Under the pieces are notes generated by a model. It saw only the letters and a list, made by a program, of their open reading frames with translations, did not search any database and was not told the origin of the DNA. Shown one piece after another: positions 1 through 24,000 of a stretch of DNA of 24,000 nucleotides (position 1 is its first letter; every line of letters starts with the position of its first letter). A program made the position numbers and the translations under genes. Source of the stretch: an uncultured Thalassospiraceae bacterium. GTDB lineage: Bacteria > Pseudomonadota > Alphaproteobacteria > Rhodospirillales > JABHCV01. The stretch is from assembly GCA_964655005.1 (NCBI GenBank), contig CAZZKE010000016.1:1-24000 (forward strand), in the 5' to 3' direction.

Positions 1-544
1 CGGTATCCTTGGCCGCCCGCACCGTGCCGGCGCGGGCGCGGGCGATAACGATGGCCTTTTCCAGCGCCTCCCCGGTGCACAGCCCCAGACCGACCGGGTT
101 TTGCGCCGTGATGTTGGGAGAATTCCAGTGGGTCCGTTCGCGGATGGCGTTAATGGTCGGTTTGGTGGTGCCGATCAGCTTGGAAATCTGGGCGTCGCTC
201 ATTTCCGGATAGTTTTTGAGTATCCACGAAATCGCATCGGGGCGGTCCTGGCGTTTGGAAACCGGCGTGTAACGGGCGCCTTTTTGTTTCGGGATCGGAG
301 TCCGGTTGGGCGATGGGTTGAGCCTGGCGGTCGGGTCGGCGACGCAGCGTTCAATTTCTTCCATGGTCAATTCGTCGGCGCCGACGGGGTCCAGACCCTG
401 CATGCCGATAGCCACCTCGTCATCGGCGATGGCCTGGACTTCGAGCGCGTGTAAACCGCAGAAATCGGCGATTTGATCGAAAGTCAGGGCGGTGTTTTCG
501 ACCAGCCATATGGCGGTTGCTTTGGGCATAAGGGGATGCGACAT
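1..544 (-). CDS. DUF1013 family protein (TrcR-like, alphaproteobacterial); C-terminal end runs off the window
   Basis: Absent from the ORF track because no stop lies in the window. Hand translation of the minus strand from ATG at 544-542 gives MSHPLMPKATAIWLVENTALTFDQIADFCGLHALEVQAIADDEVAIGMQGLDPVGADELTMEEIERCVADPTARLNPSPNRTPIPKQKGARYTPVSKRQDRPDAISWILKNYPEMSDAQISKLIGTTKPTINAIRERTHWNSPNITAQNPVGLGLCTGEALEKAIVIARARAGTVRAAKDT, open to position 2. The family assignment is from memory of DUF1013 sequences. Confidence 0.75.
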   Translation of the reverse strand, partial: MSHPLMPKATAIWLVENTALTFDQIADFCGLHALEVQAIADDEVAIGMQGLDPVGADELTMEEIERCVADPTARLNPSPNRTPIPKQKGARYTPVSKRQDRPDAISWILKNYPEMSDAQISKLIGTTKPTINAIRERTHWNSPNITAQNPVGLGLCTGEALEKAIVIARARAGTVRAAKDT

Positions 545-651
545 CGCTTATCATCCTGTTCGTAAATTGACCGGGGAAAACGCCTTCAATGGCGCAATGC
601 GTGACATTTAGTTCATTTTTCTCCGCCCGTAAACCATTTGATCCCCAATTT

Positions 652-1641
652 TCAGGTGTAAAGCACGATCTTGCCGATATGTTCGCCGCTTTCCATCAGG
701 GCATGGGCTTCCTGGGCGTCGGCAAGCGGGTAGGCGGCGTGGATTAGCGGCGAGATTTTTTCCTGCTCGATTAGCGGCCAGACACATTCCTTCAGCTTGT
801 CCGCGATGGCCGCCTTGAACGGCACGGAACGCATGCGCAGGGTCGAACCGGTCAAGGTCAGGCGTTTCAGCATGACCGGCATCAGATCGATTTCCACCTT
901 GCTGCCGTTCTGGAAGGCGATGTTGACCAATCGCCCATCCCGGGCCAGCGCTTCGATGTTGCGCCGGACATAATCTCCGCCGACCATGTCGAGGATGACA
1001 TCGACACCGCGACCGGCGGTAAATTCCTTGGCCGCCGAGACGAAATCCTGTTCCCGGTAGTTGACCGCCAGATCGGCGCCGATAACCTCGCAAGCGCCGC
1101 ATTTTTCGTCCGATCCGGCGGTCACCATAACCCGGGCGCCCATGTTGTGGGCAATTTGAATGGCGGTGGTGCCGATACCGCTGGATCCGCCATGCACCAG
1201 CAAGGTTTCGCCAGCCGTCAGGCCGGCCCGGTCGAACACGTTCGACCACACGGTAAAAAAGGTTTCCGGCAACGCCGCGGCTTCGTCCATGTCCAGGCCT
1301 TCGGGTTTCGGCAGGCATTGCGCCGCCGGGGCGGTACAGTATTCGGCGTAGCCGCCGCCGGTAACCAGGGCGCAGACATCGTCGCCAAGCCGCCAGCCCC
1401 CGGCGCCATCGGCCAGCCCGACGATATCGCCGGCGACTTCCAGTCCCGGTATGTCCGATGCCCCCGGCGGCGGCGGATAGGCGCCCTTGCGCTGTAAAAC
1501 GTCGGGCCGGTTGACGCCGGCCGCGTGGACCCGGATCAGCACCTCGCCATCGCCCGGAACCGGAACGGGGCGGTTCGCCGGGATCAATCGGCGATCGCTG
1601 ATTTCAATGCACGACATGATTTCCGGAACTGGCTCGGCCAT
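652..1641 (-). CDS. qor: NAD(P)H:quinone oxidoreductase, zinc-independent medium-chain dehydrogenase/reductase (Qor/PIG3-like)
   Basis: Taken from ORF 652..1953, with the start moved to the internal ATG at 1641 (MAEPVPEIMSCIEISD...). From there the protein reads like Qor: VLIRVHAAGVNRPDVLQRKGAYPPPPGASDIPGLEVAGDIV, Rossmann motif LVHGGSSGIGTTAIQ, and C-terminal GKIVLYT. The upstream 104 codons look non-coding and overlap the divergent DUF1192 gene. Confidence 0.9.
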   Translation of the reverse strand: MAEPVPEIMSCIEISDRRLIPANRPVPVPGDGEVLIRVHAAGVNRPDVLQRKGAYPPPPGASDIPGLEVAGDIVGLADGAGGWRLGDDVCALVTGGGYAEYCTAPAAQCLPKPEGLDMDEAAALPETFFTVWSNVFDRAGLTAGETLLVHGGSSGIGTTAIQIAHNMGARVMVTAGSDEKCGACEVIGADLAVNYREQDFVSAAKEFTAGRGVDVILDMVGGDYVRRNIEALARDGRLVNIAFQNGSKVEIDLMPVMLKRLTLTGSTLRMRSVPFKAAIADKLKECVWPLIEQEKISPLIHAAYPLADAQEAHALMESGEHIGKIVLYT

Positions 1642-1809
1642 GGTCAGGTTGCTCCGACTCCTGGATGAATCTAGAATAAAAACTAACACGGGACGGTGTC
1701 CCGCCCTATATATTCGTAACGCGAATTTGCCGAATTGGCGGGCCGCCGACTTATTTGAATTAGAACATTCCCGAGTTGTTATATTCGGCGTATTGGGGGG
1801 ATAGTCAAC

Positions 1810-1992
1810 ATGGATGCCGACGACCTGGAACCGCCGGTCGGGAAACCGGGCATTAAGGACCTGGAAGTGATGTCGATCGAGGCCCTGCATGACTACATCG
1901 CAGAACTTGAAGGCGAGATCGCCCGCGCCCGCGCCATGATTACCAGCAAGCACGGCGCCCGCGACGGCGCCGAAAAATTCTTCAAGTCCTGA
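1810..1992 (+). CDS. DUF1192 family small coiled-coil protein
   Basis: 60-aa ORF MDADDLEPPVGKPGIKDLEVMSIEALHDYIAELEGEIARARAMITSKHGARDGAEKFFKS. The pattern (DDLEP...L..LS.E.L...I..LE.EI.R....I..K...R..AE..FK) matches my memory of alphaproteobacterial DUF1192. Confidence 0.7.
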   Translation: MDADDLEPPVGKPGIKDLEVMSIEALHDYIAELEGEIARARAMITSKHGARDGAEKFFKS

Positions 1993-2111
1993 ACCGGCGT
2001 TAATCTTCCGTTAATGTTGAACGGGGTAAGGTTTAACGTTGGACGGATTCGGACCATGGAATCATGGTCCTTGCACACGGCATTCCGTCCGACGCCTCCC
2101 TGTTAAAACTC

Positions 2112-2140
2112 GCCGCCCCTTTATTGGGGCGGCCTTTTTT
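2112..2140. terminator. Rho-independent terminator hairpin, probably bidirectional (DUF1192 on +, hemerythrin on -)
   Basis: gccgcccc (2112-2119) / tttatt loop / ggggcggc (2126-2133), followed by cTTTTTT on the + strand. On the - strand the same stem is followed by gagtttta. The hemerythrin stop codon lies in the loop. Confidence 0.55.
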
Positions 2141-2576
2141 CCCACTGGTATAACATGTCGGCGAAATCGGCATTCCGACCGGCGACAGCCTCTTTATAAG
2201 CGTGATCTGATCCCAGAATATGGCCCCGCAGCCAGGTTTCGAGAAACTTTCTGACTTCGTTGGAAAATTCCTTGGTACTGGATAGCATATACTGCTCGCG
2301 GCATTCCAGCAGGTGCTTGGCCAGCGCTATGTGCTCCTTCTTGTGGGCGTCCAGGTCGGCATAGCCGCAGGCTTCCATTACCGCTTCTTCACGGGAGAAA
2401 TGATAGGCGCAATATTCCAGCAGACTGCCGAATATGGGGTCGATGGCCAGCGCGCCCAGATCATTGTCGGTGGCGGCAATGAAATCGTTCAGGCACTGTA
2501 TGAGAATCTTGTGATCGTCATCCAGACCATCGACGCCGACGCTCATATCCGGTGCCCATTCGATAGCTTCTCTCAT
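2121..2576 (-). CDS. Single-domain bacteriohemerythrin (O2/NO-binding di-iron protein)
   Basis: 151-aa ORF. The canonical ligand pattern is present: DDDHKILI (H), YHFSREE (HxxxE), AHKKEHI (HxxxH), RGHILGSDH (HxxxxD). The opening EW.....VG....D..H is typical of the family. Confidence 0.88.
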   Translation of the reverse strand: MREAIEWAPDMSVGVDGLDDDHKILIQCLNDFIAATDNDLGALAIDPIFGSLLEYCAYHFSREEAVMEACGYADLDAHKKEHIALAKHLLECREQYMLSSTKEFSNEVRKFLETWLRGHILGSDHAYKEAVAGRNADFADMLYQWEKRPPQ

Positions 2577-2880
2577 TTGGCTAGCCCCGCGCTATTGTAT
2601 TACTTACCAATTTGGCTTATAGCCGCTCGCAAGGTGGCAGGTCGAATAAATAATTTTTCGGCTGTATTCGCGCCTGGACGTGAAAATCATCATAAAAACA
2701 GCTGAATAACCCGCTAAAAGTACTTAAAACTACGGGAAATACAATCCAGGGTGTCGTCAGGTTAGAGCGCCTCCAGAACATCGAAAAACCCGCTTGACCG
2801 GCGGCGTCCGGCTTGGGTAGAGTCGGCCCTGCCAATAAAAGACAATGGCGAGTTTGACAGGTTGAGGCATATAAAAAAGG

Positions 2881-2911
2881 GGTCGCCCGATAATCAGGCG
2901 GCCTTTTTTTT
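2881..2911. terminator. Orphan Rho-independent terminator hairpin flanked by an A-run and a T-run (works on either strand)
   Basis: aaaaaagg-GGTCGCC-cgataatca-GGCGGCC-TTTTTTTT: a 7-bp stem with one G-U pair and a 9-nt loop. T8 follows on the + strand and ccTTTTTT follows on the - strand. No annotated + strand gene ends upstream of it. Confidence 0.5.
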
Positions 2912-2923
2912 ATGGAGCCCAAG

Positions 2924-3379
2924 ATGAGCAATAACCGGGAACCCGACCGCGGCAGTTTCCCCCATCTGGTCGATATTCAGACCCGCTGGGCCGATAACGA
3001 CCCGTACGGCCATGTCAACAACGCCACCTACTACAGCTATTTCGATACGGTCGTGAACGACTACCTGATTGCCGAGGGCGGGCTGGACATATCCGGCGAC
3101 CCGGTAATCGGCGTTGTCGTTGAAACCATGTGCAGGTTTCATAAATCGGTGGCTTATCCCGAGACCATTCGGGTCGGCATGGCGGTCGCCAGGCTGGGGG
3201 TGTCGAGCGTCCGCTACGAACTGGCGGTTTTTCGCGGCGGGGACGACGAAGCTGCGGCGGAGGGCCATTTCGTGCATGTATTCATAAACCGTAATACCGG
3301 CAAGCCAACGCCGATGCCCGCCGCCATACGCACCGCGCTGGAACGCCTGGCTGTGGCAGACGTTCCAGCTTCGGGTTGA
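2924..3379 (+). CDS. Acyl-CoA thioesterase, 4HBT/hotdog fold (YbgC/FadM-like paralog)
   Basis: ORF 2912..3379. Hotdog thioesterase signature: IQTRWADNDPYGHVNNATYYSYFDTVVNDYL...VVVETMCRFHKSVAYPETIRV. I prefer the ATG at 2924 because GGAG (2914-2917) sits 6 nt upstream of it. ATG 2912 is the alternative. Confidence 0.8.
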   Translation: MSNNREPDRGSFPHLVDIQTRWADNDPYGHVNNATYYSYFDTVVNDYLIAEGGLDISGDPVIGVVVETMCRFHKSVAYPETIRVGMAVARLGVSSVRYELAVFRGGDDEAAAEGHFVHVFINRNTGKPTPMPAAIRTALERLAVADVPASG

Positions 3380-3388
3380 TGCCGGTGG

Positions 3389-3847
3389 TCAGGCGGCCTT
3401 GCTTTCGAGTTTTTTGGCGACCGTCTGATTGCTGATCTTGATGGTGCGGGGTTTCATTTCTTCGGGAATTTCACGGACCAGATCGACATGCAGCAGACCG
3501 TTCTCCAGATTGGCGCCAAGCACCTTGATATGATCGGCCAGTTCGAAGCGGCGTTCGAAAGTCCGCCCGGCGATGCCCTGGTGAAGGTACTTTTTCTGTT
3601 CCTCCGTGTGGTCCAGTTTGCCGGTCACGTAAAGGGTGTTTTCCTTGATCGTAACGTCCAGGTCCCGTTCGGTAAACCCGGCCACGGCCAGGGTCACGCG
3701 GTAGCTGTCTTCATCGATGGCCTCGATATTATAGGGCGGATATGTATTGGCCGTGTCGTCCAGCCGTTGCAGGTGGTCGAATTGCCGCTGCATCCGGTCA
3801 AAACCGACGGCGAAACGATGCAGGGGGGAAAGATCGATAGTACGCAT
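3389..3847 (-). CDS. ibpA: Small heat-shock protein, Hsp20/alpha-crystallin family (IbpA-like)
   Basis: Taken from ORF 3389..3973, trimmed to the ATG at 3847 (MRTIDLSPLHRFAVGFDRMQRQFD...), with AGGAGA 7 nt upstream. IbpA-like motifs: YPPYNIE, YRVTLAVAGF, GIAGRTFERRF.L, NGLL.VDL.RE.PE..KPR.I.I. Confidence 0.92.
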   Translation of the reverse strand: MRTIDLSPLHRFAVGFDRMQRQFDHLQRLDDTANTYPPYNIEAIDEDSYRVTLAVAGFTERDLDVTIKENTLYVTGKLDHTEEQKKYLHQGIAGRTFERRFELADHIKVLGANLENGLLHVDLVREIPEEMKPRTIKISNQTVAKKLESKAA

Positions 3848-3950
3848 GATATAGTCTCCTTTGACAAGCGAGATGATAATCGCGGAGCCCACCCAGCGGT
3901 CGGACTCCCAATCCACGCGGCGACAGGACCCGTATCGGCATCCGCCGCCA
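3848..3950 (-). promoter_or_regulatory. ROSE-like RNA thermometer in the hsp20 5' UTR
   Basis: Minus-strand leader: ...GGCGGCGgatgccgatacgggtcctgtCGCCGC..GGAGTCCgaccgctgggtGGGCTCC..gattatca-UCUCGCUU-guca-AAGGAGA-cuauauc-AUG. In the last hairpin (plus coordinates 3855-3873), UCUC-G-CUU pairs with the SD AAGGAGA and leaves a single bulged G. That is the hallmark of ROSE elements upstream of alphaproteobacterial sHSP genes. Confidence 0.6.
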
Positions 3951-3956
3951 ATGGTG

Positions 3957-3986
3957 ATATAGGAAGGTGGCATTTCCCGCGCAAGG
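3957..3986 (-). promoter_or_regulatory. RpoH (sigma32)-type heat-shock promoter for hsp20
   Basis: Minus strand reads CCCTTGCGC-gggaaatgccacct-TCCTATAT, compared with the consensus CCCTTGAAA-N13/14-CCCCATNT. It lies right after the cyclase stop codon (3992) and about 105 nt upstream of the hsp20 ATG. Confidence 0.5.
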
Positions 3987-3991
3987 GATCG

Positions 3992-5794
3992 TCAGCTATT
4001 TTTCCATAACACTTCATAAAGTGTCTGGGGCTTATCGAAACCCTTCATTTCAAACTCGCCGCGGCTCTGGAAGGCCAGTTTTTTCCCATCGCAGAGGGCG
4101 CGCACTATTTCGGAAACGAATATCTCGTCCTTGCTCGATTTATCGACAATGCGGGCCGCCAACTGTACTGTCGATCCGAACAGATCGTTGTCCTCGGCGA
4201 TCGGCTCGCCGGCGTTGATGCCTATCTTTATATGCAGCGGCAGGTCGGGATTGTTCAGGTTGTGAGTAGCGACGCTCTGCTGCATGGAAATAGCCGCTTC
4301 GACACCGCTGGAGACGGCGGAAAATGATGCCATGATGCCATCGCCGGTGTGCTTGATTTCCTTGCCGGCAAAATCGGTCAATGCATCCCGCACCAGGCGA
4401 TTGTGGGCCCGGACAATCTGCTGGGCGACGGCGTCGCCCAGTTCCTGGGTCATCGCGGTCGAACCGACGATGTCGGTAAACAGTACGGTCACGGGACCGG
4501 AATATTCATCCTTGGGCTTCGGTTTGTTCCATTCGGCCAGGCCTCGTTCCAGGTACTTAACGGCATCCGGATCGTCATCCAGGTTCATGTTCATGGCGTT
4601 GCGACCGGCCTGAAACATTTGCATATAGCGGGAATCGGCCAGCAGATAATCTTCATATTTGTCGGCAAATTTAACCGCTTCGGATTTCTTGAATCCAATT
4701 ATGCTAACCGTCTCGCTCAGGATTATCGAAGCCGAGCGGATGTCAAGCATGGTTTTCTGCCCCAAGGCCTCGATGGCCCCGGCAAGATACAGATTAATGC
4801 CGAATTTATTGAAACTGTCGAACCGGGAGGCGTCGGCGTGCATTGTCTCCAGGCTGTCGCTAAGAAATTTCATCAGCGCCAGTCGTTGTTTTTCGGCATG
4901 GGGCGGCAAACCGGCCTGATCGTCGGGTTCGCTTTCGGGCGCCGCGACAGGTTCCGGCTCCGGTTCGATGGGAATTTCGGGTATTGCCAGATCAATTTGC
5001 TCGGGTATTTCCGGCGGCTCCGGCAGTGCCGCCTCGGCGGTGGGATATTCCGGGGAACCGGATTGGTCGGCGGCGGAAGTCAGGGCTTCCGGTGACGGCG
5101 GGGCGCCGGGTATGCTGGCCTCAAGCGGTGCGGTGTCCGGCGCCTTTGGCGGGGGTGGTTTTTTTTCGGCATCCCGGTGCCGCTTAGGCGTCGGACGGCG
5201 CCTGCCGCCGGAGCGGGACGAAGTCGCCAGATTTTCTTTTTTCAGGAAACTCAGCGACATGACGACGGTGCTTAGCAGGAATGCCAACACGAAAACAACG
5301 AACACAATGTTGCTTTGCATATTGTGGTTGAAAGACGTATCGCGCAAAAAAACTATGGAACCGAAGGCCAGCAAGCCGGCGATGGTGACGCCGAACAAGA
5401 TGATCAGGAGTATTTTTACCAGGGTTGAAGTGAAGGTTTGCGGCTTGCCCGGTCCGGCTTTCTTTTTTTCTTCGCCGTAATCGCCGAACAGTGATAAATC
5501 GATTTCGTCGCCGCTTCCCCGGAAGCTTCTGTTGCGTCTTAATCGGCGACCCGCCGCCGATATGGAAGCGGCATGTTTTTTCTTTCCTTTAGGCGAACGG
5601 TAAACGACCGTTTCTACGGATTCGCCGATTTCGGGATCATAGGTGTCGCGGACCACCTTAACCTCGTCGACCGACGGCAAAATATCTAGTGTCTTGGCTT
5701 CTTCGGTCGCCGCCGCAGAGTCTTCGTGACGGGCGTGGATCTCCCACCGGCCTTTCTGATAGACATGAACTTCAAAATTTACCTGCCGGCCCAC
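3992..5794 (-). CDS. Membrane-anchored class III adenylate/guanylate cyclase: novel N-terminal domain, 2 TM helices, Pro/Glu-rich linker, helical domain, CHD catalytic domain
   Basis: ORF 3992..5818. The C-terminus is a clear class III cyclase: VTVLFTDIVGSTAMTQELGD...IKHTGDGIMASF...IKIGINAGEPIAEDNDLFGSTVQLAARI...MKGF. I prefer the GTG start at 5794 because GGAGGA (complement of 5801-5806) lies 6 nt upstream, whereas ATG 5818 has no SD. TM helices: LVKILLIILFGVTIAGLLAFGSIVFL and IVFVVFVLAFLLSTVVMSLSFL. Confidence 0.88.
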   Translation of the reverse strand: MGRQVNFEVHVYQKGRWEIHARHEDSAAATEEAKTLDILPSVDEVKVVRDTYDPEIGESVETVVYRSPKGKKKHAASISAAGRRLRRNRSFRGSGDEIDLSLFGDYGEEKKKAGPGKPQTFTSTLVKILLIILFGVTIAGLLAFGSIVFLRDTSFNHNMQSNIVFVVFVLAFLLSTVVMSLSFLKKENLATSSRSGGRRRPTPKRHRDAEKKPPPPKAPDTAPLEASIPGAPPSPEALTSAADQSGSPEYPTAEAALPEPPEIPEQIDLAIPEIPIEPEPEPVAAPESEPDDQAGLPPHAEKQRLALMKFLSDSLETMHADASRFDSFNKFGINLYLAGAIEALGQKTMLDIRSASIILSETVSIIGFKKSEAVKFADKYEDYLLADSRYMQMFQAGRNAMNMNLDDDPDAVKYLERGLAEWNKPKPKDEYSGPVTVLFTDIVGSTAMTQELGDAVAQQIVRAHNRLVRDALTDFAGKEIKHTGDGIMASFSAVSSGVEAAISMQQSVATHNLNNPDLPLHIKIGINAGEPIAEDNDLFGSTVQLAARIVDKSSKDEIFVSEIVRALCDGKKLAFQSRGEFEMKGFDKPQTLYEVLWKNS

Positions 5795-5901
5795 CTTGGC
5801 TCCTCCGGGGAAACGCATTCGATCCGAGTCGGCAGAATCCTAGACCATATCCGGATTGATGGAAACCGGTCTGACGGAGCCGGTCAGGATCGCGGAACAG
5901 G

Positions 5902-6438
5902 CTACTTTTTCTTGGTATTGAGAAACATGATCGCCATTGGTATGGCGGCCATCACGAATGTCACCAGGAAGGTGATGGTCATGATATTGATTCTGGCGTT
6001 TTTGGCGATTGTGGTTTCCGCAGTGACCATGGAAACGAACCAGGTGAACAAACCGCCGACGATGGCGCTGAACACGCTAATCGCCAGAATTCGCCAGATC
6101 AAGGCGGTGAATGTGGGGCTTTGCTGCGGCTTGCCGGCGGATCGGGTTTTGGATGCCGCGCCGGAATCATCTTTGGCGGTGGCCGATTTTCTTGCCGACG
6201 GCCTGGCCGGGGGGCGGTATTTTTGCTGCCCGGGCGCATAGACGTTGTATTCCTTCGAGGTGCCATCGTCCAGATCATAGATTTCCTGGATGACCTTGAC
6301 CGATTCTACGTGCTTCTGGCCATCGAGGTTTTTGGCCTCCTCGATGGCTGCCTCTTTTTCGGTTGCCGTATAGCGGGCATGGATTTCCCATCGCCCCTTA
6401 TGCTTTACGTGCACCTCGTAATGGGTAGTATGAGCCAT
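5902..6438 (-). CDS. Membrane protein of unknown function; paralog of the N-terminal ~210 aa of the adjacent cyclase
   Basis: 178-aa ORF. HYEVHVKHKGRWEIHARY...IEEAKNLD...VESVKVIQEIYD..DGTSKEYNVY aligns with NFEVHVYQKGRWEIHARH...TEEAKTLD...VDEVKVVRDTYD..IGESVETVVY of the cyclase. Both continue with a basic linker, GKPQ, and two hydrophobic helices. Confidence 0.75.
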   Translation of the reverse strand: MAHTTHYEVHVKHKGRWEIHARYTATEKEAAIEEAKNLDGQKHVESVKVIQEIYDLDDGTSKEYNVYAPGQQKYRPPARPSARKSATAKDDSGAASKTRSAGKPQQSPTFTALIWRILAISVFSAIVGGLFTWFVSMVTAETTIAKNARINIMTITFLVTFVMAAIPMAIMFLNTKKK

Positions 6439-6495
6439 TCCGCCCCTGTCCGTACTTTGTACTAGGAATAAATAAACAAGGGAGGACGATAAAAA

Positions 6496-6723
6496 TCAAG
6501 TATCTTTGAGGCCCAGACCGGCAAAGCGCTTGTTGAATTTGGCGAGCTGGCCGCCGCTGTCAATCAGCCGATGCACGCCGGTCCATGCCGGGTGGGTTTT
6601 CGGGTCGATGTCCAGCTTGATGGTTTCGCCGGGGGCGCCATAAGTCGAACGGGTGCTGAAAGTGCTGCCGTCGGTCATCTGGACGGTAATTTCATGGTAT
6701 TCGGGATGAATGTCTTTTTTCAC
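6496..6723 (-). CDS. rpmE: 50S ribosomal protein L31 (Cys-less alphaproteobacterial type)
   Basis: [29 protein letters not shown]...HPAWTG...[13 protein letters not shown] is unmistakably L31. Confidence 0.95.
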
Positions 6724-6850
6724 GGGCCTTCTCTCCTAAAACAAGCGGTCTATATACTCTGCCGCCTACATCACTGCAAGAGAACTTATTGCATCGCGAC
6801 AGGACGTCTATAACATATTCCCGTTGGCCTGATTTATATGGAATCGCTGC

Positions 6851-7183
6851 ATGACAATCGATGAAAGCAAATTTAATGGCCTTGCCGAGGCGACCCTGAA
6901 TCATTTGTTCGACGTTATAGACGACAAACTCGGCGATCTGCTGGAAGTCGATATGGAAAATGGCATGTTGACCATAGCGTCCGAAACGGGTGGCCAGTAT
7001 ATCATCAACAGGCACGGGCCGAACCGGCAAATCTGGCTGTCATCGCCGCTTAGCGGCGCGTCGCACTATGATTTCGACGATACCGGCCAGGCCTGGGTCG
7101 ACAGCCGCAGCGGGGAACGTCTGCTGCCCAAGCTGGCGGACGAACTGTCGCGCCTGACCGGGGCCTCGTTCATTCTCGATTGA
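6851..7183 (+). CDS. cyaY: Frataxin homolog CyaY (iron-sulfur cluster assembly)
   Basis: 110-aa ORF with F..LAE.TL..L.D.ID......EVD...G.LTI....GGQYIINRHGPNRQIWLSSPLSGASHYDF, the classic CyaY/frataxin pattern. Confidence 0.9.
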   Translation: MTIDESKFNGLAEATLNHLFDVIDDKLGDLLEVDMENGMLTIASETGGQYIINRHGPNRQIWLSSPLSGASHYDFDDTGQAWVDSRSGERLLPKLADELSRLTGASFILD

Positions 7184-8336
7184 GCGCCCACAGGCTTAAG
7201 GCGACTACTATCAGCATCACCGCCGCGCCGGCGAAATAGGGCCAGTCCATGCCCAGTACCGCAAACAGCATTCCGGCCCAAATCGGACCAACGACCCGCG
7301 CCAGGGTCGTTGCCGAGCGGCTGACGCCCATAATGCCGCCTTGTTCTTCGGGGCCAACCTGGAGCGATATCAGGCTGTTCATGGCCGGATTTATGACCGA
7401 AAATCCATAGGCGATAATCGCCATGGCGACCAGCAGCGCCGCCACTGAATTGGCAAAGGGGATCGCCAGCATACCGACCGCCAGCGCGACGGCGCCCTGA
7501 ACGATCAGGTTTGCCTCGCCGAATCGCTTGGCCAGCCGCCCGACCAGGCCACCCTGGATAATCGCGCTCAGGATGCCGATGAAGGCGAACAGATAGCCGT
7601 TCTGTTGCGGCCCCCAGTCAAATCGGCGCTCAGACCACATGGCAAAGGTGGTTTCCATGCCGCCGAAGACGAAGGTGGCGAGGAATGATAAGGCGATAAT
7701 AAGCCCCACATTGGGCCGGGCCAGGGCGTTTCTAAACTGCCGCGCACGGCTCGCCCGGGGCTTTTCCGACATGTTGCGCCGCAGGTTTTCAGACAATGAT
7801 TCCCGCAGCATGAAAACCGCTATCAGAAAAGCCGACAGCGACAATCCGGCGGCGGCGAGGGACGGCAGCCGGAAATCGGCATTCAGGGGGTCGGGACCCG
7901 CCAGAATGCCGCCGATGGCCGGCCCGGCTATAAAGCCAAGGCCGAACGCGGCGCCGATCATGCCCATGCCTTTGGCCCGGTTTTCCGCCGTCGTAATATC
8001 GGCGACATAGGCAAACGCGGTGGAAATATTCCCGGCCATGAAGCCGCCTAGCGCACGGGCCAGAAACAGCATCCACAGGCTATCGGAATAGCCCAACAGG
8101 ACATACGATACGGCCCCCCCGGCGAGGGTAATCAGCAAAATTGGCCGGCGACCGAGACGATCGCTGGTGCGCCCCCAGAACGGCGCGGCGATGAACTGGC
8201 CCAACGAATAGGTCGCCATCAGCAGGCCGACGGTCGATGGCGAGGCGGCAAAATGTTCGGCGAAAAACGGCAGCAGGGGAATAATTACCCCGAAGCCGAC
8301 AAGATCGACAAAAACGATCAGAAAAAGGATAGGCAT
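7170..8336 (-). CDS. MFS transporter, DHA1/Tet-like 12-TM family
   Basis: 388-aa hydrophobic ORF. MFS signature after TM2: GRTSDRLGRRPILLITL. The N-terminus FVDLVGFGVIIPLLPFF is typical of TCR/Tet-type MFS. It lies 44 bp downstream of the MotB-like gene on the same strand. Its 3' end overlaps convergent cyaY by 14 nt. Confidence 0.88.
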   Translation of the reverse strand: MPILFLIVFVDLVGFGVIIPLLPFFAEHFAASPSTVGLLMATYSLGQFIAAPFWGRTSDRLGRRPILLITLAGGAVSYVLLGYSDSLWMLFLARALGGFMAGNISTAFAYVADITTAENRAKGMGMIGAAFGLGFIAGPAIGGILAGPDPLNADFRLPSLAAAGLSLSAFLIAVFMLRESLSENLRRNMSEKPRASRARQFRNALARPNVGLIIALSFLATFVFGGMETTFAMWSERRFDWGPQQNGYLFAFIGILSAIIQGGLVGRLAKRFGEANLIVQGAVALAVGMLAIPFANSVAALLVAMAIIAYGFSVINPAMNSLISLQVGPEEQGGIMGVSRSATTLARVVGPIWAGMLFAVLGMDWPYFAGAAVMLIVVALSLWALNRE

Positions 8337-8380
8337 CAGGTTGTGTAACCGTGTTTGGGGAAAATTGGAAAAGGTGGCGG

Positions 8381-9574
8381 TCAGCGTTGGGTAAATTTAA
8401 GTTCGATTCGGCGGTTGCGGCGGTTGGCGATTTCATCATGGGCCGTATCGATCGGCTGATACTGGCCGAAACCGGCGGCCGCCAGCCGGTTGGCGGGGAT
8501 GTTCTGGTGGGTCAGGAACTTGACCACCGAAATGGCGCGGGCCGCCGATAATTCCCAGTTCGACGGGAATTTCAAATTGAAGATCGGCACGCTGTCGGTG
8601 TGGCCGTCGATCCGCAAAATCCAGTTGATGTCGGCGGGAATTTTTTTCATCAGCTCGCGCAGCGTACCGGCAAGCCGTACCAGTTGCTCCTTTCCGACCT
8701 CGCCGAGATCGGCCGAACCGGATGTGAACAGGACTTCCGACTGAAATACGAAGCGGTCGCCGACGATCCGAATACCCGGCCGATTGCCGAGGACTTTGCG
8801 CAGCCGACCGAAAAATTCGGAGCGATAACGGGATAATTCCTGGACCTTGGAGGCCAGCGCCGAGTTAAGGCGTTTGCCGAGCGCCGATATCTGCACACCC
8901 TGTTCCTTGGCCTTGCGTTCCGAGGCATCGAGGGCATCGGCCAGGCCGGCCAGTTGATCGCGCAGCGCCGCCATTTGCTTGTTGGCCAGCGCGATTTGGG
9001 CTCGCGCGCTTTCCGAGATTTTTCGTTCCTTGACGATCTGCTTGTCCTTGCCGGCGAGTTTGGTCGTCATCTCGCCTATCCTGCTTTCCAGGTCTTCGCG
9101 CAGGGCGGTCAGGGCGTCGATGTCCTCGCTCAATTTCACCAACTCGGCAATCTTGGCGGCGATGGTTTGCTTGTTGACGTCGATGGTCTTGAAAGCGTCA
9201 TCCAGTTTGAGGCTCAGGTTCTGCGCCAGGGTTTCGGCGGCCCGGGATTTTTCGGTCATCACCCGCAGCGACGCATTGAGGTCGTCGCGCATGATGACGG
9301 AAGCTTGCAATTCCTCGGTTATCTTGGCGAAGTCCGTCTGCAAACGATTGTTGGCCTTGCGTTCCAGGGCCAGCAGTTCGCCCATCTCGGAAATCTGGCT
9401 GTTCAGCCGGTCCAGCGCCTGATCCCGTCCCGACAGGGCGTCACTAAGAAAGAACTGGGCCATCACGAAAATCATCAGCAGGAAGATGATAACCATCAGC
9501 AGCGTCGCCAGGGCATCGACGAAGCCGGGCCAGATATTGGTGTTGTGATGCGAACGCCGGGCGAGGGAGGACAT
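8381..9574 (-). CDS. MotB-like stator B subunit: N-terminal TM with conserved Asp, ~200-aa coiled coil, C-terminal OmpA/peptidoglycan-binding domain
   Basis: 397 aa. NIWPGFVDALATLLMVIIFLLMIF resembles the MotB/ExbD-type TM with a protonatable Asp (D20). Residues ~45-260 are heptad-rich and Leu/Glu/Lys/Ala-rich. The C-terminus is OmpA-like: F.SGSADL...IDGHTD..P......SNWELSAARAISVVKFL...GFG...P.....E.ANRRNRRIEL. Confidence 0.85.
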   Translation of the reverse strand: MSSLARRSHHNTNIWPGFVDALATLLMVIIFLLMIFVMAQFFLSDALSGRDQALDRLNSQISEMGELLALERKANNRLQTDFAKITEELQASVIMRDDLNASLRVMTEKSRAAETLAQNLSLKLDDAFKTIDVNKQTIAAKIAELVKLSEDIDALTALREDLESRIGEMTTKLAGKDKQIVKERKISESARAQIALANKQMAALRDQLAGLADALDASERKAKEQGVQISALGKRLNSALASKVQELSRYRSEFFGRLRKVLGNRPGIRIVGDRFVFQSEVLFTSGSADLGEVGKEQLVRLAGTLRELMKKIPADINWILRIDGHTDSVPIFNLKFPSNWELSAARAISVVKFLTHQNIPANRLAAAGFGQYQPIDTAHDEIANRRNRRIELKFTQR

Positions 9575-9585
9575 GCGCCGCCGCC

Positions 9586-10725
9586 CTACGGCGTGTCTTT
9601 GCTGGCGGCGATGGTCCTGGCCAGCAACTTGATCTCGCTGCGAAGCTGCGAAATCAGGTCTTCCCGCCCGGTGCTGACTTCTTCGACCAGACGGGCCATA
9701 TAGATATCAAGATTGCGCAGATGCACACGGCTCGCCTCGTCCAGGCCACCACTGTCATGGCCGCCGACTTCAGCCAGGCGCGCCAGGATGGGTTTCATTT
9801 CGACCTGGCTTTCCGCCAGCTTCATCATCAGCGCCTGTTCGGTATGCATGTGGTCGGTCAGGGTGCTCAGCTTGTCGCCCAGGGCAATCAGGTTGTTGTT
9901 TGCCGATATGCGGCTTTCCTCGCCCCGGGTCAGGGTCCGTTGCAGGCTTTCAAGGCTTTCCGCAGTTTGCTCCAGCAGCGCCTGGACATATGCCGGGACC
10001 GATTGGTCGGTTTCCGTTCCGGCCAGCGCCCCGCTCGACAGCCGGGTCAGGCTGGATAGCCATTCTTCCAGATCGTTGTAAAAGCGGTTCAGCGCCTGGC
10101 CGGCCTGTAAATCCAGGAATCCCAACACCAGGGAGCCGGCGAGACCGAACAGGGATGATGAAAATGCCGTACCCATGCCGCTCAACGGGGCCTCTAGCCC
10201 GGTTTTCAGATCGGCGAACACCGCCGACATATCGCCCTTTACGCTAAGGCCGGATATCACGCCGCTGATCGACGATACGGTTTCCAGTAATCCCCAAAAA
10301 GTGCCAAGCAGACCCAGGAATATGAGTAAACCGATGGTGTAGCGAGACAAATCACGGGATTCATCGAGTCTGGAATAGATGCCATCGAGCAAAGAGCGCA
10401 TGGACAGGGTCGACAGGCTCAACTGGTCGCGGTTGCGTTCGCCCAGCATGGTCGCCATGGGGGCCAGTAGGCGAGGGGCCCGGTGCTGGACGGCGGACTG
10501 ATTGTTCTGGCGGAAGGATTCGATCCACGACACTTCCGGATGCAGCATCAGCACCTGCCGAAAATTATAGATCACGCCCAACAGCAGCACGCCGACAATT
10601 AACCCGTTCAATGGTGCGTTCGACAGGAAAGCGCCCCGCAGCGGTTCGAAGATAAACGCCGTGGCGGCGGTCACGGCGACCAGGAACACCAGCATTCTAA
10701 GCAGGAAGCGACGCGGATTGGTCAT
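9586..10725 (-). CDS. MotA/TolQ/ExbB-family proton-channel protein with ~170-aa C-terminal helical tail
   Basis: 379 aa. Four hydrophobic segments. The channel core YTIGLLIFLGLLGTFWGLLETV ... PLSGMGTAFSSSLFGLAGSLVLGFL resembles the MotA/ExbB signature. After residue ~210 there is a long Leu/Glu/Ser-rich predicted helical region. The gaps to both neighbouring genes are 10-11 nt. Confidence 0.8.
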   Translation of the reverse strand: MTNPRRFLLRMLVFLVAVTAATAFIFEPLRGAFLSNAPLNGLIVGVLLLGVIYNFRQVLMLHPEVSWIESFRQNNQSAVQHRAPRLLAPMATMLGERNRDQLSLSTLSMRSLLDGIYSRLDESRDLSRYTIGLLIFLGLLGTFWGLLETVSSISGVISGLSVKGDMSAVFADLKTGLEAPLSGMGTAFSSSLFGLAGSLVLGFLDLQAGQALNRFYNDLEEWLSSLTRLSSGALAGTETDQSVPAYVQALLEQTAESLESLQRTLTRGEESRISANNNLIALGDKLSTLTDHMHTEQALMMKLAESQVEMKPILARLAEVGGHDSGGLDEASRVHLRNLDIYMARLVEEVSTGREDLISQLRSEIKLLARTIAASKDTP

Positions 10726-10735
10726 GGTCCCGGAC

Positions 10736-11704
10736 CTATCGTTCAGTAATGTTCAGATCGACCCGGTTAAGCGGTTTCTGGTCGGTTTTGTTGCCAAGCG
10801 CACGGACATCTATACGGGTGCTGCGGATGCCGTTTTCGATCAGGAAGGAACGCACCGACAGCGCCCTGGAAAGGGACAACCGCCGCGCCAGGCTGGCCGA
10901 AAGCTTGTCGCCGCCGGCGTAAGCCATCAATTGCAAACGCAGGTTGTCCTTTGATTTAAGCCTGCTGGCCAGGGATTTAAGCTTGTTTTTCGCATCGGTC
11001 GGAAGCCGCGTCGCGTCATTGCTGAAAACGACCTGCATGGCCAGTCCGGGCTCGGTATCGCCACCGGCGGCGTTGGCGGCGGGCAGGGAGGCCTGTTCGG
11101 TTTGCTGTTTTTTCGCCGCCGATACGACCGGCGCCGGCGGTTCGCTCGGGGTCACCTTGGGGGCCGCCGCTATGGTCGGCGGCGGTGGTGCGGATTGAGT
11201 CTGCGTCGTAGCCTCCGGCTTCTTTTTCGGCGGCGCGGACGGCGCCGGGGCCGGGGCTTCCAGCTTCTTCGGCGGCGCGGCGGCGATTATCGGTTTCTTC
11301 GGTGCGGCGGGCGCAACGACCGGGGCCGGGGCGGTCGGTTCGACCCTGACTATGGTTTTTTTCGTTTTCTTCGGCTTCGGCGCCGGGCGTCTTGCCACGG
11401 AACGGGGGGCCGGGGCGGGCCTGGATAATGCGGCGCTGCCGCCGCCAGCCGGCGGCACATGCAGCATGGATGTGGGCGCCCTGGCGCCGGGGATCAGCAA
11501 TTTCAACTGTCTGGTCCGGTTTCCGGCGGGGCCCGGTCCGCCGGGGCCATAGCCGCCGTCATCGATGACGCTCAGGTCAACGGTGACGCTGGGATCATTG
11601 AAGTCCATGTACGGTGAATCCTGGGCGACGGCGACACCAGCCGAACCCGGTATGGCAACGGCGGCGATCAGGGCGCCGAATCGAATAATTGAGAAAGCGT
11701 TCAT
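10736..11704 (-). CDS. Secreted Pro/Ala/Lys-rich protein with C-terminal OmpA-like domain
   Basis: 322 aa. Signal peptide MNAFSIIRFGALIAAVAIPGSAGVAVA/QD. An extended low-complexity spacer of ~150 aa (PAPKPKKTKK...APAAPKKPIIAAAPPKKLEAPAPAPSAPPKKKPE) follows. The C-terminus is a divergent OmpA-like fold: F..DATRL....K..L..LA..L......L.L.AYAG......LARRLSLSRALSVRSFLIENGI...RIDVRALG......NRVDLNI. Confidence 0.72.
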   Translation of the reverse strand: MNAFSIIRFGALIAAVAIPGSAGVAVAQDSPYMDFNDPSVTVDLSVIDDGGYGPGGPGPAGNRTRQLKLLIPGARAPTSMLHVPPAGGGSAALSRPAPAPRSVARRPAPKPKKTKKTIVRVEPTAPAPVVAPAAPKKPIIAAAPPKKLEAPAPAPSAPPKKKPEATTQTQSAPPPPTIAAAPKVTPSEPPAPVVSAAKKQQTEQASLPAANAAGGDTEPGLAMQVVFSNDATRLPTDAKNKLKSLASRLKSKDNLRLQLMAYAGGDKLSASLARRLSLSRALSVRSFLIENGIRSTRIDVRALGNKTDQKPLNRVDLNITER

Positions 11705-11807
11705 GGGCCTACATTATCCCCGTATTTTTCCTCGCGGTCACCAAAATAACCAAGGCCAGCCGGAGGTACAACTGTTTTGCAAATTGGACTGCGGGACTTG
11801 CCGGCAA

Positions 11808-12605
11808 TTACCCGCCGCCGCCGCGCAATACCTGGCAAAAAGACCTATGCAGCCGGTCGTTTGCGGCTACGATATCACCGTTCCGGATCATCGCGCCACC
11901 GCCATCCATTTCGCTGACATAGCCGCCGGCTTCCCTTACCAGCACGATGCCGGCGCCGATATCCCAGGCCTTCAGGCCATTTTCCCAGTAACCATCGAGG
12001 CGGCCGGCGGCGACGTAGGCCAGGTCGAGCGCCGCCGACCCGGTCCGGCGGATGCCGCCCGATACATTCATCAGGTCTTGCAGCCGGGCCAGGAATTCGG
12101 CGTGATCCGGGGCGCCGCGCAAGGGGATGCCGGTGGCGATGACGCTGTCGGCGAGTTTGTCGCGCCCCGATACCCGCAGCCGATTGCCGTTTAAAAACGC
12201 ACCCTGACCCTTTTCGGCCCAGAACATTTCGTCGTGAACCGGTTGGTAGATGACTCCGGCATAGGGGTCGCCATCGCGCTCCAGACAAATCGAAATGGCG
12301 AAATGGGGAATGCCATGGAGGAAATTAGTGGTGCCGTCCAGCGGATCGACCAGCCAGCGGTTAGAGGTGTCCCGGCCTTCTATCTCGCCCGATTCTTCAA
12401 GCAGGAATCCGTAATTGGGGCGGGCTTTCCGGAGTTCCCGGTGCAGGGTGTCTTCCGCCGTCTTGTCGGCGGCGCTGACAAAATCGGCGGGGCCCTTCTT
12501 CGAGACCTGAAGGTTTTCAAGCTCGCCAAAATCACGCAACAACTTGCGGGACGCCTTCTGGGCGGCGGCGACCATGACATTTATAAGGGCCGAGCGGAGG
12601 GCCAT
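11808..12605 (-). CDS. suhB: Inositol monophosphatase family protein (SuhB)
   Basis: 265 aa with IMPase motifs: FLLEESG, WLVDPLDGTTNFLHG, and AAGRLDGYWE..LK.WD.AAG. Confidence 0.92.
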   Translation of the reverse strand: MALRSALINVMVAAAQKASRKLLRDFGELENLQVSKKGPADFVSAADKTAEDTLHRELRKARPNYGFLLEESGEIEGRDTSNRWLVDPLDGTTNFLHGIPHFAISICLERDGDPYAGVIYQPVHDEMFWAEKGQGAFLNGNRLRVSGRDKLADSVIATGIPLRGAPDHAEFLARLQDLMNVSGGIRRTGSAALDLAYVAAGRLDGYWENGLKAWDIGAGIVLVREAGGYVSEMDGGGAMIRNGDIVAANDRLHRSFCQVLRGGGG

Positions 12606-12613
12606 GATTGCCG

Positions 12614-13183
12614 TTATTCCTTGGCCCGTTCGACGTAACTGCCGTCGGCGGTGTTGATGACGACGCGGGTGTCGGTTTCGATATGCGGCGGGACCAGGGT
12701 CCTGACGCCGTTTTCCAGCATCGCCGGTTTGTATGACGAAGATGCCGTCTGGCCTTTGACCACGGCGTCCGCTTCGGTGACGGCCAGGACCACGGTATCG
12801 GGAAGCTGCACGCCGATGGGGTCGTCCTGATGGCTTTCAACGGTGACGATCATGGATTCCTGCAGGAACGGAATCTGGTCTTCGCCCAGCATGTCCCTGC
12901 CCAGGGTGATCTGTTCGTAGGTTTCGGTATCCATGAAGGTGTACATGTCGTCGTCGGCGTAAAGATACTGGTAGTCCCGCTGGTCCAGGTGCGCCCGTTC
13001 GACGGACACCGAAGAGCGGAACCGTTCGTTCAGCTTGGTGCCGCTGCGCAGGTCCTTCAGTTCGACCTGCAAATAGGCGCCGCCCTTGCCGGGCTGGGTG
13101 TGCTGGATTTTGACCGCCCGCCACAGGCGACCCTGATGCTCGATGACCATTCCGGGGCGAATGGCATTGCCGTTTATTTTCAT
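12614..13183 (-). CDS. efp: Translation elongation factor P
   Basis: ORF 12614..13210, trimmed to the ATG at 13183: [50 protein letters not shown]... This is canonical EF-P with the tip loop PGKGGA. Confidence 0.95.
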
Positions 13184-13227
13184 GTGACCGGACCGTTGAT
13201 TGATAACCAATGAAGGCGCGGAACCTA

Positions 13228-13866
13228 TCAGCTTGCCATGGCCGACGCAATGGCGGCATTGAAGTCCTGCACCGCCCTGACCGGCCCGTCCGGATAATCC
13301 CAGACGCCACCGATCACGGCGATGAAATCGGCCCCGGCGCGAACCAGAAGCGGGCAGTTTTCGACGGTGATGCCGCCGATGGCCACGCAGGGTACCGTCG
13401 TCGCCTCATTCCATAACGTCAGGATATCGGGGTCCGCCCATTCCTTCGGATCTTTGGTGGCGGTCGCAAAAAAGGCCCCGAAGGCGACATAATCGGCGCC
13501 CCGCGCGGCGGCGTCCATGGCCAGATGACGCGAGTCGTGACAGGTCACCCCGACGATGCGATCCGGCCCGACCGCCGTGCGCGCCCGGTCATAGGGGCCG
13601 TCATCCTGGCCAATATGGACGCCGTCGCAGCCGGTCTCGGCGGCCAGCGCCGGGTCGTCGTTGAGCAGGAAGGCGACGCCGCGTGCCTGGGTGACCGGTC
13701 GCAAGGTGTCTATGGCCGCCCGGACGGTGTCCCGGTCGGCGTCCTTCAGGCGCAATTGCAGGCAGGCGACATCGCCCGAGTCGAGAGCACGGGCCAGGGT
13801 ATCGGCGAAACCGGCGTCGATGCGCGGCGGTGTGATCAGGTACAGTCGGCAGGAATCAGTCATCAT
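13228..13866 (-). CDS. thiE: Thiamine-phosphate synthase
   Basis: ORF 13228..13881; start at ATG 13866 or 13863 ([13 protein letters not shown]...). ThiE-like motifs: [33 protein letters not shown], and AIGGIT..N. The start overlaps the stop of the upstream gene. Confidence 0.9.
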
Positions 13867-14278
13867 CCGGGTCCGGGGCATGTTTGACCCACGAGCGGCA
13901 GGCCGCCAGGGGATCGAGCATATCGAGCAAATCGATGGTTTCGCCGCCGTCCTGATAAACGAAGGCGCCGCGCTGCCCGGCTATATCGGCCAGCTTGTCA
14001 CGGATTTCCTGGCCGTTGCTGATTCGCACCCCGGTGATGCCGTGGCGCAGGGCGCCCAGCGCCAGGCCGGGGTCGTCACCGCAATCAAGCACCGCCCGAT
14101 AACGGGCCTTGGGGTGGGCGACGGCGGCGGCGGCGATAAGGTCGCGAAACACGGTGGCGCCCAGATAGGCGGCGGCCCCAGGGGCGCTCAGCAGGGTTAC
14201 CGGACAATCGAATTCCGCCGCCGCCGCCAGCGCCGCAGTGGCGTGTTCGAGAGAATGAATGATGATGGTAGTGCTCAT
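13856..14278 (-). CDS. Hypothetical protein (~140 aa), translationally coupled to thiE
   Basis: ORF 13856..14335, trimmed to the ATG at 14278: [48 protein letters not shown]... The composition looks coding and Ala/Gly-rich, with no TM segment. I do not recognise the family. Its stop overlaps the thiE start by 8-11 nt. Confidence 0.55.
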
Positions 14279-14340
14279 GACCGGGTAGAGATAGAGTGGC
14301 GACCGGTAAATGCCAAGAGCTTTTGAAATCCGCATCGATC

Positions 14341-16500
14341 ATGAACAGGGCCGAACGTCGCCGCCAGAAAAAAATAGCGAACAAGAAGGCCGGCGGCGGC
14401 CTGCTGCAAAAGGCGCTGGCCGATTTTCAGGCCGGAAAATACGACGCGGCGATAAAAAAATGCGGCGCCGTTTTGGCGGCGCAACCGGACAACGCCGACG
14501 CCCACCATCTGACCGGGGTTTGCGCCCATCGTCAGGGCGATTTCGCGGCCGCCGAACGGCATATCGGCGAAGCCGTCGCGGCGGCTCCGGAGCGGGCGGA
14601 TTATCACAATAATCTGGGCCATGTGTACAAGGATACCAGGCGTCCGGAAGAAGCCCTTGCGGCCCATGAAAGCGCCTTGGCATGCGATCCGGCAAGGGTC
14701 GATAGCCATTGCAATCTGGCCCTGATTCTGGATGCGCTTGGCCGTCACGACGAAGCCGCCGGATATTTCGAAAGCGCGCTGGCGCTCGACCCCGATCATA
14801 CGGCGGCGCTGGCCGGTTATGGCAACATGCTGGTAAATCTGAAGCAATTCGACCGGGCCATAAGTTGCCTCCGCCGGGTTATCGAAATCGTCCCCGGCTT
14901 CGCCGGCGGTTACGTCAATCTGGGCAATGCGCTCAAGGATCAGGGGGAACCGGCGGCGGCGATAGAAATATACGGGCTGGCCGTTGATCTTGCCCCGGAA
15001 TTGGTCGAGGCGCATTCGAATATGACCCTGGCGTACGGTATCCTCGGGCGGCTGGACGAAGCCCTGGCGAGTATTGCCAGGACCTTGCGGATCGACCCGG
15101 ACATGGCCCAGGCGTGGCACGATCTGACAAACCTGCTGATCGTCGGAAAATCCTTGCCGGAAGGTATCTGCGACCGGCCACAGGCGGCGGGTAACTGCGC
15201 CCTGCTCGAATTGGCGCTGGCCGCCGAACACGGGTCGCCGGCGGCCCAGGACGCCTTCGCCGGGGCGACGGCGGTGTTGCGGACCGGGTCCGGAAAACCC
15301 GCTTGCGGCATTGACGGCGAATGGCGCGATCCGGTGGCACTGCTTCATTTCGGGCGCAGCGGAAGCGGACTGATACACAGCCTCATAGATAACCATCCGC
15401 AGGTATCTTCACCGCCCAGTATTTATTTGAAAGGCTATTTCGAATCCGGAGTCTGGGAAGAACTGTTTGCGGAAGGGCGGCAAGGACTGCCCGAAAGGTT
15501 CGTCAGGATGTTCGCGGTGCTGTTCGATGCCACCGATCCTTCGCCGGTGCCGGGCCTGATGAACGAGGATAACTCCTCGCTTGGCCTGAAAGAGGGGATG
15601 ACGACCGTCGGTCGGGGGCATGACGAAAAACTGCGGGTCGACCGCGACGTCTTCTGTGCGGCGGCGCATGACATGATCGGGCGATCCGATGGCGTCGATG
15701 CCGGCGGCTTCTTTCGGATCGTGTTTCGGGCCTATGAAGCGGCGCTTGGCAATGACAAGCAAAACCCGCTGCCTTTTTATCATATCCACAATCCGGGATG
15801 GTATGGCCGGGTAAATTTTCTGCGCTGTTTCCCGGAGGCAAGATTGATGATGATGGTTCGCGAACCGGTGCAATCGTGCGAATCATGGATTCGTGAGGAT
15901 TTCAAAAACAATAATTACCCCGCCATCACCGGCAAAATCGCCGCGATGCTGTTTGATGTCGATCGCCCGGAATTCGCCCGGACCGATAACCTGGGCGTCC
16001 GCCTGGAAGATCTGAAAATCAGGCCCGAACAAACCATCGCCGGGTTATGCCGATGGCTGGACATCGAGGAAACCCGGTCACTTTATGAGATGACCGCCCA
16101 GGGCAAGATGTGGTGGGGCGATCCGACCAGCGCCGATTTCGACCGGGAAAAACCCATGCCGCCGTTCGACAGGGCGTCAATTGAACGCCCGGTCGGAATG
16201 ATCTTCAGCGAACGTGATCGGTTCGTGTTGAATACCCTGTATTACCCGTTCCGGGTCAGGTTCGGCTATGCCGGGGCGGACCCGGAGGGGTTCGCCCGCG
16301 ACCTGCAAGCGATCCGCCCGATGCTGGATGGTTTGCTGGATATCGAACGAACGCTGGCCGAACGGGTTGGCCGGGATGAAAAAATTTTCAGGCGGCAGAG
16401 CGACTGCCGGCTGCTGCGGGCGCGAATGAAAAATCGCTGGACCCTGCTCGACCGCCGCGGCGATTACCCGGACATGCTGACGCCACTGTCCCTGACTTAG
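14341..16500 (+). CDS. TPR-repeat protein with C-terminal sulfotransferase-like domain
   Basis: ORF 14296..16500 (GTG). I prefer the ATG at 14341 (MNRAERRRQKK...). At least 7 TPR-like 34-mers occur, e.g. AHHLTGVCAHRQGDFAAAERHIGEAVAAAPERAD and YHNNLGHVYKDTRRPEEALAAHESALACDP. The C-terminal half carries a PAPS-loop-like LLHFGRSGSGLIHSLIDNHPQV and a 3'-phosphate motif-like MMVREPVQSCES. Confidence 0.8.
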   Translation: MNRAERRRQKKIANKKAGGGLLQKALADFQAGKYDAAIKKCGAVLAAQPDNADAHHLTGVCAHRQGDFAAAERHIGEAVAAAPERADYHNNLGHVYKDTRRPEEALAAHESALACDPARVDSHCNLALILDALGRHDEAAGYFESALALDPDHTAALAGYGNMLVNLKQFDRAISCLRRVIEIVPGFAGGYVNLGNALKDQGEPAAAIEIYGLAVDLAPELVEAHSNMTLAYGILGRLDEALASIARTLRIDPDMAQAWHDLTNLLIVGKSLPEGICDRPQAAGNCALLELALAAEHGSPAAQDAFAGATAVLRTGSGKPACGIDGEWRDPVALLHFGRSGSGLIHSLIDNHPQVSSPPSIYLKGYFESGVWEELFAEGRQGLPERFVRMFAVLFDATDPSPVPGLMNEDNSSLGLKEGMTTVGRGHDEKLRVDRDVFCAAAHDMIGRSDGVDAGGFFRIVFRAYEAALGNDKQNPLPFYHIHNPGWYGRVNFLRCFPEARLMMMVREPVQSCESWIREDFKNNNYPAITGKIAAMLFDVDRPEFARTDNLGVRLEDLKIRPEQTIAGLCRWLDIEETRSLYEMTAQGKMWWGDPTSADFDREKPMPPFDRASIERPVGMIFSERDRFVLNTLYYPFRVRFGYAGADPEGFARDLQAIRPMLDGLLDIERTLAERVGRDEKIFRRQSDCRLLRARMKNRWTLLDRRGDYPDMLTPLSLT

Positions 16501-16511
16501 AGTATCCGGTC

Positions 16512-16541
16512 AAAAAAAAGGCGGGACCCGAAAGTCCCGCC
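16512..16541. terminator. Rho-independent terminator between convergent gap and the TPR gene (strongest for gap)
   Basis: AAAAAAAA-GGCGGGAC-ccgaaa-GTCCCGCC. On the minus strand the 8-bp GC stem is followed by T8. On the plus strand it is followed by gattctttc. Confidence 0.75.
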
Positions 16542-16562
16542 GATTCTTTCTGCAATTTGGTA

Positions 16563-17570
16563 TCAGGCGTTCATCATCGCAACCGCAGTGTCGGACATGC
16601 GGTTAGAGAAGCCCCATTCGTTGTCGTACCAGGTCAGGATGCGCACGAAGTCGCCGCCCATGACCCTGGTTTCCGGGGCCGCGAAGAACGAACTGTACGA
16701 GCTGTGATTGTAATCGGTCGAAACCAGTGGCAATTCGGTGTAACCAAGAATGCCTTTCAGGCGGTCGGTTTCGCTGGCTTCCTTGATCGCCGCGTTGATT
16801 TCCTCGACCGAGGTCTGGCGCTTGGTGTTGAAACACAGATCGACCACCGAGACGTTCGGTGTCGGCACCCGCATGGCGACGCCATCCAGCTTGCCGTTTA
16901 ATTCCGGCAATACCAGGCCGACGGCCTTGGCGGCGCCGGTCGAGGCCGGAATGATATTCAGCGAAGCGGCGCGCGCCCGGCCAAGATCGGAATGCAGGGT
17001 ATCGACCGTGCGCTGGTCGCCGGTAAACGAGTGCACCGTGGTCATGAAGCCTTTTTCGATGCCCACCAGCCTGTTCAGCACGTCGGCTACCGGCGACAGG
17101 CAGTTGGTCGTGCAGGACGCGTTGGAAACCACCGTGTGGCCGGCTTCCAGCTTATGGTCGTTAACGCCGTAAACGACGGTCAGGTCGGCGCCGGCGGCGG
17201 GGGCGGAAACCAGAACCTTCTTGGCGCCGGCGCCCAGATGCACGGAAGCCTTTTCCTTGGCGGTAAAGATGCCGGTACATTCGTAGACAACATCGACGCC
17301 CAGATCGCCCCACGGCAGCGCCGACGGGTCGCGTTCGGCGGTGACTTTGATGTCGCCGCGTCCGACATTCATGGTGTCGCCGGTAACGGTAACGTCGGCC
17401 GGCAGCACGCCGTGCACCGAATCATATTTCAGCAAATGGGCGTTGGCTTCCGCCGAGCCCAGGTCGTTGATGCCGACCACGTCTATATCCGTGCGACCCG
17501 ATTCGACCAGTGCCCGAAATGTCAGACGACCGATTCGGCCAAAACCGTTAATTGCTACCCGTACCGCCAT
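16563..17570 (-). CDS. gap: Glyceraldehyde-3-phosphate dehydrogenase, type I
   Basis: ORF 16563..17624, trimmed to the ATG at 17570: MAVRVAINGFGRIGRLTFRAL. The active site SNASCTTNCL and the motif WYDNEWGFSNRM are present. Confidence 0.96.
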   Translation of the reverse strand: MAVRVAINGFGRIGRLTFRALVESGRTDIDVVGINDLGSAEANAHLLKYDSVHGVLPADVTVTGDTMNVGRGDIKVTAERDPSALPWGDLGVDVVYECTGIFTAKEKASVHLGAGAKKVLVSAPAAGADLTVVYGVNDHKLEAGHTVVSNASCTTNCLSPVADVLNRLVGIEKGFMTTVHSFTGDQRTVDTLHSDLGRARAASLNIIPASTGAAKAVGLVLPELNGKLDGVAMRVPTPNVSVVDLCFNTKRQTSVEEINAAIKEASETDRLKGILGYTELPLVSTDYNHSSYSSFFAAPETRVMGGDFVRILTWYDNEWGFSNRMSDTAVAMMNA

Positions 17571-17983
17571 AATATCCCTCCATGTGACCGTGACCGGCCC
17601 GTAAATAAAAAAGCGCCGGGACAATAATGGCAGTCTCCGGTGCAGTGCCCGATGTTCTTATCATAAAGTCCGGGACCAGGATAACACCCCGGCGGGGGGC
17701 GTACCCTCACCCTATCGGGTGGGGCCTGGGCGTGTGATCCCCGGATGACGCGGAACGCCGAATAATGCGCAACATTGATTGGATGGGGTCTGTCGTCAAT
17801 GGCAATTTTGTGCCGATTGTCCCGACCGGTGGGTAGACGTTAGCCAAACAATCCCCAATGGGTTGTTGACGCGGCAAAGCCGCCAAGCATATTCTTGTTG
17901 GCGATACAGGCTGTTATGGGGCTCTTTTCAGGGGCTGCATGATATTGTCTGCGGCATTTCATCCACTGGTACGACTTGGCATT

Positions 17984-18235
17984 ATGATGAGCACTACCGG
18001 TAAGCGGCATATATCGAAGTCTTCGCAAGTCGATCGCGCCCGGGCGCGGCTGGAGGAAGCGGTGGCGCGGCTGGACCGGGCGTTATCGAACAGGGCCGAA
18101 CCGTCGCCCGACCGGTCGGGCGATGACCTGGCGGCGCTGCAGGCCGAAAACGCCAGTTTGCGGGAAACCACCCGCGCCGTTTCGGGGCGACTGGAACAAA
18201 CCATCGGCAAACTCAAATCCGTCTTGGAAAGCTAG
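17984..18235 (+). CDS. DUF4164-like small coiled-coil protein upstream of zapA
   Basis: ORF 17939..18235; likely start at ATG 17984 or 17987 (MMSTTGKRH...RARARLEEAVARLDRAL...LQAENASLRE...LEQTIGKLKSVLES). A coiled-coil protein just 5' of zapA is the usual alphaproteobacterial arrangement. Confidence 0.6.
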   Translation: MMSTTGKRHISKSSQVDRARARLEEAVARLDRALSNRAEPSPDRSGDDLAALQAENASLRETTRAVSGRLEQTIGKLKSVLES

Positions 18236-18242
18236 GGGGGGC

Positions 18243-18575
18243 ATGGCCCAGGTTTCGGTCACCATAAACGAACGCAGATACCAGATCACCTGCGAGGACG
18301 GTCAGGAGGCGCACCTGACACGGCTGGGTGATTATGTCGATAAACGCCTGGGCGAACTGGTCGCCGCCGTCGGTCAGGTCGGTGATGCCCAATTACTGGT
18401 AATGGTCAGCCTGTTGGTTACCGACGAGTTGTCGGACCTGTACGCCGAGATGGAGGTTCTCAAGTCCGACGAGGGCGCCGCCGCCCGGCTGGACGCCGAA
18501 GAAGGGCTCGGCAACAGCATCGATCAACTGGCCGAACGCATTGAGAAAATCGCCGAAAGCCTCGAAGGTCACTAG
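18243..18575 (+). CDS. zapA: Cell division protein ZapA
   Basis: Taken from ORF 18123..18575 using the ATG at 18243: MAQVSVTINERRYQITCEDGQEAHLTRLGDYVDKRLGEL......DAQLLVMVSLLVTDEL, a typical ZapA N-terminal domain followed by a C-terminal helix. Confidence 0.85.
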   Translation: MAQVSVTINERRYQITCEDGQEAHLTRLGDYVDKRLGELVAAVGQVGDAQLLVMVSLLVTDELSDLYAEMEVLKSDEGAAARLDAEEGLGNSIDQLAERIEKIAESLEGH

Positions 18576-18608
18576 ACGTAGGCCCTGATCGGCCCTAGAT
18601 ATGGTTAA

Positions 18609-18774
18609 GGAACGGTGGCTGCGGGCCTCGTCAGGCCACGACATCCCTGGGGCCAATATCCATCTCCAGGGAGCTGCCTCTGTCAGGCTCGTGGGCCTGG
18701 CACGCGGCACCCACCTGCAACAGCAGGCCACGGAGGATTACTGGCCAACGACCCTGTGGCGCCGTTCCGTTTTT
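18609..18774 (+). ncRNA. ssrS: 6S RNA (SsrS), RNA polymerase-sigma70 sequestering RNA
   Basis: It sits in the 225-bp non-coding gap in the conserved zapA-ssrS-ygfA position. The 5' GGAACGGUGGCUGCGGG pairs with the 3' CCCUGUGGCGCCGUUCC to form a long closing stem. There is an internal hairpin UCCCUGG...CCAGGGA. It ends in GUUUUUAAAUUUUUUU. Boundaries are approximate (+/-10 nt). Confidence 0.68.
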
Positions 18775-18800
18775 AAATTTTTTTCAGATAACTCCCTTCC

Positions 18801-19394
18801 ATGAATTTAACCGACAGCAAAACGGCATTCAGACTCACGGCGCGTCAGCGTCGCCGGGCGGTCGGCCTGGAAAACGGGCGGGATGCCGCGCTCGCCGTGG
18901 TCGAACGTGGCCTGGCCGGAATCGCCGTTATCCGGGGGAAGGAACCGCCGGGCGTCGTCGCGGGCTATCTGGCCATGGGTTCGGAACTGGATGCCGGGCC
19001 GCTGATGAAGGGGCTGACCGCGCGGGGCTGGTCGCTGGCCCTGCCGGTAGTCACGGCGCCCGAAACGCCGCTGGATTTTCGCCGCTGGCGGCAAGGCGAC
19101 GATATGGACAAAGGGTCGCTGGGCATAAGCCAGCCCGTCAAGGAGGCGCCCGATGTGCGGCCCGATGTGGTGCTGGCGCCCTTGCTGGCGTTTGATGACG
19201 ACGGCTACCGGCTGGGTCAGGGCGGCGGTTTCTATGACCGGACGCTGGCCGGCTGGCGGGCCGAAGGCCCCAGGGTCACGGTGTTGGGCCTGGCCTTCGC
19301 CGCGCAACGGGTCGAGGCCGTGCCGCGCGATAATTTTGACCAGCGCCTGGACGGCATGATCACGGAACTCGGTTTTTGGTTCTTTGACACATGA
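18801..19394 (+). CDS. ygfA: 5-formyltetrahydrofolate cyclo-ligase
   Basis: 197 aa with the family motif VLAPLLAFDDDGYRLGQGGGFYDRTL. It lies immediately downstream of the 6S RNA, as in E. coli. Confidence 0.87.
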   Translation: MNLTDSKTAFRLTARQRRRAVGLENGRDAALAVVERGLAGIAVIRGKEPPGVVAGYLAMGSELDAGPLMKGLTARGWSLALPVVTAPETPLDFRRWRQGDDMDKGSLGISQPVKEAPDVRPDVVLAPLLAFDDDGYRLGQGGGFYDRTLAGWRAEGPRVTVLGLAFAAQRVEAVPRDNFDQRLDGMITELGFWFFDT

Positions 19395-20206
19395 AAATTC
19401 TCTGCTGCGGCGATGTGGTCGGTAAAAGCGGTCGCCAGGTGATCCTCGATCATATCCCGGAATTGCGCCGCCGCCTGAAACTGGATTTCGTTCTGGTCAA
19501 CGGCGAAAACGCCGCCCACGGTTTTGGTATTACCGGCAAGATCTGCCAATCGTTCTATGACGCCGGCGTCGATGCCATCACCACCGGCAATCATGTCTGG
19601 GATCAGCGCGAAATCATGAACTATATCGACGGCGACCCGCGTCTGCTGCGTCCGCTCAACTATCCCAAGGGCACGCCGGGCAGGGGCAGCGCGGTTATCG
19701 GGGCGTCCGGCGGACGCAAGGTGCTGGTCGTTCATCCCATGGGACGATTGTTCATGGAACCGCTCGACGATCCGTTTTTCGGCGTTGACAAGGCGCTGGC
19801 CGGGCACCAATTGGGCGAGACGGTGGATGCCGTTATCGTCGATATGCACGCCGACATCACCAGCGAGAAAATGGCCATGGGGCATTACTGCGACGGTCGG
19901 GTATCGGCGGTCGTCGGCACCCATTCCCATGTGCCGACCGCCGACGCCCAGGTGCTGCCCGGCGGCACCGCCTATCAGACCGATATGGGAATGTGTGGCG
20001 ACTACGATTCGGTGATCGGCATGGTCAAGGAAACGGCGATCGCCCGCTTTACTTCGAAAATGCCGACCGGCCGGCTGGCCCCGGCGGAAGGGGACGGAAC
20101 GCTGTGCGGCGTATATATCGAAACCGACGACAAAACCGGCCTGGCCGGGCGCATCGAACCGGTGCGGCTGGGCGGGCGGCTGGCGGAAACGGTTCCGGTA
20201 ATCTAG
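19391..20206 (+). CDS. YmdB-like metallophosphoesterase (TIGR00282 family, 2',3'-cyclic-nucleotide phosphodiesterase-like)
   Basis: MKILCCGDVVGKSGRQV....LP.LR.....DFVLVNGENAAHGFGIT.....FYDAGVDAITTGNHVWDQ matches the YmdB family. An ATGA start/stop overlap with ygfA suggests translational coupling. Confidence 0.85.
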   Translation: MKILCCGDVVGKSGRQVILDHIPELRRRLKLDFVLVNGENAAHGFGITGKICQSFYDAGVDAITTGNHVWDQREIMNYIDGDPRLLRPLNYPKGTPGRGSAVIGASGGRKVLVVHPMGRLFMEPLDDPFFGVDKALAGHQLGETVDAVIVDMHADITSEKMAMGHYCDGRVSAVVGTHSHVPTADAQVLPGGTAYQTDMGMCGDYDSVIGMVKETAIARFTSKMPTGRLAPAEGDGTLCGVYIETDDKTGLAGRIEPVRLGGRLAETVPVI

Positions 20207-20488
20207 CCGCCGGTAAAATCGCCTTCCCCGGGTGCGCGAAACCCGAACCGTGATCCCGCACTGGCGGGGATGATGATATTTGTGATGGTTTCCGAAGTAT
20301 TTTCAGCGGCTGCCGCCGGTCATAAATAGGCTGTATATTTCCGCCCAAATCCTGCCATATTGCGCTGCTATTGCTTGGGGTCTTGAAGATGTCGTCTTCG
20401 GATCCCTAAATTGTGCGTCTTTTCGCAAGATATGGTATAAAGGCGCGGCAACACCCACCGGATTTTCCGAAACTGAACGAACGAGATT

Positions 20489-21238
20489 ATGGCAGGCCAT
20501 TCCAAATTTAAGAACATCATGCACCGCAAGGGGGCCCAGGACGCGAAGCGCGCCAAGGTTTTCGCCAAACACATCCGCGAGTTGACCGTCGCCGCCAAGA
20601 CCGGCCTGCCGGACCCGGATATGAATCCGCGTCTGCGCACCGCCATCGCGGCGGCCAAGGCGGTCAACATGCCCAAGGACAATATGGAACGGGCCATCAA
20701 GAAGGGCGCCGGAGGGGGCGACGATACCAATTTCGAGGAAGTCCGCTACGAAGGATATGGGCCGGGCGGCGTCGCCGTTATCGTCGAGACGCTGACCGAT
20801 AACCGCAACCGCACGGCTTCGGACATTCGCACCGTATTCAATAAACACGGCGGCAATCTGGGCGAGACGGGCAGCGTCGGGTTCATGTTCGAACGGGTCG
20901 GCCTGATCGAATATCCCGCCGCCGTAACCGATGCCGACACGATGTTCGAGGCGGCGCTGGAGGCCGGCGCCGGCGATGTCAATTCCGGCGACGACGGCCA
21001 TGAAATTATCTGCGCCGCCGATGATCTGGGGGCCGTGCGGGATGTCCTGGAGGCGAAATTCGGGGCACCGGACGCGGCCCGGCTGGACTGGAAACCGCAG
21101 ACCACGACCGAGGTCGATGAAAGCGCCGCCGAAACCCTGTTCAAGTTTCTCGATGCGCTGGACGATAACGACGATGTCCAGCGGGTCGCCGCCAATTTTG
21201 AAATTTCCGATGAAATCATGGAGCGTTTAAGCGCATAA
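20489..21238 (+). CDS. yebC: YebC/PmpR family DNA-binding transcriptional regulator
   Basis: [60 protein letters not shown] is the invariant YebC N-terminus. Confidence 0.95.
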
Positions 21239-21261
21239 ATGGCGATGAATGACCGATTGAC

Positions 21262-21759
21262 ATGAGATTGCTCGGACTGGACCCGGGGCTGCGCAAAACC
21301 GGTTGGGGCGTCATCGAATGCGACGGCTACCGTTTAAGCCACGTCGCCAATGGCGTCGTGAGCGTGCCTTCCGGTCCGTCGCTGGCCGAGCGTCTGGCCC
21401 GGCTGCATGAAGGGCTGGCCGCCGTCGTCGAGCGCTATCGACCGACCGAGGCGGCGGTCGAGGAGACCTTTGTCAACCGCAATCCGGCCTCGACCCTGAA
21501 ACTGGGGCAGGCCCGCGGCGTTGTTTTGCTGGTCCCGGCCCAGGCCGGGCTCATGGTCGCCGAATATACTCCCAACATGGTCAAGAAGGCGGTGGTCGGG
21601 GCCGGCCATGCGGCCAAGGGGCAGGTCCAGATGATGGTCTCGACCCTGCTGCCCGGTGTCGAGTTGGCCGGCGCCGATTCGGCGGACGCACTGGCCGTCG
21701 CCATTTGCCACGCCCATCACCGCCAGACGGCGGCATATCTGAAGGCGGCCACGGGATGA
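21262..21759 (+). CDS. ruvC: Holliday junction resolvase RuvC
   Basis: [19 protein letters not shown]... and the C-terminal [13 protein letters not shown] are characteristic of RuvC. Confidence 0.95.
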
Positions 21760-22391
21760 TCGCGAAATTGACCGGCATTATCGATTCGACCGGTGACGGC
21801 TGGGCGGTAATCGATGTCTCGGGCGTCGGTTATCTGGTTCATTGTTCGGCCCGCACGCTCGGTCGGCTGGGCGCGGGGGAGGCCGCCTCGCTGGTAATCG
21901 AGACGCATGTCCGCGAAGATCATATTCATTTGTACGGTTTTCTGGAGCAATCGGAGCGGACCTGGTTCGGGTTGTTAACCACGGTACAGGGTGTCGGGGC
22001 CAAGGTGGCGCTGGGTATCCTGTCGAGCCTGAGCGGTGATGAACTGGTTCAGGCGATTGCCGCCGGCGATAAGGCGATGATTACCCGGGCGCCGGGTGTG
22101 GGGCCGAAACTGGCGGTCCGGTTGCTGACGGAACTGAAAGACAAGGTCGCGGCCCAAGCCTTGGGGCCGGCGGCGACAAGCGCCGGCGGCATAACATCGG
22201 CGGATACCTCCGGGGTCCTGGGTGAAGCGGTCTCGGCCCTGGTCAATCTGGGGTACAGCGCGTCCGATGCGTTCTCGGCGGTATCCCGGGCCGCCGCCGG
22301 ACGGCAGGAAGAACCGCCCTTGCCCGACCTGATCCGGGCCGGGCTTAGCGAATTAATGCCGGGCAATGTCGATTACGGGAAACACGGCTGA
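21756..22391 (+). CDS. ruvA: Holliday junction branch migration complex subunit RuvA
   Basis: ORF 21705..22391, trimmed to the ATG at 21756 (ATGA overlap with the ruvC stop): [31 protein letters not shown], with HhH motifs [14 protein letters not shown] and [12 protein letters not shown]. Confidence 0.95.
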
Positions 22392-23431
22392 TGAACGACC
22401 AGCGCGTCATTACCCCGCAGGATACCGGCGAGGACCAGGCCGACCCGGGACTGCGGCCGCGTACGCTGGCCGATTTCGTCGGTCAGCGGCAGGTTCGGCA
22501 AAACCTGTCGGTGTTCATCCAGGCCTCCCGCTCGCGTGGCGAGGCGCTGGATCATGTCCTGTTTTACGGGCCGCCGGGGCTCGGCAAGACGACGCTGGCG
22601 CACATCGCCGCCAATGAACTGGGGGTCGGTTTCCGCGCCACCTCGGGGCCGGTGATCGCCAAGGCCGGCGACCTGGCGGCGATCCTGACCAATTTGCAGC
22701 CGCGCGATGTGCTGTTTATCGACGAAATCCACCGTCTCAACCCGGTGGTAGAGGAAATTCTCTACCCGGCAATGGAAGATTTTCAGCTTGATCTGATTAT
22801 CGGCGAAGGCCCGGCGGCGCGCTCGGTGCGCATTGATCTGCCGAAGTTTACCCTGATCGGGGCAACCACCCGCTCGGGGCTGTTGACGACGCCGCTGCGC
22901 GAGCGCTTCGGCATTCCCCTGCGGGTGGAATTCTATGAGGCCGATGAACTGCAACGCATCGTCAGCCGGGCGGCCCGCATACTCGATCTGGAAATAACCC
23001 CCGACGGGGCCGCCGAAATCGCCAGGCGGGCGCGCGGCACGCCGCGGGTCGCCGGTCGGCTATTGCGCCGGGTCAGAGATTTCGCGCTCGTCGATGGGGC
23101 GCTTGAAGTCAGCAAGGAAATCGCCGGCCTGGCCCTGAACCGGCTGGAAGTCGATGGCGCCGGGCTCGACGCCATGGACCGCCGCTACCTGAACAGCATC
23201 GCCGAAAATTACGGCGGCGGTCCGGTCGGTGTGGAAACCATGGCCGCCGCCTTGTCCGAGCAGCGCGACACCATCGAAGAGGTCATCGAACCTTACCTGA
23301 TCCAGCAGGGCCTGTTGATGCGCACCCCACGGGGCCGGGCGCTGACGCCAAGGGCCTACGATCATTTGGGCCTGGTCCAGCCGGCCCACCCGACCCAGTT
23401 GGAGCTGGTGGCGGATGGCGCCGATGAATAA
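22391..23431 (+). CDS. ruvB: Holliday junction branch migration DNA helicase RuvB
   Basis: [12 protein letters not shown], Walker [12 protein letters not shown], Walker [10 protein letters not shown], and [17 protein letters not shown] are all present. TGATG start/stop overlap with ruvA. Confidence 0.97.
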
Positions 23432-23849
23432 TACCGGGGCCGTCCATGTTTTGCCGCTGCGCGTTTATTACGAAGACACCGACGCCGCAGGCATCGTCTA
23501 TTATGCCAATTATCTTAAATTCGCCGAGCGTGGGCGCAGCGAGCTTTTGCGCGATATAGGCATCGAAAGCAAGAACCTGCGCGCCGATCACGGCATCCAG
23601 CTGGTGGTCAGGAACTGCACTGTCGATTATTTCAGGCCGGCCGGCCTGGACGATCAAATCGAAGTCCACACCCGGGTCGTCAGAGTCGGCGGGGCCTCCA
23701 TGCAAGGCGATCAGCGGGTCATGCGCGGGGCCGAGGAACTGGTTCGCATCAATATCCGGATCGCCTGCTACGGCGACGATGGAAAAACCGCGCGAATGCC
23801 GGACGAATTGCGCTCGAAACTAAATAAACTTTGTCTAACAGAAGAGTGA
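23415..23849 (+). CDS. ybgC: Tol-Pal system-associated acyl-CoA thioesterase YbgC
   Basis: [32 protein letters not shown] is the YbgC hotdog signature. It lies directly upstream of tolQ. The start is ATG 23415 or 23424; both overlap the ruvB 3' end. Confidence 0.85.
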
Positions 23850-23852
23850 ATA

Positions 23853-24000
23853 ATGGATAATTCAGTCATTGATGCGGTCACTCTGGGGGGGTCCGTGGCC
23901 GATATGGATTTCTCCATATGGGCGCTGTTTATGCGCGCCGACCTGATCGTCAAGGCGGTCATAGTCTTGTTGTTGCTGGCGTCGATCTGGTGCTGGGCGA
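23853..24000 (+). CDS. tolQ: Tol-Pal system protein TolQ, N-terminal fragment (continues beyond the window)
   Basis: Not in the ORF track because no stop lies in the window. Hand translation from ATG 23853: MDNSVIDAVTLGGSVADMDFSIWALFMRADLIVKAVIVLLLLASIWCWA. This is a typical TolQ N-terminus and first TM, in the ybgC-tolQ position. Confidence 0.8.
   Translation, partial: MDNSVIDAVTLGGSVADMDFSIWALFMRADLIVKAVIVLLLLASIWCWA

What the first reader, a model, noticed from the sequence alone, without database searches (positions are those of the whole stretch)
8381..11704. Orphan three-gene MotA/MotB-like stator operon: candidate uncharacterised ion-driven envelope machine
Three minus-strand genes are separated by only 10-11 nt. 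The first is a secreted Pro/Ala/Lys-rich protein ending in an OmpA-like domain. The second is a MotA/TolQ/ExbB-type channel protein. The third is a MotB-type protein with the conserved TM Asp (GFVD20ALATLL) and an OmpA-like peptidoglycan-binding domain. This is the subunit logic of 5:2 ion-driven rotary motors (MotAB, ExbBD-TonB, TolQRA, AglRQS, GldLM, ZorAB). However, no flagellar gene, TonB-dependent receptor, gliding gene or Zorya effector gene is in the window. The canonical ybgC-tolQ operon begins separately at 23415, so this is not the Tol system. The neighbours (suhB, efp and thiE upstream, an MFS transporter 44 bp downstream) are housekeeping genes. That argues for a conserved envelope function rather than a defence island. 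I do not recognise it as a characterised system.
Basis: partly seen in the sequence, partly recalled or inferred. Interest (0 to 1): 0.78.

Follow-up and report, generated by a model that had tools for sequence, protein, structure and literature searches.

The report
Conserved non-flagellar stator-like envelope motor operon
Three adjacent genes encode a proton-channel/peptidoglycan-anchor pair of the flagellar-stator/Tol/Zorya motor type plus a secreted helper; the pair is conserved next to housekeeping genes in at least three orders of Alphaproteobacteria, is not flagellar, and its cellular job is still unknown.

Summary
Three minus-strand genes sit 10 and 11 nt apart:
- P1: signal peptide, Pro/Ala/Lys spacer, OmpA-like end.
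- A: 4-TM channel subunit with a helical tail.
- B: TM helix with Asp20, coiled coil, OmpA-type peptidoglycan-binding domain.

A has a TolQ/ExbB/ZorA/MotA fold. By profile it is closest to ZorA, not to flagellar MotA or TolQ, and it stays far below every curated cut-off. B passes NCBI's own model for this family (PRK09039, "peptidoglycan-binding protein").

- **Conservation:** P1-A-B lies between suhB and an MFS gene in essentially all 80 related genomes fetched. The A-B pair next to suhB also occurs in Sinorhizobium, without P1.
- **New finding:** B's periplasmic stalk is one unbroken coiled coil. Its length varies from 174 to 363 residues almost only in whole heptads.
- **Prior work:** the family is not wholly unstudied. 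The "MotA/MotB" of the non-flagellated Komagataeibacter hansenii appears to be the same family. Changing their dosage alters cell length, colony spreading and cellulose texture.
- **Open:** mechanism and partner remain unknown.

Verdict: a real, distinct variant of the 5:2 ion-driven motor kind.

The parts
10736..11704 (-). P1: secreted accessory protein (322 aa). [quoted passage not shown]
   Evidence: ORF. PF00691 scores 43.3 bits against a cut-off of 27.2. It is found directly upstream of A in 78 of 80 related loci. Composition and motifs were analysed across 66 homologues.
10781..11026 (-). P1 OmpA-like domain (residues 227-308). It is a variant in which AYAG replaces GHTD, so the Asp is lost, while the Arg of LSLSRA is kept.
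   Evidence: The best solved relative is YfiB (E 9e-5), and that alignment shows the GHTD-to-AYAG replacement.
9586..10725 (-). A: channel subunit (379 aa) of MotA/TolQ/ExbB/ZorA type.
   Evidence: Pfam, NCBIfam and PADLOC scans. AF2 model with pLDDT 87.2. In the fold search the top 50 hits are all TolQ/ExbB/ZorA/MotA chains. The family comprises 604 clusters at 50% identity with E<1e-30.
10111..10725 (-). A membrane core (residues 1-205). It has four predicted TM helices: TM3 carries LLGTFWGL with invariant T142, and TM4 carries GMGTAFSSSLFGL.
   Evidence: Invariant columns in the 68-sequence alignment A2. Helices in the AF2 model.
9589..10110 (-). A cytoplasmic helical tail (residues 206-379), ending in the conserved motif SEIKLLARTIAA. 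The tail is modular, and some relatives carry a duplicated module.
   Evidence: The profile match to Shewanella ZorA covers TM3, TM4 and the tail (query 131-369).
8381..9574 (-). B: MotB/ZorB-type subunit (397 aa).
   Evidence: NF006543 (PRK09039.1-2) scores 461 bits against a cut-off of 305. ZorB3 E 3e-25. The MotB peptidoglycan-binding domains in the PDB match at E 3e-15.
9515..9517 (-). Codon of B Asp20, the universally conserved ion-binding Asp of the B/axle helix.
   Evidence: It is identical in at least 98% of the 74 aligned B sequences.
8846..9454 (-). B periplasmic coiled-coil stalk (about residues 41-243). It keeps one unbroken heptad register.
   Evidence: The heptad phase is constant across the whole stalk. 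Across the family, the distance from Asp to the YRSEFF motif is 6 mod 7 in 68 of 72 proteins and in 19 of 22 distinct lengths. Weak matches to SMC and coiled-coil models.
8411..8731 (-). B OmpA-type peptidoglycan-binding domain (residues 282-388), with the canonical GHTD...NWELS..RA motif.
11713..11741 (-). Promoter-like site just upstream of P1. This is a weak consensus match only.
   Evidence: Three sites were found in the region against 1.8 expected, so the match is not significant. No terminator-like site lies in either intergenic gap or between B and the MFS gene.

Best explanation
**What it is.** The locus encodes a non-flagellar, peptidoglycan-anchored ion-driven motor of the MotAB/TolQR/ExbBD/ZorAB (5:2) kind. 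It belongs to a distinct clade found in at least three orders of Alphaproteobacteria.

**The parts**
- **A** would form the ring: four TM helices, with invariant Thr142 in TM3 and Ser-rich TM4 facing the B helix. It carries a roughly 170-residue helical cytoplasmic tail.
- **B** would form the central dimer. Its TM helix carries Asp20. The helix continues without a break into a coiled-coil stalk of about 200 residues, and the protein ends in a canonical OmpA-type peptidoglycan-binding domain.
- **P1** is found in the Rhodospirillales-like lineage of this window. It is a secreted protein with a Pro/Ala/Lys spacer and an OmpA-like end, co-transcribed as an accessory, comparable to the periplasmic MotY that accompanies some stators.

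**How it would work (inferred by homology).** Proton flow through Asp20 turns A relative to the wall-anchored B.

**What it is for.** The output is not flagellar rotation, Tol function or Zorya defence. The apparent orthologues in the non-flagellated Komagataeibacter hansenii alter cell length or chaining, colony spreading and cellulose texture when over-expressed or disrupted. On that basis the most likely role is an envelope or cell-separation-related task.

**Status of each step**
- Shown: gene anatomy, conservation, fold class, invariant residues and stalk register.
- Inferred: 5:2 stoichiometry, rotation, proton coupling and the cellular output.
For: **Anatomy**
- ORFs and gaps.
- Asp20.

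**A subunit**
- The AF2 model has pLDDT 87.2.
- Its top 50 PDB fold matches are exclusively TolQ, ExbB, ZorA and MotA chains, with probability about 1. The first, poorer model gave a similar list of motor A subunits, with one unrelated hit in the top 50.
- All 68 diverse family members match ZorA1 and ZorA3 profiles, best E 8e-16.
- In NCBIfam 40 of 68 match a ZorA model, 2 match TolQ, and none match MotA, PomA or ExbB.
- The only motor hit in a PDB profile search is Shewanella type I ZorA, E 1e-3, over TM3, TM4 and the tail.
- G138, G141, T142, G145, F188 and G194 are invariant across the family.

**B subunit**
- It passes the curated model NF006543.
- Its C-terminal domain matches the MotB, PomB and TssL peptidoglycan-binding domains.
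- The stalk has a single heptad phase over about 29 heptads.
- Stalk lengths across the family are quantised in heptads (chi-square p 4e-18). The A tail, used as a control, is not quantised.

**Conservation**
- thiE-efp-suhB-P1-A-B-MFS recurs in most of the 80 genomes fetched, wherever the contigs extend far enough.
- suhB-A-B is also present in S. meliloti.
- The family is large: 604 clusters at E<1e-30.

**Link to K. hansenii MotAB**
- The organism has no flagellum. Its proteins have four TM helices (A) and an OmpA-like end (B) (PMC6570709).
- The published primers encode VTRPTTY, TLYQAF and ...EFRLTDR. These match the family signatures MTRPxxYLxRM, L..AF..N and RRIE[LF]KLTxR.
- Phenotypes are described.
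Against: - The window's A protein is below Pfam's gathering score for PF01618 (15.9 against 22.9). It is also far below all ZorA cut-offs (19 against 500).
- Stoichiometry, rotation and ion coupling are untested. Only monomer models could be made.
- If the stalk is straight it would measure about 22-50 nm. That exceeds the inner-membrane-to-wall distance of about 9 nm quoted for E. coli (PMC11946911). A simple perpendicular 'stator anchored to the wall' geometry therefore does not fit without tilt or folding.
- Orthology with K. hansenii MotAB rests on primer-encoded termini and on descriptions, not on full sequences.
- The K. hansenii data are weak. They are over-expression phenotypes. The reported polar foci include a C-terminal (periplasmic) GFP fusion to MotB, which would not normally fluoresce, so they may be aggregates.
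- In S. meliloti the inferred genes SMc03993 and SMc03992 are absent from the lists of essential genes. The function is therefore dispensable in the laboratory.
Confidence: 0.7

Rival explanations
1. A Tol/Ton-like energiser. The A-B motor would power an outer-membrane or periplasmic process through a force transducer. The transducer would be either B's own long stalk (a TolR-plus-TolA-like fusion that reaches toward the outer membrane) or P1, whose Pro/Ala/Lys spacer resembles the TonB/TolA linkers.
For: - The fold of A matches TolQ and ExbB as well as any other motor.
- The stalk is far longer than needed to reach the wall.
- P1 has a TonB/TolA-like low-complexity spacer and is co-transcribed.
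- Cell chaining on over-expression in K. hansenii resembles Tol phenotypes.
Against: - P1 has a cleavable-type signal peptide rather than a TolA/TonB-type membrane anchor (read from the sequence). It is also missing in S. meliloti and in a Stellaceae MAG.
- B ends in a canonical wall-binding domain, not a TonB/TolA-type C-terminal domain.
- P1 spacer length and B stalk length do not co-vary (rho -0.10).
- No outer-membrane receptor is conserved nearby.
Confidence: 0.15
2. A housekeeping relative of Zorya. The complex would sense the state of the envelope or wall through the B stalk and wall-binding domain. It would pass that signal into the cytoplasm through the A tail to an unlinked partner.
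For: - ZorA is the closest profile family for all 68 members.
- The match extends into the tail (A 126-307 against ZorA1 107-285).
- The tail is modular, of variable length, and has a conserved tip.
- A ChvI (envelope-stress regulator) bound fragment lies inside the inferred S. meliloti A gene (PMC3687685).
Against: - The tail is about 170 residues, against about 500 in ZorA, where truncation abolishes function (PMC11946911).
- The tip motif is absent in Rhizobiaceae.
- No effector gene is linked.
- A is predicted to have four TM helices, against three in ZorA.
Confidence: 0.1
3. A genuine flagellar stator paralogue, as many database records call A ('flagellar motor protein MotA').
For: - Source names.
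- Four-TM, MotA-like topology.
- B's wall-binding domain is most similar to those of MotD, MotS and MotB.
Against: - No family member matches any MotA or PomA model.
- There are no flagellar genes in the 24 kb window, and the conserved neighbours are housekeeping genes.
- The family is apparently present in a genus without flagella (PMC6570709).
- S. meliloti has its own flagellar MotA, MotB and MotC elsewhere (established knowledge; PMC9541039 was only listed, not read).
- No flagellar MotB or PomB is known to me (from memory) to carry a coiled coil of about 200 residues.
Confidence: 0.04
4. A new subtype of Zorya-like anti-phage defence.
For: Weak but consistent ZorA and ZorB profile matches.
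Against: - Gene order next to suhB, efp and thiE is conserved from Rhodospirillales-like MAGs to Rhizobiaceae. That is the opposite of a mobile defence island.
- No ZorC, ZorD, ZorE, ZorF or ZorG gene is adjacent.
- The tail is short.
- Scores are far below the curated ZorA cut-offs.
Confidence: 0.03

Closest known systems
Komagataeibacter hansenii 'MotA/MotB' (Jacek et al. 2019, PMC6570709; review PMC7347698)
   Same: - It is a non-flagellar pair of adjacent genes.
- A has four TM helices. B has one TM helix and an OmpA-like end.
- The primer-encoded termini match this family's signatures.
- Acetobacteraceae loci L062 and L065 carry the family.
   Different: - The K. hansenii proteins are shorter (348 and 321 aa).
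- Only dosage phenotypes are known (cell length, spreading, cellulose texture). There is no mechanism and no partner.
- It is not known whether a P1 gene is present there.
Zorya ZorA-ZorB (type I structures 8QYD and 8VVN; PMC11946911)
   Same: - It is the closest family by profile for A.
- A carries a helical cytoplasmic tail after the last TM helix.
- The Thr in the TM helix and the B Asp pair correspond to ZorA T147/S184 and ZorB D26.
- B has an OmpA-type wall-binding domain.
   Different: - The tail is about 170 residues, against about 500.
- A is predicted to have four TM helices, against three.
- B has a roughly 200-residue coiled coil that ZorB lacks.
- There are no ZorC-G effectors.
- The context is fixed and housekeeping, not a defence island.
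- Scores are far below the family cut-offs.
Flagellar stators MotAB / PomAB / MotCD
   Same: - A has a four-TM topology.
- B's wall-binding domain is most similar to those of MotD, MotS and MotB.
- A periplasmic OmpA-like accessory (P1) recalls MotY, but the match is very weak (E 3e-4).
   Different: - There are no matches to MotA or PomA models.
- The cytoplasmic loop between TM2 and TM3 is only about 65 residues.
- There is no flagellar context.
- B carries a long coiled-coil stalk.
TolQ-TolR-TolA / ExbB-ExbD-TonB
   Same: - They are the best structural matches for A.
- They involve a long periplasmic helical element (TolA domain II, from established knowledge) and a Pro-rich spacer (TonB).
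   Different: - The canonical ybgC-tolQ operon lies elsewhere in the same window.
- B has an OmpA-type domain, unlike TolR and ExbD.
- There is no membrane-anchored TolA/TonB partner.
Salmonella SiiA-SiiB (accessory motor of the SPI-4 type I secretion system)
   Same: It is a non-flagellar MotAB-like pair in which the B-like subunit has a periplasmic helical dimerisation region before a wall-binding domain. This is from memory. SiiAB is listed among the 5:2 motors in PMC12204202.
   Different: - SiiAB is linked to a secretion system and a giant adhesin. There is no such context here.
- The stalk is far longer here.
- No sequence comparison with SiiAB was run.

Membership tests
5:2 ion-driven motor superfamily (MotAB/TolQR/ExbBD/ZorAB) | The A subunit has the TolQ/ExbB/MotA/ZorA fold. 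| tested here: met
AF2 model with pLDDT 87.2. The top 50 PDB fold hits are all A subunits of these motors, with probability about 1 and TM-score (target) of 0.4-0.57.
5:2 ion-driven motor superfamily (MotAB/TolQR/ExbBD/ZorAB) | The A subunit reaches Pfam PF01618 (MotA_ExbB) gathering score. | tested here: not met
   The window protein scores 15.9 bits against a cut-off of 22.9. Of 68 diverse relatives, 33 match at E<1e-3.
5:2 ion-driven motor superfamily (MotAB/TolQR/ExbBD/ZorAB) | The B subunit has a single N-terminal TM helix with an invariant Asp, and is encoded next to A. | tested here: met
   WPGFVD20A. The Asp is identical in at least 98% of 74 sequences. A-B adjacency holds in all loci that have downstream DNA.
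5:2 ion-driven motor superfamily (MotAB/TolQR/ExbBD/ZorAB) | Polar residues in the last two TM helices of A face the Asp. | tested here: inconclusive
   T142 is invariant, and S189 and S191 are at least 90% conserved. Their position relative to Asp20 could not be modelled, because only a monomer could be predicted.
5:2 ion-driven motor superfamily (MotAB/TolQR/ExbBD/ZorAB) | A5B2 stoichiometry and ion-driven rotation. | not testable with these tools
   No multimer prediction or experiment was available.
Flagellar stator (MotAB/PomAB) | Match to curated MotA or PomA models. | tested here: not met
   None of the 68 family members, the window protein included, matches any MotA or PomA NCBIfam model at E<0.01.
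Flagellar stator (MotAB/PomAB) | Flagellar genomic context, or dependence on a flagellum. | tested here: not met
   The neighbours are suhB, efp, thiE and an MFS gene. The apparent orthologues occur in flagellum-less Komagataeibacter.
Flagellar stator (MotAB/PomAB) | A torque-generating cytoplasmic domain that contacts FliG. | not tested
   The loop between TM2 and TM3 is only about 65 residues. No structural comparison of this region was made.
Zorya ZorAB | ZorA and ZorB family models reached at their curated cut-offs. | tested here: not met
   antiphage_ZorA_4 scores 19.4 bits against a cut-off of 500. The PADLOC ZorA1 match (E 2e-13) is partial.
Zorya ZorAB | A long ZorA tail (about 500 residues), required for function. 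| tested here: not met
   The tail spans residues 206-379, about 174 residues. The ZorA tail spans 223-729 (PMC11946911).
Zorya ZorAB | Linked effector genes (ZorC/D, ZorE, ZorF/G) and a variable defence-island context. | tested here: not met
   The flanking genes are housekeeping genes, and their order is conserved across orders.
Tol-Pal (TolQRA) | Match to TolQ and TolR equivalog models, and location in the ybgC-tolQRAB-pal operon. | tested here: not met
   Only 2 of 68 members match TolQ, and weakly. A separate ybgC-tolQ operon starts at 23415.
NCBIfam PRK09039 'peptidoglycan-binding protein' (NF006543) | The whole-protein score is above the curated cut-off. | tested here: met
   B scores 461.4 bits against a cut-off of 305, covering residues 3-397.
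OmpA-like peptidoglycan-binding domain (PF00691) | The domain model is reached, and the Asp and Arg that bind diaminopimelate are present. | tested here: met
   This row is for B. It scores 54.9 bits and carries GHTD...NWELSAARA.
OmpA-like peptidoglycan-binding domain (PF00691) | The same feature, tested for P1. | tested here: inconclusive
   The domain model is reached (43.3 bits). However, GHTD is replaced by AYAG, so the Asp is lost, while the Arg of LSLSRA is kept.
K. hansenii MotAB (Jacek et al.) | The same sequence family (termini, topology, domain order). | tested here: inconclusive
   The primer-encoded VTRPTTY, TLYQAF, MARRSR and EFRLTDR fit the family signatures.

The most novel reading that the evidence does not exclude
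This could be a housekeeping sister of the Zorya motor, conserved in Alphaproteobacteria. In it, the B dimer would act as a rigid, register-locked periplasmic shaft 22-50 nm long. The heptad-exact length changes suggest that the angular relation between the ion-binding Asp and the distal wall-binding head must be preserved. On this reading the shaft transmits torque or a rotational signal along the periplasm, or holds A's rotation in a fixed phase. It would couple proton flow to wall or envelope organisation at poles or septa, or report envelope state through the A tail. That would be a new output class for 5:2 motors.
Probability: 0.2. Interest if true: 0.85.

Novelty: new variant of a known kind. 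Interest (0 to 1): 0.6.

Why it matters
- **A distinct output.** Ion-driven 5:2 motors are known to power flagella, Tol and Ton transport, gliding, type IX secretion and Zorya defence. Each newly understood clade has revealed a new way of spending proton-motive force in the envelope.
- **Widespread but unexplained.** This clade is conserved in gene order from Rhodospirillales-like bacteria to Rhizobiaceae. It is widely mis-annotated as "flagellar motor protein MotA" and has no known partner or mechanism.
- **Link to Zorya.** Its closest profile relative is the anti-phage ZorA. It may therefore show what Zorya-type motors were doing before they were recruited for defence.
- **A testable handle.** The heptad-quantised stalk of B gives a sharp structural hypothesis: insert or delete 3, 4 or 7 residues and see what happens.
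- **Practical use.** The genes already serve as handles for tuning bacterial cellulose texture, so knowing what they do has applied value.

Tried and rejected
- **Sequence searches of the PDB with A.** The protein alone and the shallow profile A1 returned only coiled-coil noise. The diverse profile A2 added a single motor hit, ZorA.
- **First AF2 model.** It used a shallow alignment of 35 sequences and was poor (pLDDT 61). It was replaced by a model from 68 diverse sequences.
- **Literature searches for a named system.**
  - Searches on stator-like terms, ZorAB-like terms, phylogenies of 5:2 motors and Tn-seq essential genes gave nothing specific.
  - The survey by Puente-Lelievre et al. (2025) groups non-flagellar homologues only generically and excludes ZorAB.
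- **S. meliloti Rgs growth-zone proteins.** None of them is of MotA or OmpA type.
- **Rhodospirillum PapS as an identity for P1.** Rejected: PapS is a lipoprotein with a different N-terminal domain.
- **P1 as a duplicate of B's wall-binding domain.** Rejected: there is no significant similarity.
- **P1 spacer and B stalk as matched rulers.** Rejected: their lengths do not correlate.
- **Heptad quantisation of the A tail.** Absent, which makes it a useful control.
- **Third large protein search, with a diverse profile.** It did not broaden the taxa listed. Presence in Caulobacterales, Rhodobacterales, Sphingomonadales and Rickettsiales was therefore not established. One Holosporales member was seen.
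- **S. meliloti Tn-seq supplements.** They gave the locus tags of the neighbours but no entry for SMc03993 or SMc03992.

Full report
**1. Observation**

The window holds three minus-strand ORFs at exactly the stated coordinates:
- P1, 10736-11704 (322 aa)
- A, 9586-10725 (379 aa)
- B, 8381-9574 (397 aa)

The gaps between them are 10 and 11 nt.
- SuhB, EF-P and ThiE lie upstream, and a TetA-like MFS transporter starts 44 nt downstream.
- A separate ybgC gene starts at 23415 (TIGR02799, above its cut-off), followed by the start of tolQ.
- No terminator-like site separates the three genes or separates B from the MFS gene. The one promoter-like site upstream of P1 is no better than chance.

**2. 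The three proteins**

*P1*
- It has a signal-peptide-like N-terminus, a short conserved motif (VTVDLSVI) and a long Pro/Ala/Lys-rich spacer.
- It ends in an OmpA-like domain (PF00691, 43.3 bits).
- Across 66 homologues, the GHTD motif of that domain is replaced by AYAG, so the diaminopimelate-binding Asp is lost. The Arg of LSLSRA is kept. Wall binding by P1 is therefore uncertain.
- P1 is not a recent copy of B's domain.

*A*
- It scores below Pfam's cut-off for MotA_ExbB (15.9 against 22.9 bits).
- It gives no significant match to solved structures by plain sequence search.
- A model built from 68 diverse relatives is confident (pLDDT 87.2, pTM 0.64). Its 50 best PDB matches are exclusively TolQ, ExbB, ZorA and MotA chains. 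A first, poorer model gave a similar list of motor A subunits, with one unrelated hit in the top 50. No single motor family stands out structurally.
- By profile the picture is sharper.
  - All 68 relatives match PADLOC ZorA1 and ZorA3 models.
  - In NCBIfam, which also holds MotA, PomA, TolQ and ExbB models, 40 of 68 match a ZorA model, 2 match TolQ, and none match MotA, PomA or ExbB.
  - The only motor found by a family profile in the PDB is Shewanella type I ZorA, aligned over TM3, TM4 and the tail.
  - All these scores are far below the curated cut-offs, so A is a relative of ZorA, not a member of that family.
- A has four predicted TM helices with a cytoplasmic N-terminus. ZorA has three (PMC11946911).
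- T142 in LLGTFWGL (TM3) is invariant, and TM4 is Ser-rich.
- The helical tail is about 170 residues. It is modular: some relatives have a duplicated module or a Pro-rich extension. In most lineages it ends in ELRSEIKLLARTIAA, but not in Rhizobiaceae.

*B*
- It passes NCBI's curated model for exactly this family (NF006543, PRK09039.1-2 "peptidoglycan-binding protein", 461 bits against 305).
- Asp20 in WPGFVDA is identical in at least 98% of the 74 aligned sequences.
- The C-terminal domain is a canonical OmpA/MotB-type wall-binding domain.

**3. A new feature: the stalk of B**

Between the TM helix and the wall-binding module lies a coiled coil.
- In the window protein, the best heptad phase is the same in 25 of 28 overlapping 28-residue windows. 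It holds from residue about 41 to about 243, roughly 29 heptads, with no proline and no register shift.
- Across 72 B proteins, the distance from the Asp to the conserved YRSEFF motif ranges from 174 to 363 residues.
  - It equals 6 modulo 7 in 68 of the 72 proteins.
  - It equals 6 modulo 7 in 19 of the 22 distinct lengths (chi-square p about 4e-18).
- The A tail, analysed the same way, shows no such quantisation.

The stalk is therefore one continuous coiled coil whose length evolves in whole heptads. This preserves the register between the ion-binding helix and the wall-binding head.

If straight, the stalk would measure about 22-50 nm. That is much longer than the roughly 9 nm between inner membrane and wall quoted for E. 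coli. Either the stalk is tilted or folded, or the head binds far from the motor. I cannot tell which.

**4. Conservation**

- A scan of one genome per species returned 561 confirmed relatives. The best 80 loci were kept; A in these is 61-88% identical to the window protein. They are mostly Rhodospirillales-like MAGs: Thalassospiraceae, Rhodospirillaceae, Magnetovibrio, Acetobacteraceae and Stellaceae.
- P1 is found upstream of A in 78 of the 80 loci. One of the other two lacks upstream DNA, and one, the Stellaceae MAG L075, truly lacks P1.
- B follows A wherever the contig continues.
- The order thiE-efp-suhB-P1-A-B-MFS is kept in most loci.
- In S. meliloti the order is thiE-sel1-suhB-A-B, with no P1.
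- A search of 1.8 billion representative proteins finds 604 clusters at E<1e-30, one of them from Holosporales.
- The A-B pair is thus ancient and found in at least three orders of Alphaproteobacteria. P1 and the MFS neighbour are lineage-specific.

**5. What is known**

- No paper found in the library treats the family as a system.
- In S. meliloti 1021 the neighbours are thiE2 (smc03996), smc03995 and suhB (smc03994). A and B should therefore be SMc03993 and SMc03992.
  - They are absent from the lists of essential genes.
  - Their only mention is a ChvI-bound DNA fragment inside SMc03993.
- The closest experimental work is on Komagataeibacter hansenii, which has no flagellum.
  - Its only motility-like genes are an adjacent "motA" (348 aa, four TM helices) and "motB" (321 aa, OmpA-like end).
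  - The published primers encode VTRPTTY and TLYQAF for MotA, and MARRSR and ...EFRLTDR for MotB. These fit this family's signatures: MTRPxxYLxRM, with an exact match in family member P0128; L..AF..N; and RRIE[LF]KLTxR.
  - I therefore infer that it is the same family.
  - Over-expression gave longer, chained cells, threefold wider colony spreading and looser cellulose. GFP fusions formed polar foci. Disruptants are viable and make denser cellulose.
  - These data are weak. They rest on dosage effects, and the C-terminal GFP on MotB would sit in the periplasm, where it would not normally fluoresce.
  - The authors state that the partner is unknown.

**6. Most likely mechanism**

By homology, A forms a ring around a B dimer. 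Protons pass via Asp20 and the polar residues of A's TM3 and TM4 and drive A relative to B. B is fixed to the wall through its OmpA-type head at the end of a register-locked coiled-coil stalk.

- Shown: anatomy, fold class, invariant residues, stalk register and conservation.
- Inferred: 5:2 stoichiometry, rotation and proton coupling.

The output is unknown. Context and profiles rule out the flagellar, Tol and Zorya-defence roles. The Komagataeibacter phenotypes point loosely to cell separation or envelope organisation.

Three alternatives remain open:
- a Tol/Ton-like energiser that uses the stalk or P1 as a transducer;
- a Zorya-like sensor that signals through the A tail;
- with low probability, a flagellar or defence role.

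**7. Verdict**

- The conserved unit is the A-B pair; P1 is a lineage-specific accessory.
- The family already has a curated NCBI model for B and a little phenotypic literature under a misleading name.
- It is best described as a new variant of the 5:2 motor kind. It combines a ZorA-like channel subunit carrying a short tail with a MotB/ZorB-like subunit carrying a long, heptad-quantised stalk.

Noticed in passing
L076:8134-9082: One related genome has an insertion of about 950 bp between A and B. It carries a 289-aa ORF on the opposite strand whose sequence looked to me like an IS-type transposase, though no family search was run. The insertion splits the otherwise tight A-B pair.
   Followed up: partly
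L018:8180-10489: The B ORF reads through to 769 aa, apparently fused to the downstream MFS gene. This could be a frameshift, an assembly error or a real fusion.
   Followed up: no
window 7170-8336 (-): A TetA-like MFS efflux gene (below the NCBIfam cut-offs) starts 44 nt after B, with no terminator-like site between them. It follows B in most Rhodospirillales-like loci but not in S. meliloti, so it may be co-transcribed with the operon.
   Followed up: partly
L081:3337-4482 (S. meliloti; smc03995 in strain 1021): In S. meliloti a secreted sel1-repeat protein sits between thiE2 and suhB. It was scored essential by Tn-seq, and its function is unknown; diCenzo et al. tentatively guessed a thiamine-phosphate kinase. 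No counterpart is present in the window.
   Followed up: no
S. meliloti 1021 chromosome 2991422-2991677 (inside SMc03993, the inferred A gene): A DNA fragment bound by the envelope-stress response regulator ChvI in a gel-shift screen lies inside this gene (PMC3687685). This may hint at regulation by envelope stress.
   Followed up: no
proteins P0121, P0441, P0442, P0172, P0180, P0122 (relatives of A): Some A homologues are 557-614 aa long. They have either a duplicated or multiply repeated tail module or a roughly 190-residue Pro-rich C-terminal extension. The tail is therefore expandable, as in ZorA.
   Followed up: partly
window 12614-13210 (-): The efp ORF as listed starts at a TTG. In most related loci the tblastn match begins at residue 10 of the window protein, so the true start is probably the ATG at codon 10 (MKINGN...).
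   Followed up: no
window 14296-16500 (+): A 734-aa protein combines N-terminal TPR repeats with a sulfotransferase domain (PF13469).
   Followed up: no
window 3992-5818 (-): A 608-aa protein has a C-terminal adenylate/guanylate cyclase domain. The adjacent 178-aa ORF (5902-6438) has no Pfam match.
   Followed up: no
window 8954-9703 (+) and others: Long antisense ORFs (up to 249 aa) overlap A, B and P1. They are typical of GC-rich DNA and are not supported as genes.
   Followed up: no
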